Source: an uncultured Chloroflexia bacterium (GTDB taxonomy: Bacteria; Chloroflexota; Anaerolineae; JAAYZQ01). From it: 64,000 nt of DNA. Location of the stretch: assembly GCA_963700285.1 (NCBI GenBank), contig CAVOXA010000010.1, positions 544,001-608,000 on the forward strand, written 5' to 3'. Each line of letters opens with the position of its first letter. The first letter of the stretch is position 1. The notes below the pieces were generated by a model, which was not told the DNA's origin, searched no databases, and worked only from the letters and a program-made list of their open reading frames with translations. A program made the position numbers and the translations under genes. This document shows, piece by piece, positions 1 through 64,000 of the stretch.

Positions 1-119
1 CGGTGGAGAATCCCAAGCGGGTTCTCGCAGTGTAGAAAAACTCTCCCGCGGGTTTGTTGAGAACTAAACCACTTTGAAATTGAGGCAATGGGGGAGCAGG
101 GGTGGAGAGCCAGGTAGAA

Positions 120-350
120 ACATAGGGGACCGCTGCCTGGTAGAGCTGCTCTATGCGGGTGATCACCTGGTACAGGGTGAACTGTCCTGCGACAGGCTCC
201 CGGTCGCGACAGCCCACAGCGGCAGCCTCGGCAGAGTCGTTCAGTAGGGTACGTGCAGCAGCAGCCCAGGTGGCTGGGTCGCCCGGCGGGGCAAGGTAGC
301 TGGTCTAGCCATCGACGATCTCGGGGCAGCCATTGAGGGCATGGCGACGA
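120..350 (-). pseudogene. C-terminal relic of a GT4-family glycosyltransferase
   Basis: Manual translation gives LNGCPEIVDG*TSYLAPPGDPATWAAAARTLLND...GQFTLYQVITRIEQLY, matching the GT4 C-terminal pattern (GGxPEiv.dg.tG.lv.pgD...). It has an in-frame TAG and no N-terminal part. Confidence 0.55.
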
Positions 351-399
351 CGGTCATTGTGGGCCTGAATGCTATCTCCGACCCTCCCCAGCCTTTCCC

Positions 400-2034
400 T
401 CACTGCGACACAAAGATCGGATCGGCCGTCATCTGGAGTTGAATGGCCCCGTTCTTTACCCCATCCGCGTCTCCTGCACCGCCGTCATCGACAAAGGTCA
501 CGCTACCCAGGAGATCGACCATGCGCAGCCTGCTGGTTAGGGCAAAAGTCAATGGGGCTGTCGCACCGCTATCCGGATCGACAACACCCCAGGCTACGGT
601 CTTTTCATGATGCGCAGCATCATGGAAGACATAGCCCTCTACATCAGGAACGTCCAGGGCGCGGGTGTAAGTATGGCCCCCCAATTCAAAAGTCAGCGTC
701 CGGTAGGCATGGAAAGCCGGTTTGGGCGACCAGTCCTCCTGGTACAAAAGCCCTTGTGTATGATAGTCGTAGGGCGGAGAGACCAGGACGAACCAAACAA
801 TGTTCTGCACACCAGCCGCCAGACCGCGGGCGTATCCCTGGACCACGTAGCGGGCTTGCTGAGCCAAGGAAGCGGGGTTGTCGGGATAACCGTGCTCGCC
901 CAGTTCAGTGACCCAAACCGGCTTGTCCAGGCCATAGCAGGTGCGCATGCGGTTTGCGACGTGGGATATCTTGGCAATCAGATCGATGCCCCCTGCCTCG
1001 TAGGTTCTGCCCTCGCCGTCGAACAGGTCGCCGCAGGTGGGAGCCGGCAGCCAACCGTTAATCCGATCCTCGCTGTTTGGATCCCAGCGCTCCCACTCTT
1101 TGTGGAAATCGGGAAAGTAGTGGAGGTTGGTCACGTCCCAGGGAAAGCTGTCGTCAGGACCGGCAGCTTTGATGACCTCATCAGGGAAATAGCGGTAGAA
1201 GGGGCCACCATATTCGAGGAACCAGTCGTGGGCTACGCCACCCATCAGGACAGTCGCACCCGGATCCGCAGCTTTGACGACCTGGTAGGCCACGGCAAGC
1301 ATCTCCGCATACCTGTCGCCATTGAGGCCCCAGCCCCCCCTGTAGTCGTCCAGGAAGGTCCGGTCGGGCTCGTTAAACAGTTCCCAATAGCGGATGTCGT
1401 AGGGAGGCTGTTTGTAGCGATCCACCAGGTCGGACAGGAATTGGGCAAACTCATCCAGCCGATCACGGTGGATAGGACCATTGGCCAGGTCTCCTGCCCA
1501 CTCGGGGACGTTTTCGACGTGGGCGATCATCTGTACTCCTGTCTCGGCCACCAGGCGAAGCTTGTCGTCATGGTAGGGGCCCCATACATAGTCGGCCGGC
1601 GGCGGACCAGGCTGGATCATGCCCCAGTCGATGCGTACGCGAGCCCAGCAGGCCCCACTGGCCTTCAGCCCATCGGTCAAAGCGGGAAAGGCTTCGTTAT
1701 GTTGGGCCATCCATTCGGCCTCAGCCTGGGGCATCGCCGAACCAACTTCGGCCGGCGCTATCTGGTGCAATGCCGCGATCTGAATTCCAAAGGGTGAGTC
1801 TGTCGAACAGGGAAACCGCTCGCTGGCGACGAGAGGTAGAAAAGCAGACGTGGCTGCGCCCGTTGCGGGTTGTCCGCTGGCCACCGCGGTGCTCAAACTG
1901 CCGTCTGCCTGCTGCCGGGGTAGGTCATTATTCCCTGAAAGTACCACGCCAGATGGCATTGGCGCGGACAGAACGGGTATGACAAGGATCAGAGATACAA
2001 GCAGAAAGATTGTCGTCACTTTCGGTACCTTCAT
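400..2034 (-). CDS. Secreted clan GH-A glycoside hydrolase (GH5/GH39-like)
   Basis: N-terminal signal peptide, WELFNEPD acid/base motif, VWVTELG nucleophile motif, and an internal AFLPLV motif before the catalytic domain. Confidence 0.75.
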   Translation of the reverse strand: MKVPKVTTIFLLVSLILVIPVLSAPMPSGVVLSGNNDLPRQQADGSLSTAVASGQPATGAATSAFLPLVASERFPCSTDSPFGIQIAALHQIAPAEVGSAMPQAEAEWMAQHNEAFPALTDGLKASGACWARVRIDWGMIQPGPPPADYVWGPYHDDKLRLVAETGVQMIAHVENVPEWAGDLANGPIHRDRLDEFAQFLSDLVDRYKQPPYDIRYWELFNEPDRTFLDDYRGGWGLNGDRYAEMLAVAYQVVKAADPGATVLMGGVAHDWFLEYGGPFYRYFPDEVIKAAGPDDSFPWDVTNLHYFPDFHKEWERWDPNSEDRINGWLPAPTCGDLFDGEGRTYEAGGIDLIAKISHVANRMRTCYGLDKPVWVTELGEHGYPDNPASLAQQARYVVQGYARGLAAGVQNIVWFVLVSPPYDYHTQGLLYQEDWSPKPAFHAYRTLTFELGGHTYTRALDVPDVEGYVFHDAAHHEKTVAWGVVDPDSGATAPLTFALTSRLRMVDLLGSVTFVDDGGAGDADGVKNGAIQLQMTADPIFVSQ

Positions 2035-2174
2035 AGGTCACTACATCCCATGGAACCTGGAACCCATCTGATCGCAGAGAGGACAGGCCGGGCTCCTTGC
2101 TCCCTGAATGCCTGGCCATGCCCCCTTCTCGTAGAACGGCTGATCCCCGTGGGCTACTTTGTCTGAACGATGGC

Positions 2175-2203
2175 ATTATAGCATCTTGCCAAGGGACCGT
2201 CAA
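2175..2203 (-). promoter_or_regulatory. Sigma70-type promoter for the GH gene
   Basis: Minus strand reads TTGACG-N17-TATAAT, with a TGn extended -10. Confidence 0.6.
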
Positions 2204-2218
2204 GCGCCCAGCAATAGA

Positions 2219-2246
2219 AAAGGCCCAGCCGTTTGGCTGGGCCTTT
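2219..2246 (-). terminator. Rho-independent terminator after the desulfurase gene
   Basis: Perfect hairpin aaaggcccagcc-gttt-ggctgggccttt about 40 bp past the stop at 2288, with a U-tract on the minus strand. Confidence 0.7.
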
Positions 2247-2287
2247 GGTGACATGCCATAGCTGCGTACGCTGGCTTGTCTAGTAGC

Positions 2288-3454
2288 CTAGCCCTTTCCC
2301 TTGGCAATCTCACGGACAGCGCCTATTGCGACGTCCACTTGGTCCAATGTGTTAAAGGTGCCCAGTCCAAAGCGGACTGTGCCCCTGGGAAAAGTACCCA
2401 GGGTCCTGTGTGCGGCGGGAGCGCAGTGCAGCCCCACGCGGCACATGATGCCATCGTCGTCGTCCAGGCGCAACCCCACCTCCGATGGGGCCAGACCTTC
2501 GACGTTGAAGGCAATGGTCGCCGTCTGGCAGGTCGCATCCCGGCCGCCGTATAGGGCCACCCCCGGGATATCACACAGACCGTCAATGAGTCGCTGGGCC
2601 AGTTCAATCTCGTGCTTGCGGATGGCATCCACACCACGGTCCATCACCCAGCGCACGCCAGCGAGCAGCCCGGCCAGGCCGACGGTGTTGGGAGTGCCAC
2701 TTTCGCACATATCGGGCAAAAAGTCGGGCTGCTCTTCGCGCTCAGAGCGGCTTCCGGTGCCCCCTCGCTTGAGAGGCACGAAGCGCTCCAGCTCCACGCG
2801 CTCGCCGATGACCAGACCTCCGGTACCCATGGGGCCGCCCAACGCCTTGTGGCCGGTGAAGGCCAGGAGATCAATCCCCTCATCTTCCATGTCGATGGGA
2901 TAGGCGCCAGCCGTCTGGGCTACGTCCACCAGCAGCAGGCAGCCGTGCCGTCGGGCCGCCTGACCAGCCTCCCGCACGGGCAGGAGCGAGCCACAGACGT
3001 TCGAGGCGTGGTTGAGGACGACCATGGCCGTCCCGGGGCGCAGGGCGGCCTGAAGGTCGGCAGGATCGAGAAAGCCCTGCGGCGAGCAGGGAACCACGGT
3101 CAGCTCGATGGGCCCGCCGCCCTCGCCCGCCGCCAGAGCGCGCAGGGGACGCATCACCGAGTTGTGCTCCATGCTGCTGGTAACCACGTGATCGCCGGGG
3201 CGGAGGTAACCGCACAGGGCCAGGTTGAGGGCTTCGGTAACGTTGGCGCCAAAGACCACGCGCAGCGGGTCGGCAACGTTAAAGAGATCGGCTATCGCTT
3301 CTCGGGCACCATAGACGATGCGCCCTGCTTCCAGCGAGAGGCGGTGCCCCGAGCGCCCTGGATTGGCGCCGACGTGGTCCATGAAATGAACCATGGCCTC
3401 AACTACGCCAGGTGGTTTGGGCCAGGAGGTAGCAGCGTTGTCGAAGTAGATCAT
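2288..3454 (-). CDS. Class-V PLP aminotransferase, cysteine desulfurase/selenocysteine lyase family
   Basis: MIYFDNAATSWPKP, EHNSV, FTGHK (PLP lysine) and GLHCAP (catalytic Cys). A GGAGGG RBS precedes the ATG at 3454. Confidence 0.9.
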   Translation of the reverse strand: MIYFDNAATSWPKPPGVVEAMVHFMDHVGANPGRSGHRLSLEAGRIVYGAREAIADLFNVADPLRVVFGANVTEALNLALCGYLRPGDHVVTSSMEHNSVMRPLRALAAGEGGGPIELTVVPCSPQGFLDPADLQAALRPGTAMVVLNHASNVCGSLLPVREAGQAARRHGCLLLVDVAQTAGAYPIDMEDEGIDLLAFTGHKALGGPMGTGGLVIGERVELERFVPLKRGGTGSRSEREEQPDFLPDMCESGTPNTVGLAGLLAGVRWVMDRGVDAIRKHEIELAQRLIDGLCDIPGVALYGGRDATCQTATIAFNVEGLAPSEVGLRLDDDDGIMCRVGLHCAPAAHRTLGTFPRGTVRFGLGTFNTLDQVDVAIGAVREIAKGKG

Positions 3455-3574
3455 GGGTTGCCCTCCATTTGCGAGCAAACGACGAAAGGTGTGAGCGGTC
3501 TTTCGCAGCGACAGTCGCTTATCGTCGCTAGCCGACCAGACAGCGTCTTATGTCACTTGAGCTCGCCGATGACC

Positions 3575-3805
3575 TCACCTGGTCAAGAGTAGCTTGAATC
3601 CATCCTTGACGTCCTGAACCTCTACCCGCCAGCCCTCCTTGCGGGCCATACGCGAAACATTGTCACGGGATGTCCCGGTTTCCACCCAGACCTCCAGAAC
3701 CCCCTCCCCAGCCGCCATCGCGTTGCGGGTCATGATCACAGGCTGGGGGCAAGATAAGCCTCGAGCATCGATTTTGCGGACCGGTGTATCCTTTGACATG
3801 GTCAT
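3575..3805 (-). CDS. TusA/SirA-family sulfur (selenium) carrier protein
   Basis: IDARGLSCPQP motif, 76 aa. Confidence 0.9.
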   Translation of the reverse strand: MTMSKDTPVRKIDARGLSCPQPVIMTRNAMAAGEGVLEVWVETGTSRDNVSRMARKEGWRVEVQDVKDGFKLLLTR

Positions 3806-3827
3806 ACTCCCTTTCGCATCTTACTCA

Positions 3828-4937
3828 TCACTCGTACTTCTCACGCATGGCAAAGCCTAGGAGCACGCAGACCAGTAGGCCCACCATCACGGCGGCCATG
3901 CCCCAGGGCGATGGCCCGCCTACCGTACCCGTCGCCACATTGTCAGGCCGGGCGGCCAGGTTGAAGTTGTGGGCAAAGGCTGCTCCCGTGAACATACCCA
4001 GGACAAAAACTCCGGCATCACCATCCCCCTCGCCAGACATGAAGAGCTGGCGACCAGGGCAACCCCCAGCCAGGGCAAAGGCTAGACCGGCCAGTACCAT
4101 CCCCAAGAAGTTCCAGAGTTGATTGCTGTGGGCAACTGGTTGGCCAAAGATCCCTGGATTAAACTGACCGAGGATCAAGTTCACCACAAAGGCGGCCACG
4201 AGCAACCCGACTACACCACTGATGAGGTGCGTATCCCGCATTAGGATCACATCCCGCACGGAACCCATGGTGCAGAACCGGGTGCGCTGGGCGAGGATAC
4301 CGACGACCAGACCAGCCAGCAGCGAGATAATGAGGGGTGCATACTGGGAACCGGGCCCAGCCTCACTGGTAAAGATCGGTCCCCCCTCAGAGAAAGTTGG
4401 CTTGAATATGGCCAGCAACAGGAAAAAGACCATGAGGCTGGGCACGATCCAGCCCACCGCCGCGCGGGTGGGCCGCGAGCGCCCCAGATTGTAACCACTT
4501 CTCAGAAACCACACGCCGATACTGACGCCTACAGTTAGACCGATCAAGCCCACAACAGCATTCAAGTCGCCGCCGGCCAGACGGAACAACGCCCGCCATG
4601 GACAGCCGAGAAAGACGAGCGCCCCGATCATGGCAAAGACGCCCAGGAAGAAGCGCGCGATAGGGGCTGACCCGGTTCGGGCTTTGAACTCCTTGAAAAG
4701 CAGGGCGGCGAGGGTCGCTCCCAGGACAAAGCCAAAGATTTCAGGGCGCAGGTATTGTACCGCAGCCGCCCGGTGCAGGCCGAGCGCCCCGGCAATGTCC
4801 CGCTCGAAACAGGCCACGCAGATCCCCATGTTCCCGGGGTTGCCCAGCTTCTGCAGCAAGGCGGCCAGGACCCCAATGATCGCTCCCACGATGACGATGC
4901 CCTTTCGCGACGCGAAAAAGCGCGTAGCTGATGCCAT
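3828..4937 (-). CDS. yedE: YedE-family putative selenium/sulfur transporter
   Basis: Multi-pass membrane protein with GNPGNMGICVACFERDIAGALGLH, QYLRPEI, GCPWR, RFCTMG and GGCPGRQ motifs of the selenium-associated YedE subfamily. Confidence 0.9.
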   Translation of the reverse strand: MASATRFFASRKGIVIVGAIIGVLAALLQKLGNPGNMGICVACFERDIAGALGLHRAAAVQYLRPEIFGFVLGATLAALLFKEFKARTGSAPIARFFLGVFAMIGALVFLGCPWRALFRLAGGDLNAVVGLIGLTVGVSIGVWFLRSGYNLGRSRPTRAAVGWIVPSLMVFFLLLAIFKPTFSEGGPIFTSEAGPGSQYAPLIISLLAGLVVGILAQRTRFCTMGSVRDVILMRDTHLISGVVGLLVAAFVVNLILGQFNPGIFGQPVAHSNQLWNFLGMVLAGLAFALAGGCPGRQLFMSGEGDGDAGVFVLGMFTGAAFAHNFNLAARPDNVATGTVGGPSPWGMAAVMVGLLVCVLLGFAMREKYE

Positions 4938-4999
4938 GTTGAACTCCTTTCTGTTGCGCCGATTTGACCTGCTGCTGCTTTATGAGTATACTGCCTTTG

Positions 5000-5035
5000 T
5001 ATAATCAAATGTTATATAACATATAGGATATGTTA
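5000..5035. promoter_or_regulatory. Candidate LysR operators
   Basis: TATAA-N7-TTATA (5000-5016, T-N11-A box) directly followed by the perfect inverted repeat TAACATAT-AGG-ATATGTTA (5017-5035), in an AT-rich divergent spacer. Confidence 0.6.
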
Positions 5036-5036
5036 A

Positions 5037-5065
5037 ATTATATCAGACTGTGCGGTGCGTGTCAA
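5037..5065 (-). promoter_or_regulatory. Consensus sigma70 promoter of the yedE operon
   Basis: Minus strand reads a perfect TTGACA-N17-TATAAT. Confidence 0.75.
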
Positions 5066-6037
5066 ATGAACCTGGAACATCTGCGGACTCTTATAGCAAT
5101 CGCGGAGCAGGGAAGCCTGTCTGCGGCGGCCCGGGCGAAACGGGTTAGCCAACCGGCAGTCACCAAGCAGGTGCAGAGGATTGAAGCAGAGTTGGGACTG
5201 TCACTGCTGGTGCGAGGGCCCAAGAGGCAGGCCGAGTTGACGCCCGCTGGTGAGCAAGTGGTAGCCTTTGCCCGCGAAACCCTGGCGCGCTATGAGGCTC
5301 TACAAAGGGAACTGGCTAACCTCAAAACCGTAGGGCAGGGCTTGATAGCCTTGGCATCTAGCACGATCCCAGGCGAGTACGTGCTACCAGGCCTGTTGGC
5401 AGCCTTCCGAACCGAGTACCCGCAGATCAAAGTGGAGATGACCATTTCGGATACCGCCGATGTCGCCACCAGATTGCTGGCCAATGAGGCGGATGTGGGT
5501 GTGATCGGCTCTACCATCCGGCGACCGGGGCTGCGTCTGGAGCGCCTCATGGGCGACGAGGTTGTCCTAGCGGTGCCGCCGGACCACTCTTTTGCCAGGC
5601 GGGAATGGGTCGAGGTGGAGGAGCTGAGGGGCAAACCGCTTGTGCTGCGCGAAGAGGGCTCAGGAACCCGGAGGAGTGTGGAAGCAGCCTTCGCTGCCGC
5701 CGGTATTGCGCTACCAACAGACAGCGTGGCTCTGGTACTGGGCAGTACCCAGGCTATCCTGCAGGCAGTGGGCCAGGGATTGGGACTGGGCTTTGTATCG
5801 GCGCGGGCAGCAGCCCAGGCCGAGGCGGACGGGCACATAGCCTGCGTTGGACTGGAGGGTGTGGATCTCCGCCGGGATCTGTACCTGGCCTATCTGCCCC
5901 AGCGGGCCGGCGATCCGTTGGTGGCACGGTTCCTGGCTTTCGCGCGGGAGCGATTTGGCGAAGCGGACCCTTTGGCTAGGTCCTTCGAAGATCCAGCTTG
6001 CGTTCCAGACGTTCCAGCCTGTGCTGGAGGTCGGTGA
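5066..6037 (+). CDS. LysR-family transcriptional regulator (CysL-like, selenium-cassette associated)
   Basis: N-terminal HTH (GSLSAAA...SQPAVTKQV), ASSTIPGEYVLP and LREEGSGTR motifs; divergent from yedE. Confidence 0.9.
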   Translation: MNLEHLRTLIAIAEQGSLSAAARAKRVSQPAVTKQVQRIEAELGLSLLVRGPKRQAELTPAGEQVVAFARETLARYEALQRELANLKTVGQGLIALASSTIPGEYVLPGLLAAFRTEYPQIKVEMTISDTADVATRLLANEADVGVIGSTIRRPGLRLERLMGDEVVLAVPPDHSFARREWVEVEELRGKPLVLREEGSGTRRSVEAAFAAAGIALPTDSVALVLGSTQAILQAVGQGLGLGFVSARAAAQAEADGHIACVGLEGVDLRRDLYLAYLPQRAGDPLVARFLAFARERFGEADPLARSFEDPACVPDVPACAGGR

Positions 6038-7225
6038 GGGTGGCCCGCTTTTTGGCGCTGGAGGGCCAGGAGCCGGCCAGAGTGATGCCCTGGCGCGTCC
6101 AAACGACCGCCTGGACCAGGTCCTCATCCTGCCATTCGTAGTGCTTGGCCAGTTCCTCGCAGGCATAGACGGCGCCTGCCGTCTCGACCAAGCGCTGCCA
6201 CCAGGGCAGCGCCTCCCCGCGGCGGTCCTGACACTTGAGCAGGTAGGCCAGGTCGCGCATGGCCATCTCGCAGACCTGGGTAGAGCGGCTGGTCCGGGCG
6301 GCCTGCGTGAAGGCTGCTTCGGCTCGATCCAGTTGCCCCAGGTCGTGTAACAAGCGGCCCAGGCCGTATAGATCCTCGCCTGGCACGCCGGCTTCAAGCG
6401 GTAGAGGCGCCGCCAGCAGGTCGCACAGCCGCGCAGTCAGTGTCACCAGCGACAGGATGTCCTGGGCGTTGTGGTAAAAGATGCGGGGCATCTCGCGGGC
6501 GTCGCCGGTGCGGGCATAGTCCGCGTACAGGCTGGGGATGAGCCAGCCGGGCACGTCGGCCTGGGTGCGCTGCACGCCCAGGACTTCGGTCTCCAGCGAC
6601 GACAGGGCGCAGGAGTCGAGGCGATACTTCCAGAAGCGGCGGGCTGCGGGCAGCAGGTCCAGGTGGGGGGCGTCGACCAGGCGGGGCGGTTGGCGGGTCA
6701 TGATGAAGCGGGTCTCCAGCAGGGGCAGGTCAAAGCTCTTGCCGTTAAAGCTGACCACGGCCTCCAGCCCGTCGAGCAGCTCGCCCAGGGCCTGGAGCTG
6801 GGCCGGCTCCTCGTGATAGTCGCGCATGAAGAACTGGTGGATGGTGAACCGCTCCCCTTCGAACAGGCCGACGCCCACCAGAAAGGCATAGGTGCCGGTG
6901 CCGCCGGCCAGGCCGGTGGTCTCGGTGTCGACGAAGGCCATGCGCTCGTAGTCCACGCCGGCCAGGCGCTCGTCGCGGGCCAGGCGGGCAGCGACCTCGC
7001 GGGGTATGGGCCAGCAGGTCAGCCAGGGCATGGTGACCGTGACGGTAGCCGGACTCGTAGCTCTCGCGGTACAGGAAAAAGGGCCCCGGCTCGGTGTCCA
7101 CCACCTCGCCGGGCAGCAGTGCCTCGATGGGCCGCCCCGGCGTCGGGGTTCGGGCTTGAGCTGTCGGCATGCCCCGGCGCAGGCCGAGACGTCTCAGTTG
7201 CTCGCGCAGGTCGAGGGTTGCCCAT
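5976..7225 (-). CDS. YprB-like RNase H-fold exonuclease with C-terminal TPR region (two apparent frameshifts)
   Basis: FVDTETTGLAGGTGTYAFLVG, SFNGKSFD, HLDLL and HNAQDI motifs. The N-terminus (LDLREQLRRLG, LLPGEVV) lies in other frames, with shifts near 7222 and 7005. Confidence 0.8.
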
Positions 7226-7237
7226 GCGATGCCTGGC

Positions 7238-8267
7238 TCAGGGCTGCAGCAGCCCCAAGAGCACGCCCACGGCGTTGTAGCTGGCGTGGATCAGGATGCA
7301 GACGGTGGTGTTGGTCCGGTTGCGCATCAGGCCCAGCACCAGGCCGATGACAAAGATCTCCAGGGTGGCCATCGTCAGCCCGTATTGCAGGTGGCCGATG
7401 GCGAAAAGGATCGGTCGCCAGCAAGAGCCCCAGCCGGGGCTGGACGGCGCCCCGGAACAGCAGCTCCTCGCTGATGCCGGCCGACAGGCCCAGGACCATG
7501 GCCCCGCCGACCGTCATCAGGCCGCCAAAGATGTTCTCGGTGACCCGCTCCACGAGGTCGTAGCCGGCCGGGTCCACCTCCTCCCAGGCCAGGTTGACGC
7601 CCAAGTCAAAGGCCAGCAACAGGACGGTGACGCCGGCGGCAGCGAGCAGTTGCTTCCACGGTCGGGCGGCGCAGACCCAGGCGCCCCAGAGTGAGACGCC
7701 CATCGCGCCGGATGAACAGACCGACACCGGCCAGGGCAAAGAGTACGAGGGGCAGGCCGGTCAGCAGGATATCCCAGATCGTCAGGGCCAATTCGGTCGT
7801 CGATCAGGTTCTCCAGGTCGCCGATGAGGGCCATCTGGCCCAGGCTCAGGCCGATCTGGTAGACGGCAAAGGCCAGGGCCGTGGTGTGGACCACCGAATT
7901 GGGGTCGATGGGCAGCCAGCGGGCCAGCCAGCGCCGCACGGCCGGGATCAGGGGCAAGCAGGCCAGGAGTGCGGTCAGTAGGGCGACGACGGCCACGGCC
8001 CAGCCAGTTGGTGGCCAGGGTCTGAGGGGGCATGGTCTCGGGCATCAACATCGTGGCCACCTGGTTGAGCAGGGCCAAGCCCACGAAAGCCAGGATTGCC
8101 AGATTGATCCCCCCCAGCAGCACGTAGGGCCCGTGGCGCAGCAGCAGGTCAACGGCGCGGTCCCGCTGCTGGTAGCCGATCACATAGGGTGACAGCCGGT
8201 GTCGCTCGCTGAAATTGGCCCAGACGATGGGTACGAGCAAGGGCAAGGTGAGTAGCAGAATTTCCAT
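7238..8267 (-). CDS. CPBP/CAAX-family intramembrane glutamic endopeptidase (several apparent frameshifts)
   Basis: ORF pieces 7782-8267, 7517-7996, 7606-7791 and 7194-7739 join into one multi-TM protein with ISEELLFRG, FAIGHLQY and IHASYN motifs. AGGAG RBS. Confidence 0.75.
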
Positions 8268-8285
8268 AGCGTCTCCTCGGCGCGG

Positions 8286-8314
8286 ATTATACCACCCTTT
8301 GCGGGGGTTGGCAA
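8286..8314 (-). promoter_or_regulatory. Sigma70 promoter for the CPBP/YprB genes
   Basis: Minus strand reads TTGCCA-N17-TATAAT with a TG extension. Confidence 0.65.
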
Positions 8315-8749
8315 TGGGCGGTGCGGCTGCTACTTGCTTCTGGTACTGGTTTCTGTTTTACCATGGAGGCGCTGAGGGCACGAAGAGGACTGGGGATCCT
8401 GTCCAGTCATTTGTTCGTACGAGCGCTGTGGGTATTCGAAGCAGAAGGTTCCTCTGGTAGGGGATTTGAGGGTTGTGGGTGGGGTTGATCGGTCAACATA
8501 TGCCAGCCAAGGCAGGTTGAAACGAAGCAGAAGCGAGTAGCAGACCGGGATGAGGGATTCCGGCAAGCGGTTTGGTCCTGAGAAGGCAGTTGAGAGGGCT
8601 GTGGGGCAAGCTGGGTACGACCTAAGCCGCATGCCGATGACCTGGTTGTGTCGGGGATTCAACCTGGAACGGCCGATGAAACTGGACGGCGCAGATGTCC
8701 CCAGCCAGTGACGGTTCCAAACACCGCATTTCCGGGCCAGGACCTTTTG

Positions 8750-8758
8750 TGGTATAAT
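8750..8758 (+). promoter_or_regulatory. Extended -10 promoter of hypA (probably leaderless)
   Basis: TGGTATAAT ends 8 nt before the hypA ATG, and there is no Shine-Dalgarno. Confidence 0.55.
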
Positions 8759-8766
8759 ACGCCGCT

Positions 8767-9111
8767 ATGCACGAGCTATCGATTACGCAGAGTGTCTTGG
8801 ACATTGTTCTTCGCCATGCCATGCAGTCCAATGCCCAGCGCATACTGGGCATCAACCTGGTCATTGGTGAGCTGACCGGGTTCGTGGATGACTCTATCCA
8901 ATTCTACTTCGACTTTATGTCAAAAGATACCCTGGCCCAGGGTGCGGAACTGAATTTTGAGCGCATCCCTGCCCGGGTCCGGTGCCACATTTGTGGTGCC
9001 GAGTACGCGCCACCCGACAGCCGGTTGTGGGCCTGTCCCGAATGCGAGGCCCTGGGGGGTGAGATTGTCAGCGGCAGAGAATTCTCTGTCGCGAGTATTG
9101 AGATAGAATAG
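8767..9111 (+). CDS. hypA: Hydrogenase maturation nickel metallochaperone HypA
   Basis: MHELS N-terminus and two CxxC motifs. Confidence 0.97.
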   Translation: MHELSITQSVLDIVLRHAMQSNAQRILGINLVIGELTGFVDDSIQFYFDFMSKDTLAQGAELNFERIPARVRCHICGAEYAPPDSRLWACPECEALGGEIVSGREFSVASIEIE

Positions 9112-9126
9112 GGAGGGGGCACGTTC

Positions 9127-9780
9127 ATGTTCACAGAAGTACTCCCCGTCTTGGAGGATATTTTGAGCGCCAACGACCTGGTCGCACTCGAGAATCGACA
9201 GATGCTCGACGAGCACCAGGTATTGGCTGTCAATGTCATGGCTTCGCCTGGCGCTGGCAAGACCAGCTTGATCCTGCGCACCATAGAAGCGCTTCAAGGC
9301 CGGCTGCGGCCGGGCGTCATCGAGGGCGACGTGGCTGGCCGCGTGGACGCCGACAAAGTGGCCGAAACCGGCACCCCGGTCGTCCAGATCAATACCGGCG
9401 GCGGCTGCCACCTGGATGCGCCGCAGGTACGTAGTGCCTTGCAACGACTGCCCCTGGGTCAGATCGACCTGCTCTTTATAGAGAATGTGGGCAACCTGGT
9501 CTGTCCGACCGGTTTTGCCCTAGGCGAGCATGTTAATATGATGGTCGCCCACGTCGCAGAGGGGGATGACAAGCCCATCAAGTATCCGGGCATGTTCGCT
9601 GCGGTAGATGCTCTGGTTCTCAACAAGATTGACCTGATGCCCTACCTGGATTTTGACCTGGAAGCCTTCACCACAGCCGTGCGCGCCTTGAATCAGGATG
9701 TGTCCATCTTTCAGGTTTCTTGCAAGACTGGCGATGGTTTGGAGGCTTGGGTGGAATGGCTGAGCCGCCAATCGCGCTAA
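9127..9780 (+). CDS. hypB: Hydrogenase nickel incorporation GTPase HypB
   Basis: SPGAGKT, GCHLDA, ENVGNLVCP and NKID motifs. Confidence 0.97.
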   Translation: MFTEVLPVLEDILSANDLVALENRQMLDEHQVLAVNVMASPGAGKTSLILRTIEALQGRLRPGVIEGDVAGRVDADKVAETGTPVVQINTGGGCHLDAPQVRSALQRLPLGQIDLLFIENVGNLVCPTGFALGEHVNMMVAHVAEGDDKPIKYPGMFAAVDALVLNKIDLMPYLDFDLEAFTTAVRALNQDVSIFQVSCKTGDGLEAWVEWLSRQSR

Positions 9781-12104
9781 GGCAGATCAGCGTGCGCGGG
9801 GTGGTGCAGGGCGTTGGTTTCCGCCCCTTTGTCTACCGCCTGGCCCGCGACCACGCTCTTGCAGGCTGGGTACTTAACCATTCGGGCGGGGTCGACATCG
9901 AGGTGGAGGGCGCGCTCCCGGCCCTGGACGCCTTTGTCCATGGCCTGACAGAACAAGCGCCGCCCCTGGCTCGTATCGTGGCGGTGGAAGTCGTCGAGGC
10001 CCCCGCCCGCGGTTATGAACACTTTGAGATCCGCCATAGCGTAGCTGAGGAGGGGCGCTATCAGCTTATCTCACCCGACATTGCCACCTGTGCTGACTGC
10101 CGGCGTGAGCTGCTGGACCCCAATGACCGCCGCTACCGCTACCCCTTTACCAATTGCACGAACTGCGGGCCACGGTTCACCATCATCCGCGACATCCCCT
10201 ACGACCGGCCTTTGACCACCATGCAACCCTTTGTCATGTGCCCCCACTGCCAGCGCGAGTACGATGACCCGCTGGACCGGCGCTTTCACGCCCAACCCAA
10301 TGCCTGCCCGGTGTGCGGCCCGCAGGTCTGGCTGGAGGGTTCTGGTACGGCCGGACCCCACCTCGCGGAGCGGGATGACGCCGTACGGCTGGCCGGTCGG
10401 ATGCTTGTAGCGGGCAAAGTGCTGGCCATCAAAGGGCTGGGCGGCTTTCATCTGGCTTGTGACGCGACGAATGCAACTGCCGTTGGCGTCTTGCGGAAGC
10501 GGAAGGGCCGGCCGGCCAAGCCTCTGGCTGTGATGATGGCCAGTATGGACCATGTCCGTCGGCAGTGCCACGTATCCGAAGAGGAGGAATCTCTGCTCGC
10601 GAGCCAGCAGTGTCCCATAGTCTTGCTGCGCTGGAGAGATGATTCTTCCATCGTCCCTGAAGTAGCTCCCCAGAACCTTTACCTAGGCGTCATGCTGGCC
10701 TATACTCCCCTGCACCATATTCTTTTGCGCGACGTGTGCCGTCCCCTGGTGATGACCAGTGGCAACTTGTCCGAAGAGCCCATCGCTCAGAGCAACGACG
10801 AGGCCCGCCAGCGATTGGGCCCCCTGGCCGATGCCTTCCTGATGCACAACCGCGATATCTATGCCCGCTACGATGATTCAGTGGTGTTTGTCACCCAATC
10901 CACAACGCTCCAAGCTTCGAATTCCCAATCTACCCAGTACATCCGGCGTTCGCGGGGCTATGCGCCGCTTCCGGTCCGGTTGCCGTTCAAGACAGGACAG
11001 ATGCTGGCAACTGGCTCCGAACTGAAAAACACATTCTGCCTGACGCGGGACGATTTTGCCTTTGTCAGCCAGCATATAGGCGACATGGAAAACCTGGAGA
11101 CCTTGGAACATTTTGAGGCCTCAGTCGCGCTCTTCCAGCATATTTTCCGCACAGAGCCGGAGCTTTTCGCCCACGATCTTCATCCCGACTACCATGCCAC
11201 CAAATTCGCCCAAACACAAAGCTCCGATGGCCAGCCCCTTGTGCCCATCCAGCATCACCAGGCCCACATCGCTTCCTGTCTTGTCGACAATGGTTGGGGA
11301 AAGGCATCTGGTCCCGTTATTGGCGTGGCCTGGGATGGCACGGGCTATGGGCCCGATGGTCGCATCTGGGGTGGGGAGTTCTTTGTTGGCGACTACTGCG
11401 GCTTTCGACGTGCAGCGCATTTAGAGTACCTGCCTATGCCTGGCGGCGAAAGCGCTATCCGAAATCCGTGGCGATTGGCGGCGGGCTATGTCTATGCTTT
11501 GACCGGCGAGATGCCGGCAACGGCCGGCATCGCTGATCAGGATCTGCGCATCCTCCGCCAGCAGGTGGACAGGAACCTGAACGCACCGCTTACGTCAGCC
11601 GCGGGCCGTCTCTTTGATGCCGTAGCCGCCCTGGCCGGCGTCCGGCAGCAGGTGACCTATGAGGCCCAGGCAGCCATTGAACTGGAGATGTTGGCAACCA
11701 GGTGGGCCTTTGACTGCGCAGCAGACATCCATGCTCCGGCCTACGCCTATGAAATAGAGGACGGAGTAGATGGGGCTGTGATCCGTCTGCGCCGATTGCT
11801 CCAGGCGGTCCAGTCAGATGTAGAGGAAGGCGCCGGCCCTGGTGAGATCGGACACCGCTTCCACCGGACCCTGGCCGAGATGATCGTTGCGGTATGCCAG
11901 CAGATTGCTGCCGCGCAAGGTCCAAGGATCGTGGCTCTCAGCGGTGGTTGTTTCCAGAACCGGCTTCTGCTGGCCTTGACCGTACCCAAGCTAGAGGGCG
12001 CTGGGTTTCAGGTATTGCTGCACCGGCAGGTACCGTGCAACGACGGCGGCATCAGCCTGGGACAGGCGGCGCTGGCTCACTTTGCCGCCCTTGATTCGAA
12101 ATAG
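9756..12104 (+). CDS. hypF: Carbamoyltransferase HypF
   Basis: GVVQGVGFRPFVY acylphosphatase domain, zinc fingers (CTNCGPR, CPVCGP), QHHQAH and PCNDGGISLGQ. Confidence 0.97.
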   Translation: MAEPPIALRQISVRGVVQGVGFRPFVYRLARDHALAGWVLNHSGGVDIEVEGALPALDAFVHGLTEQAPPLARIVAVEVVEAPARGYEHFEIRHSVAEEGRYQLISPDIATCADCRRELLDPNDRRYRYPFTNCTNCGPRFTIIRDIPYDRPLTTMQPFVMCPHCQREYDDPLDRRFHAQPNACPVCGPQVWLEGSGTAGPHLAERDDAVRLAGRMLVAGKVLAIKGLGGFHLACDATNATAVGVLRKRKGRPAKPLAVMMASMDHVRRQCHVSEEEESLLASQQCPIVLLRWRDDSSIVPEVAPQNLYLGVMLAYTPLHHILLRDVCRPLVMTSGNLSEEPIAQSNDEARQRLGPLADAFLMHNRDIYARYDDSVVFVTQSTTLQASNSQSTQYIRRSRGYAPLPVRLPFKTGQMLATGSELKNTFCLTRDDFAFVSQHIGDMENLETLEHFEASVALFQHIFRTEPELFAHDLHPDYHATKFAQTQSSDGQPLVPIQHHQAHIASCLVDNGWGKASGPVIGVAWDGTGYGPDGRIWGGEFFVGDYCGFRRAAHLEYLPMPGGESAIRNPWRLAAGYVYALTGEMPATAGIADQDLRILRQQVDRNLNAPLTSAAGRLFDAVAALAGVRQQVTYEAQAAIELEMLATRWAFDCAADIHAPAYAYEIEDGVDGAVIRLRRLLQAVQSDVEEGAGPGEIGHRFHRTLAEMIVAVCQQIAAAQGPRIVALSGGCFQNRLLLALTVPKLEGAGFQVLLHRQVPCNDGGISLGQAALAHFAALDSK

Positions 12105-12180
12105 ATCCAATCATGCTATGGCGAGTGACTGTCTCCTCTGGTGTGTTGGGAAGAAGAACCGAGTGGTGTATACTGGTAAC

Positions 12181-13272
12181 ATGAAATACATAGACGAGTT
12201 TCGAGACCCTACCCTGGCCCGCAATTTGCTGTCTCGCATTGAGGCTCGCTCCACGCGGCCGGTTCGGCTCATGGAGTTTTGCGGCGGCCATACCCACGCT
12301 ATTCTGCGCTATGGCCTGCGTAGCCTACTGCCTCCCACGGTAGACCTCCGCTCCGGGCCAGGCTGCCCGGTGTGCGTCACAGCCAACGCAGACCTGGACC
12401 ATGCCATTGCCCTGGCCCGCGTTCCGGACCTGATTCTGACCACCTTTGGCGACATGGTCCGCGTGCCAGGAAGCAGCCAGACCTTGCAGGACGCCAGGGC
12501 TTCCGGTGCCGATGTCAGGATGGTCTACTCGACCCTGGACGCTCTGCAGATAGCGCGGGACAATTCCTCGCGCCCCGTAGTCTTTTTGGGTGTTGGCTTT
12601 GAGACGACGGCGCCCACCATTGCGGCTGCCTTGCTCCAGGCCCAGGCGGAGGTATTGGAGAACTTTTCCGTTCTCAGTCTGCACAAGCTAACCCCCCCCG
12701 CCACCCGAGCCATTCTCGATGAGGGTGAGGTGGCTGTGGATGGCATCATTGGCCCTGGTCACGTAACCACCATTATTGGCGCTGACACCTGGCGCTTTCT
12801 GCCGGAGGACTATGCTGTGCCTGTGGCCATTGCTGGATTTGAGCCGCTGGATATCCTCCGAGCGGTGGCCGACCTGGTCGATATGATCGAAGATGGGCGG
12901 CCCGCTGTGGCCAATGCCTATGCCCGCAGCGTGACCCGTGTGGGCAACCAAGCGGCATTGGAGGTACTGAGCCGTGTCTTTGCGGTTGGCGCTGCCGAGT
13001 GGCGTGGTTTGGGAGCCGTGCCTGCCAGCGGGCTGCGCATCCGCGACGAGCTGGCCAGCCATGATGCTGCTCGCCTGTTCGATGTTGATCCTGGCCCCAC
13101 ACGAGAGCACAAGGGCTGCCTTTGCGGTGACGTGCTGCGGGGCACCGTTGTACCTCCCGAGTGTCCCCTCTTTGATACGGTCTGTACCCCGGCCCAGCCT
13201 ATCGGCCCCTGTATGGTCTCGGCGGAAGGCGCCTGCGCAGCCCACTATCAGTTCGGGCGGGAATTCGAATGA
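12181..13272 (+). CDS. hypD: Hydrogenase formation protein HypD
   Basis: MEFCGGHTH, GPGCPVCVT, GFETT and PCMVSAEGACAA motifs. Confidence 0.97.
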   Translation: MKYIDEFRDPTLARNLLSRIEARSTRPVRLMEFCGGHTHAILRYGLRSLLPPTVDLRSGPGCPVCVTANADLDHAIALARVPDLILTTFGDMVRVPGSSQTLQDARASGADVRMVYSTLDALQIARDNSSRPVVFLGVGFETTAPTIAAALLQAQAEVLENFSVLSLHKLTPPATRAILDEGEVAVDGIIGPGHVTTIIGADTWRFLPEDYAVPVAIAGFEPLDILRAVADLVDMIEDGRPAVANAYARSVTRVGNQAALEVLSRVFAVGAAEWRGLGAVPASGLRIRDELASHDAARLFDVDPGPTREHKGCLCGDVLRGTVVPPECPLFDTVCTPAQPIGPCMVSAEGACAAHYQFGREFE

Positions 13273-14306
13273 CCGGCGAAGTGATCCTACTGGCCCACGG
13301 CTCCGGCGGCAAGCTCAGCCACGATCTGGTTGAGAACCTTTTCCTCCGTCATTTTGACAACCCTACTCTCCTCAAGTTGGATGACTCGGCCATTCTGCCC
13401 ATCCCTGGTCCCCAACACCCAAACTCCAGTACCCAGCTTGCCTTTTCTACCGATAGCTACGTCGTCAGTCCTCTCTTCTTCCCCGGGGGTGACATCGGCA
13501 AGCTCGCCGTGTGTGGTACCGTGAATGACCTGAGTATGAGTGGCGCCATGCCTCTGTGGTTAAGTGCTGGATTCATCCTTGAAGAGGGGTTGCCACTGGC
13601 CGAGTTGGAGCGTATCGTGGCTTCCATGGCAGCCACGGCCGAGAGGGCCGGCGTACAGATCGTGACCGGCGACACCAAGGTCGTGGACAAGGGCAGCGCC
13701 GACAAGATGTTCATCAACACCGCTGGCGTAGGCCTCGTGCCCCCGGGCATCGAGATCTCGGGCAATCGGGCACTGCCCGGTGACGCCGTCATCCTGAGTG
13801 GTACCATCGGCGACCATGGCATGACGATTATGACCCAGCGCGAGGGTCTACAGTTTAACAGCCTCCTGGAGAGCGACTGCGCGCCCCTGAATGGGATGGT
13901 CACTGCCCTGCTGGATGCGGTGCCCTCAGGAGCCATCCGGTGCCTGCGGGATCCCACTCGAGGGGGTCTGGCCACGGCCCTGAACGAACTGGCAGGCCGC
14001 TCCGGTACCGGCATTGAGATCGACGAGACCTCCGTCCCGATCCGCGATACAGTACGCGGCGCTTGCGAGTTGCTTGGCCTGGATCCACTCTACGTGGCCA
14101 ACGAGGGCAAGCTGGTGGCCATCGTCGCGCCGGAGGCCGTCAGAACAGCGCTGACTGGCCTGCACGCCCACGAATTCGGCCAGGAGGCAGCCCTCATTGG
14201 GCGGGTGACAGAGGGCCATCCCGGGCGAGTGGTGTTGCGCACGGCTCTTGGGGCCCGGCGTGTCGTCAACATGCTGGTGGGCGAGCAGTTGCCCCGGATC
14301 TGCTAG
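13269..14306 (+). CDS. hypE: Carbamoyl dehydratase HypE
   Basis: AHGSGG, DPTRGG and the C-terminal LPRIC. Confidence 0.97.
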   Translation: MTGEVILLAHGSGGKLSHDLVENLFLRHFDNPTLLKLDDSAILPIPGPQHPNSSTQLAFSTDSYVVSPLFFPGGDIGKLAVCGTVNDLSMSGAMPLWLSAGFILEEGLPLAELERIVASMAATAERAGVQIVTGDTKVVDKGSADKMFINTAGVGLVPPGIEISGNRALPGDAVILSGTIGDHGMTIMTQREGLQFNSLLESDCAPLNGMVTALLDAVPSGAIRCLRDPTRGGLATALNELAGRSGTGIEIDETSVPIRDTVRGACELLGLDPLYVANEGKLVAIVAPEAVRTALTGLHAHEFGQEAALIGRVTEGHPGRVVLRTALGARRVVNMLVGEQLPRIC

Positions 14307-14464
14307 AAGTGGCTGCAGGTGCGTGATCTGGTTCTCTGCCCCAGATCTGTGCTGCACCCTGGACGATCCCTTCGTTCGACCCTTTTATGGCCTGGGGCGT
14401 CTACATCGTGGACACACAGGGCAACGAGCTGACCCGCGTTGGGTTGGAAGGATATAGGTAGATT

Positions 14465-14953
14465 GTGAAGACGCTGATACTCGGCCTGGGCAATATCCTG
14501 CTGGGCGATGAGGGTGTGGGGGTACGGGTAGTGGAGCGACTACTGGCGCGCTATGATTTTCCCCAGGACACGCAGGTCATGGATGGGGGCACGCTGGCTC
14601 TGGATCTGCTGCCCTACGTGGAGGACGCCGACCGTCTGCTGGTAATCGATGCCGTAGATCTGCGCGCGGAGCCAGGCACGGTCGTCCGCATAGCGAACGA
14701 GGAGGTGCCTGTCTTCCTCAGTGTCAAGCTGTCTCCGCACCAGATGGGATTGGCGGACATCCTATCCGCCGCCCACTTGCGGGGTCACTTGCCCGGCGAA
14801 ATGGTGTTGCGGGGCGTGCAGCCGGGGGTGATAGACACCACACTGGACCTGTCGGCGCCCGTGGCTACCCAGGTTGACGTTCTGGTGGATGGAGTATTGG
14901 CGGATCTGAGCCAGTGGGGTATCGAGCCCACCAAGAGGGGAGAGCGAAGATGA
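14465..14953 (+). CDS. Hydrogenase maturation endopeptidase (HyaD/HybD family)
   Basis: GLGNILLGDEGVG, DGGT, IDAV and SPHQMG motifs. Confidence 0.92.
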   Translation: MKTLILGLGNILLGDEGVGVRVVERLLARYDFPQDTQVMDGGTLALDLLPYVEDADRLLVIDAVDLRAEPGTVVRIANEEVPVFLSVKLSPHQMGLADILSAAHLRGHLPGEMVLRGVQPGVIDTTLDLSAPVATQVDVLVDGVLADLSQWGIEPTKRGERR

Positions 14954-15103
14954 AATCCGACGAAAAGCGTGTGAACTGCCTGGTACCTGAAGGGTGAGTT
15001 GCCAGGGCGCTATCCCGAAGGGAGTCCCTGAAACCGTCGGGAGTGAGAGAAAGAGCGAGTCGCTGGAAAGTTTACACCAGAACCTAGATAGGGAGCTAGA
15101 GAT

Positions 15104-15391
15104 ATGTGTCTTGCCATTCCGGCACAGATCAAATCGATTACTGGCGTTGAGGCCGACGTAGACGTCGGCGGTGTGCAGCGTACCATCAGCCTGGTGCTCA
15201 CGCCCGAGGCACAGGTCGGCGAATATGTCTACGTCCATACCGGGTTTTCCATCAGTATCATGGACGAAGCGGAGGCGCTAGAAAGCCTGCGCCTGATTCA
15301 GGAGTTGGCCGAGACTTATCCGGTCGACGAGCTATTTTTGACCACCGGTGATCTACCCCAACGGGATGAGAAACTGAAGCCGGCCGGTTGA
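15104..15391 (+). CDS. hypC: Hydrogenase chaperone HypC with a C-terminal extension
   Basis: MCLAIP start and VGEYVYVHTG. Confidence 0.95.
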   Translation: MCLAIPAQIKSITGVEADVDVGGVQRTISLVLTPEAQVGEYVYVHTGFSISIMDEAEALESLRLIQELAETYPVDELFLTTGDLPQRDEKLKPAG

Positions 15392-15537
15392 GGCCAGTCT
15401 GCATTGGTTGATACAGGTCAAACGGGACACAGATCCCTTCCGTGGGGAAGAGGTCTGTGTTTCTGTTTGCTGCCCGGGAAAGAAAGCTCGTCGTCTGTCC
15501 CTCCAGCTTGACACGGAATTCACAAATGCTTGGCGAT

Positions 15538-15566
15538 TTGACACGGCGCTTCACCTGAGGTATTAT
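15538..15566 (+). promoter_or_regulatory. Sigma70 promoter of the hydrogenase structural operon
   Basis: TTGACA-N17-TATTAT about 250 bp upstream of the first subunit gene. Confidence 0.6.
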
Positions 15567-15814
15567 CTATCACGGTTTGCAGTCTGGGTTCAGGCAATGG
15601 CCGTCAATGGAGACATGATGCGCGCCGCAGCGATTTACGTAAGTTGTCAACTCAGCCACGCTCCAAAGCGCAACAAGAGGGACTACGAATGCAGTATCCC
15701 CAGTCTCTTGTGTGTTCCCATTGAAAAGAACTTGGAACCTGTGCTGGTGCAATCCACCGGTATAGGGCAATATGTTGGACCGTTGACGATGGAATCCTTT
15801 GTCAGGAGGGTGGA

Positions 15815-16846
15815 ATGAGCCTATGGGTGATTGACAAGCAGGCGATAGCTCCCCTTGTCACCAGAATGATGGAAGACTATCGGGTGGTCGGGCCCCAGGC
15901 CAAGGGCAGCAAGTTCGCCTTTGGTGAGATCGAGGATGTGGCCGATCTCAAGCTGGACTATAATACTTCGATCCTACCGCCCAAAAAGTACCTACAGCCA
16001 CAGGAAGAACGGATGATGACCTTCACCCGTAGCGGGAAGCCGGAGGTGGAAACGGTCATCGACGCTCCTCCGACCGTGATCCTGGGCGTCCATACCTGCG
16101 ATCTCCAGGGCATGGCCGTGCTGGACGAGGCCTTCAGTCAGGGCTTTCCCGATGCCCATTATCTGAGGCGGCGAGAGCGGACGCTGCTCGTGGGTATTGA
16201 GTGCCTGGAGCCATGTGACGAGCACTCCTTTTGCAAGAGTATGGGTACGTTAACGGTGAGCAACGGCTACGATCTGCACCTGACCGACCTGGGTCAGGCC
16301 TATGCCGTGGATGTGGGCACGGAACGGGGCGCGGCTTTGCTGAATCGGTACGGCAGCGCCGACCAGGCCAGCGAGATCGAAATGAAGCAGCTAAACAAGG
16401 TATTGGCTGCCAAATGGCCTCGCTTCCGCTACAAGCTCGAATTCGACGCAGGCGAACTCTCGTCCCTGATGAGCCAGGCATATGACAGTCCGCTGTGGGA
16501 CCAATTGGCTGAGATCTGCCTTGCCTGTGGGCAGTGTACCCTTGTGTGTCCAACCTGCTTCTGCTTTAACGTCTACGACGAGGTGGAACTAAACCTGCAG
16601 GACGGCGAGCGCCGGCGCCGCTGGGACTCGTGCCAGTTGGACGAGTTTGCCGGCGTGGCAGGCGGCGAGAACTTTCGTGAGCATCAGGCTGCCCGCCTGC
16701 GCCACCGCTTCATGCGCAAGGGCCGCTATCTCCAGGAGAAATACGGCGAGCTGGGTTGCACGGGTTGCGGCCGCTGTGCCCGATCTTGCCTGGTAGACAT
16801 CTCGCCCGTGGACGTCTTTAACGACCTGCACGGGGCCAGGGTGTAA
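15815..16846 (+). CDS. Group 3b [NiFe]-hydrogenase beta subunit (AsrA-like 4Fe-4S dicluster)
   Basis: PPKKY, HTCD, CLACGQCTLVCPTCFCF, RRRWDSC and CTGCGRCARSC motifs. Confidence 0.9.
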   Translation: MSLWVIDKQAIAPLVTRMMEDYRVVGPQAKGSKFAFGEIEDVADLKLDYNTSILPPKKYLQPQEERMMTFTRSGKPEVETVIDAPPTVILGVHTCDLQGMAVLDEAFSQGFPDAHYLRRRERTLLVGIECLEPCDEHSFCKSMGTLTVSNGYDLHLTDLGQAYAVDVGTERGAALLNRYGSADQASEIEMKQLNKVLAAKWPRFRYKLEFDAGELSSLMSQAYDSPLWDQLAEICLACGQCTLVCPTCFCFNVYDEVELNLQDGERRRRWDSCQLDEFAGVAGGENFREHQAARLRHRFMRKGRYLQEKYGELGCTGCGRCARSCLVDISPVDVFNDLHGARV

Positions 16847-16858
16847 GGAGGTAAGAGG

Positions 16859-17710
16859 ATGACACAGTCCATAGTTGCTACTGCTCAGGAGGAATCGGTC
16901 TACCGGCCGGCGATGGCGCGTTTGCTCAAAGTTGAACCGATGACCGAATTGGAAACGCTGTTCACCCTGGAGCTGCCCGGCGGGCGGAGCCTGGGCAACG
17001 AGCCCGGCCAGTTTGTCGAAGTCTCGTTGTTTGGCATTGGCGAGGCGCCAATCTCTATCAGTTCTTCGCCCAGCCGCAGCAATGGTACGTTTGAGCTTTG
17101 CGTGCGAAATGTTGGGGATGTGACCAGGAACATGCATGGCCTGGAACCAGGCGCGGTCCTGGGTGTCCGTGGCCCCTTTGGTCACGGCTTCCCAATTGAG
17201 AAGATGAAGGGCAGGGACATTCTTTTTGCAGCGGGTGGCTTGGGATTGGCCCCTCTGCGCTCGCTCATCAACCAGGTGTTGGATCAACGGGGATTCTTTG
17301 AGCGTGTGATCATTCTCTACGGCACCAAGCAGCCCAGTGAGATTCTGTTCAAAGACGAGCTGCTGCAGTGGGCAGAGCGGGAGGACGTCGAGTTCCACAT
17401 GACTGTGGATCGTGGTGACGAAAGCTGGAAGGGAAACGTTGGGGTCATCACCACACTCTTTCCCCAGATCACCATCAACCCCCGCAATACCGTGGCAGCG
17501 ACCTGTGGCCCGCCCATCATGTACCGTTTTGTGCTGATGGAGTTGTTGGGCAAAGGCATCCCAGAAACACAGATCTATCTGTCACTCGAGCGCCGGATGA
17601 AGTGTGGCGTGGGCAAGTGCGGTCACTGCCAGATCAACGAATTATACTGTTGCCAGGACGGGCCGGTCTTCCGGTATGCTGACATCAAGGGATTGGAGGA
17701 AGCGCTGTAA
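16859..17710 (+). CDS. Group 3b [NiFe]-hydrogenase gamma subunit (FAD/NAD(P)-binding, 2Fe-2S; AsrB-like)
   Basis: PGQF, GEAPISISS, RGPFG, AGGLGLAPL, CGPPIM and ERRMKCGVGKCGHC...C motifs. Confidence 0.92.
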   Translation: MTQSIVATAQEESVYRPAMARLLKVEPMTELETLFTLELPGGRSLGNEPGQFVEVSLFGIGEAPISISSSPSRSNGTFELCVRNVGDVTRNMHGLEPGAVLGVRGPFGHGFPIEKMKGRDILFAAGGLGLAPLRSLINQVLDQRGFFERVIILYGTKQPSEILFKDELLQWAEREDVEFHMTVDRGDESWKGNVGVITTLFPQITINPRNTVAATCGPPIMYRFVLMELLGKGIPETQIYLSLERRMKCGVGKCGHCQINELYCCQDGPVFRYADIKGLEEAL

Positions 17711-18475
17711 TGGCCGAGAACGGAAAGCCAAAAGTCGCATTCTTTGACTTTGCCTGCTGCGAGGGCTGCCAGCTCACCGTGGTCGACGCTTTGCAGACGC
17801 ACCTGGAGTTGGTTGAGGCAGTCGAGATCGTCCAGTTCCGGGAGGCGATGACGGAGAAGGGTGAGGATTATCTGGTCGCCTTCATCGAGGGATCGTGCAC
17901 TCGGAAGGAGGATGAGGCGCGCCTGCAAGAGATCAGAGAGCAGGCAGCCATCGTAGTTGCTCTCGGCGCTTGCGCGCATACGGCCGGCGTAAATGCACTC
18001 AAGAACCTTCAGCCCTCCCTGCAGGATGTGCGCGAATACGTCTATGCCGACAAGTGGGGATGGTACGATACCTATGCGGCCCGACCCATCAGTGCCGTGA
18101 TCCAGGTGGATGCCATCATCCCAGGTTGCCCCATCGACCGCTTCGAGTTTCTGGATGTGGTAAAGAAGGTACTGCTGGGCAAAGCGCCCACCATTCCTGA
18201 CTATCCAGCTCTGCGTAGAATGCAAGCTCAAAGAGAACGTGTGCCTGTTTGACAAGGGGGGTACGTGCCTGGGCCCCATTACCCGCGCCGGATGCGATGC
18301 CATTTGCCCCACCTATGGTGATGGTTGCGAGGGATGCCGGGGTTTGATTTCTAATCCCAACGAAAATGCCATGAAGGACGTCCTCGAGAAGGCTGGCATG
18401 ACGGTCGAGCAGTTGATGTCCAAGATGACGATGTTCAATGGCTACGAGCCGGGCCAGATTGAGGTTGCGGGCTAA
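17710..18475 (+). CDS. Group 3b [NiFe]-hydrogenase small (delta) subunit (apparent +1 frameshift near 18208)
   Basis: CCEGC, IEGS, LGACA and PGCP motifs; the protein continues in another frame as CVECK...CLGPITRAGCDAICP...CEGCRG. Confidence 0.88.
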
Positions 18476-18487
18476 GGAGACTGATGC

Positions 18488-19784
18488 ATGAGTGAAGTAA
18501 ATGTGAATGTAAATGTACATCACTTGACCCGGGTTGAAGGGCATGGCGATATCACCGTCGATGTTCAGAACGGCGAAATCATCAAGTGCGAGTGGTCGGT
18601 CGTCGAGGCCCCACGCTTCTTTGAGGCGATGTTGCGCGGGCGTCCCTACACAGAGGCATCGCACATCACCTCGCGCATCTGTGGCATCTGTTCTGTCGGT
18701 CACGCGACGGCCTCGCTGCGAGCGACAGAGACCGCCCTGGGGGTAGAGATTTCGGAACAGACGGAGATGCTGCGCAAGCTGCTTTTCCATGGGGAGATGA
18801 TCGACAGCCATGTGCTCCACGTCTATATGCTCGTTGCCCCAGATTTTTTGGGTGTAGGCAGTGTGCTGCCGCTGGCTGCCTCGCACCCGGAGGTGGTTAT
18901 GCGGGCGTTGCGGATCAAAAAGCTGTCCGGTGATCTGTGCGCCATGATCGCTGGTCGCCACACGCACCCTGTCGCCATGGCCGTTGGCGGCTTTACACAT
19001 CTGCCCAAGATAAAGGAACTCCTGGCCATGCGCGAGCGTCTGGTTGCTGCCCGCGAGGATATGGATGAAACGATGGCCCTGCTCAAGACGCTGCCCTGGC
19101 CTGCTTTCGAGCGCGAGACCGAGTACGTGTCGCTCCAGAAGGATGACGAGTACGCCTTTATCGACGGCCGGATTGCCACCACCGATGGCTTTAGCTATGA
19201 GCTCGCCTGACTACCGCAAAGTGACCAATGAGTATATGGTTCCCCAGTCGACGGCCAAGTACACCAAACACAACCGCGAGAGCTACATGGTTGGCGCATT
19301 GGCTCGCTTTAACAACAACTATGACCAGTTGCACCCGCGGGCCAAAGCTGCCGCTGAAGAGCTGGGCATGGTACCCATCGTCACCAATACCTTCCTCAAT
19401 TCGGGAGCCCAGGCCATCGAGATGGTCCACTGCATCGAAGATGCCATTCTGCTCATCGATGAATTGGTAGACCGTGGCCTCGAGGAGGAGCCGCTGTACC
19501 AGTTCCAGGGCAAGGGGGGCGAGGGCGTTGGTTCCTGCGACGTGCCGCGGGGCATCCTGTTCCACAACTATGTCATCGATGATGACGGGCTCATCCAGGG
19601 CGCCAACTGTATCATCCCTACCAACCAAAATCATGCCAACATCCAGGCTGACATGGAATTCCTGGTTCCGCAGATCTTGGACAAGCCCCAGGATGAGATC
19701 CGGCTTACGCTGGAGATGCTCGTGCGGGCCTACGATCCCTGCATCTCCTGCTCGACTCACTTGCTCGACGTAACCTTTGTCTAA
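18488..19784 (+). CDS. Group 3b [NiFe]-hydrogenase large (alpha) subunit (apparent +1 frameshift near 19205)
   Basis: TRVEGHG, PRFFE and the L1 motif RICGIC...H in the first frame; PRG, IIPT and the L2 motif RAYDPCISCSTH with a short cleavable tail in the second frame. Confidence 0.9.
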
Positions 19785-19794
19785 GGGCAAGTGG

Positions 19795-20337
19795 ATGGGA
19801 GAGAAGCTGGCTGGGGCAGAGCCGACAGCGAATGAGGGTACTAGCCTTGTGCATGAAGCTCTTCCAGCGTGTGCCATCATTGGCCTGGGCAATCCCTTAC
19901 GGGGCGATGATGGCGTGGGAGTGCGTGTGGCCGAGCTCCTGGCCGCACAGCATCTGCCCGGGGACGTGGAAGTAATCGATGGCGGGACGCAAGGGTTGGG
20001 GATTGTGAACCTGATGGAGGGGCGGAAGCGAGTGATCCTGGTGGATGCCGCCAATATCGGCCAGGTCCCCGGCCACTTTGTCCGCTTCACAATGGATGAG
20101 GTGGATTTGCTGGGTGGGCCGGGTGCATTGGGGGATGATCAATACCTGAACGTCCACTACGCTGGCTTGCGCGAAGCACTGCTGTTGGCTCAGGCGCTGG
20201 GTTCTTTGCCCCAGGATGTCGTTATCTTTGGAGTACAACCGGCCAATATCGGATGGGATTGCGCCCTAAGCTCAGAGGTAGAGAAGGCGCTGCCCGGCTT
20301 GATAGATGCCATTCTGACCGAAGTCGCGGTCAGCTAG
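19795..20337 (+). CDS. Hydrogenase maturation endopeptidase (second copy)
   Basis: GLGNPLRGDDGVG, DGG, VDAA and the conserved His. Start position uncertain. Confidence 0.88.
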   Translation: MGEKLAGAEPTANEGTSLVHEALPACAIIGLGNPLRGDDGVGVRVAELLAAQHLPGDVEVIDGGTQGLGIVNLMEGRKRVILVDAANIGQVPGHFVRFTMDEVDLLGGPGALGDDQYLNVHYAGLREALLLAQALGSLPQDVVIFGVQPANIGWDCALSSEVEKALPGLIDAILTEVAVS

Positions 20338-20427
20338 CAAGGAAAGAGGGCGTGGCTGCGGGCTGCGCCTCATCGTACAGCGATGGGCGAATGGCGAGCG
20401 CTGAATGCTCGACGAGGAGGAGATCAC

Positions 20428-20820
20428 ATGGCAAAGATATTGATGATTGACGATGATCCTGATGTCACCTTGGCAGTTCAGATTCCGCTAGAGTCTGTTG
20501 GCTACGAGTTCTACTCTGCCGGCAACAGTGCGGAAGGGTTTGAAAAGATCAAAGAGGTCAATCCTGACCTCATTATCCTCGATGTGATGATGGATACGGC
20601 TACCGAGGGTTTCCACACCTCTCTGGCCCTGCGAGATCCTTCGCCGGATTCCGAGTATGCCGCATACCGCGAGGTTCCCATCTTGATGTTGACGTCGGTT
20701 CATACCACCACCCCGCTCCGCTTTGCGCCTGACGAAGGCTATCTGCCTGTTGATGCTTTCCTGGAAAAGTCGGCTGGCCCGGACGAGATCCTGGCCAAGG
20801 TGGAGGAGCTTCTCAAGTAA
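20428..20820 (+). CDS. Single-domain response regulator
   Basis: IDDD, LIILDVMM, MLTS and FLEK motifs; AGGAGG RBS. Confidence 0.9.
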   Translation: MAKILMIDDDPDVTLAVQIPLESVGYEFYSAGNSAEGFEKIKEVNPDLIILDVMMDTATEGFHTSLALRDPSPDSEYAAYREVPILMLTSVHTTTPLRFAPDEGYLPVDAFLEKSAGPDEILAKVEELLK

Positions 20821-20914
20821 GATCGAGAGTTCCTGTCTGAGCTTCATGGACGAAGGAGAGAGCATCCCTGGATACAGGTACTTTGCCAGATCTGGGGGTG
20901 CTTTGTTGGTTTGG

Positions 20915-22783
20915 ATGCAAGAGATCAAGTCATCGTCTGAAGACAAGAGCCATAAGCCTGTCAGCGACAGCCAGACCTTTGCCGATACTGGGAGAACGCT
21001 TGCCGAGCAAGAATTGGTGAGCAGCCTGTCCTGGCTGATTGACTTGCGCTGGTTCGCTGGGATTGGCGTGCTTCTGGGTACTTGGCTGGCCAGCAGCATC
21101 CTGCACCTGCGCGTACCGGTCACCCCCCTCTATGTCTTGGGCATGGGCGTACTGGCTTACAATGCCCTCTTCTGGTGGCTTCTGCGGCGCCTTGGCGCAG
21201 CGACGACTGCTTCCAATGCCACCTATCAGTGGTTTGCCCGATTCCAGATCGGCATCGACTGGCTGGCCATGACACTGCTGGTGTATCTGACCGGGGGCAT
21301 CGAGAGTCCGCTGCTCGTCTTTTTCCTATTCCACATCTTTATTGCCTCCCTGTTGCTTCCACATGATCGTGCCTTCCTATATGTCGCGCTGGCGCCCATC
21401 CTGGTTGGTGGCATCGCTCTGCTTGAGTACCTGGGCGTGCTACCCCACATCTTGATTGTTGAACCGGCGAGCTATGACGATGCGGTCTATGCCGCTTCTG
21501 TTCTCTTTTTCTTTACCGCAGCCACCTACACGATGGCCTATCTTTCGATGACCATAACCAGACGACTGCGCCGCCGCGAGGATGAGTTGGCTGCTCTGTA
21601 TGGAAGTGCCCAGGCGACAACTTCGACGCTCGACCTTCCCGAGGTACTGAACCGGCTGGCCGAGGCGACAACCAAAGCGCTCCGTTGCAAGGCGGCTGCC
21701 ATTCGCCTTCTGGACAATACAGGCAGCGTTCTGGTGATGGAAGGGTCTTATGGTCTGAGTGAGCGTTACAGAGACAAGGCCCCCATTGAGGTAGCCCGTG
21801 CCCGCCTTGACCAGGAAGCCCTATCTGGCAAGACGATCCTCGTCCCTGATACGGCACACGATGACCGCCTGTGCTATCCAGACAAGGTCACGGCTGAGGG
21901 CATTCGCACCATTCTGATCGCGCCACTCACTGGCAAGACGGGGTCCATCGGCGTGCTGCGCGCCTATGGTGGAGCGACCTACCACTTTACGGAGGATGAT
22001 GCAGCCTTCCTGGATGCCATTGCCGCGCAAGGGGCCGTGGCTATCGAGAACGCTCAGGCCTACCAATTGCTCGAAGAGCTGGACGAGAGCAAATCTCAGT
22101 TTGTGCGCATTGTTACCCACGAGCTGCGCTCGCCGGTGCAGGTTGTGATCAGCCTGTTGAATGTACTCGACCGGGGCTTTGTTGGCGACTTGAGTGAAAA
22201 GCAGGCAGATTTGGTTCACCGGGCGCGGAACAGGATCCAATTTCTGCAGACGCTGATCGATGACCTGCTTGACTTGGCAGCGGGCAAAGCGGACGTCCTC
22301 GCCACCACCGAGCGTGGCCTGGTTTCCCTATCCGCTGTGCTGGAAGAGGTACAGGGCCGCTACGAAGCACGGGCGCAGGAGAAGGGACTGGCTCTTCAGG
22401 CAGAGTACCCGGACGAGAATCTGGCAGTTTGGGGGGATCGGGCGGAACTGGATCGCATGCTGAACAACCTGGTCAGCAATGCCATCAAGTACACGGCTCA
22501 GGGCGAGGTACGGCTGTCGTTGGAAAGAAGTGGCGGCGGCGCTCGCATCATGGTCAGCGACACTGGCATCGGCATCCCAGAAGATGCGCTTCCTGACCTG
22601 TTTCAGGAGTTCTTTCGCGCAAAAAACGCCAGGCAGGTCAAGGACTCGGGTACCGGCTTGGGTTTGTCCATTGTCAAAGACCTGGTCGACCGATGCGGGG
22701 GAGAGATCGAGGTGGAAAGTGCCTTGGGGCTGGGCACAACCTTCACCGTCACGCTACCCCTGGCCGAATCGCCGCCGGGTTGA
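20915..22783 (+). CDS. Membrane-bound GAF sensor histidine kinase
   Basis: About 6 TM helices, a GAF domain (AIENA), THELRSP H-box, and NLVSNAIKY, DTGIGI and GTGLGL boxes. Start approximate. Confidence 0.88.
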   Translation: MQEIKSSSEDKSHKPVSDSQTFADTGRTLAEQELVSSLSWLIDLRWFAGIGVLLGTWLASSILHLRVPVTPLYVLGMGVLAYNALFWWLLRRLGAATTASNATYQWFARFQIGIDWLAMTLLVYLTGGIESPLLVFFLFHIFIASLLLPHDRAFLYVALAPILVGGIALLEYLGVLPHILIVEPASYDDAVYAASVLFFFTAATYTMAYLSMTITRRLRRREDELAALYGSAQATTSTLDLPEVLNRLAEATTKALRCKAAAIRLLDNTGSVLVMEGSYGLSERYRDKAPIEVARARLDQEALSGKTILVPDTAHDDRLCYPDKVTAEGIRTILIAPLTGKTGSIGVLRAYGGATYHFTEDDAAFLDAIAAQGAVAIENAQAYQLLEELDESKSQFVRIVTHELRSPVQVVISLLNVLDRGFVGDLSEKQADLVHRARNRIQFLQTLIDDLLDLAAGKADVLATTERGLVSLSAVLEEVQGRYEARAQEKGLALQAEYPDENLAVWGDRAELDRMLNNLVSNAIKYTAQGEVRLSLERSGGGARIMVSDTGIGIPEDALPDLFQEFFRAKNARQVKDSGTGLGLSIVKDLVDRCGGEIEVESALGLGTTFTVTLPLAESPPG

Positions 22784-22791
22784 CGAGCGCC

Positions 22792-24702
22792 ATGAAGCTA
22801 CAGCGCAAGTTCTACCTTGGAATCCTCGTCATTTTCGCGTTGCTGGCAGCGGTCATTGCCATTGTAAGCGTCAAATACGTAAACGACAACACTATCCGCG
22901 AAGCCGAGAACAGGGTAACGATAGACGCCCGGGCTGCCTGGGAAATCTTTGACAGCACACCTGAGCAGATTCGTTCAGCGGCGCAGGTTCTGGCTCGGAG
23001 TTACGTGGTGCGGGACCTGCTTCAGGATGCGGGGAATCAAAAGCTGGCTCAGACGGTCAGGACGGACTTGGAGGCTATCCGGCAAGAGCACAAGATGGAT
23101 ATTCTCAACTTAGTGGCTCCGGATGGTACCGTACTTCTGAGGACACGTTTCCCCTACAACAGAGGCGACAACATCGCCGGCGACCCACTGATCCATCAAG
23201 TGATCTCGACACACCAGAGCGTGGCCGGCAATACTGTCTATGAATTGGACCGGTTGGATGTGGAGGGGCCCGGCCTGGTCGAGCGAGCTTTGGCCATCGA
23301 CCAAGAACCCCGCGGTATGCTGGCCGGCGCCGCTGTACCCGTCATTGAGGATGGACAACTTGTGGGTATCATCCAGATGGGCAACCTACTCAACGGGTCG
23401 ACCGAGATAGTGGACCGTATCCGAGACGCCGTCTTTGCCAACGAGTACTATGGCGGCAAACCGCTGGGGACCACGACCATCTTTATGGATGATTTGAGGA
23501 TCTCAACCAATGTCTTGGACAATGCGGGCCGGCGGGCGTTGGGAACCCGAGTCTCAAGGGAAGTGGCCGAGCACGTCCTGGAGAAGGCGCTTTCGTGGAC
23601 CGGACGGGCCTTTGTCGTTGACAGCTGGTACCTCTCGCAGTATGATCCCATCAGAGACCCCGATGGCCAGATCATCGGGATGTTGTACATTGGGGAGCTG
23701 GAGCAAAAGTACCTAGATCTGCGGACGCGCGCGGTGGCCCTCTATCTTGCCGTCATCCTGGCCGGCATGCTATTGGCCTTTGTCGTGGTCTTTTTTGTGA
23801 CCCGCGGGATCCTGGGACCCATCCGGACCCTATCTGCAGCCACGGAGCGTCTTTCCGGTGGGGATCTGTCATACAGAGTCACGGTACAGAGCAAAGATGA
23901 AATTGGCGACCTGTCCGCTTGCTTTAATGAAATGGCGGCCCAGCTTGAGGGGCAGCGCCGTGAGATCGAGGGCAACCAAAATGAGCTAGAGGCCCTGAAC
24001 CGCAATCTCCTGGCTACGAATCGGAACTACATGGAAATGTTGGGTTTTGTCTCTCACGAACTCAAAAACCCGCTGACATCTGCCATCATGAGCCTTCATA
24101 CAGTCAAGGACGGCTACCTGGGAGAGGTCAATCCAGACCAAGAAAAGAGTCTCGAATCCACAGCCCAGAGCCTGAACTATTTTCAGGACATGATCAAGAA
24201 CTACCTGGACCTGTCTCGTCTGGAAAAGGGTGAACTTGAGGTCAACAAGACCCAGGTTCGACCCTGGACGGGCATCATCGTTCCGGTCATCGAAGGGCTG
24301 TGGCAAGAGTTGGAGAAGCGACAGATGCTCGTGGAGAATCGCATCCCAGAGGACTTGGAAGTCTTTGCCGACGACCATCTTCTGAGGATCGTCTATGACA
24401 ACCTGCTCTCCAACGCTGTCAAGTACGGCCTTGAGGGCGGCACGATTCTGCTTGATGCGCAGGAAGGGACGGATCGGGTGACTCTGGGCGTTCGCAACGA
24501 CAGCATCGGCATTCCCTCAGAGAAGATGTCCTTGCTCTTTAGGAAATTCAGCTCCCTGGAAACCCCAGACTATCGTGGCCAACGCGGGACCGGCCTGGGC
24601 CTGTACATCTGCAAGGAAATTGTTGAAGCGCAAGGGGGAGAGATATGGGCTGACTCTCAAATGGGAGAGTGGGTCAAGTTTGACTTTACGTTGCCAAAGT
24701 AG
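22792..24702 (+). CDS. Cache/HAMP sensor histidine kinase
   Basis: TM, extracellular Cache region (TIF...RISTNV, YDPIRD...IGMLYIG), TM, HAMP (DEIGDL..FNEM), SHELKNP and GTGLGL. Confidence 0.9.
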   Translation: MKLQRKFYLGILVIFALLAAVIAIVSVKYVNDNTIREAENRVTIDARAAWEIFDSTPEQIRSAAQVLARSYVVRDLLQDAGNQKLAQTVRTDLEAIRQEHKMDILNLVAPDGTVLLRTRFPYNRGDNIAGDPLIHQVISTHQSVAGNTVYELDRLDVEGPGLVERALAIDQEPRGMLAGAAVPVIEDGQLVGIIQMGNLLNGSTEIVDRIRDAVFANEYYGGKPLGTTTIFMDDLRISTNVLDNAGRRALGTRVSREVAEHVLEKALSWTGRAFVVDSWYLSQYDPIRDPDGQIIGMLYIGELEQKYLDLRTRAVALYLAVILAGMLLAFVVVFFVTRGILGPIRTLSAATERLSGGDLSYRVTVQSKDEIGDLSACFNEMAAQLEGQRREIEGNQNELEALNRNLLATNRNYMEMLGFVSHELKNPLTSAIMSLHTVKDGYLGEVNPDQEKSLESTAQSLNYFQDMIKNYLDLSRLEKGELEVNKTQVRPWTGIIVPVIEGLWQELEKRQMLVENRIPEDLEVFADDHLLRIVYDNLLSNAVKYGLEGGTILLDAQEGTDRVTLGVRNDSIGIPSEKMSLLFRKFSSLETPDYRGQRGTGLGLYICKEIVEAQGGEIWADSQMGEWVKFDFTLPK

Positions 24703-24729
24703 ATCAAGTCTGAACAAGGAGTTAAAAGC

Positions 24730-25134
24730 ATGACTGAGAAACAGCGTATATTGGTCGTTGATGACGACGTACAACTGGTCGACACCGTAGAAACTCTGTT
24801 GGAGCGAGTGGGCTATCAGGTCTCCCATGCCTACCAGGCCGAGAAGGGGCTGGAGCTGGCCCGAGAGGTGAGACCGGACCTGATCCTGCTCGATATCATG
24901 TTTGCCGGCCCGCCGGGACCTGATGGCATTGAAATCTCTAGGCAGCTCCATCAGGATCCGGATCTGAAGGACACACCGGTCATCATTCTTTCTGGCGTCA
25001 AGAAAGTGCTGGATATGCCGGTAAAGCTTGCCCCGGATGAGGACTATATGCCGGTAAAGTCCTTTCTGGAAAAGCCCTTCACGCCGGACCAGTTGTTGGC
25101 GGCTATCGAGGAGGTTCTAGGGCCACGTAGCTAG
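24730..25134 (+). CDS. Single-domain response regulator
   Basis: LVVDDD, LILLDIM, ILSG and FLEKP motifs. Confidence 0.9.
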   Translation: MTEKQRILVVDDDVQLVDTVETLLERVGYQVSHAYQAEKGLELAREVRPDLILLDIMFAGPPGPDGIEISRQLHQDPDLKDTPVIILSGVKKVLDMPVKLAPDEDYMPVKSFLEKPFTPDQLLAAIEEVLGPRS

Positions 25135-25732
25135 CCAATGGAAGCCTGTCTGGCTTTCATGATATGATGTTCGAGCATGCTGTGCAGCATAGGATTCTTA
25201 GCCCTGCCTGAAGGGCCCCTTGCCGAACCAGCACTGGGTTCACCTGTAGCTGTGGTTACTTCGTGGCGTACATGGGTTCTCCTGTCAAGAGGCAGAGAGC
25301 GCAGTTTCCTGCCCTGGGATCTGCGCTCTCTTTTTCCAGCCCAAAGATGTGCCGTACTGGAGAAAGCCCAACCAGTTGAGTGTCATAGGGGGATCTTGCC
25401 TGCTGTTCGTTGGCCCTGCAACCCCCTATCCTGTTTGCCTCATATCTACCCGTACCAGCCAACCATACTCTATCCGTACCGGTACTGCAGGGCAGCCACT
25501 GCAAGCATGCCCGCATCCATGATCCAGCATGACTGTTCCTGATGGGGCAATCCGACCTGAAGTTGCCTGCTTGCCGTCATCGGCATGGCAAACCGGACTC
25601 AGTCCTTCTTCAGCCATCCCAAGACAGTTAGGGTTGGATGACGGGCGAAAAGTACACGGGACCAGCATACGGGCAGAGACGCTGGCTCTACGACGGTCCA
25701 TCAGCATCGACATACCAAGGAGAACAGAACCG

Positions 25733-26206
25733 ATGGCAATTCTCACCGGAGACGAAATCATCGAGATCGCGACACGCCTGGAGGAAAGCGGCGAAGCATT
25801 CTACAATTCGGCTGCGGACAAGGCAACTGATGCCGGCGTCAAGGCACTATTCGAAGAACTGGCGATCCAGGAACAGTACCACCGCCAGGCATTCCAGCAG
25901 ATGGGACGCAGGGTGGTAGAACTGGCCCTCTCGCCGGAGCAGTGGGACGAATTCCAGGCCTATACCGGTGCGCTTCTCCAGAATCATTTCTTCACCAGTC
26001 CAGAGAACGCGTTGAGCATTGCGGCTGCGGCCGAGGATGGGCGTGCCGCCTTGCAGGCAGCGTTGGGCTTTGAGAAGGAGACGCTCCTCTTCTTCCACGA
26101 GTTGCGAAACGCAGTCCGCGGTCCTGGTCAGCAGACGGTGGACCGCATCATACAGGAGGAAAAACAGCACGTCCAGCGGCTAACGGGGATGCTGGCGGCA
26201 ACTTGA
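25733..26206 (+). CDS. Ferritin-like (rubrerythrin-type diiron) protein
   Basis: Two E...ExxH repeats (LEESGEAFY/QEQYH and FEKETLLFF/EEKQH). Confidence 0.85.
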   Translation: MAILTGDEIIEIATRLEESGEAFYNSAADKATDAGVKALFEELAIQEQYHRQAFQQMGRRVVELALSPEQWDEFQAYTGALLQNHFFTSPENALSIAAAAEDGRAALQAALGFEKETLLFFHELRNAVRGPGQQTVDRIIQEEKQHVQRLTGMLAAT

Positions 26207-26336
26207 GGCACATTCCCGATGCCCACGCTTTGCCCAAGGACGAATATTGTGCGTCGACGATTCGCGAATGGAATGCGGCAGTATTGTCAGCGCTGCAAAA
26301 AGCGGGCGCCAGGCTTTCACAGAGGAGGATACGAGC

Positions 26337-27200
26337 ATGCCCAGGAGTCTCATCGTCTACTTTTCACAGGGTGGTACGACGGCGCAAGTGGCCGAATCAA
26401 TTGCTTCCGGCCTTCGCAGCCACGGGTATCGGGTAGATCTGCACGATGTCACGGATGGGCAACCGCCGACTCCAGATGGCTATGACCTGTTGGGCATCGG
26501 GACGCCCACCTACTACTTCCGTCCGACCTTTGACGTCTCCGACTATGTGGCGGGCCTGCCCGAACTCGCCGGCATGCCAGCCTTTGCCTTTGTTCTTCAT
26601 GGGACCTATCGCGGCGATGCGGGCAACGCAATACGCCAAGGCCTTTCCCAGAAGGAGGCCAAGGAGGTGGGCTACTTTCACTGTCTGGGGGCTGACTACT
26701 ACTTGGGCTATTTGAACCAGGGATATCTTTTCTCGCCCGACCATCCTACTGTGGAGGAGCTGTCCGAAGCGAGAGAGTTTGGATGCCAGATCGCCCTTCG
26801 GGCTGGAGGTGAGGCGTACGCCAGACCGGAAGATGATCCTTCGCCGGCCCTCATCTACCGCTTCGAGCGGTTTACAACGAGTCGTTGGCTAGTCCAGCAG
26901 ATGTATAGCCGCCTCTTTCGGATAAACAAGAAAAAGTGCACGGCCTGCGGTCTGTGTGTCCAGGAATGCCCCACTGGAAACATCACCGAGGACAGGGAGG
27001 GGCACCCGGTCTGGGGTCGCAATTGCCTACTCTGTCTGTACTGCGAGATGCATTGCCCGGACGAAGCGATCACCTCGCCGGCTAGTTGGCCGCTTTTTAC
27101 GCCTTTCGTCAAGTACAACGTGGGCCATGCGTCACGAGATCCTTCACTGGCCTACGTACGGGTCATGCATGATCAGGGAAAGGTCGATCGACGGTCATGA
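26337..27200 (+). CDS. Flavodoxin-ferredoxin fusion (EFR1-like)
   Basis: YFSQGGTT flavodoxin loop, GTPTY, and C-terminal CTACGLCVQECP and CLLCLYCEMHCP. Confidence 0.88.
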   Translation: MPRSLIVYFSQGGTTAQVAESIASGLRSHGYRVDLHDVTDGQPPTPDGYDLLGIGTPTYYFRPTFDVSDYVAGLPELAGMPAFAFVLHGTYRGDAGNAIRQGLSQKEAKEVGYFHCLGADYYLGYLNQGYLFSPDHPTVEELSEAREFGCQIALRAGGEAYARPEDDPSPALIYRFERFTTSRWLVQQMYSRLFRINKKKCTACGLCVQECPTGNITEDREGHPVWGRNCLLCLYCEMHCPDEAITSPASWPLFTPFVKYNVGHASRDPSLAYVRVMHDQGKVDRRS

Positions 27201-27238
27201 GTCGCTTCCTTGACTAATACGATTGAAATAATCCTTGC

Positions 27239-27255
27239 TGCTGGCACTGCCAGCA
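27239..27255. terminator. Hairpin between convergent genes
   Basis: tgctggca-c-tgccagca inverted repeat between the stops at 27200 and 27267. Confidence 0.4.
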
Positions 27256-27266
27256 CAAAGGGCTAC

Positions 27267-27938
27267 TCACGCCGGGTTCCAGCCAGGCGCCAGCCGGTCT
27301 AACTCTGCCAGCAGGGGGTAAAGATCTGGTTCTTTGAGGACAAAGCTCGCTGCCACGCGTACTCCCTCAGAAGAGGGATTGACCGCGACTCCCATCCGTA
27401 CCCGGCGGAACATATCGATGTCGGAAGTTCCATCGCCCACAGCCAAACACTCCTCTGCTGTCACACCGAATTCGGCCTGCAGCCGGTCCACGACCGGCCC
27501 CTTACCACCCTCCGGGACATGCGCCAGCGCTTCACCACTGACCAGACCGTCCTCAAAGAGGATCTCATTGGCTACGATGCAGTCGATGCCCAGATCCAAC
27601 TGGACCTGTTCTGCATGAATTCGCAGCCCGGTGCTCACCACAGCCACCCAGACGCCCGTGCGCTTTAGCGCGGCAACTATCTCCCGGGCGCCGGGTAGGT
27701 AGGGGTTCTGGCGGAAGGCGGACTCGACCACCGTCCGCTTCACCCCTCTCCAGAGTGAGGCATCGAGACGGAGCCAGCCTTCGTAGTCCAGTTCTCCGCT
27801 CAATCCCGCGTGCGTGAAGGCCTGGGCGGTTTCCCAAGTCCCAAGCTTCTTGTGAAGGTAAACGTAGGGATCCGGGGCCTGCTTGAGCGTCCCATCCAGG
27901 TCAAAAACAGCCAAGCGAAGTGGCATTTGGCCTCCCAT
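27267..27938 (-). CDS. HAD-superfamily phosphatase (SerB-like, subfamily IB)
   Basis: FDLDGTL, VSTG, conserved Lys and GDGTSD motifs. Confidence 0.85.
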   Translation of the reverse strand: MGGQMPLRLAVFDLDGTLKQAPDPYVYLHKKLGTWETAQAFTHAGLSGELDYEGWLRLDASLWRGVKRTVVESAFRQNPYLPGAREIVAALKRTGVWVAVVSTGLRIHAEQVQLDLGIDCIVANEILFEDGLVSGEALAHVPEGGKGPVVDRLQAEFGVTAEECLAVGDGTSDIDMFRRVRMGVAVNPSSEGVRVAASFVLKEPDLYPLLAELDRLAPGWNPA

Positions 27939-27941
27939 GCA

Positions 27942-27982
27942 GCAGGCTCCTGCACCTTGCCACGTGCCTTGCAGGAGCCTGC
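27942..27982. repeat. 13-bp inverted repeat between pepA and the HAD gene
   Basis: gcaggctcctgca (27942-27954) pairs with tgcaggagcctgc (27970-27982). Confidence 0.6.
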
Positions 27983-28008
27983 ACCGCTACCAGTGTGCTG
28001 GATGCGAG

Positions 28009-29535
28009 TCAGCCCGCTGAAACCCAATCGCGCAAGAATTGGACCAACAGCCGTACACCGAAACCGGTACCGCCTTTGCCCAGATAGGCCGGGCGCTTGG
28101 GCGAGCCGCCGGCTTCCTCAAATGACATACCGGCGATGTCCAGGTGCGCCCAGGGATAGCCTTCGGCAAACTGCTTGAGAAAGATGGCCGAAGCTCCTAC
28201 GCCGCCCGTGCGTCCGCCGCTGTTGGCCAGGTCGGCGGTCAGGCTCTCAATTTTGGCCAGGTAGTCATCATAGAGTGGCATGCGCCACAGGCGCTCGCCG
28301 CTAGTTTGGCTGGCCGTTTGCAGACGGGCCGCCAGCTCGTCGTCGGTACTGAACATACCGGCGGCGATCCCAGCACCCAGGGCAACCACGCAGGCACCCG
28401 TGAGCGTTGCCAGATCCACCACAGCCTTGGGCTCAAAGCGTGCGGCGTAGGCCAGGGCATCGGCCAGGACCAGCCTTCCCTCGGCGTCAGTGCTGATGAT
28501 CTCGATGGTCTTCCCATTCATGGCTGTCAGCACGTCGCCGGGCTTGTAGGCGCGAGCGCCGGGCATATTCTCCGTGGCTGGCACCAACCCCACGACGTGC
28601 AGTGGCAGGTCGAGCTGGCCTACCGCTGCCATGGTGGCCAATACTGCCGCAGCTCCGGCCATGTCGCCCCGCATGCGCTCCATCCCTTGTACTGGCTTCA
28701 GCGAGATCCCACCAGTATCAAAGGTGATGCCCTTGCCCGCCAGTACAATCGTGTCCAGATCTTCCCGGCTGGGATTGTATTCCATCACAATAAAGGCTGC
28801 AGCTTCGTCGCTGCCCTGGGCGACCCCCAAGAACGAGCCCATCTTGAGTTCGCTCGCATCTTCTTCGTTGAGCACCTGGCAGCGCATGTGGTCGAACTCG
28901 CCGGCGATCTCGAGCGCCAACTCGGCCAGGTCACTGGGGGTAGCATAGTTGGCCGGGCGATTCACCAGGTCGCGGGCCAGGCAGGCTGCTTCGGCCACGA
29001 CTTGGCCCACCTGCGCCCCGGATTCGACCTCCGGTATCTTGGCCGGGTCGAACTGGACCAACGTGAACTGCTCTGGGTCCGTCCGGTCCGGAGGTTTGTT
29101 CTTCAGTTCTTGGTAGCGGTAAAGGCCCAAGATTGTGCCCTCTACCACTGCTTGGGCTGCAGCTTGCGCCGGAAAACCTCCAGCGCCTCCGCCATGAACG
29201 ATACTGCTGAACGAGGAAACTCCTAGATCTCGGGCTCTTTGGGCGGCACTTGCTGCCGCTGAGCGCACGGCCTCTAGCGAGAACCCCGCCTGCGGCCCGA
29301 GGCCCACCACCAGTACCCGCCGGGCAGGGATGGCACCGCGTGGGTAAAAGACCGTTGTCTCACCCTTCTTGCCGCGGCAATCCCCGGCGACGATGGCCTC
29401 ACTGATGGCACCGCCGAGCGCCTTGTCCACAGCGCCGGTAGCGCCGCCCGGCGTTTCAATCTCTTCGAATAGGTTGACAACGATCATCTCATCGTCGGTG
29501 GTCTGGATGCCACCGGCGGTTGTCCGGATTTCCAT
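28009..29535 (-). CDS. pepA: Leucyl aminopeptidase (M17)
   Basis: GKGITFDTGG, DMAG, TDAEGRL, ATLTGA and WAHLDIAG motifs. Confidence 0.95.
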   Translation of the reverse strand: MEIRTTAGGIQTTDDEMIVVNLFEEIETPGGATGAVDKALGGAISEAIVAGDCRGKKGETTVFYPRGAIPARRVLVVGLGPQAGFSLEAVRSAAASAAQRARDLGVSSFSSIVHGGGAGGFPAQAAAQAVVEGTILGLYRYQELKNKPPDRTDPEQFTLVQFDPAKIPEVESGAQVGQVVAEAACLARDLVNRPANYATPSDLAELALEIAGEFDHMRCQVLNEEDASELKMGSFLGVAQGSDEAAAFIVMEYNPSREDLDTIVLAGKGITFDTGGISLKPVQGMERMRGDMAGAAAVLATMAAVGQLDLPLHVVGLVPATENMPGARAYKPGDVLTAMNGKTIEIISTDAEGRLVLADALAYAARFEPKAVVDLATLTGACVVALGAGIAAGMFSTDDELAARLQTASQTSGERLWRMPLYDDYLAKIESLTADLANSGGRTGGVGASAIFLKQFAEGYPWAHLDIAGMSFEEAGGSPKRPAYLGKGGTGFGVRLLVQFLRDWVSAG

Positions 29536-29613
29536 TTTCCTGTCTCCTTCCGACCTTTGTATGCAAGGTAGATACGGCTTCGAGGTCGCATCGCCTTTGT
29601 CCCTTGCCAGCGA

Positions 29614-29823
29614 TTAATCCTCAGCCTCCATCTGTTTTCGCAGGCTGAGGGGTCTCATATCCGTCCACACCTCCTCGATGTAGGCCAGGCATTCTGCCTT
29701 GGTCCCACGCTTGCCGGCTTCCCGCCAGCCCAGCGGGATCTCTCGGTCCACGAACCATATCGAGTACTGCTCTTCGTGGTTGACGACCACGATGTAAGTC
29801 CTGGTGTCCTCCTCATCGTACAT
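29614..29823 (-). CDS. mbtH: MbtH-like NRPS accessory protein
   Basis: [11 protein letters not shown]...P.GW...[18 protein letters not shown]; GGAGG RBS. Confidence 0.96.
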
Positions 29824-29926
29824 GTTTACGTCTTCCTCCGTTTCGTCATGGTGATTATGCATTCCCAAGGTACTACCATGTCCTCTCTTGTTGGATGATG
29901 AATTGTAGCGGTTGGTTCTCAAATGC

Positions 29927-32900
29927 TCAACTAGCACTTGTGTCAGGCAGCCATCTTTTCTTGCTCCGGACCTTCAACATTCTCTGGATCTCTTCAGGCG
30001 GAATGTCCTTGACAGTCTTTAGCAGCAACGCGACCTGCTCGACCTGGCCAGGTGTGTTCTCCTGGGCGATGATGGTCTGCGACATCTCTGCCACCGTGGG
30101 CGCTTCGAAGATCGTGCGCAGGGCCATGTCCAGCCGAAAGATCTCTCGTGTGCGAGAGATGATCTGTGTGGCCAGCAGCGAGTGTCCACCCAACTCGAAA
30201 AAGTTGTCGTGGATGCCGACTCGCTCGATCCCAAGAGCCTGGCTCCAGATGCTGACCAACACCTCTTCCACCGGTGTGCGAGGTGCTACGAACTCACCTT
30301 GCAGTTCATCGCGAGACCACTCTGGCGCAGGCAACGCGCGGCGGTCGACTTTGCCACTGGCCGTCAGCGGCAGATCATCCAGTACGATGATAGCGGAGGG
30401 CACCATGTATTCAGGCAGCTTTTCCTTTAGAAAGCCTTGTAGCTGCACAACTGTTGGTACTGGCCCCGGGGTGGGAACAATGTAAGCCACCAGGCGCTCA
30501 CGCTCAGTTTCTGGGTCTTTTCTGACCAGAACGAAGGCCTGTTGGACAGACGAATGTTGCGCCAAGACGGCCTCGATCTCTCCCAGTTCGACGCGGTAGC
30601 CACGGATCTTGACCTGTTGATCCATGCGGCCCAGGAACCGGATGTTCCCATCAGGGACATAGGATGCCAGATCTCCGGTCCTGTACATGCGCGCCCCTGG
30701 CTCGCTACTGAAGGGATTGGGGATGAAGCAGTTTGCAGTCAGACCAGGGCAGCCCCAATATCCCCGTGCCAGACCGGCACCTCCAATGTACAGTTCACCA
30801 GACACTCCCACCGGTACGGGCTGGAGATAGTTGTCCAGGACATAGGTCTGCTTATTGGCGATTGGACGTCCGATGGGGGAGGGAAGCCATCGGCAACACA
30901 CTCGCATAGGGTCGAACCAACGGTTGCCTCGGTTGGCCCGTAAGCATTGAAGAACCTGCGGCCGGGAGCCCAGCGGTCCACCAGCTCTGCTGGGCAAGCT
31001 TCTCCTCCCGCGATCACGACCTTGACCGCAGGAAGATCCTCTGTGGGGAGAAGTTGGAGCAATGATGGAGGCAAGTTGAGATGTGACACCCCGGTATCCC
31101 GCAAGAGTCGGATCATCTCGGGCCCAGGAATCAGGCTTTGCTCTGGCGCGAGTTGGAGCGTCGCACCGGCGCACAGAGGTCTGGTGACCTGAGCGATGGC
31201 GGCGTCAAAGCCCAAGGAGAAAGTTTGGAGAAAGCGTGTTCCGGGAAGTACCTCATAGGCGTCGATCTGCGCCAAAGTCAAATTGACCAACCCCTGGTGA
31301 TCGATCATTACCCCCTTGGGGCTGCCGGTTGATCCCGAAGTGAAGACCATATAAGCTATATGTGCTGGCGACAGCCCACCGCCTGGATCCTGTTCGCTCT
31401 CACGAGCGATGGAGCCATCTCCTCTGTCCAGACATACGCTACGGCCCGAGTAGCCAGACAGTCTGTCCAGCAGCTCCTCCGATGTGACCACCAACGAAGC
31501 TTGGGCGTTCTGCAGCATGAACGCCAAGCGTTTGCTTGGATATGTGGGATCCATCGGTACAAAGGCTGCCCCAGACTTGAGAATTCCCAGCAGACCCACC
31601 ACCCATTCCACTGAGCGTTTCATGCAGAGTCCTACCAGTATCTCAGGTTCTGCGCCCAGACTCCGCAAGTAATGGGCTAACTGGTTGGCCCGCTTGTTGA
31701 GCTCGCGGTAGGTAACCTGTTGTTCCTCAAAAGCCACGGCAACCGCATCAGGTGTTCGCTGTGCCTGGCGCTGGAATAACTCGTGCACACAGAGATCTCG
31801 GGGATAGTCCACCTGCGTATCGTTCCAGGCCACGAGCAGCTGATGTTGCTCAGCGTCTGTCAGCAGGGGCAGCTCTGCGATCCGCTGTTCTGGATCTGCC
31901 ACGGATCCCTCTAGCAGCCTAAGGAAATGACCCAACATGCGTCGGGCAGTTGCTGTCTCAAAAAGGTCGGTGTTGTACACTAGCTTTGCGTGCAGGCCGT
32001 TCTTGTTCTCTCGCAGGACCAGACTCAGATCATACTGCGCTGTGCCTCCCTGAGCGTCAAAGTCACCAGTACTAAGGCCTGGCAAGCGCAGGGCTTGGTC
32101 TGGCGCATTCTGGAGGACCAGCATTGCCTGAAACAGCGGGGTATAGCTCGGATCACGGACGGGCTGCAGTTCTTCTACCAGTTTCTCAAAGGGCAGTTCC
32201 TGGTGGGAGTAGGCTCCCAAACAGGTTTCTCGGACCTGGCTCAGAAACTGCCGGAAAGTGGGATTGCCGGAGAGGTCGCTGCGGAGGACAAGGGTATTGA
32301 CAAAAAAGCCGATCAGACCCTCGACTTCTGTTCTCGTGCGGTTAGCGATAGGCGAGCCGACGACGATGTCGGCCTGCCCTGTGTAGCGATGCAGCAATAC
32401 CTGAAAGGCAGCCAGAAGCGTCATAAAGAGGGTGACGTCTTCCTGCCAGCTCAAGCTCATGAGCGCGCCTGTCAGGCTTTTAGGCAGCATTGTGGCCTGT
32501 ACCGCGCCCTGGTAGGTCTGAGTACGGGGTCGTGGGTGATCGCTGGGCAAGTTTAGCAGTTGGGCAACCCCCGCAAGCTGCTGTTTCCAGTAGTCAAGTT
32601 GAGCATCTAGTGTGCTCCCCTTGAGCCATTCCCGCTGCCATAGGGCATAGTCGGCGTACTGGATGGGAAGTTCGGGTAGCGATGATGGCTCGCCAGCGGA
32701 GAACGCCTGGTAGAGCGCAAAGAGTTCGCGGAACAGGACATCCATTGACCAACCATCAGACACAATGTGATGCATGGTGAGCAGCAGTATGTATTCATCT
32801 TCTGCGAGCCAGAGCAAGGTCGTCCGAAGAAGCGGCCCCTGGGCCAGGTCGAAGGGTTGTCTGGCCTCCTTGTTTGCCAACCGCTGGGCCTCGGACTCCC

Positions 32901-33336
32901 GCTCATCCTCGGGCAACGATCGGAGATCGATCACCGGCAACGCCAAATCCTCGATGGGCATTTCGGCCCCCCTGAGGGAGGGCGCTGGGGCAAGGACCTG
33001 TACCGCTTGTCCGTGGACGGCCACGAACCTAGTGCGCAGAGTTTCGTGGCGTCGCTGGATCTCGAGTAGGCTCTGCTCAAGGGCGCCAGGTTTGAGCATA
33101 CCCGACAAGCGTACCGCCCGGGCGATATTGTACGCTGGGTTGCCGGGTTCCAGCTGATCGAGGAACCAGAGCCGTTCCTGGGCAAAGGACAGTGGGGCTC
33201 TGTCCTGCCGTCGTCGGGGAATAGACTCTGATCCTGCAAGCGAGGGCGGCGCACCCTGAGACCACTTGTCAAGCAGAGCTTGTTTTTCAGGGGAGAGCTT
33301 GGAACGCCGCCTCGCGAGATCCGTTCCTCGAGTCAT
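29927..33336 (-). CDS. NRPS module C-A-T (apparent homopolymer frameshift near 30877)
   Basis: C domain [11 protein letters not shown] and HHIVSDGWS; A domain [25 protein letters not shown] and GKVDR; [12 protein letters not shown]. Confidence 0.92.
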
Positions 33337-33351
33337 CTTCCCGTCACCTCG

Positions 33352-35229
33352 CTACGACTGTCCGGCACGCCGTGCTTCCTCTTCACTCAAGCTCTCCAAT
33401 CTGCTCAAGATGCTCTCCTCGATAATCAAGGCTTGGTCAGCCAAAACAGGCTCTCTAAATACTGAGGTCAGCGGCAACTCCACGGAAAAAACCTCTCGTG
33501 CTCGGGATACCAACCGGGTGGCCGAGATCGAATCACCGCCCAGGGCAAAGAAATTATCATAGGCTCCCACCTGGTCGAGGCTCAGCACCTCGGACCACAG
33601 CTTCGCCAATCCGGTCTCAAGAGCGGAAGACGGCGCAACGAAAATGGGGCTCAGCTCCTTGCCGAGTATCTCTGCAACTCGACGGCGTTGTACTTTTCCC
33701 ATCGAGTTTGTTGGCATCTGGTCGATAATGAGCACTTGACTGGGGACCTTGTGATCTGCTAGCCGCGCAAAGGCCCATTCCCGGAGTTCTTTCTCCGTGA
33801 CCATGGCGCCTTCCTGCAACACCACGGCAGCGGCGATATCTTCGCCAAGTGTTGGATGGGGTGCGGCAAAGGTGACAGCCTGGGATACGGCAGGGTGGTC
33901 CAGGAGGACATCGTCAATCTGCTTGGGTGCTATCTTTTCGCCGCCGCGGTTGATAATCTCTTTGATGCGGCCAGTGAAGAATAGATAGCCGTCCTCGTCC
34001 AAGTAGCCCTGATCCCCGGTTCTGAACCAGCCGTCGACGAAGGAGTTTCTGTTGGCTTCTGGATCATCCTCGTAGCCCCGAAACACGTTTTCCCCACGGA
34101 CAACGATCTCGCCGGTCTTGCCTGCTGCCAACAGACTTCCGCCTTCATCCATGATGGCCAGCTCGGGACCGGCAGCCTTTCCGGCGGAGCCATGCCTGCG
34201 CCTATGGGGAGGGAGGCGGTTGCCAGCCACGTGAGACGAAGCTTCAGTCAGGCCGTAAGCCTCGAGGGCAGGCACACCGAATACCTGTTCCAACCCTGCC
34301 ATGACCGGATGTGGCAGGGCGGCCGAGCGAGAGCAGATGAACCGCATGGGACGGCGGGAAATAACCTCCTGATTGGCCTCTGCCTCACCGAGTATGGCCA
34401 GATGCATGGTAGGAACTGCCGTGTACCACGTCGGGCTGAAAGCATCTACCCACTCGAAGAAACGGGAGGCATCAAAGCCTGGAGTACAGACAACGCTCCC
34501 GCCAGCTACCAGTGGAGCAAGGAGCGCAACGGCCAGGCCATGGATGTGATAAAGGGGCATGATGTTTAGGCATCGATCATCTGCGTCGAGTTCATAGGTA
34601 TCCCTCATGTGAATAGCCGAGGTCCCAAGATTGGTGTGGGTCAAGGGTACAAGCTTGGGCCGGGAAGTAGTCCCCGATGTATACAGCGCCAGGGCAACAT
34701 CACTGGGTTGGACGGTACCACATTTGGGCTTTCGGCGTCGATCGTTACTCTGGATCGTGAAAACGCCGGCTTCTGCCTCCAATGTGGGTGATAGCTCCAC
34801 GATAGGGATGCCCTGGGCTCGGGCCACGACCCTGGCTGGCGAATCCATGCCAGATCCCACAAGCAGCGCCTTTGCATGCAGATCGGATAGGTAGAATTCA
34901 AACTCCTCGCTACCATAGGCAGGATTAAGCGGTGCACTGGTGGCGCAGGATGACACCGCCAGGAAGGCTGCGGCCGTCTCCGGTCCGTTGGGCAGTACCA
35001 TCGCCACGCGGTCGTGGCGCCCCACACCTAGCGACTGCAGTGCACATACTGCATATTCGACTTGAGTACATAACCTGCGGTACGTCAGGGGCTGGCGGCT
35101 GGGCGACGCAATAGCCACAGCGCTAGGGCGGCGCTCTGCGTGGCCCTTGACGAGATCATAGATTGTCTCATGAGACCTTGCGCTTGCGTCAAGGCTCCCT
35201 TGTGCGGGCTGCTGCTGTGGTTGTATCAT
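33352..35229 (-). CDS. Acyl-adenylating enzyme (oxalate-CoA-ligase-like) fused to a carrier domain (A-T starter unit)
   Basis: YTSGTTSRPKLVPLTH, MPLYHIHGL, PTWYTAVPTMH, WFRTGDQG, INRGGEKI and GKVQR motifs; C-terminal PCP FFALGGDSI. Confidence 0.85.
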   Translation of the reverse strand: MIQPQQQPAQGSLDASARSHETIYDLVKGHAERRPSAVAIASPSRQPLTYRRLCTQVEYAVCALQSLGVGRHDRVAMVLPNGPETAAAFLAVSSCATSAPLNPAYGSEEFEFYLSDLHAKALLVGSGMDSPARVVARAQGIPIVELSPTLEAEAGVFTIQSNDRRRKPKCGTVQPSDVALALYTSGTTSRPKLVPLTHTNLGTSAIHMRDTYELDADDRCLNIMPLYHIHGLAVALLAPLVAGGSVVCTPGFDASRFFEWVDAFSPTWYTAVPTMHLAILGEAEANQEVISRRPMRFICSRSAALPHPVMAGLEQVFGVPALEAYGLTEASSHVAGNRLPPHRRRHGSAGKAAGPELAIMDEGGSLLAAGKTGEIVVRGENVFRGYEDDPEANRNSFVDGWFRTGDQGYLDEDGYLFFTGRIKEIINRGGEKIAPKQIDDVLLDHPAVSQAVTFAAPHPTLGEDIAAAVVLQEGAMVTEKELREWAFARLADHKVPSQVLIIDQMPTNSMGKVQRRRVAEILGKELSPIFVAPSSALETGLAKLWSEVLSLDQVGAYDNFFALGGDSISATRLVSRAREVFSVELPLTSVFREPVLADQALIIEESILSRLESLSEEEARRAGQS

Positions 35230-35248
35230 CGCGATCTCCCGAGCACAG

Positions 35249-38200
35249 CTATTCTCCGATCTCCCAAGTACCGTCTGCATATAGGACATGGACTTCACCC
35301 CGGGGGCCCACGAACAATTGTCCGCCAGCGAAAGGCTGGGCCATCGTCTCGAAACCCTGCTCCTCGACCAGCGCCCAGCCGGTGTTTGCCCCCGGCCCGC
35401 CCAACTGCTCCCGCCATATCTTGCCAAAGCCCCGCACCGGCTGCAGCAAACCTGCTGGCGGCGTCAAAGCCGGGTCGTCTGGCGGCTGGGACTCGTCCCA
35501 GGTGTCGGGGTAGCGCGCCCAGCTACCATCCGCCTCCAGAACATAGATCGCCTTTTCGTCAGCCCGCCAGAACATCAGCCCATACTCGAAGGGTTGGTAG
35601 GCCGCCGCGCTGCTGGCCGCACCGTCGGCGGGGCAGCGCAGCCTGGCTGCGATCTCTGTGTCTTCGTAAGTCCTGGCAAAGGGCCCAGCATGCGGTATCG
35701 CGCAGGGAGTTGCCCTGGCTCTCGCCCGCGGTGCAGGAGTGGGGACAGGCAACGCTGGCCACGCAACCGGACTGAGATCCAATGCAGTGGGGTCCACGCG
35801 AGCAGCACCGTTGTTGGTGCCGAACCACAACCAACCATCAACATCCTGGTTGATCGAGGCCACGTCGTTGGCCGGTAGGCCGTCCTGGGCCGTGAATTGT
35901 CGCCAGGATCTACCGTCGTAGCGGAAGGCTCCCGCGTGGGTGCCCACCCATACGGCGCCGTCGGCGTCTATATGCAGGGCCGACGCGCTCAGAGCCTTCT
36001 TTTCCTGGAGCGGCGGCAGTTCGCTCCACTGGCCCCCGGCACGGCGCCACACCGCTGCGTCAGAATGCAAGAGATAGGCTGTACCCTCGGGGCCAAGCTC
36101 GACCGCAGTGGCCTCCTGCCCTCCCCCACCGGTCCAGCCCTCCTCGCCGTAGAATACCAGCCCTCCGGCCGTGGCGGCCCACACGGTGCCCTACATCGTC
36201 GATCTCGATGTCGTTGATCCGCCAGCCGGTCAGCCCTTCAGGATCGGAGATGACTTCCCACTCCTGCCCATCCCAGCGCAAGAGTCCTGGCGCCTGGGCG
36301 CCGGCCCACACAGCTCCGTTGCGGCCGGCAGCGATGTCATACACAGCTCCGACAACATCCTCATCCGGGAAGGGCCGGGATGTCCAGGTACCCCCGTCAA
36401 AACTGGCAATGTCCGGGGGCAGGTCGCCACCAGCCCACAAGGTAGCGTCTGGGGCTACAGCGACGGCGCCAATGTACTGGCTGGGCAGGCCATCCGTGAT
36501 GGTATAGTGAGCCCGGATCGCACCTTCAGCATAGCGGGCCAGGCCGCTGCCCCAGGTACCTAGCCAGATGTCGCCGTTGGGTGTTGTCTCTATCTCGCCC
36601 ACCCACTCGCCCTCAAGAACCGTAGGCCACTGCTCCGTAGTGTGAACCGGCTCCCAGGACAGTTGCTCCGGATCCAGTGTCCAGAACTCGCCGGCATAGG
36701 TACCGACGAAGAGTCTGATGCTGTCCCATCGGGCAGGGCAAAAGTCGCGGCGGTTGCCAGCTTGTTGGTATAATCACGCCCGGCCAGGCGTTCGTCGCGC
36801 CAGCGTTCCCAGGTCTGGCCTCCATCGGTGGTGCGGAACAGGTCGAACTCGGTTAGGACGTAGGCGGTGTGATCGACGGCGAATGTGGGCGATTTTTGGA
36901 TGGACTGGACATAGAACTCGGGCTGGCCCGTGATGACCAATGGCTCCCAAGTCTGTGCGCCGTCGAGGCTGCGCTCTATCTGCTGACCATAGTCAGCGAT
37001 GCGGAATTGGACAGCAGGCTGGGCCCTGGCGGCTGGCAAAAGTTCCTCTGGCGGCGGCAGATCCGCAGCCTGCGAGTTAGTCATCACCAGTGTCCAGCTC
37101 AACCCTCTGTCAGTGGAACGGAATACGGAGGCGCCGCCTTGCCAGGGATTGATACGTTGGTAGTTGCTATAGGCCAGCAGTGTACCATCGGCGGCATAGT
37201 TGGGTGACACGGCAACATCCTGGACGCGCAGGTGAACGAGGTCTTTCCACACCGGTTGCCAGGTATCGCCGCCATCTGTAGAACGGTAGACGCCTTCGCC
37301 CCAAAACTCACCTTGGGCGCCGCCGGCAAACAAGGTTTGGTCGTTGGCGAAATCAGGCGAGAGTGCCAGGTCCAGCGTCAGGTACTGGCTCGAGGGCAGG
37401 CCGCCTCGCAGTTGGACCCAGGTTTGGCCGCCGTCGGTTGAGCGGTACACACAGCCGCTGTCCGCAGTCACAAAGAGTGTATGGTCCCGCGCATAGTCTG
37501 GAGAAGGCTGGATCGAGACTATCTTGCCTGCTGCCAACAGGTCATCGGGTTGCGGGCCAGGCTGGCCGGTAGATACTGGTTCAGGCCACCCACCCGTTTC
37601 CGAGAGCACAACCAGGTCACCACCGGCAAAAGCGTAGATTCGTCCCTCCTCTGTGTCCAGTGTATGGATACAGAGGGGGGAAGCGTACCGGCCGGTGTCA
37701 GTGCTGCCAGGTCGACCACCAGCATGTCATCGCCATGGGGGACGTACATCTGGCCGGTGTTGGGATTGGTGACACCTAGGCCAAGTCCGTCGCGCCAGGT
37801 CTGCAAGCTGCCTTCCAGATCGGAGACCAGGAGGTTGTTGTAGGATACGTAGCGGCTGTAGCGCTCGCCGCGGTAGATCAGGCCGTGCACTGCCTCGGAC
37901 AGCATCAGCTGCTGCCGGCAGCTGCGTTCCACAGACGGTGTCTGAGCCGGGTCGATGATCTCTGTGAGTGTGGTTGCGTCAAAGAAACGAGGCGCTGGTT
38001 CAGAACCCGGGCCCTTGCCTGCGGACAGGATGGTGACCTCTACAACCAACAGGTTTCGATCCGGATAGATGTGGGCGTCGGTCGCTGCCAGGCAACCATT
38101 GCACCAGGGCAGCGGCTGCTCCGTGATCTCGGGCAGAAGGTCACCGGTAATCCGCAGCGTGTCCGGATCGGCGATGTGAATCGAGTAGGCGACGATGTAA

Positions 38201-38925
38201 AGTTCGTCGCGAAGCGGATTGTAGACCGGGATGCCTGGCTGCGAGACTGTACCTACCTTGATCAAGGTCTCAGCGTCGTAAACGCGAACGTCGCCCCCAT
38301 GCTGATCGGTCATGACGGACACCGGATTGCCTACGTAGAGGCGTTCCCGCTTGCTGTCCAGCGCGACGCGGCCCCCAGGTGGGATGGTCCCCACAACTGT
38401 CAGATCTTCCGTGTCCACAACCGTCAGCTCGCCCTCGCCCTGTGGGGGTGAGACATAGAGCCGACTGTGGTCAGGGTCGAGTATCAGATTGCCAGATCCA
38501 GGCAAGCTGGCGACTTTCTGGTAGGTAGCCGCATCGAGGACGTGCAGTTGTCCCGAGGTATCGGTGACGTAAAGACGACCGGCAGCGCTGTCCAGCAGCA
38601 GATCATAGAGATAAGCATCGACCGGAGCCAAGGAGATGCGGGCCAAGGTTTCTGGTACCAGACCAGGCCCACCTGCGTGCGCTGGCGGACTAGCGGTTGG
38701 CTCGGGGGGCACCGTAGCAGGGGGTGAGGTGGGCACCGGGGTTGATGCGGATTCAGGGCTGGGAGGTACCGTTGCCGTGTCCACGGACTGGGGTATGGCA
38801 GAGGTGGGGGTAGGTGTGCCATGTGCCTCTGAAGTTGATGCCGGTGTTGCCTGATTGCAGGCGGCCAGGAAGAGCGCAGCCAGCAGCCAGAGGAGGATCC
38901 AAGGAGTCCTGCCCGTCCATTTCAT
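35249..38925 (-). CDS. Large multi-beta-propeller lipoprotein (three apparent frameshifts near 37675, 36720 and 36188)
   Basis: Lipobox LFLAAC, Pro/Thr linker, YncE-like propeller, Asp-box repeats (RSTDGGxTW), two-component-regulator-type propeller repeats (DGLP..), and a C-terminal domain with QPFEYGLMFW and QPVRGFGKIW. Confidence 0.75.
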
Positions 38926-38938
38926 GATAGAACCTCAT

Positions 38939-39583
38939 CTAGCCCTGCAGTAAGGGCGCCAGTTTCTCCCGCAGTAGAACCAGGGCCTGCTGGATCCGGG
39001 CCTGGTTCTCCGGCAGGTTGGGCCAAAGGCTGGCGCCTGAGGGATGGGGTAGGGGCAGGACCTGCCGTCCGTCCACTTTAAAAACCTGCCCCACGGCCTC
39101 GTCCAGGCGAATCTTTTGCCCAAGGAGGGTCTCTATGGCCAGGCCACCCACGGCCAGAAGCACACTGGGCGAGACCATTGCCAGTTCGCGGTCCAGAAAC
39201 GGCCTGCAGAGCTTTTGCTCGGCGCGGCTCGGTTTGCGATCACCTTTGCCACTGGGGTGTTTGCCAGGGTAGCACTTGGTCACGGCCGTCATATAGTATC
39301 GGGTCCGAAAGTCCACCTCTTCAAAGCCAACTTCACCCAGCCATTGGAACAGTCGCCGTCCCGATGAGGCATTGAATGGACGTTGAGCCTGGACTTCGGT
39401 CACGCCTGGCGCCTGGCCCACAAGCATCAAGGGCGCTGGCGCCGGGCCCGAAAAAATGGCCCCCGGTATGATGTCGTACCCGGACTCCAGGCACCTGCGG
39501 CAGGCGCGCATCTCGCGGCCCAGGGTTTCGACCGAAGCGGCCCCGATTGGGGCGATCTGGCCTTTGGCGTGCCCGTCTGTCAT
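38939..39583 (-). CDS. Uracil-DNA glycosylase superfamily protein
   Basis: CRRC, VGQAPG, KCYPG and LPHPSG motifs. Confidence 0.9.
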   Translation of the reverse strand: MTDGHAKGQIAPIGAASVETLGREMRACRRCLESGYDIIPGAIFSGPAPAPLMLVGQAPGVTEVQAQRPFNASSGRRLFQWLGEVGFEEVDFRTRYYMTAVTKCYPGKHPSGKGDRKPSRAEQKLCRPFLDRELAMVSPSVLLAVGGLAIETLLGQKIRLDEAVGQVFKVDGRQVLPLPHPSGASLWPNLPENQARIQQALVLLREKLAPLLQG

Positions 39584-39622
39584 CGAACCATCGTCCCCTT
39601 CCTCTTTGCCCGGACTGGGTGG

Positions 39623-40021
39623 CTAGCCCTCGTTCACGACGCGCACGGTGGATTCGACCTCGGCTGAAAGACTGGCATATACTGAGCAGTATTTCTCCTC
39701 CGAAAGATGGACCGCGTCAGAGGCCGCCTTCTGGGTCATGTTTGGACCTTTGATCACCCACTCTACTTCGATCTTTGTAATGCACCAGGGAGGATCAGGG
39801 TCGTTCTGCTTACTGACAGAGGCCTCGATAGCGGTGATCTTTTTTCGCTTTTTCTCCAGAATGCGTACGACATCGATGCCGGCACAGGTCACCAGTGAGA
39901 CCAACAAGAGCATAGGAGGTTTGAAACCCTGCCCCTCGCTATCGGTTACGACTACGTGCCCCGCTTCGTCGGTAGCCAAAAACTGTGCTCCACCAGTCCA
40001 TTTGACGTTTACGTCTGCCAT
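39623..40021 (-). CDS. OsmC family protein
   Basis: P..LLL.SL.TCAGIDV and EKYCSV motifs. Confidence 0.9.
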   Translation of the reverse strand: MADVNVKWTGGAQFLATDEAGHVVVTDSEGQGFKPPMLLLVSLVTCAGIDVVRILEKKRKKITAIEASVSKQNDPDPPWCITKIEVEWVIKGPNMTQKAASDAVHLSEEKYCSVYASLSAEVESTVRVVNEG

Positions 40022-40151
40022 GCTGCCTCCATAAAGGTTCTATTTTCCACGTCCCAAGCCCAGTGAGCAGGGAGCAGGATGAGGAACGGGTATCGAATCG
40101 GCGACGACTCGGATTCATGTCCTTTCCGTTGCGACTTGGATCCCCTTTGAG

Positions 40152-41165
40152 TCATGGTTTCAGGTAGACCATGCCGACGCCGAGCGCTTCCAGGGCTTCC
40201 TGGGCATAGTAACGGACGAGGTAACTTGGGTCCTCCAATGTGCCAAAAAGGGGAGTGATGGCGCTTTGGGATCCGATGCGACCCAGAGCTCGCACAGCCA
40301 GCAACCTGGCGTGAGAGCTGTCATCGGCCAACATTGCTGCCAGGGACTCAACGGCTGGCTCGCCGATCATGGAAAGGGCGTCGGCAGCGATACTGGCCAC
40401 AAAGGCACTCTCATCAGCCAGCAGGGCGGCCACGGCTGGCGCGGCCTGTCCATCGCCGACGCGCCCCAGGGCCAGAGCCGCGCAGGCGCGCATATCTGGA
40501 TCCGGGTCGGCCAGTGCGCTGGCCAAAGGTTCCACTGCGGCATGCCCTCCGACCTCAGCCAGCGCTCGCGCGGCCCACCAGCGGGCATCGGCGTCGTCCA
40601 TGACCAGCATCTCTGTCAATGGACCTATGGCAACCGGACCTAACCGGCCGAGAGCCAGGGCAGCCGCCTCGCGGTCTTTGTCGTTTCCAGTGCCCAGTGT
40701 TTGCAGGAGTTCCGCCAGTTGGTCACTCTCCATGTCTATCCTTCCCGCGCCAAGCATGTCAGAAAACCAATCGTCGCCGGGTAGCACTGGTACATGCACC
40801 AGGTGGGCTGGGCATCGGCAATCAGAAGCACCAAAGCCCGGCGCTACGATCTCGGCCTCAGGCAGGCGATGCAATGCAGAAGCCCAGAGGCACTCCAGGC
40901 GTCGCTGGGAAGACTGGCCCCAGGCGCCACCCCAGGTGCAATGCTCTCGCAGATAGTCGATGTGCCAATGTGCCCGTTTGCCGCTTTCTAGCCGGCGCCG
41001 ATGTCGCTTCAGCCGGGCCCGCAGCCCCCCGGGTCCCAGAGCGCTACCCACGTAGAGATACCAGCCCGCCGGGAACTCGATCTCGCCCAGCCGCCCGACA
41101 GAGGTGTCCAGATCGCTCCCTAGCCGCAGGGCCAAGATGTAGGTTCCAGGTTTGCGCCAATCCAT
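40152..41165 (-). CDS. DUF123/GIY-YIG-like nuclease fused to HEAT (PBS lyase-like) repeats
   Basis: GTYIL, YLYVGSALGPGG, HWHIDYL and GFGASDCRCPAHL, followed in frame by about 5 HEAT repeats (R..AA.ALG). Confidence 0.78.
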   Translation of the reverse strand: MDWRKPGTYILALRLGSDLDTSVGRLGEIEFPAGWYLYVGSALGPGGLRARLKRHRRRLESGKRAHWHIDYLREHCTWGGAWGQSSQRRLECLWASALHRLPEAEIVAPGFGASDCRCPAHLVHVPVLPGDDWFSDMLGAGRIDMESDQLAELLQTLGTGNDKDREAAALALGRLGPVAIGPLTEMLVMDDADARWWAARALAEVGGHAAVEPLASALADPDPDMRACAALALGRVGDGQAAPAVAALLADESAFVASIAADALSMIGEPAVESLAAMLADDSSHARLLAVRALGRIGSQSAITPLFGTLEDPSYLVRYYAQEALEALGVGMVYLKP

Positions 41166-41361
41166 TCGCCCGGTCGAGTACTCCACCCTTCCCCAGTAGT
41201 TCAGCCTAACACTGCCGGGAGTATAGCAGATTTCCGGGTTGTTGGCAATAGCCGCGTCAATCTCGCGCACCTCCTGGCAGATTCTCAGCTTTTGTGGCAT
41301 AATGGGTCAGTACATAGCGCTGGGTACTCTCCCGGCTTCCCACGAGGAAGGAGTATGGCTC

Positions 41362-41763
41362 GTGTTATACAACCTCATTGCAAGCGCACCGGCTGGGGAA
41401 ACTATTCTGGGATGGATAGACTTTGCAGCACTGGTCATCGAGATCCTGGCCGTATTGATCATAGTGGTGACCATCTTTTACGCCCTGGCGCACTATATGA
41501 GCCAGGCAATTCGCCAATCAGAACTTGGAGGCCACTATCAAGAGCTAAAGGTTCGCCTGGGCAAGGCTTTGTTGCTGGGCCTGGAGATCTTGGTGGCAGC
41601 CGACGTCGTCCGTACCGTGGCGCTAGAGGCAACCATGGAAAGCGTCTTGGTTTTGGGCTTGTTGGTACTCATCCGGACTTTCCTGAGTTGGGCGCTGGTA
41701 GTCGAGATCGAAGGGCGCTGGCCGTGGAAGGTTGGCCCTGGAGGGAATGAGTTGGAGACCTGA
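41362..41763 (+). CDS. DUF1622 family membrane protein
   Basis: LGKALLLGLEILVAADVVRTV and LIRTFLSWALVVEIEGRWPW. Start approximate. Confidence 0.85.
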   Translation: MLYNLIASAPAGETILGWIDFAALVIEILAVLIIVVTIFYALAHYMSQAIRQSELGGHYQELKVRLGKALLLGLEILVAADVVRTVALEATMESVLVLGLLVLIRTFLSWALVVEIEGRWPWKVGPGGNELET

Positions 41764-41856
41764 GCCTTTGGCCGATTTGCCAAAGCCTGCCAAAGATCGG
41801 ATAATGCCTGCAAGGACCATGCCGTTCAATCCACACTCAACGAAAGAGGAGAAATC

Positions 41857-43260
41857 ATGGCACGCGAAAATCCATTTCTGGAGACCGACCAGCGTATCAT
41901 CGGTGACGTGTACACCAGTACCGAGACCATGGACAATCTGGAGATTCTCTGCGACGAGTTTGGCTCGCGCTTTGGCGGTACTGAGGGTGAGCGCCTGTCC
42001 GCCGAGTTCTTTAAGGCCAAGATGGAAGAATACGGCCTGAGCAACGTTCGGCTGGAGCCCGTCGAGTACGTAGGCTGGATCCGGGGCGAGGCCAAGTTGG
42101 AGATTGTGAGTCCCATCCAAAAAGAGATCCCCTGCATCACGCTGCCCCATTCCCCTCCCGTGGAACTGGAGGGCACGATTGTCGACATGGGCGATGGTGC
42201 GCCAGAGGACTTTGATCAGCGGGCAGAAGAGATCGAGGGCAACATCGTTCTGACTACCAGCGTCGTCAACCCCAAGGGGGGCAGTCGCTGGATCCATCGC
42301 GGCGAGAAGTATGGGCGCAGCGTGCTGGCCGGGGCCAGCGGCTTTATCTTTGTCAACCACTACCCTGGCTTTGGCCCGGCTACCGGCGGCATCGGCCACG
42401 ACGGCGAGGGGCTCATTCCCGGCATCTCGGTCTGCTACGAGGACGGGGCCTTTATCCGGCGGCTGGCCAAGCGCTGGGGCGAGGTCAAGATCCGGCTGAC
42501 CACGACCGACCGTTGCGAGCCCATGATCTCCTGGAACATCGTCGGCGATCTTCCCGGCTCGCTGTATCCGGAGCAGGTCGTCATGTTGGGCTGCCACTAT
42601 GATGGCCATGACATCTCCCAGGGGGCAGGGGATCCCGCATCGGGTGCTGTGGCCGTTCTGGAGGCGGCTCGCGTACTGGCCAAGTACACCCCCGACCTGC
42701 CGCGCACGGTGCGTTTTGTCCAATGGGGTGTAGAGGAGATTGGTTTGTTGGGCTCCCGAGAGTACGCCAGGGTCCACGCCGATGAGCTGTCTGAGATTCG
42801 CTTCTACTTGAACATGGACGCTGCTGGCAGCAAGACCAACAATCGGGACATCATTGTCAACGAATGGCCTGATCTTGAGGACACATTCCAGGCCTGGAGC
42901 GAGGAGATGGCACTGGGCTTTGCTGTTGGCCAATCAGTCAACGCTCACTCAGACCATTTCCCCTTCTTCATGGCTGGCGTGCCCACGGGCGGCATCCAAT
43001 CGGTCGAGGGGATGTCGGGTGGACGGGGCTACGGCCACACGGCATACGACACGGTGGACAAGGTCGACATGCGAGGTCTACGTGAAGCGTCGACGCTGGC
43101 GGCCAGAGTGGCGCTGCGGGTCGCCAGCGACGAGGCCTGGCCGGTGAGCCGCCGGACCGAGGAAGACGTCCTGGAGCTGCTGGACAGCCCCGACCAGCGG
43201 GATGAAAAAAAGTATCGAGATCGCCTCGACGCCTACTATGTAGAGGTGCGGCAGCAATAG
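41857..43260 (+). CDS. M28 family metallopeptidase with a PA domain
   Basis: GSRFGGT, GCHYD, GAGD..SG, EEIGLLGS, NMD, SDH and GHT..D motifs. Confidence 0.9.
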   Translation: MARENPFLETDQRIIGDVYTSTETMDNLEILCDEFGSRFGGTEGERLSAEFFKAKMEEYGLSNVRLEPVEYVGWIRGEAKLEIVSPIQKEIPCITLPHSPPVELEGTIVDMGDGAPEDFDQRAEEIEGNIVLTTSVVNPKGGSRWIHRGEKYGRSVLAGASGFIFVNHYPGFGPATGGIGHDGEGLIPGISVCYEDGAFIRRLAKRWGEVKIRLTTTDRCEPMISWNIVGDLPGSLYPEQVVMLGCHYDGHDISQGAGDPASGAVAVLEAARVLAKYTPDLPRTVRFVQWGVEEIGLLGSREYARVHADELSEIRFYLNMDAAGSKTNNRDIIVNEWPDLEDTFQAWSEEMALGFAVGQSVNAHSDHFPFFMAGVPTGGIQSVEGMSGGRGYGHTAYDTVDKVDMRGLREASTLAARVALRVASDEAWPVSRRTEEDVLELLDSPDQRDEKKYRDRLDAYYVEVRQQ

Positions 43261-43306
43261 CGGGACGCATCCCATCCACCGCGTGAGCTGACTCGGGGTA
43301 AGCACT

Positions 43307-44497
43307 GTGACTGACAGAGAAGAGTACCAGCGATTATTGGTTGGACCTATTGAACGGTTCGACCAGCGGAATGATATGTTCCGGCGCACACGCTACGACC
43401 CGGAGTGGGTGAAGCGGGCCGGGGAGTTCTATGGCCCCATGCGGCCGCGCGACAAGGCCGGCTACCGGCTGGAGGAGCAAGCGCTGGCCGATGCGGCCTG
43501 GCACGTCGAGGATCAGTGTGCTCACGGCTGCCAGGGTTCGGGCCACCCGGGTCTGTATGCGTGGGAGGTTGTACCGGCGGAGCCTCCGCAAGTTCAGACC
43601 CACGAGGGACCCCGTGCCCAGCCCGGCGGAGCCACCAGTACCACACCTGATCTGAAGGTTGATGCATCCGACCCGGAAGAGGTCACAAAGAAGATCAAAC
43701 GCGCAGCCCGCTTCTTTGGGGCATCCCTGGTCGGCGTGTGTGATCTCGACCAGCAGTGGCTCTATTCCCACGTCAGCGACGATACGAACGGAGATCACCT
43801 GCCACTGGAGTTGCCGGAGGGGATCCACTCAGCGGTGGTTATGGCCGTCGAGATGGACTATGACCTGATGCAGACCGCGCCCACCGGCGGCGCGGCAGCG
43901 GCGACTGGGCTGGGCTACTCCAAGATGGCGTTCCTGGCCGGGCTGGTAGCCCAGTTCATCCGCAATCTGGGCTACCAGGCCCTCCCCTGTGGCAACGATA
44001 CGGCGCTCAGCATCCCCCTCGCGGTCGAAGCCGGGCTGGGGGAACTGGGCCGCAACGGACTGCTGATCACGAAGCCGTTTGGTCCTCGGGTGCGGCTGTG
44101 CAAAGTCTTTACCGACTTGCCCCTGGTACCCGACGAGCCCCGTTGCTTTGGCGTGAACGAGTTCTGCCGGATATGCAAAAAGTGCGCCGACGATTGTCCT
44201 TCGCGAGCCATCTCTTTTGGTGATAGAACCACGGAGGCGCTGAACATCTCTACCAACCCGGGAGTGCTCAAATGGCCTGTGAACGCGGAGCAGTGCTTCA
44301 AGTACTGGGCGGCCAACGGCCTGGATTGCTCAACCTGCATCCGGGTCTGTCCCTTTAACCAGGCGGCAGGCTGGCTCCACGATGGGGTACGCCTGGGGAT
44401 CAAGTACACTCCATGGCTGGACAGGTTGTTTCTTTGGTTCGATGGGATGCTGGGCTACGGCAAGCAGCGCGACCCCGAGGCGATCTGGGGCGGCTAG
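43307..44497 (+). CDS. rdhA: Reductive dehalogenase family protein (cobalamin, 2x 4Fe-4S) without a TAT signal
   Basis: IKRAARFFGASLVG, W.YS, IRNLGYQA, AGLGELGRNGLLIT..FGPRVRL, TDLPL, CRICKKCADDCP, CFKYW...CSTCIRVCPFN and WLH motifs. Confidence 0.82.
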   Translation: MTDREEYQRLLVGPIERFDQRNDMFRRTRYDPEWVKRAGEFYGPMRPRDKAGYRLEEQALADAAWHVEDQCAHGCQGSGHPGLYAWEVVPAEPPQVQTHEGPRAQPGGATSTTPDLKVDASDPEEVTKKIKRAARFFGASLVGVCDLDQQWLYSHVSDDTNGDHLPLELPEGIHSAVVMAVEMDYDLMQTAPTGGAAAATGLGYSKMAFLAGLVAQFIRNLGYQALPCGNDTALSIPLAVEAGLGELGRNGLLITKPFGPRVRLCKVFTDLPLVPDEPRCFGVNEFCRICKKCADDCPSRAISFGDRTTEALNISTNPGVLKWPVNAEQCFKYWAANGLDCSTCIRVCPFNQAAGWLHDGVRLGIKYTPWLDRLFLWFDGMLGYGKQRDPEAIWGG

Positions 44498-44586
44498 TAG
44501 AAACTGAAGGGGATCCAGGCTGGTCCGATCTCGAGATTGGACCAGCCTTTCTCAATCCAGCACGATTGGCGGAGGAATTGTGTTCC

Positions 44587-44868
44587 ATGGCAGATATCCA
44601 GGTTGCACAGTCGGATCGTGAGGACGGCTACGAGTTTCAGGTGACCGTCAAGGACCGTCGTAGCGAGACCCACCACCGTGTGACCTTGCGCGAGGCTGAC
44701 TACCAACGCCTGGCTGGCGGCGAGGCCAGCCCTGGGGAACTGGTGACAGAGTCCTTCCGCTTCCTTTTGGAGCGCGAGCCCAAGGAGTCGATCCTGCGCT
44801 CCTTTGATCTGACCCTGATCGGCCGCTACTTTCCAGACTACGAGCGCCTCATCCAAAAACGAGTGTAG
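44587..44868 (+). CDS. Small hypothetical protein
   Basis: GGAGG RBS, coding-like bias, and a family-like segment ESFRFLLEREPKESILRSFDL..I.RYFP.YE. Confidence 0.75.
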   Translation: MADIQVAQSDREDGYEFQVTVKDRRSETHHRVTLREADYQRLAGGEASPGELVTESFRFLLEREPKESILRSFDLTLIGRYFPDYERLIQKRV

Positions 44869-44939
44869 CACGGTGCCTTTCCGGCTTCCACGACCAGGTC
44901 CTGGGTCTAGTTCTTCTTCCTGCCCACAAGTCCGAACGC

Positions 44940-45401
44940 ATGCAGACGATCCAACTCCGACCATACGGCCCAAAGGATCTTGAGCCACTTGTCGCCATGT
45001 GGCACGCTAGCAAGCGACAAGCCTTTCGCTATGTTGAGGCCCAGCAGCGCCACACGCTGGAGGATGATCGGGACTACTTTCAGAGGATGGTTCTGCCTGG
45101 AGGGGACGTGTGGGTTGCGCAAGGAGAGCACGGTCTGCTGGGCTTTATGGCTCTGCAATCCGACCTGATCGATCTGCTCTTCGTTGCCGTGCAGGTTCAG
45201 GGTCAGGGTGTTGGAACCGTACTGGTGAACAAGGCGAAGGCGCAGTCGCCCTACGGGTTGCGTGCCTACACTTTCCAGAGGAACAAGGTTGCCCGAGCCT
45301 TCTTCAAAAAACAGAGTTTTACAGAGATCGGATTTGGCGTGAGTCCCCCACCCGAGGAGGAACCGGACGTTGAACTCGTGTGGGTGCCGGGCATGGCTTG
45401 A
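44940..45401 (+). CDS. GNAT family N-acetyltransferase
   Basis: LFV...QGQGVGT motif A and N..AR.FF.. Confidence 0.85.
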   Translation: MQTIQLRPYGPKDLEPLVAMWHASKRQAFRYVEAQQRHTLEDDRDYFQRMVLPGGDVWVAQGEHGLLGFMALQSDLIDLLFVAVQVQGQGVGTVLVNKAKAQSPYGLRAYTFQRNKVARAFFKKQSFTEIGFGVSPPPEEEPDVELVWVPGMA

Positions 45402-45455
45402 ACATGATCGTCGAGCTATTCGATAGCATCTTGGTTTCGTATCAGGAGGAGTACA

Positions 45456-45716
45456 ATGGTCGCCTATCTTGAGCACGCGAATATCACGGTACCAGATATC
45501 GATGCAGCAATTGCCTTCCTTCAGGTAGTAGAGCCAGCTTTGACCGTGCGTCACGATGCAACGCCAGAAGGCAGCTATCGGTGGGCTCACGTCGGAGCAG
45601 GCAATTGCTACATCGCATTGCAGGAGCCCCAGCTTGACTCCAGCCCCAACGATTGTCACCGGCCATACAAAGACCATGGTGTGAATCACAAGAGAGGTGT
45701 CTACAGTGCTAGATGA
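45456..45716 (+). pseudogene. VOC/glyoxalase family protein, C-terminally truncated
   Basis: LEHANITVPD...W.HVG...YIALQE...GVNH, then similarity stops before the second half of the fold. Confidence 0.6.
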
Positions 45717-46549
45717 ACTCATCCAGGACCTGAACGCGGTCCTGCCCTATGCGCCGCTGCTATTTGGATTGGCCTTGCTCATCTCGTCCAGTAGGCTTTT
45801 ATCGTGTGGTGTACTTTATCAGCATCGGCTACGCCTTCTCCATCGTGGCCATGGCCTTGGCCACTGCAGTCATGCTGCGTCAGAATCTCACCTGGGCCTC
45901 CGTATTGCAGAATCTCCTCCTAATAGTCTGGGGGCTTCGGCTGGGCCTATACCTGGTTCGACGTGAATCCCGGTCTTCCTATCGCAGAGAATTGGAGGAT
46001 ACGCACGAGCGCAGCGCCGGGATGAGCTGGTTGCAGAAGGCCCTGATTTGGGTCAGCGTTTCGGCTCTGTATGTCCTGATGTTCTCTCCCAGCTTGTTCA
46101 GTCTCACCGCCACTTCTCGCGCTCCGGGCGCGCTGACCATGGCGGTTCAATCTCTCGGTTTGCTGCTGATGGGCGGCGGCCTGCTCCTGGAAGCTGTGGC
46201 GGATAAACAAAAGTCTGACTTTAAGGCCCACACCCCAGGTCGATTCTGCGACGTGGGTCTGTACCGGTGGGCAAGATGCCCCAACTACCTGGGCGAGATC
46301 ACTTTTTGGATCGGCAATTGGGTAGTGGGCCTGCTGTTCTACACTTCTCTGCTGGGATGGATCGCCAGCTCCATCGGGCTTGTTTGCATTGTGTTGATCA
46401 TGATAGGCTCTACAAAACGGCTGGAAAGTTCTCAGGGCGCGCGATATGGCCATCTGCCCGAGTATCAGGAGTATATTCGGTCAGTACCAGTGCTTTTCCC
46501 TTTTGTTCCCATCTACACGTTAAAGAACGTCCGTGTCTTTCTAGAGTAG
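45706..46549 (+). CDS. DUF1295 (steroid 5-alpha-reductase-like) membrane protein (apparent frameshift near 45790)
   Basis: WGLRLG, EAVADKQK and GLYRWARCPNYLGE motifs. Confidence 0.8.
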
Positions 46550-46664
46550 GACACAGTAGAGCAGTGAGGAGAATGGCATGTTCAGTTTCGTGATTGTTCT
46601 CCTGCTGGTCGGTATATGATTTGATCGGTGAGAGGTACCGGTAAGGAAGAAAGGAGACGGGCCA

Positions 46665-48002
46665 ATGGAAGAAAGGCTCTCGGTCAAGACCAAACTGTTC
46701 TACGGCGTGGGCGATGTGGGCAACGCCATGGTCAACTCGGCCATCTTGTTCTTCCTACTGGTTTTTTTCACGGATGGAGTGCTCATTGCGCCAGCCCTGG
46801 CCGGGAGCGCGTTGCTGGTGGGCAAGATCTATGATGCCGTCAACGATCCGATCTTTGGTTGGATCTCGGACCGGACGACGTCGCGTTTTGGCAAGCGCCG
46901 GGTATACATGATCTTTGGCGCGCTGCCCCTTGCCCTCTCCATAGCATTGTTGTGGCGCATGCCATCAGGTCTGTCGGAGGTGGCCGTCTTTGCCTGGATC
47001 GTCGCCACTTTTGTCTTCTACGATACCATGAATACGGTCACCAGCGTGCCCTACTATGCGCTCACAGCCGAGCTGACCGACGACTATGACGAACGTGCTG
47101 GACTGACAGCCTATCGTATGATCCTGGGGGTGCCGGCCTACCTGGTTGGTGCGGCCTTGACCCCTGTCATCGTCGGCTTGTTCGCTACCAAGCGGACGGG
47201 CTATGAGGCCGTAGGCCTGATCTATGGCGCTGTCGCGGCGGCAGTGCTGTGGATCTCTGCCTCAGGCATCCGGGAGCGCAAGGAGATTAGCCAGAGCAAG
47301 TCAGAGACGCCGCCGCTGCGAGCCTTTACTACCACTTTCCGCAACCGGCCCTTTGTCCAGTTGATCGCGGCCTACCTCATCGCCGCCATTGCCTTCGCCC
47401 TGACCCAGACTCTGATGGCCTACTATGTCACCTATCAACTGCGGATGGAGGGCCAGGTCCCGCTGGTGATGGGTTTGCTGCTGATTACCGTCGGCCTGTT
47501 TCTATTTCCTTGGAAGTGGCTGGCGCAGCGCTGGAACAAAGGGCCAGCCTATGCCTTGGGACTGACCATTGCCGGCCTGGCCGTAGCAGCCACGTTCTTT
47601 CTCCCACCCCGGCCGACGCCCCTGATCTACCTCATCGCCTTCGTCGCCGGCATCGGCTTTTCGGCGCAGTGGGTCTTTCCCTGGGCCATGGTTCCCGATG
47701 TAGTGGAATACGACCGCCTGGAGACCGGTGAGCATCGAGGCGGAATGTACTATGGGGTGTGGGGTTTTACCTCCAAGTTGACCGGGGCCCTTGGCGTCGC
47801 CCTGACGGGCTGGATCCTGCAGCTCTCTGGCTACGCGCCCAACATGGAGCAGACCGCCCAGGCTCTGTTGGGCATCCGGCTCTTCTTTGGACCGGCTCCG
47901 TTGGTGATCTTGCTGGTGGCCTTGCCATTGCTCTTCCGTTACCCTATCACCCGCCAGAGTCACGCTGATCTGCTGCAAAAGCTGGATGCGATGGATGCGT
48001 AA
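46665..48002 (+). CDS. MFS glycoside-pentoside-hexuronide (MelB-like) cation symporter
   Basis: YGVGD, DAVNDP..G..SDRT.SRFGKRR, VPY.AL..ELT.DYDER, PDVVEYD and YPITR motifs; about 12 TM. Confidence 0.92.
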   Translation: MEERLSVKTKLFYGVGDVGNAMVNSAILFFLLVFFTDGVLIAPALAGSALLVGKIYDAVNDPIFGWISDRTTSRFGKRRVYMIFGALPLALSIALLWRMPSGLSEVAVFAWIVATFVFYDTMNTVTSVPYYALTAELTDDYDERAGLTAYRMILGVPAYLVGAALTPVIVGLFATKRTGYEAVGLIYGAVAAAVLWISASGIRERKEISQSKSETPPLRAFTTTFRNRPFVQLIAAYLIAAIAFALTQTLMAYYVTYQLRMEGQVPLVMGLLLITVGLFLFPWKWLAQRWNKGPAYALGLTIAGLAVAATFFLPPRPTPLIYLIAFVAGIGFSAQWVFPWAMVPDVVEYDRLETGEHRGGMYYGVWGFTSKLTGALGVALTGWILQLSGYAPNMEQTAQALLGIRLFFGPAPLVILLVALPLLFRYPITRQSHADLLQKLDAMDA

Positions 48003-48486
48003 GCAGACCGTTCAGATGACATCCGTCATCCGCTCAGACTTTGACCGGATTGCACTGCTCCAAGATGAAGGCTGGGACCACAACAGCCACTACCATGGCT
48101 TTCTCCTGAGGCAGCTACCAGCGTATTGTGATTATGCGCTGGACATAGGCTGTGGCACAGGCTCCTTTTCGCGCCTCCTGGCAGATCGCTCGGATCGAGT
48201 GCTTGCCCTGGACCTGTCGTCGCAGATGATCGGTGTTGCCAGGAAGCGCTCCCGTGGGTACATCAATATCGAGTACCGCGTTGCCGATGCCGCGGTGTGG
48301 GAGCCTTTTGAGGGGCAGTTCGACTGTATTGCCTCCATCGCTACGATGCATCACCTACCCATGGAGGGAATGCTGGCCAAGATGCGGAGAGTGTTGAAGG
48401 CGAATGGCAGGGCGGTATTCGCTTGTGTGGAAGAAGAAGCCTTATTCGAGATAGCAGTCAGGGACAGATGTGGGAAATGGACATAG
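47995..48486 (+). pseudogene. Class I SAM-dependent methyltransferase, probably truncated
   Basis: WDHNSHYH, LDIGCGTG and FDCIASIATMHH motifs; similarity appears to end after LKANG. Confidence 0.55.
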
Positions 48487-49298
48487 TGGAAGTCAAGACA
48501 ACATACCGATCGCCGAATCAGGGCGAGTATCCTGAGCTGGCCGGTTATTCACAGGAGCAGATCTACGATGGCTGCATGGGGGGTGGCGCTCTGTACCTTG
48601 CCGCCCAGATGGCCCGAACCATGGATCTGAAGGAAGGGGACATCGTCCTGGATCTGGGCTGTGGCCCGGGGACGACTTCTATCTTCCTGGCAGAAGAGTT
48701 TGGTGTTCGAGTGGTGGCGGTTGACCTCTGGACCTCGGCCACATCCCTGGCTGCCAGATTCTTCAAGTGGGGATGCAGGGATCAGATTCTGCCCCTGAAC
48801 CTGGATGTGACGGACCGCCTGCCCTTTGCTGACGCCTACTTTGACGCTATCTTTTGTATGAACTCACTGAGCTTCTACGGTGGGAGTGTAGAGTTCCTGC
48901 ACCATCTGCTCAAGCACGTCAAGAGAGACGGGCAGATCTGCGTGGGCATGGAGACTTTTAGCCAAGAGTTCTCTCCAGAAGCCTTTAGCAGCCCTCCGCC
49001 GGTATTCAACTATCACCTGCCCCCGCCCCACGAGACCGTAAACGTATGGGAGGACGACTTTTCCAAGATGCATTCTCCCCCCTGGTGGAAGAAGCTCTTT
49101 GAGAGATCAGGCATCTTGGAGGTCGAGCACTGTCGTGAATTGGAGGATGCCACCATCCTCTACGAAGACTTGGTCCTGTATCAGATTGAACATGATCTGG
49201 ATCCCGAGGACGTCAAAAGATCGATTGCCCAGTTGGAGTATGGGCGGGAAAACATGCCTTACAAGACCCTGTTTGTCCTCACAGCCCAAAAGCTGTAG
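48477..49298 (+). CDS. Class I SAM-dependent methyltransferase
   Basis: VLDLGCGPG, AVDLW and LPFADAYFDAIF motifs. Confidence 0.85.
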   Translation: MDIVEVKTTYRSPNQGEYPELAGYSQEQIYDGCMGGGALYLAAQMARTMDLKEGDIVLDLGCGPGTTSIFLAEEFGVRVVAVDLWTSATSLAARFFKWGCRDQILPLNLDVTDRLPFADAYFDAIFCMNSLSFYGGSVEFLHHLLKHVKRDGQICVGMETFSQEFSPEAFSSPPPVFNYHLPPPHETVNVWEDDFSKMHSPPWWKKLFERSGILEVEHCRELEDATILYEDLVLYQIEHDLDPEDVKRSIAQLEYGRENMPYKTLFVLTAQKL

Positions 49299-49328
49299 CG
49301 GCCAAGATTGAGATTGAGGGAGGTGGAG

Positions 49329-49910
49329 GTGCTGACACTAGAAGAAGTAGCCCGGCGGCTGGATAGGGCTGGCATCAAGTGGGCCGTCTTTGCCGGAGTG
49401 GCGGCGGCCGCATATGGGGCGACACGGCCTCTGACGGACGTGGATATCCTGCTGCCGGCCGCCGAGAGGGAGCGGGCGGTAGTGCTATTCCCCGAGGCAA
49501 CGGTGGTGAACTATGAAGGCGGCTCCCATGCCCAATTGCTGCTGCCCGGCATTGACATCCTGGCCGGGCTGGCCCTGATGGACCTGGACGACGAGATGGC
49601 CAAGCGGTTGACGCGCCACGAGATCGCTGGCATCACCGTGCCCGTCATCCCGCCCGAGGACAACATCCTGCTCAAGGCGATGTGGGGCCGGGGTGCTGAG
49701 GAGGGCAAGCATGACTGGGAGGATGTGGAGGCCATGATGGCCCACCTGGAGACGATTGACTGGGAGTACCTGCATTGGCGGGCGGCTGGCCTATCCCCCA
49801 GGGCGCTGGTGGAACAGGCCCTGCAACGGCTGGACCGGCTCTGGGAGAAAAAAGCTGACACCGGACAGAGGCAAATAGCAGGATCGGAGGAAATCGATGG
49901 CCAGAATTGA
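49329..49910 (+). CDS. Nucleotidyltransferase-fold protein (DUF6036-like)
   Basis: AG.A...YG..R...DVDI, EDNILLK and K...D motifs. Confidence 0.7.
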   Translation: MLTLEEVARRLDRAGIKWAVFAGVAAAAYGATRPLTDVDILLPAAERERAVVLFPEATVVNYEGGSHAQLLLPGIDILAGLALMDLDDEMAKRLTRHEIAGITVPVIPPEDNILLKAMWGRGAEEGKHDWEDVEAMMAHLETIDWEYLHWRAAGLSPRALVEQALQRLDRLWEKKADTGQRQIAGSEEIDGQN

Positions 49911-50880
49911 TGGTTTTGGAGAGACCCAAGACGTAGAGATCACCGTACTGGTCGACAACCGGGCAGACCTGCTGGTCAAGTCGACAGAGACAGTGAAGCG
50001 CTTCACCGAGGAACCTTTGCTTGCCGAACATGGCTTTGCGGCGCTGGTTGATCTCAAGGATGCCGGCCTCCGGATCCTCTGGGATGCCGGCATGACCGAT
50101 GTAGCGCTGCTGGAGAATGCCCGCCGACTCAAGATCGATCTGGGCTCGGTGGACAAGATCGCTTTGAGCCACGGGCACGGGGACCACTATGCGGCCATGA
50201 CCAAGGTGATCTCGGCGAGCGCCCAGTCGCCAAGCCCGCGGGAGTGGGCCAGGGATGCCTCCGTGGAGGAGATTCGTGTCTATGTCAACGGCCGCCGGAC
50301 GCCGGTCATTGTTCACCCCGCCGCCTTCCGGGAGCGCTGGGGGATCGACAAAGATGGCAAGAAACATGGACCCAACCTCATGCCTCGCGACGAGTGGGAA
50401 GCCGCTGGGGCGGACATTGTTCTTGCGGACGGTCCTTACCAGTTGGGCCCCGGCTGCTGGACCACAGGCAGTGTACCACGCTTGAGCTTTGAGAAGGCCG
50501 GTATCTCTCCCCGGATGGCCTACTGGCAGGGAGGCGCCTTCGTCCGCGATCATTTGGAAGACGATCAGTCCATTGTCATGAACCTGAAGGACAAGGGCCT
50601 GATCGTCCTTACTGGCTGTGCTCACTCGGGCGTTGTCAACACTGTCAACTATGCCAAAGAGATCAGTGGTGTGGACAGGGTGTGGGCGATCCTTGGAGGG
50701 TTCCACCTCGCTCCGGCGGAGGATGAGGACATCCAACGAACGATTGACGAGATCCAAAAGCTGGCGCCAGCGCTGATCGCTCCTACCCATTGCAGCGGCT
50801 TCAAGGCCATCAGTCAGTTTGCTGGCCGGATGCCGGACGCCTTTGTGGAAGGGGTTGTAGGGACGACCTACCTGTTCTGA
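49897..50880 (+). CDS. MBL-fold metallo-hydrolase (DHPS-like subgroup)
   Basis: LVDN, AEHG, SHGHGDH, GCAHSG, GGFHL and HCSG motifs. Confidence 0.88.
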   Translation: MARIDGFGETQDVEITVLVDNRADLLVKSTETVKRFTEEPLLAEHGFAALVDLKDAGLRILWDAGMTDVALLENARRLKIDLGSVDKIALSHGHGDHYAAMTKVISASAQSPSPREWARDASVEEIRVYVNGRRTPVIVHPAAFRERWGIDKDGKKHGPNLMPRDEWEAAGADIVLADGPYQLGPGCWTTGSVPRLSFEKAGISPRMAYWQGGAFVRDHLEDDQSIVMNLKDKGLIVLTGCAHSGVVNTVNYAKEISGVDRVWAILGGFHLAPAEDEDIQRTIDEIQKLAPALIAPTHCSGFKAISQFAGRMPDAFVEGVVGTTYLF

Positions 50881-50889
50881 GGGCAGGCG

Positions 50890-52059
50890 ATGACATATAC
50901 CATTCTCACAACGTGCCCCAACTATGGCAGTCGCAATGTGGGCGACAAGCTGATCGAACAGCGGACCAGGGAACTCGTTATTTGCGAGAAAGGACCTGTG
51001 CAGTTTCTCACCATCTTTCGTGAGGAGCCACTGGACGATCGACTGACAGAGATCAACGCTTCACGTGCTTTGCTAATGCCGGCCTTCCCCATCCGTGATA
51101 CACCGATGTACCCCGGAACCTACCGCCTTGTCGATGATCTGAGCGGTATCCGGGTACCCATGATTCCCATCGGCGCCAATTGGAACGTCTACCCGGGCGA
51201 TGCCCAGAGCCGGCGTGATGTCCGCTACTCCGAGCAGACGGTTGCTTTCCTGCACTACATCGCCGACCAGGTGGATCGGATCTCCTGCCGCGAGCATCTG
51301 GTCCGCCGGGTACTGCGGAAGCATGGCATCCATAACACGGTCATGACCGGCGACCCGGCTTTCTTTGATCTGCTCCGCCTGGGAAAGCCAATGGCCCGCC
51401 CCTCCAGCGTGGAACGGCTGGCCTTCAGCCCACCATTGAGCCCCTTCTTTGTGGAACAAGCCGAGTCTGTCATGGAGATGCTGGCCGACCTGTTTCCCAC
51501 CGCGGAGCGGTTCTGTGCCATGCACCTGGCAGACGCGCACACGTCCCCTACTCTGCAGAGCGAAAACAGCGCGGCGATGCGCCCCGAGGTTGCAGAAAAG
51601 AACCGGCGCATCCGCCACAGGGCGGCGCAACTGGGGTTCGGATGCCTCGACCTGGCGGGCAACCTGGAAGCCATGTCCACCTATGATACCTGCGACCTGC
51701 ACGTGGGCTATGAATGCCACGCGCACCTTTACTTCCTCAGCCATCGCCTGCCCAGTGTACTGATCGCCGAGGATGCCCGCGGCGTGGGCTTTAACTACAC
51801 GCTGGGGGCAGGGGGCATCACCGGCTTTGTGCGGGCTCAGAGAGATTCGCGGGAAGTGCGCAAAAAGCATACGTCCGGCTACTGCACGTCGCTCCGCGAG
51901 TTGGCCCTGGCGCCGCCGCGGGCCGATGTACCTGAAGTGGTGAAGGGATTCCTGGAAGAGGAATTGGATACCGCTTTCCGGCGTTTCGTCGGGCTGTCAG
52001 CCTATCTGGATGAACTGTACGAACAGGTGATGCGTCCATTCATCCGATCCCTGCCCTGA
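50890..52059 (+). CDS. Polysaccharide pyruvyl transferase family protein
   Basis: NVGD.LI, ISCRE, MTGDPA, HVGYECHAH and EDARG motifs. Confidence 0.75.
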   Translation: MTYTILTTCPNYGSRNVGDKLIEQRTRELVICEKGPVQFLTIFREEPLDDRLTEINASRALLMPAFPIRDTPMYPGTYRLVDDLSGIRVPMIPIGANWNVYPGDAQSRRDVRYSEQTVAFLHYIADQVDRISCREHLVRRVLRKHGIHNTVMTGDPAFFDLLRLGKPMARPSSVERLAFSPPLSPFFVEQAESVMEMLADLFPTAERFCAMHLADAHTSPTLQSENSAAMRPEVAEKNRRIRHRAAQLGFGCLDLAGNLEAMSTYDTCDLHVGYECHAHLYFLSHRLPSVLIAEDARGVGFNYTLGAGGITGFVRAQRDSREVRKKHTSGYCTSLRELALAPPRADVPEVVKGFLEEELDTAFRRFVGLSAYLDELYEQVMRPFIRSLP

Positions 52060-52199
52060 TCCTTTATCAATGAACCCAGACTTCGGCCACGATTCGGAGT
52101 GACAGATTGGTTAAAGCTGCCGCAGACGAGTTCCTAGACATGCTGACGACGGAAAAACTACAGGCTCATCTAGCGTGGAAAGGCGAACCCTGGCGAGAG

Positions 52200-52552
52200 A
52201 CCATCGGTACCATGCTGTACCGGAATGTGTACCAATATTCGTAATCACAATTGGCAGAACAGCCTCGTCGATCATGCAGCGCACATAGGCGATCTTCGTC
52301 ATTCTCGACTGCAAGTGTTGCCCTGACATCCAATAGCTCAATGATGCGCCTTCTGGCATCAAAATCTTCCTCAGCTCTCACCAGGCCCAACCCAACCTCT
52401 TCAGCAAAGTCAACAACTGTTGATATCTGCTCGTCGGTCAGGGCCTGCGAGTCAATCTGGACTGACAGCTCGGCCCGCTCTTGCTCCAATCCTTGTATCG
52501 TCGCCCCCAGTCGCTCTCGGTTCTCGGCTAGTACTTTTTCGGAAAAGTCCCC
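52200..52552 (-). pseudogene. C-terminal relic of a probable large serine recombinase
   Basis: A coiled-coil followed by DFDARRRIIELLDVRATL resembles the typical 'E.rr.ii..Li..i.v' tail of large serine recombinases. It is frameshifted, and the N-terminus is replaced by IS sequence. Confidence 0.45.
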
Positions 52553-52554
52553 CG

Positions 52555-53148
52555 TACCTCCTCCCATCCCAGGACGCTCGCTGTACCGCAACCACATCCC
52601 CCTCCGTCCATTTTCCATCGATGGTCTGATACTCCACTATCCGCCCGGTATGGGAGATGCGACACACTACATGTTCTTCCTGTTCCCAAATCGTGCGCCA
52701 GACGGCCACATCATCGAAGCCGTGATCGACGATCCAGCTCACTGCCATGCGCTCTTTCAGAGGACGCACAGCCTGGCTGACTTTTTTCAACCCCCCGCTG
52801 CACTTCCAACGGTTCGCCTTCAAAGTCCTCTGCCACACTGGAGAACAGCCGGTGATACAGGATGCCCCGCCGGCCTGGTGTCACCTCCAATACATGCAGA
52901 GTCCGATAGCCGGGCACCAACTTGCCGTCCAAGTCTTTCACCTGCATCAGATCCGGCATCTCGCTGGCATACGGCTTCCGCAAATCCGATGGGTCTGCAA
53001 TCAGCCATAGTTCCTCTGTCTCCGACTCGGCCAGTTGTGCCACTCCGCGCTGACAAAGCGCCGCTGTCAAATGCTCTGCGTCCACCAATCCATCAAAGTG
53101 ACCGAGATACTCTGCAAATGGGCCTTGCCGAGTCATCTCTTCTGTCAT
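52555..53148 (-). mobile_element. Degraded DDE transposase (IS4/IS701-like) fragment
   Basis: LIADPSDLRKPYA..M..L...VPGY and, in another frame, WIVDHGFDD...VCR, giving two candidate catalytic Asp motifs. It is frameshifted and truncated; AGGAGG RBS. Confidence 0.6.
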
Positions 53149-53261
53149 CAATGTAATACCTCCTGAGCGTGATCTGTGCCTACTATACCAGACTGCTCTC
53201 GGAGGCATTTATGACAGAATGTCAGTCAGAGAGGATATTGAGACCACACCTCCATTGATAG

Positions 53262-53570
53262 TCACTGCCTATACCAGCGTCGGAATAGCCTGCCCATCCC
53301 GTCCTTAACCTGATCGCCGACCTCAACGAGTACGCCGGCCAATACCCCGCCGGTCTCAAACCCGATGGTGACTTCGCTGGCTGGAACCAAGGTCCCAGAA
53401 CCACTGGCGGTGTTGACCGGGTCGCCCCGGGTCGCGGTGTAAGTCGTGAGGACTTCCTCCTCGACCGGTTCCTGGGCCTGGAGGTAGCCACCGCTGTAGA
53501 CAAAGTAGCTGCTGCCTCCTGCTATCAGCACCAGCGCAATCGTGACAATCCAGAACAGCTTGCGTAACAT
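53262..53570 (-). pseudogene. N-terminal fragment of an efflux membrane-fusion (HlyD/MacA-like) protein
   Basis: TM anchor, RGD....SGSGTL.P and the start of the lipoyl half (G.L..V.VEVGDQVKDG), then an abrupt end next to the IS relic. Confidence 0.7.
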
Positions 53571-53814
53571 GTCGTTTGCCTCCTCTGTTCTTTCAGCTTA
53601 CTCTTAGCTTTCCCTCAGCATCTTCTCAGGTGGTTTCCCTACAATGGAATCGGCAGACCGCGGGGGTGGCCTCTGGCCAATGGGCACGGTGATGGCTTTA
53701 CATGGATGTCGAACGACGGTATAATGGCGGTGGAAAGGCAGCCGTGAGAGTATTTTAGAGCCGGAACTATCCACATAGACCATAGCAAGTCTCGAGTGTG
53801 CGAAAGGAGTCGCA

Positions 53815-55428
53815 ATGAGCGATACAGAACGACCGAATGTCATCCTAGTCCTGGTGGATGACATGGGCTTTTCCGACCTGGGCTGCATGGGGTCCGAGAT
53901 CCGGACGCCCAACATTGACGCCATGGCCCGGGAGGGAGTCTTGCTCTCCTCCATGTACAACTGTGCGCGCTGCTGCCCCACCCGCGCCTCGGTGTTGACC
54001 GGGCTCTACGCGCAGCGGGCGGGGATCGGGCAGATGGGGGCCGATCTGGGCACACCGGCTTATCAGGGCTACCTGCGTGACGATGCCGTCACCATTGCCG
54101 AGGTGCTGCGAGAGACCGGCTACCGGACCCTGATGTCGGGTAAATGGCACGTCGGCGGGGAATACGACGCTCGCGTCATCGATACCTGGCAGGTAGGCGC
54201 TCCCAACCGGCCCACCCCCCAGCAGCGGGGCTTTGACCGCTTCTTTGGCATCATCGACGGCTGCACCCACTATTTCTCTCCCCACTATTTGATGGAGGAT
54301 GGCGCGCGCATCACGTCGTTCGACGACGATTTCTACATGACCGATGCCATCGCTGACAAGGCCATCGAAATGCTAGAAGAGGGCCAGGACGACGACCGGC
54401 CCTTCTTCCTCTACCTGGCACACGTCGCCCCGCACTGGCCCTTGCACGCTCGAGATGAGGACATCGCCAAGTACGAGGGCGCCTACCTCAAGGGCTGGGA
54501 CGCCATCCGCACGGCGCGCCACGAGGAGATGCTCTCGCGGGGGGTCCTGCAGCACAAGTGGGAGATCTCGGCCCGGGATCCCGAGGCGCCGCCATGGTCA
54601 GAGGTTGATCTCTGCGACTGGGAGTCCCGCCGTATGGCGGTCTATGCGGCCATGATCGACCGCATGGACCAGTCCATCGGCCGGGTCTTGGAGGCCCTCA
54701 AGCGGCTGGGAGAGTATGACAACACGCTGATCTTGTTCCTGTCGGACAACGGCGGCTGCGCCGAGCTGATGGCCGAGGACGGCTGGGCCAAGTTCTTCCC
54801 CGACGTGACCCACGACGGGCGACAGATGACCATGGGCAACCGGCCCGATGTGGAACCTGGCGGCCCCCTGACCTACATGAGCTATGACCTGCCCTGGGCC
54901 AACGTCTCCAACACGCCCTATCGCAAGTTCAAGCACTGGGTGCACGAGGGTGGCATCTCCACGCCGCTCATCGCTCACTGGCCCAAGCGGTTTCAAACCC
55001 CCAGTGTGCACCATGCACCCTGCCATGTGGTGGACCTGCTGCCTACGATTCTGGATGCCGCCGGGGCCGAGTATCCCGCGGAGCTGGGCGGGCACGAGAT
55101 CCAGCCAAGGGACGGCGAGAGTTTTCTGCCCCTGCTGGACGGGGAGGCGTGGGGGCGCGAACAGCCCATCTTCTTCGAGCACGAGGGCAACAGCGCCATC
55201 CGGCTGGGCAGCTTTAAACTGGTGCGCGAGTTTGGCCGGCCCTGGGAGCTCTACGACATGGAGCAGGATCGCACGGAACTTCAGGACATCATCGGCAAGA
55301 ACAAACTGCTGGCCCAGCGGCTCGTGCACGAGTACGATGCCTGGGCCGACTCGGCCGGTGTGGTTGACTGGAGCATCCTGCTGCCCCGGCTCCAGGCCAT
55401 CTGGCAGATGGACGATATCCATGGCTAG
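53815..55428 (+). CDS. Arylsulfatase (Cys-type formylglycine sulfatase, AtsA-like)
   Basis: RPNVILVLVDDMGFSDLG, CCPTRASVLTG, SGKWH, APHWPL, SDNG and HEGGI motifs. Confidence 0.93.
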   Translation: MSDTERPNVILVLVDDMGFSDLGCMGSEIRTPNIDAMAREGVLLSSMYNCARCCPTRASVLTGLYAQRAGIGQMGADLGTPAYQGYLRDDAVTIAEVLRETGYRTLMSGKWHVGGEYDARVIDTWQVGAPNRPTPQQRGFDRFFGIIDGCTHYFSPHYLMEDGARITSFDDDFYMTDAIADKAIEMLEEGQDDDRPFFLYLAHVAPHWPLHARDEDIAKYEGAYLKGWDAIRTARHEEMLSRGVLQHKWEISARDPEAPPWSEVDLCDWESRRMAVYAAMIDRMDQSIGRVLEALKRLGEYDNTLILFLSDNGGCAELMAEDGWAKFFPDVTHDGRQMTMGNRPDVEPGGPLTYMSYDLPWANVSNTPYRKFKHWVHEGGISTPLIAHWPKRFQTPSVHHAPCHVVDLLPTILDAAGAEYPAELGGHEIQPRDGESFLPLLDGEAWGREQPIFFEHEGNSAIRLGSFKLVREFGRPWELYDMEQDRTELQDIIGKNKLLAQRLVHEYDAWADSAGVVDWSILLPRLQAIWQMDDIHG

Positions 55429-55443
55429 CAAGGAGGGCCGGCG

Positions 55444-55815
55444 CTGATCACCATACTCGTGGCCGATGACGACCACAAACTGCAAAACATGCTCCGCCGC
55501 ACACTCACCTACGAGGGATGCCGCGTCGTCACGGCCAGTGATGGCCAGGAGACCCTGGAGCAGGTCGATGCCAAGAAGCCCCAGGCCATCGTGATAGGTT
55601 GGATGATGCCCGAGCTGGACGGCGTGCAGGTACTGGACCACCTGAGGGCCGCAGGCGATGAGACGCCCATCCTGATGTTCACGGCCCGCGGTGCCATTGA
55701 GGATAGGGTCCAGGGCCTGGAGGGGGGCGCTGACGACTACCTGGTCAAGCCCTTTGCCGCCGTCGAGCTCGTGGCCCGGCTCAACTCCCTGCTACGCCGG
55801 TCGGCAACGGCCTAG
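55444..55815 (+). pseudogene. OmpR-type response regulator relic (receiver only)
   Basis: GADDYLVKPF..EL.AR. The phosphoacceptor Asp reads Gly (IVIGWMMP), the start appears as CTG after AAGGAGG, and there is no winged-helix domain. Confidence 0.7.
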
Positions 55816-55859
55816 TAGGAAAAGCCCCTGTCCCTTGGCTTGCGCCGATGCCTGGCCGC

Positions 55860-56330
55860 CTCTGCCGCGGGTACCGGTCCCCATCGAGCCGATCATCACA
55901 GAGGTATGCCGCCAGGCCCGCTTGCTTGCTCCCGGCCAGATGATTACCTGTGGCTCACCCCCGGACTTGGCTGTATGGGGTGAGGCCGACGCTATCAAGC
56001 AAGTCCTGTTGATCCTGCTGGATAACGCCCTCAAGCATGGCGACGGGCCGATTGCCGTTACGGGCAAGGCGCAGGGCGAACGAGTGGCAGTGAGCATCCA
56101 TGATGCCGGTCCCGGCATCGAACCCGATCTGCTGGCTCATCTCTTTGAGCGCTTTTCCCGGGGCAAAATGGTGCCGGTAGAGTCAGGCAGCGAGGCCGGC
56201 TCGGGGATCGGCTTGGGCCTGGCCATCGCCAAGGCATTGGTCGAGACGCAGGGCGGCACTATCGCCGTGGAGAGCCAAGTCGGGCAAGGCAGTGTATTCA
56301 CGGTGACTCTGGTTCAGGTGTCTGCTCTCT
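55860..56330 (+). pseudogene. Histidine kinase relic (HATPase domain only)
   Basis: LLDNALKH, DAGPGI, FERF and GIGLGL boxes are present; no H-box or sensor domain upstream. Confidence 0.7.
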
Positions 56331-56429
56331 TGATCGGCGCGGACAGGTACTACTTGAAGGCCGACAGAGGTCGGGGACCGCTGTTGCGAAAGAACGACGC
56401 GTTCATCTGCAGCTTTCGGATAAGGAAGG

Positions 56430-56458
56430 CAAAGGGGGTGGACAGTCCACCCCCTTTG
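56430..56458. terminator. Near-perfect palindrome, probable bidirectional terminator
   Basis: caaagggggtggac-a-gtccaccccctttg (14-bp arms) just past the stop at 56475, between convergent genes. Confidence 0.65.
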
Positions 56459-56474
56459 AAGTTCAAAAGACCAG

Positions 56475-59451
56475 CTAATGTGTGACTGTCTCTGCACACG
56501 TGCCGTCAGGCTGCGCTACACAAACCTGGATCTGGAACTCCTCCGCGGGTCCGGCCTGAAGGGCCCGCTCTGAAGAGAGCCCTTCACTCAGTACCCCAGT
56601 GACAAAGTTCGTCGGGCAAGCAGGTTCGCCGTCCAGGTAGGCAGCCACCAGGTCGTCAGACCGGGATGTGACAAAGACCCGCAATGTCGTTGGTTCAAAG
56701 GCGATCCCTTCCTGTGGTTCCTTGATAGCTTGGGCGTAAGCCCGGGCAAAGTACTCTGGCCAGCCCTTGGGCAGCATCAGAAACTTGTCCCAGCCCCCAT
56801 CCGCCTCCGTCGTGGTGACAAAGATGTGACCGGATGTACCAATGAGCGGGTTGACGGCGATCATGCGCAGTGGCACCGGCTCTCCGGCTGGCATGTGCCG
56901 GATCTCGGCCCAGCCCAGGAACGTGTCGGTATTGCCGTCGATGGCCACGATGCGGTAGCTTTCGATGGTGGCCACATAGACCAGATTGCGCACGGCATCT
57001 ACGGCGATGCCATAGGGGCCGCTGCTGTAGATGTCGATTTTGGTCACATCCCCCGCGCTGTCGATCACGGCCACCTTGCCTTCCCCGTGCAACGAAACGT
57101 AGGCCTTGTTCGTGACAGGGTTGATGGCCACCATCGAGGGCGCATTGCCAACGGCGATGGTCCGGTTGACCGTGTCAGTCACCCCATCGATCACCGATAC
57201 CGTGCCGCTGCCATAGTTCGCTACATACACCCGATTGGTGTTCGCATTTGCGGCAATACCATTGGGCTGCTGGCCGACTCCGAGGGTTTTGGTTGATCTG
57301 GGATCACTGGCTTTCAGCACGGTGATCGTGTTCGCCCCGCCATTGGCAACATAGATCCTGTCGTTGGCGGCGTTGTAGGCCACGCCGTTGGGCCCAGTCC
57401 CCACGGGTGCTGTATCCACCGCTGTGTAGGTCTCGCTGTTGATGATCGAAAGTGTGTCGTCATCGTGGTCGGTCACATAGAGCCGTTTCGCAGCACTGTT
57501 GGCCGCCACGCCGTGGGGCGCTTTGCCCACATCGACCGCTTGTTGGAACTGTGGAAAACAATCCGATGGGCCAGGGGGCGGGGTCGGCGTAGGTGGCACC
57601 GGCTCGCCGTCACAGACTTCTACCGATACGTCGTCCAGGTAAAAGCCGGTCACCCCGTTCTCGTCGCCATCATTGTACGCATTGAAGTAGAGCGTAATCG
57701 TCCGGCCGGCGTAGCCGCTCAAGTCGTAGGTCATCCGGGTCCACGAGGCGGTGTTGGCATTGGTCCGCATCAGAATGGCCAGGAGTTGGTCGTGCTCGTT
57801 CAGGAGGAGCGCCTCCTGGCGGTCGCCATCGTCCAACCCAGAGATGGGATAGTACCAGAAGGTCAGCGTCGCTTTGGCAGTATCGGCTGGGAGGGTAATG
57901 GCCTGCCGCACCGACGAGTAGCTGCGAATGTCAGCCTCGCCAGTCTTGAGGCCAAGCAGCAGCCGAACGGTCGCCGGTGTGTACCTGTTCAGTGGTGTAG
58001 CGGGCCGGGCGCGGCGTGATGCCTCTGAGCCAGGCCGTGTTGTCCTCAAAGCTTCCGTTCCGAACCAGTTCCTCGCACTCGGGGCCGACATGCGTGTAGT
58101 TTCTCAGGATGATGGGCAGGTAGAGGTAGCCCTGAGGATGCCGAAAGTAGACCGGCTCGGAGTCGCAGGCCGCGCCGGCACAGGCGGTCACCTGGGCAGT
58201 GCCAGGTATGGTCCCAGACGTCAAAGTGATGGTGGACACGCCACCGCTCGTCAGGTAGGCGCCATTGCGGTTGTGTCCGAACACGCCAAAGGCATCCACC
58301 ACAAGGTAACTGTCTGCCGAGTCGGGGTTCTTTTCCCCTGTGACCACCACTTCGATCAGGTGCGTGGCATAGGGCAGGTCTGTGGCTATCTGCTCTTCCT
58401 GTTGATGCAAAGTGCCCGTACCCGTGCCATCGTCCCAGTACGTGTCAATCCTTCGGAACAGCTCGCCGTCCACATAGACCTCGGCAATGCCGGCGTTGAA
58501 CTGCTTCTGGAAGAAGACCGATGCCATCGTGCCGACAAACTCGTAGGTCACCTTGTCGCCCACTGTGTTGGAGTAGACGCCCTTGCCGCCACTGGCCAGC
58601 GCGTCGCTGTATTCGGTCCAGTCTCCCACCTTGTTCACTGTGGCGCTCTCCGCTTCGGTCGTCAGTGCGCCGATGGGAACCGGGGTGAAGCTAAGCCCGC
58701 CCGGGAAGGTACCCAGGTCCGTTGCATAGACCACCACGGTGCCATCATCCACTGGATCACCCAGCTCGCTGTCTACCTCGGCTGTGAGTGTTGAGGTCGA
58801 GGTACCATCAGCCTTGATGGCACTTGGAGCTGCGCTGAGTTCCAGGGAGTGGGGCTGATGAGCGTCGTTGGTGATGTTGACCTGCCCGTTCCCCAGCGTG
58901 ACGTCAATGGGTAGTCCATCCGGATCGGAGAATGGATCGGTGGTAAGGGTCAAGGTGCTGCTCTCCCCAGCCGTACCCACCGCCTGGAAGGTGATCTCTG
59001 CCAGCCGAGGGTCTCCCGACACGCCGCTGGCAGAGATTGCCGTAAAGACCACCTGGTCCGGCGCTAGCTCAAAGTTGCACAGCGCCGTGTCGAAGAGATG
59101 GCCCGGATCGGCTGTACAGTCCGTGGCTTCCAGCACCGTGGGATCGTACTGGATCTCGATCGTGGTTGCGCCCAGAACCTCGCTGCCCAGGCTGGTATCT
59201 AGAGGAACCATGATGGTGTCCCCAGACGCTACGTTGCCCGAACCGATGGTCAACGTAGTGCCATTGAGCAACCCCGTGTTTGATAGCATGGCTCCCGCTG
59301 CGCTTGGTTCCGCTACGGCGGGCAAGGTCAGTACCAGTAGACCGGCGATCAAGGTGAGGAGGGGAAGCAGCACGCCAACCGATGCCATGTGCTTGGTGTC
59401 GCGCCACGGCCACCACCGCTGAGCCCTGATCACTGGGGGTTTTGACTTCAT
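56475..59451 (-). CDS. Secreted modular protein: cohesin-like, invasin-type Ig, beta-sandwich/CBM-like domains and YVTN propeller (apparent frameshift near 57963)
   Basis: AGGAGG RBS, signal/TM segment, cohesin-like domain about 58872-59258, IKADG.STSTLTA.V.D..G.PV.DGT.V Ig motif, YLYLPIILR, NGSFE domain, and YVTN/YVAN repeats. Confidence 0.75.
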
Positions 59452-59523
59452 GTTTTACCTCCTTGCAACGCGAAGCAGGGATTCGGAGCGAAGCTACCTA
59501 AATCCCATAGAAAAGGACCGTCA

Positions 59524-59542
59524 TCTTATACTGATTATAAGA
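59524..59542. promoter_or_regulatory. Palindromic candidate operator overlapping a -10 element
   Basis: TCTTATA-CTGAT-TATAAGA about 75 bp upstream of the start at 59451; the minus strand contains TATAAT. Confidence 0.45.
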
Positions 59543-59744
59543 CAAACTGACTAGAGAAAACAACCTCTTTAGAGAGGAGTTTAGGGAGGATTTTTTCGCT
59601 ACGATGGGTGTAGACTGAAGCACAGGCCATGGCGGAACCACAGAGGCAGAAACCAGAGTTCTGGGTCATGGACTTTGGATTCCCTGTGCTCTCCGCCTCG
59701 GGGATGAGAACGGGCGCTACAGCGAGAGCCCTATCAAATGCCTC

Positions 59745-62700
59745 CTAACGAGGGGATTCCTGATGGCTGCGCAGGACGAGTGGCAGGTGGAGGCGGTGAT
59801 CCCCCCTTGCACGGACATCGATCTGCCCATTCTGCAAGGCAACCTCGATAGCGCGAGCGCTGGGGTCGGCGAAGGGATCGGCTGCCAGAAACAGCAGGCT
59901 GGTATCTCCTTCGACGCCAGTGGCTTGGAAGTTGATCTGAGCCAATACCACGTCGCCAGATATGCCCTTGGCCGAGACGGCCGTGACACCCACCTTGCCG
60001 GCTGCCATGTCTGCGTTGCACACGGCCAGATCAAAGGCGCTGCCTGGATCTTCCGTGCAACTGGTGACAGCCAGAATATCCGGGTCGTACTGGATCTCGA
60101 TGGTGGCTGCGCCCAGCACATGGTTTCCCAGATTGGTCGTCAGCGGCACACCCAAGCGTCCCCCTGGCGCAAGGCTACCTGAACCGATCCCCAGGGTCGC
60201 GGCAAGGGGCGAGCTGAGCCCCTGCCCAGATTCTCTGGCCATGGCAGCCGGGGGGCAGAACCCGTTGGTCAAGCCAACTTCGCATTGCAAGATGAACATG
60301 GCATCGATAGCATTGCAGGAACCATCGCCGCTCACGTCGCACCCGGCCAGGTATAGTCCAGCTGCTGGCGGCGGGCAGGTAGTGCTGTGGTTGGGGCGCA
60401 GACCGACTTCCCGCTGGAGGATGAACAGAGCATCAATGGCGTTGACGCTGCTATCACAATTCACGTCGCCGGTGGCGGCACGGACCCAAACTTCCCCGTC
60501 ATGGACGCCAACAGCCACGGGCTCCCCGCCGGGTCCGGCAAAGGTCGTGACCACGGCGTCCAGGACTGTACGGTCCCCATCCCAGCCCACGCCGCCGAAG
60601 GTGATCTCGGCCAGAAGCGAGTCGCCGGGCACACCTACGGCGGATATGGCCGTGAGACTCACACTGCCTTCCCTACTGTTGCACAGCGCAGAATCGTAGG
60701 CGTCCTCCGGATCCGGGGTGCAATCGAGCACCTCCACGACAGCCGGGTCAAAGTGGATCTCGATGGTGGCTGCGCCCAGACCGTCGCCGGGTATACCCAA
60801 GATCTTCACCGGGACCCTGATGGTCCCGCCAGGGGCGACCGTGCCACTGCCCACCTGTACCATGGCACTTCCATCTGGGGCGTAATGGGCGGCAGCTGTA
60901 TGCGTGCTGGCGGGCATCGTCAGGCCGCTGCTGGCCGGGTCGCCGGTGCCGGTAAAGTGGTCGAGGTGATGGCCTGTTGCTGGGTGCGGCGTCAGCGTGA
61001 TCGATTCGCCCGCGACATATTGACTGTTTGCACAGCCATCTGAATTGGTGGGGTTCGCAGTTGGATCACCCCCTTGACCCGTGTGGTCCAACGTCAGACG
61101 GTAGCAAGGCATGCCTGTATCCTGGTTCAGCCAGATCTTGTTGGCCACGGGACTGGTTGCAACAAAGGCATCGAGGTCACCGTCGCCATCCAGGTCACCC
61201 AGGGCCACATCCCTGCTCGAGGGAGCGGCTGCGAGCGTGATGCTATCCGGCTGACCTAAAGCCGCAGCTGAGCTGGATGACGTCCCCAGAATCTGGCCGC
61301 TGTCACCAAAGTGGCCGGGCGTTCCGTCCTGGGCGCCACCGGCATTGATCCAGACTCTATCGGCCTGGCCGTCCGTGTTCCCAATGAAGGCATCAAGGTC
61401 GCCATCCCCATCAACATCTCCGAGAGCCACCGCATAGCTCTGGTAGCGACCCAAGCTCTGACCGCTGTTGCGAAAGATGCCTGGTACACCACCTTGAAGG
61501 CCGCCGTCATTGAACCAGACTGTGTTGTCCTCATCGGTGACACGGTTTGCGATCAGGGCATCGAGGTCACCGTCGCCATCCACGTCTCCCAGCGCCACGG
61601 ACACACTGTGCGAGGAGCCCAGATTCTGGCCGCTGTCTCTGTAGCGGCCGGCCGTTCCACCCTGGGCGCCTCCGTCATTGACCCAGATCCGATTTGCCTG
61701 GCCACCGGTGTTTGCCACAAAGGCATCCAGGTCCCCATCGCCGTCCACATCGCCAAGGGCCAGCCCGTAGCTCAGCGAACTGCCCAGGCTCTGGCCGCTG
61801 TCACTGAATGTACCGCCTTCGTTCAGCCATACCTTGTTGCCCGTGCCACTATTGCCCACAAAGGCATCCAGGTCCCCATCGCCGTCCACATCGCCCAGGC
61901 CCACGGCCGCGCTTGTGGCGCTGCCCAGACTCTGTCCACTGTTACTGAACACACCCCTATCATTCAACCATACCTTGTTGGGCTGGTAGTTCAGGTTGGC
62001 CACAAAAGCGTCCAGATCTCCGTCCTCATCCAGGTCACCCAGGGCCACAGCAAAGCTCTGCGCGGTCCCCAGGCTCTGGCCGCTATCGTTGAATCGGCCC
62101 CCATCGTTCAGCCAGACTCTGTTCCCTTGACTGTGGTTCCCGACGAAAGCATCCAGGTCGCCATCACCGTCCAAGTCGCCCAGAGCCACGCCAAAGCTGT
62201 TGGAACTACCCAGGTTCTGGCCGCTGTCGTCAAAGGCCCCAGTGCCACCCGAGACGGCAGACCGGAACTGCCAGGCGTGGGGGATCAGCGGAGTGCCGTC
62301 TGGCGCCTCTACGCCAGGGCTGAGGTTGACCACAATCTCCTCGCCGGGCCGGAACTCGTTGCTGGCCTTAAATTGGACCGAATCCTTGACGAGGCTGTAG
62401 ATTCCCTGATAGCTGCCTGTCTGCTGGCCCCGGACAGCAAAGGTACCGGTGTTCACTGTGCCCAGGTCGACTGTCCGGCTGAATGTCGCAGAGATGGCTT
62501 CGCTGGAAGCTGTCTCGAGCCCGTTGCCCGCAGGGTGGGTGCCTATCACTTCCAGGGGACCCGCGGCGCGGTAGCCCTGGTCATAGTCGCCAAAGTCGCT
62601 GCAGCGGCTGGCGCTACAGGCCGTGACCCAGTAGTAGTAGGGACTGTCGGCCGGAACAGACGGGTCGTCGTAGGAGGCGCCGCTGAGATGGCCCATCTCT

Positions 62701-64000
62701 TCTCTGGGACCGGTGGGTGCAGTACTCCGGTAGACCTTGTAGGACTCGACGTGAGTGGAACTGTTCCAGCTGACGCGGATCTTGTCGGTATAGGTTCCAT
62801 CGCTGGCCTGGATATTGTTGGGAGGGGCTGGCGGAGTGTCGTTGGTAATGGTTCCTCCCTCGTATACCGGAGACCACGCCGCCGTTCCATCGTTCTGCCT
62901 GTCGTCATCGGCATCATAGGCCAGGGTCCGCCAGTAGACAGTGTGGCCGAGCCTATCCGGCCCGATGTCGATGGTTCCAGCATACCACGAGCCGTCCCAA
63001 CGAGCATCGAGATAGCTATCATGTTGTGTCGCATCGATCACGTCGCTGTCCCACCGCAGATAGATGCGGGGGTATTCGGCGTCATCTAGAATGCCGCTGG
63101 GATCGTTCAGCCTGGTCTTGAAAGAGTAGGTGCCTGGCGCCACGTCTCCGCTATCAACGTGGTCTGTCACAACTGGCCCTGACACGTCATCATCCTCAAC
63201 CTGGAACGAATCTAAGGATGGTCCGTGGCTGTCTCTGGTCAACGTTGGCTTTGGCATGTTAAAGGGGGTATTGTTCCCCCCTCTGTCATCCAATACCGAG
63301 ACGGTTTCTTGATCGTGCCAGCGGTCATCCTGATCATAGACCCACCACGTGGTCCGAAGCTGAATGTCGCCCAGCGCCTTGGGAGCGACGCGAAAGGATG
63401 CACCTCCATGCTGTCCATTCTCGGGTATCGAATGTGTGGCGATAGAGATGGTGCTGCTGGGAAGCGCAGGGCTGTAGGCGGCCAAGTCGCCCAGGTCCAC
63501 CGGTTCCGAGATCGCCCCCTGGCCTGGATCCGTCAGTGCTACAGACATGCCGCTGTCATAGGCCTGGCCGAATGAGTCGTACTGGGCCGCGGTACCGTCC
63601 TGAAGCACACCCAACGAGATGTTGAAGACACGCTCCGTTTCGCCATCATCGATGGGTCCGGAGACCTGGATGCCCGTGTTGCCTACCTGCGCAAAGCAGT
63701 TATCGCCAGGGATTCCGGCGACCATTCCCCGCCGACTGGCTGCGGCCGGGGAGTTTGCCTGGCCAAAGAACTCTCCCTCCCAGGCCACGTTCCATTTCTT
63801 GTCAAACAGTGCATAGGATACGGCCAACTCGTGCATTCGCTCGCCGCTGTGTCCTGGCCACCAGTTTGAATACCAGGGATCGTGGATATAGACGACACCG
63901 TCGCTGTCCAGGTCATCGTACCCGATCACCAGGATGGCGTGATTGGCCTCGCCATTCCCGCCGGTATCGACAAAGGCGATGACCGGAGCCTGTAGGGTCG
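59745..64000 (-). CDS. Large modular protein, 5' end outside the window: C39-like cysteine protease, FN3, Ig-like, FG-GAP propeller, cohesin-dockerin-cohesin, C-terminal LHLPLVLR
   Basis: The frame stays open to the window edge. NHAILVIGYDD...IHDPW; FN3 with YYYWVTAC; 7 LGDxDGDGDLDAFV repeats; two EF-hand-like dockerin repeats (GDVNCDSSVNAIDA, CDVSGDGSCNAIDA) flanked by two cohesin-like domains. Confidence 0.8.
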   Translation of the reverse strand, partial: TLQAPVIAFVDTGGNGEANHAILVIGYDDLDSDGVVYIHDPWYSNWWPGHSGERMHELAVSYALFDKKWNVAWEGEFFGQANSPAAASRRGMVAGIPGDNCFAQVGNTGIQVSGPIDDGETERVFNISLGVLQDGTAAQYDSFGQAYDSGMSVALTDPGQGAISEPVDLGDLAAYSPALPSSTISIATHSIPENGQHGGASFRVAPKALGDIQLRTTWWVYDQDDRWHDQETVSVLDDRGGNNTPFNMPKPTLTRDSHGPSLDSFQVEDDDVSGPVVTDHVDSGDVAPGTYSFKTRLNDPSGILDDAEYPRIYLRWDSDVIDATQHDSYLDARWDGSWYAGTIDIGPDRLGHTVYWRTLAYDADDDRQNDGTAAWSPVYEGGTITNDTPPAPPNNIQASDGTYTDKIRVSWNSSTHVESYKVYRSTAPTGPREEMGHLSGASYDDPSVPADSPYYYWVTACSASRCSDFGDYDQGYRAAGPLEVIGTHPAGNGLETASSEAISATFSRTVDLGTVNTGTFAVRGQQTGSYQGIYSLVKDSVQFKASNEFRPGEEIVVNLSPGVEAPDGTPLIPHAWQFRSAVSGGTGAFDDSGQNLGSSNSFGVALGDLDGDGDLDAFVGNHSQGNRVWLNDGGRFNDSGQSLGTAQSFAVALGDLDEDGDLDAFVANLNYQPNKVWLNDRGVFSNSGQSLGSATSAAVGLGDVDGDGDLDAFVGNSGTGNKVWLNEGGTFSDSGQSLGSSLSYGLALGDVDGDGDLDAFVANTGGQANRIWVNDGGAQGGTAGRYRDSGQNLGSSHSVSVALGDVDGDGDLDALIANRVTDEDNTVWFNDGGLQGGVPGIFRNSGQSLGRYQSYAVALGDVDGDGDLDAFIGNTDGQADRVWINAGGAQDGTPGHFGDSGQILGTSSSSAAALGQPDSITLAAAPSSRDVALGDLDGDGDLDAFVATSPVANKIWLNQDTGMPCYRLTLDHTGQGGDPTANPTNSDGCANSQYVAGESITLTPHPATGHHLDHFTGTGDPASSGLTMPASTHTAAAHYAPDGSAMVQVGSGTVAPGGTIRVPVKILGIPGDGLGAATIEIHFDPAVVEVLDCTPDPEDAYDSALCNSREGSVSLTAISAVGVPGDSLLAEITFGGVGWDGDRTVLDAVVTTFAGPGGEPVAVGVHDGEVWVRAATGDVNCDSSVNAIDALFILQREVGLRPNHSTTCPPPAAGLYLAGCDVSGDGSCNAIDAMFILQCEVGLTNGFCPPAAMARESGQGLSSPLAATLGIGSGSLAPGGRLGVPLTTNLGNHVLGAATIEIQYDPDILAVTSCTEDPGSAFDLAVCNADMAAGKVGVTAVSAKGISGDVVLAQINFQATGVEGDTSLLFLAADPFADPSARAIEVALQNGQIDVRARGDHRLHLPLVLRSHQESPR
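61125..62240 (-). repeat. Intragenic FG-GAP tandem repeats (7 blades)
   Basis: Recurring SGQxLG...VALGDxDGDGDLDAFV.N...N.VW.N, with near-identical DNA (aaggcatccaggtccccatcgccgtccacatcgcc) at about 61720 and 61862. Confidence 0.85.

Follow-up and report, generated by a model that had tools for sequence, protein, structure and literature searches.

A non-cellulosomal cohesin-dockerin system is said to have been described in Archaeoglobus fulgidus by Bayer in 1999 and by Voronov-Goldman in 2011. It comprises two adjacent genes, one coding for a cohesin and a dockerin and the other for a cohesin, and we know of no protease or propeller cargo in it. In the amylosome of Ruminococcus bromii, which is described as having 26 dockerins and the wall anchor Sca2, the dockerin of Amy4 binds its own cohesin (multimers have been proposed) as well as the cohesins of other proteins (PMC4611034). 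Extracellular peptidases organized by cohesins and dockerins have been outlined from genomes for the planctosome of Nemodlikiaceae, with an adaptor that carries both dockerin and cohesin (PMC6461901), and for Ca. Stygibacter (PMC8542988); the dockerin enzymes named in these accounts are M12B and M14 in the former and S8, C25, GH18 and GH57 in the latter. Single non-cellulolytic proteins that combine a dockerin with as many as five cohesins are reported from ANME, where the role of non-cellulosomal modules is called an open question (PMC9012536). The account of Cellulosilyticum lentocellum describes a minimal system, in which the one dockerin and the one cohesin of the genome lie on proteins that interact (bioRxiv 10.1101/2023.01.24.524588).

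Two modular genes and their cargo

We analyzed a 64,000-nucleotide stretch of DNA (the window) from an uncultured Chloroflexota genome (G000), and found two adjacent genes, A and B, with three cohesins and one dockerin.

59745..64000 (-): 3' part of gene A (ORF and Pfam)
63774..64000 (-): C39-like (papain-clan) peptidase, C-terminal part (Pfam on the full protein)
63941 and 63881 (-): codons of His378 and Asp398
62559..62834 (-): FN3-like domain (sequence pattern alone)
62253..62555 (-): Big_5 bacterial Ig-like domain (Pfam 33.1, cut-off 23.6)
61119..62234 (-): FG-GAP repeat region (Pfam FG-GAP_3, 128 bits)
60876..61106 (-): divergent InlB B-repeat (Flg_new_2) spacer (Pfam 25.4, cut-off 23.6)
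60480..60872 (-): cohesin 1, Coh1 (Pfam and predicted fold), adjoining the dockerin with no real linker
60249..60470 (-): type I-like dockerin with both of its F-hand repeats (Pfam Dockerin_1, PF00404, 29.4, cut-off 22.9)
59808..60203 (-): cohesin 2, Coh2 (Pfam), preceded by a low-confidence linker of ~15 residues
59769..59792 (-): C-terminal [YFHL]LP[LIVM][IVL] tail of gene A (motif)
57931..59451 (-): gene B 5' frame with signal peptide, cohesin, Ig-like region and internal LP motif (ORF and Pfam)
58867..59262 (-): cohesin B, CohB, the sole cohesin of gene B (Pfam 47.5, cut-off 24.1)
57959..57963 (-): extra base splitting gene B, near 57961 (comparison with relatives)
56475..57962 (-): gene B 3' frame, within ORF 56475-58091 (Pfam)
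57606..57962 (-): InhA-like MAM domain (Pfam InhA-like_MAM 29.7, cut-off 26.9)
56613..57560 (-): YVTN/NHL propeller (Pfam NHL, YNCE)

The full gene A encodes 1775 aa from a start at G000:C10:609072, 1072 nt past the window edge, in the order signal peptide, C39-like peptidase, Ig/FN3-like domains, FG-GAP propeller, cohesin-dockerin-cohesin (Coh-Doc-Coh) and LP-rich C-terminal tail. Recovery of the 5' end, recommended in the preliminary description as a way to find the catalytic Cys, located Cys268 just past the window (C10:608271) and Gln262 also beyond it (C10:608289); together with His378 and Asp398, the catalytic set is intact. Pfam C39_2 (30.7 versus 24) and C70 (29.4 versus 19) both match the full protein above cut-off, and Gln, Cys and His were invariant in 11/11 aligned peptidase sequences, as was the Asp/Asn position (11/11). 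The product is predicted to be a secreted papain-clan (C39-like) protease. Seven GD[LV]DxDGDLDA repeats were counted in the FG-GAP region, and these likely form a beta-propeller. The [YFHL]LP[LIVM][IVL] motif ends 47 long ORFs of G000, with 9.4 expected.

Most of the cargo first read from the sequence was recovered by Pfam (FG-GAP, Big_5 and NHL/YVTN), whereas its FN3 domain found no Pfam FN3 match at 62559-62834. The absence of cellulase domains was borne out, as Pfam revealed no cellulase or CBM3, nor any other GH or CBM above cut-off, in either gene. The same description had placed the complex on the cell surface, which is unsupported because neither protein carries an anchor: no SLH, sortase or membrane-helix family match was obtained for A or B, and peak hydropathy past residue 80 was 1.40 for gene A and 1.28 for the intact gene B orthologue. 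Certain relatives do have anchors.

Gene B, whose intact orthologue matches TIGR02276, is interrupted in the assembly by an extra base that is missing from this orthologue and from a site-spanning, 95%-identical contig (X1-1). Because relatives lack this base, we treat ORFs 57931-59451 and 56475-58091 as one gene; the count of two modular genes is thus correct for the merged frames and incorrect for the sequence as assembled. The extra base is either an assembly error or a private mutation.

Cohesins, dockerin and the spread of the cassette

Gene A scored 62.8 bits over two stretches and gene B 47.5 against Pfam Cohesin (PF00963; cut-off 24.1), and each of the three window cohesins exceeded the cut-off when scored as a single domain. 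These ~130-aa paralogues, previously delimited to within about 10 nt of the boundaries given here, share pairwise identities of 42%, 45% and 53% (54/129, 58/129 and 70/132), with CohB and Coh2 being the closest pair. A quick tree also grouped Coh2 with CohB in a clade of 8 rows (SH-aLRT 97) and left Coh1 outside. Fold models (pLDDT 90-92) covered the gene A domains. A modelled cohesin aligned with 6kgc_A over 130 residues (VIA-align Z 19.0, rmsd 1.6 A), compared with Z of about 10 only for pilin/Ig folds, and the dockerin model matched 2ccl_B over 62/62 residues (Z 9.2, rmsd 1.3 A). The gene A cohesins are thus predicted to share the nine-stranded beta-sandwich of type I cohesins. The Pfam search proposed earlier thus places the three cohesins and the dockerin in true cohesin and dockerin families, as does the fold comparison for the gene A domains.

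Comparison of pre-dockerin, post-dockerin and partner cohesins revealed that small or polar residues of strands 3 and 6 are kept (A32 in 75-100%, T/S34, S/T77). A tentative placement of these exposed-type residues on the dockerin-binding face (strands 8-3-6-5) uses alignment with 1g1k and the contact positions of CipA. Arg at position 72, present in 55-86% in most groups, is absent from all three window cohesins.

The Ca ligands of the dockerin (positions 1/3/5/9/12) are D,N,D,N,D in repeat 1 and D,S,D,N,D in repeat 2. D12 was invariant in 49/49 and 132/132 domains, and position 3 of repeat 2 was often non-canonical among relatives (V 12 and T 7 of 49). As previously noticed, the recognition residues are duplicated: positions 10/11/17/18/22 read AI/AI, LQ/LQ and G/G in the two window repeats, a symmetry that appears compatible with dual binding. 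In most relatives, positions 10/11 differ between repeats. The six Cys of the window dockerin form three co-varying pairs that are retained or lost jointly across relatives, in agreement with the Cys-rich subtype suggested before, and because they co-vary these pairs are likely disulfides locking the cassette.

Among 401 genomes of the class (Anaerolineae), Coh-Doc-Coh was detected in 25 (about 6%), of which 23 were single-copy. Its cargo includes C39, C1, S8, M12B and M23 peptidases, amylase, GH9/LPMO and non-enzymes; relative L041 bears GH9, CBM3, CBM2 and LPMO10. Coh-Doc-Coh is a portable C-terminal cassette, blind to cargo, on unrelated secreted proteins. This indifference to cargo, together with the GH9 and LPMO of one member, leaves the idea that the module serves proteolysis unsupported. 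The record titles of 45/46 related loci name Chloroflexota, as expected for the non-cellulosomal Chloroflexota system first envisaged, and one carrier, the anaerobe Levilinea saccharolytica (L036), is cultured. A strong dockerin match was accompanied by a Cys-type cohesin in 20/20 class genomes, largely because both are fused in one protein. Six genomes, all of one genus, had Cys-type cohesins solely in the protein that carries the dockerin, two in each; the five that were Pfam-checked also contained non-Cys cohesins and dockerins, which are possible partners.

Proposed docking in trans and its alternatives

We give about an even chance to Ca-dependent docking of the gene A dockerin in trans onto neighbor B and other copies of A. 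With calcium, the dockerin would bind Coh2/CohB-type cohesins, both that of protein B and those of further gene A copies, and small cell-free complexes and oligomers would result, with no multi-enzyme cellulosome. Coh1 would be rigidly fused to the dockerin and unable to fold back onto it, Coh2 would sit on a flexible linker, and protein B, presumably whole in vivo, would contribute a MAM/YVTN adhesive end. Use in trans is implied by the bare C-terminal dockerins and the separate one- to five-cohesin proteins that were also found in the family. The fold and family assignments, the Ca ligands, the 20/20 co-occurrence, the Coh2/CohB clade, the strand 3/6 conservation, the undocked Doc-Coh2 model, the pTM of the three-domain model, the Amy4 precedent and the six genomes with Cys-type cohesins confined to the dockerin's own protein all argue for it. 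Against it, a cohesin gene lies immediately downstream at 6/15 Coh-Doc-Coh loci only (three of the six in Levilinea), co-occurrence is largely fusion, non-Cys cohesins and dockerins of the same genus offer alternative partners, the window cohesins lack Arg72, and gene B is broken in the assembly. Tethered Coh2 could also fill the dockerin in cis; the single-chain model, built on 42 sequences, tests this weakly. Self-polymerisation of the gene A protein would be plausible; the idea has a precedent in Amy4, whose dockerin recognizes the cohesin of its own protein (PMC4611034).

It is unlikely that the dockerin closes on its own tethered Coh2 as a stable monomer, which B or others would bind by displacement only. 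A cohesin does follow the dockerin in 76/132 representative and 41/48 locus domains, on a flexible linker (median 16 residues), and a partner gene is often absent. However, the Doc-Coh2 model (pLDDT 92.4) gave a pTM of 0.63, the expectation for undocked domains (about 0.8-0.9 if docked), certain linkers span merely 3-7 residues by HMM envelope, and many members end in a bare dockerin. The pTM of the Coh1-Doc-Coh2 model (0.64) matched the expectation for two rigid domains.

A strict 1:1 pair, in which the dockerin binds CohB alone and Coh1 and Coh2 are non-binding stalks or stabilisers, comparable to the X module in clostridial X-dockerin dyads, appears quite improbable. The apparently rigid junction of Coh1-type cohesins with the dockerin (gap of -3 to +2 in 46/46 cases) would suit such a pair, as would the downstream protein of Levilinea, with one cohesin, a Thr/Pro stalk, a hydrophobic C-terminal segment and a basic tail; Coh2, however, is the closest paralogue of CohB, and in six genomes that have the cassette, no Cys-type cohesin lies outside it. 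Rather doubtful, too, is a monomer with two sockets and one plug, both cohesins of which would bind dockerins of other copies, so that any tagged cargo would assemble into a branched network, hardened by disulfides and rooted on the one-cohesin neighbor. An assembly toolkit specific to Anaerolineae would then have this as its arm without a scaffold, while its other arm would pair a five-cohesin scaffoldin with a giant conserved secreted protein. The corresponding neighbor in Levilinea would be membrane-anchored.

We consider it very improbable that the modules bind no cognate partner and are calcium/disulfide-stabilised spacers or relics beside a decaying gene B. The patchy spread, the frameshift in B and the absence of the cassette from 8/10 protease homologues would fit, whereas conservation across families extends to the Ca ligands, the recognition helices and the surface residues, the domains co-occur in all strong cases, and the extra base is missing from relatives. 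The complex first envisaged for the G000 organism, a cellulosome-like, multi-enzyme proteolytic assembly at the cell surface, is extremely improbable: five-cohesin scaffoldin-like genes occur at 14 related loci, and 7 family proteins have a hydrophobic anchor at the C-terminus, but G000 (89% complete) has three Cys-type cohesins, at most two cohesins per ORF, hence no multi-cohesin scaffoldin, and, among three dockerin-like ORFs, one Cys-type dockerin in place of many dockerin enzymes, A and B are anchorless, and carrier genomes are mostly single-copy.

Comparison with known systems

Self-binding Coh-Doc enzymes and peptidase cohesin-dockerin systems have already been published; the Cys-rich Coh-Doc-Coh is a variant of a known connector and as it stands does not demonstrate a new kind of machine. 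With its compactness, its restriction to the class, its almost invariably single copy and its occurrence in a cultured organism, the subtype makes the question of pair, clasp or polymer tractable. Designer enzyme assemblies could gain a stable and perhaps orthogonal connector from a divergent pair that is likely disulfide-locked.

Clostridial type I modules (6kgc, 1g1k, 4uyp, 2ccl) resemble those found here in predicted folds (cohesin Z 17.5-19.0; dockerin rmsd 1.3 A) and in their symmetric recognition helices, whereas identity is about 20-24%, the locus is without scaffoldin, CBM3 or a cellulase set, extra Cys pairs are present, and the linker between the dockerin repeats is longer and pinned by Cys. 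The best solved-structure sequence match of the cohesin profile was 2xdh of A. fulgidus (E 1.6e-8; Z 18.5), likewise from a minimal cohesin-dockerin system; in contrast, the 2xdh alignment is without the Cys pair, and the gene A dockerin is flanked by cohesins on both sides. The planctosome and Stygibacter systems, likewise genome predictions, differ as described in a proposed anchor or large scaffoldin, several dockerin enzymes and other phyla. The ANME proteins are described as archaeal, with ABC substrate-binding and S-layer cargo and many copies per genome (PMC9012536), and C. lentocellum as cellulolytic, with the modules on separate proteins (bioRxiv 10.1101/2023.01.24.524588). Compared with R. 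bromii as described, gene A has a lone dockerin, a second cohesin after it, protease cargo, Cys pairs and no anchor, yet the layout of Amy4/Sca1, a catalytic protein with a cohesin and then a dockerin, is common to both systems.

Genes A and B and their modules

Three reading frames were found on the minus strand of this part of the window, a long one that leaves the window and two shorter ones:

59745-64000, minus strand: gene A, a C39-like protease-like protein ending in a cohesin-dockerin-cohesin cassette (Coh1-Doc-Coh2)
57931-59451, minus strand: first frame of gene B
56475-58091, minus strand: last frame of gene B, with MAM and NHL/YNCE domains in Pfam

First, the three paralogous cohesins and the dockerin of the preliminary description all scored above the Pfam cut-offs: 62.8 bits for the two cohesins of gene A and 47.5 bits for the single cohesin of gene B (CohB; cut-off 24.1), and 29.4 bits for the dockerin of gene A (cut-off 22.9). 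Pairwise identity among the three cohesins was 42-53%, and gene A also contained FG-GAP, Big_5 and Flg_new_2 domains. Second, the same description of the locus as two adjacent genes holds once 57931-59451 and 56475-58091 are joined; as assembled, gene B is split by a surplus base. A same-genus orthologue of gene B (identical at two loci, L020 and L026, and therefore counted once) is one uninterrupted 992-aa frame, its DNA alignment revealed one surplus base in the window, and an 860-nt contig of 95% identity has one base fewer at 57961; thus, the last two frames form one gene, and three separate genes were rejected. The surplus base is either an assembly error or a private mutation. A separate break within gene A at the orthologous locus suggests indel-prone assemblies.

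The full-length product of gene A, complete in the genome sequence, has 1775 aa with a signal-peptide-like N-terminus and scored above the Pfam cut-offs for C39_2 and C70. Recovery of the 5' end, which lies beyond the window, identified the catalytic Cys as Cys268; Gln262, Cys268 and His378 were invariant in gene A and 10 homologues, and position 398 was Asp or Asn. A dead protease was rejected, since the catalytic residues are intact. The peptidase domain had no significant match among PDB sequences (the best, chymopapain, had an E-value of 0.25 with Cys and His motifs aligned), and an NCBIfam search assigned gene A to no family. The cassette was absent from 8 of the 10 protease homologues, and three of the cassette-free ones ended in a different dockerin-like motif.

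Scanning the locus for promoters and terminators gave chance-level numbers (1 promoter against 2.7 expected, 6 terminators against 5.9). Contigs from one RNA run matched four short pieces at 98-100% identity and are unable to show transcription. At 55459-56485, the frame of a response-regulator receiver passes into that of a histidine-kinase ATPase with no intact junction between them, and the region looks truncated or frameshifted. About 15 kb past the window (G000:C10:622636-632035, minus strand; G000 is the source genome, in which the window occupies C10:544001-608000), two large secreted-looking proteins, named from sequence only, carry many Cys/Asp-rich thrombospondin-like repeats and tandem Ig-like repeats, respectively.

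The Cys-type cassette family

Coh1-Doc-Coh2 was modelled with AlphaFold2 from an alignment of 42 sequences (pLDDT 90.2, pTM 0.64); the linker that follows the dockerin had low confidence. The top structural matches (Foldseek, VIA-align) were type I cohesins (6kgc_A, Z 19.0, rmsd 1.6 A over 130; Z 18.5 against A. fulgidus 2xdh), with pilin and Ig folds far below (approximately Z 10), and the dockerin matched 2ccl_B over 62/62 residues (Z 9.2, rmsd 1.3 A). Unrelated Ig/CBM sandwich folds were therefore rejected, the predicted models matching cohesin and dockerin instead. The family profiles retrieved cohesins and dockerins from PDB sequences (all 24 rows of the cohesin profile could be identified as cohesin or scaffoldin from the chain name or the fold-search title). 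VIA-align yielded no row that placed Coh1 and the dockerin together on an X-dockerin dyad.

The subtype with conserved Cys pairs was borne out by larger alignments. The cohesin pair was present in 139/139 aligned domains and in 117/118 of the representative set, an invariance overstated by searches that favour Cys-bearing sequences and by non-independent relatives. In the dockerin, subject to the same bias, both members of the first pair were kept in 89 domains, neither in 34 and one in 8 (n=131), compared with 128, 4 and 0 for the second pair (n=132), and the third was complete in 125/126. This paired pattern was repeated in a second alignment. Because loss is pairwise, as disulfides would give, the Cys pairs are likely disulfides. 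The bonds predicted are rep1-4 to the linker Cys, rep2-0 to rep2-8 and rep2-19 to the terminal Cys in the dockerin, and 49 to 62 in the cohesin.

When species genomes were scanned for dockerin motifs only, 93 stretches turned up and 46 loci were confirmed. A Chloroflexota title applied to 45 of these loci, most of them from Anaerolineae, and the cultured Levilinea saccharolytica was among them. Of the 401 genomes of the class, each with 14 candidates scored, 25 had a hit to the dockerin profile: 23 had one, one had two and one had three. None of 400 others drawn from the phylum had any. A Cys-type cohesin was present in all 20 genomes with a dockerin match under 1e-28. In the 150 best representatives, 132 dockerin domains were strong; a cohesin followed 76 of these (median gap 16) and directly preceded 46 (gap -3 to +2), and 34 were certain cassettes. 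Many of the other domains were bare C-terminal dockerins, some on fragments. The cassette cargo included C39, C1, S8, M12B and M23 peptidases, alpha-amylase, BNR repeats, and FN3 and LRR arrays, and one carrier with two cassettes was a GH9-CBM3-CBM2 plus LPMO10 protein; a protease-specific system was thus rejected.

Several loci were noteworthy. In L. saccharolytica (L036:7931-13781), an FN3 array-Coh-Doc-Coh-cadherin protein is followed by a one-cohesin protein with a Thr/Pro stalk and a hydrophobic C-terminus with a basic tail. The carrier of two cassettes, a cellulase, is encoded by an Ardenticatenaceae genome (L041:5501-11239) and has the order GH9-CBM3-CBM2-Coh-Doc-Coh-LPMO10-CBM5-Coh-Doc-Coh with a hydrophobic segment at the C-terminus. 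A layout closer to the classic enzyme-dockerin arrangement occurs at L066:6427-10240 and L070:680-12839, where enzymes in tandem end in bare dockerins: S8 and M14 peptidases, and two metallophosphatases, after which comes a large protein whose two cohesin matches are weak. The cassette order was also found with non-Cys modules at G157:C127 and G402:C12 in other genomes; a second subtype thus shares this architecture. Finally, a conserved operon absent from G000 (L043-L063, L065, L067, L068) consists of a giant protein, predicted to be secreted, whose open frames reach about 5400 aa, a Doc-Coh fused or separate, and a five-cohesin scaffoldin-like gene. Between genomes, the C-terminal 1200 residues of the giant share 58-84% identity; they contain a long segment that resembles a coiled coil and had no Pfam or PDB match; a single Atlas row (0.88), without PDB or Pfam support, gives a weak lead to the TcB-binding C-terminal domain of TcA.

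Proposed docking in the source genome

Pfam matched 6 cohesins and 2 dockerins in G000. With family-built profiles, the three cohesins of the window scored 133-147 bits (next best 65) and the dockerin profile had a single match; non-Cys cohesin and dockerin modules were found at two further loci. One of these (G000:C10:799449-801733, plus strand; L015) is a second, non-Cys system, in which a cohesin-dockerin protein comes first and the second gene encodes a signal peptide-cohesin-membrane helix-Pro-rich-zinc-ribbon-like protein; the same-genus genome has four cohesins of this kind. At G000:C22:204351-207636 (minus strand), a secreted protein, M23-like by its motif, lies beside a repeat array and carries a cohesin, a dockerin broken by a frameshift, and an LP tail. 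This C-terminal tail ([YFHL]LP[LIVM][IVL], often then Arg; in the window at 59769-59792 and 58102-58128) was found at the end of 47 of the 6270 long stop-to-stop ORFs in G000 (9.4 expected) and is therefore a lineage habit outside the cohesin-dockerin system, possibly a lineage-specific sorting or processing signal; no NCBIfam model matched it.

A type I dockerin holds a single cohesin at a time, with calcium present, and can do so in two orientations if its repeats are symmetric (PMC12484212); the window dockerin has both the calcium ligands and the repeat symmetry. Doc-Coh2 folded alone gave pLDDT 92.4 and pTM 0.63, against our rough estimates of 0.52-0.64 for undocked and 0.78-0.92 for docked modules. 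Coh2 and CohB fell in one clade (SH-aLRT 97) in a quick tree of 71 of 139 rows that kept at most four giant-operon loci and left 36 of its 68 forks open. Together with the single dockerin, these features favour docking in trans, in which the dockerin of A would bind CohB of B and also other copies of A; we see an about even chance for this model. Since G000 has one Cys-type dockerin, the cohesins of A could be filled by copies of A only, unless the two non-Cys dockerins cross-react. A cis clasp of the dockerin on its own Coh2 appears unlikely, given the undocked-like pTM. With the Doc-Coh2 value, the three-domain pTM (0.64; roughly 0.55-0.67 expected for two rigid domains) hints weakly at a rigid Coh1-Doc dyad with a loose Coh2, and fold-back of Coh1 on the dockerin that it abuts would be unlikely.

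A strict A-B pair seems rather improbable. A cohesin ORF lay just downstream in 28 of 44 scored loci (two loci with weak or cut dockerins left out, and two of the 28 probably same-gene frameshifts), 14 of them with five cohesins after the giant protein, and at only 6 of 15 Coh-Doc-Coh loci. In six genomes of one genus, the only Cys-type cohesins sit in an S8-type or truncated Coh-Doc-Coh protein; other cohesins and dockerins were present in 5/5 of its genomes checked (Pfam). Branched self-assembly of cassette proteins would require Coh1 to bind too, and we give it a small chance. With the dockerin features described, no cognate binding would be quite improbable. A true multi-enzyme surface complex is hardly to be expected: G000 (89% complete) has no multi-cohesin scaffoldin, and neither A nor intact B has an anchor family or, past the signal peptide, any hydrophobic segment, so the earlier terms "cellulosome-like" and "surface" are not supported.

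Comparison with known systems

The novelty lies in a Cys-paired, class-restricted subtype that serves as a portable Coh-Doc-Coh tag and has a cultured test organism in L. saccharolytica. Among publications judged mostly by title or abstract start, none was found on it; the survey of Peer et al. 2009, reportedly the main one of non-cellulosomal modules, may include Chloroflexi. The text of PMC12484212 has no occurrence of "Chloroflex". Atlas neighbours were cohesin/dockerin clusters of several phyla; fusion of the two modules in one protein is thus generally common. Peptidase-bearing non-cellulosomal systems have been proposed in Planctomycetes (PMC6461901) and Cloacimonadota (PMC8542988), and proteins combining a dockerin with multiple cohesins in ANME (PMC9012536), whose S4 Data may include Coh-Doc-Coh among the architectures. 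Self-recognition was demonstrated for R. bromii Amy4 in a paper that calls such pairs known elsewhere, citing A. fulgidus (PMC4611034), and the A. fulgidus pair functions in engineered display (PMC9705933). The A/B modules are members of the cohesin and dockerin families. Compared with the cellulosome, the G000 system falls outside on the membership tests, and with its predicted binding the A/B locus would work like a minimal non-cellulosomal cohesin-dockerin system.
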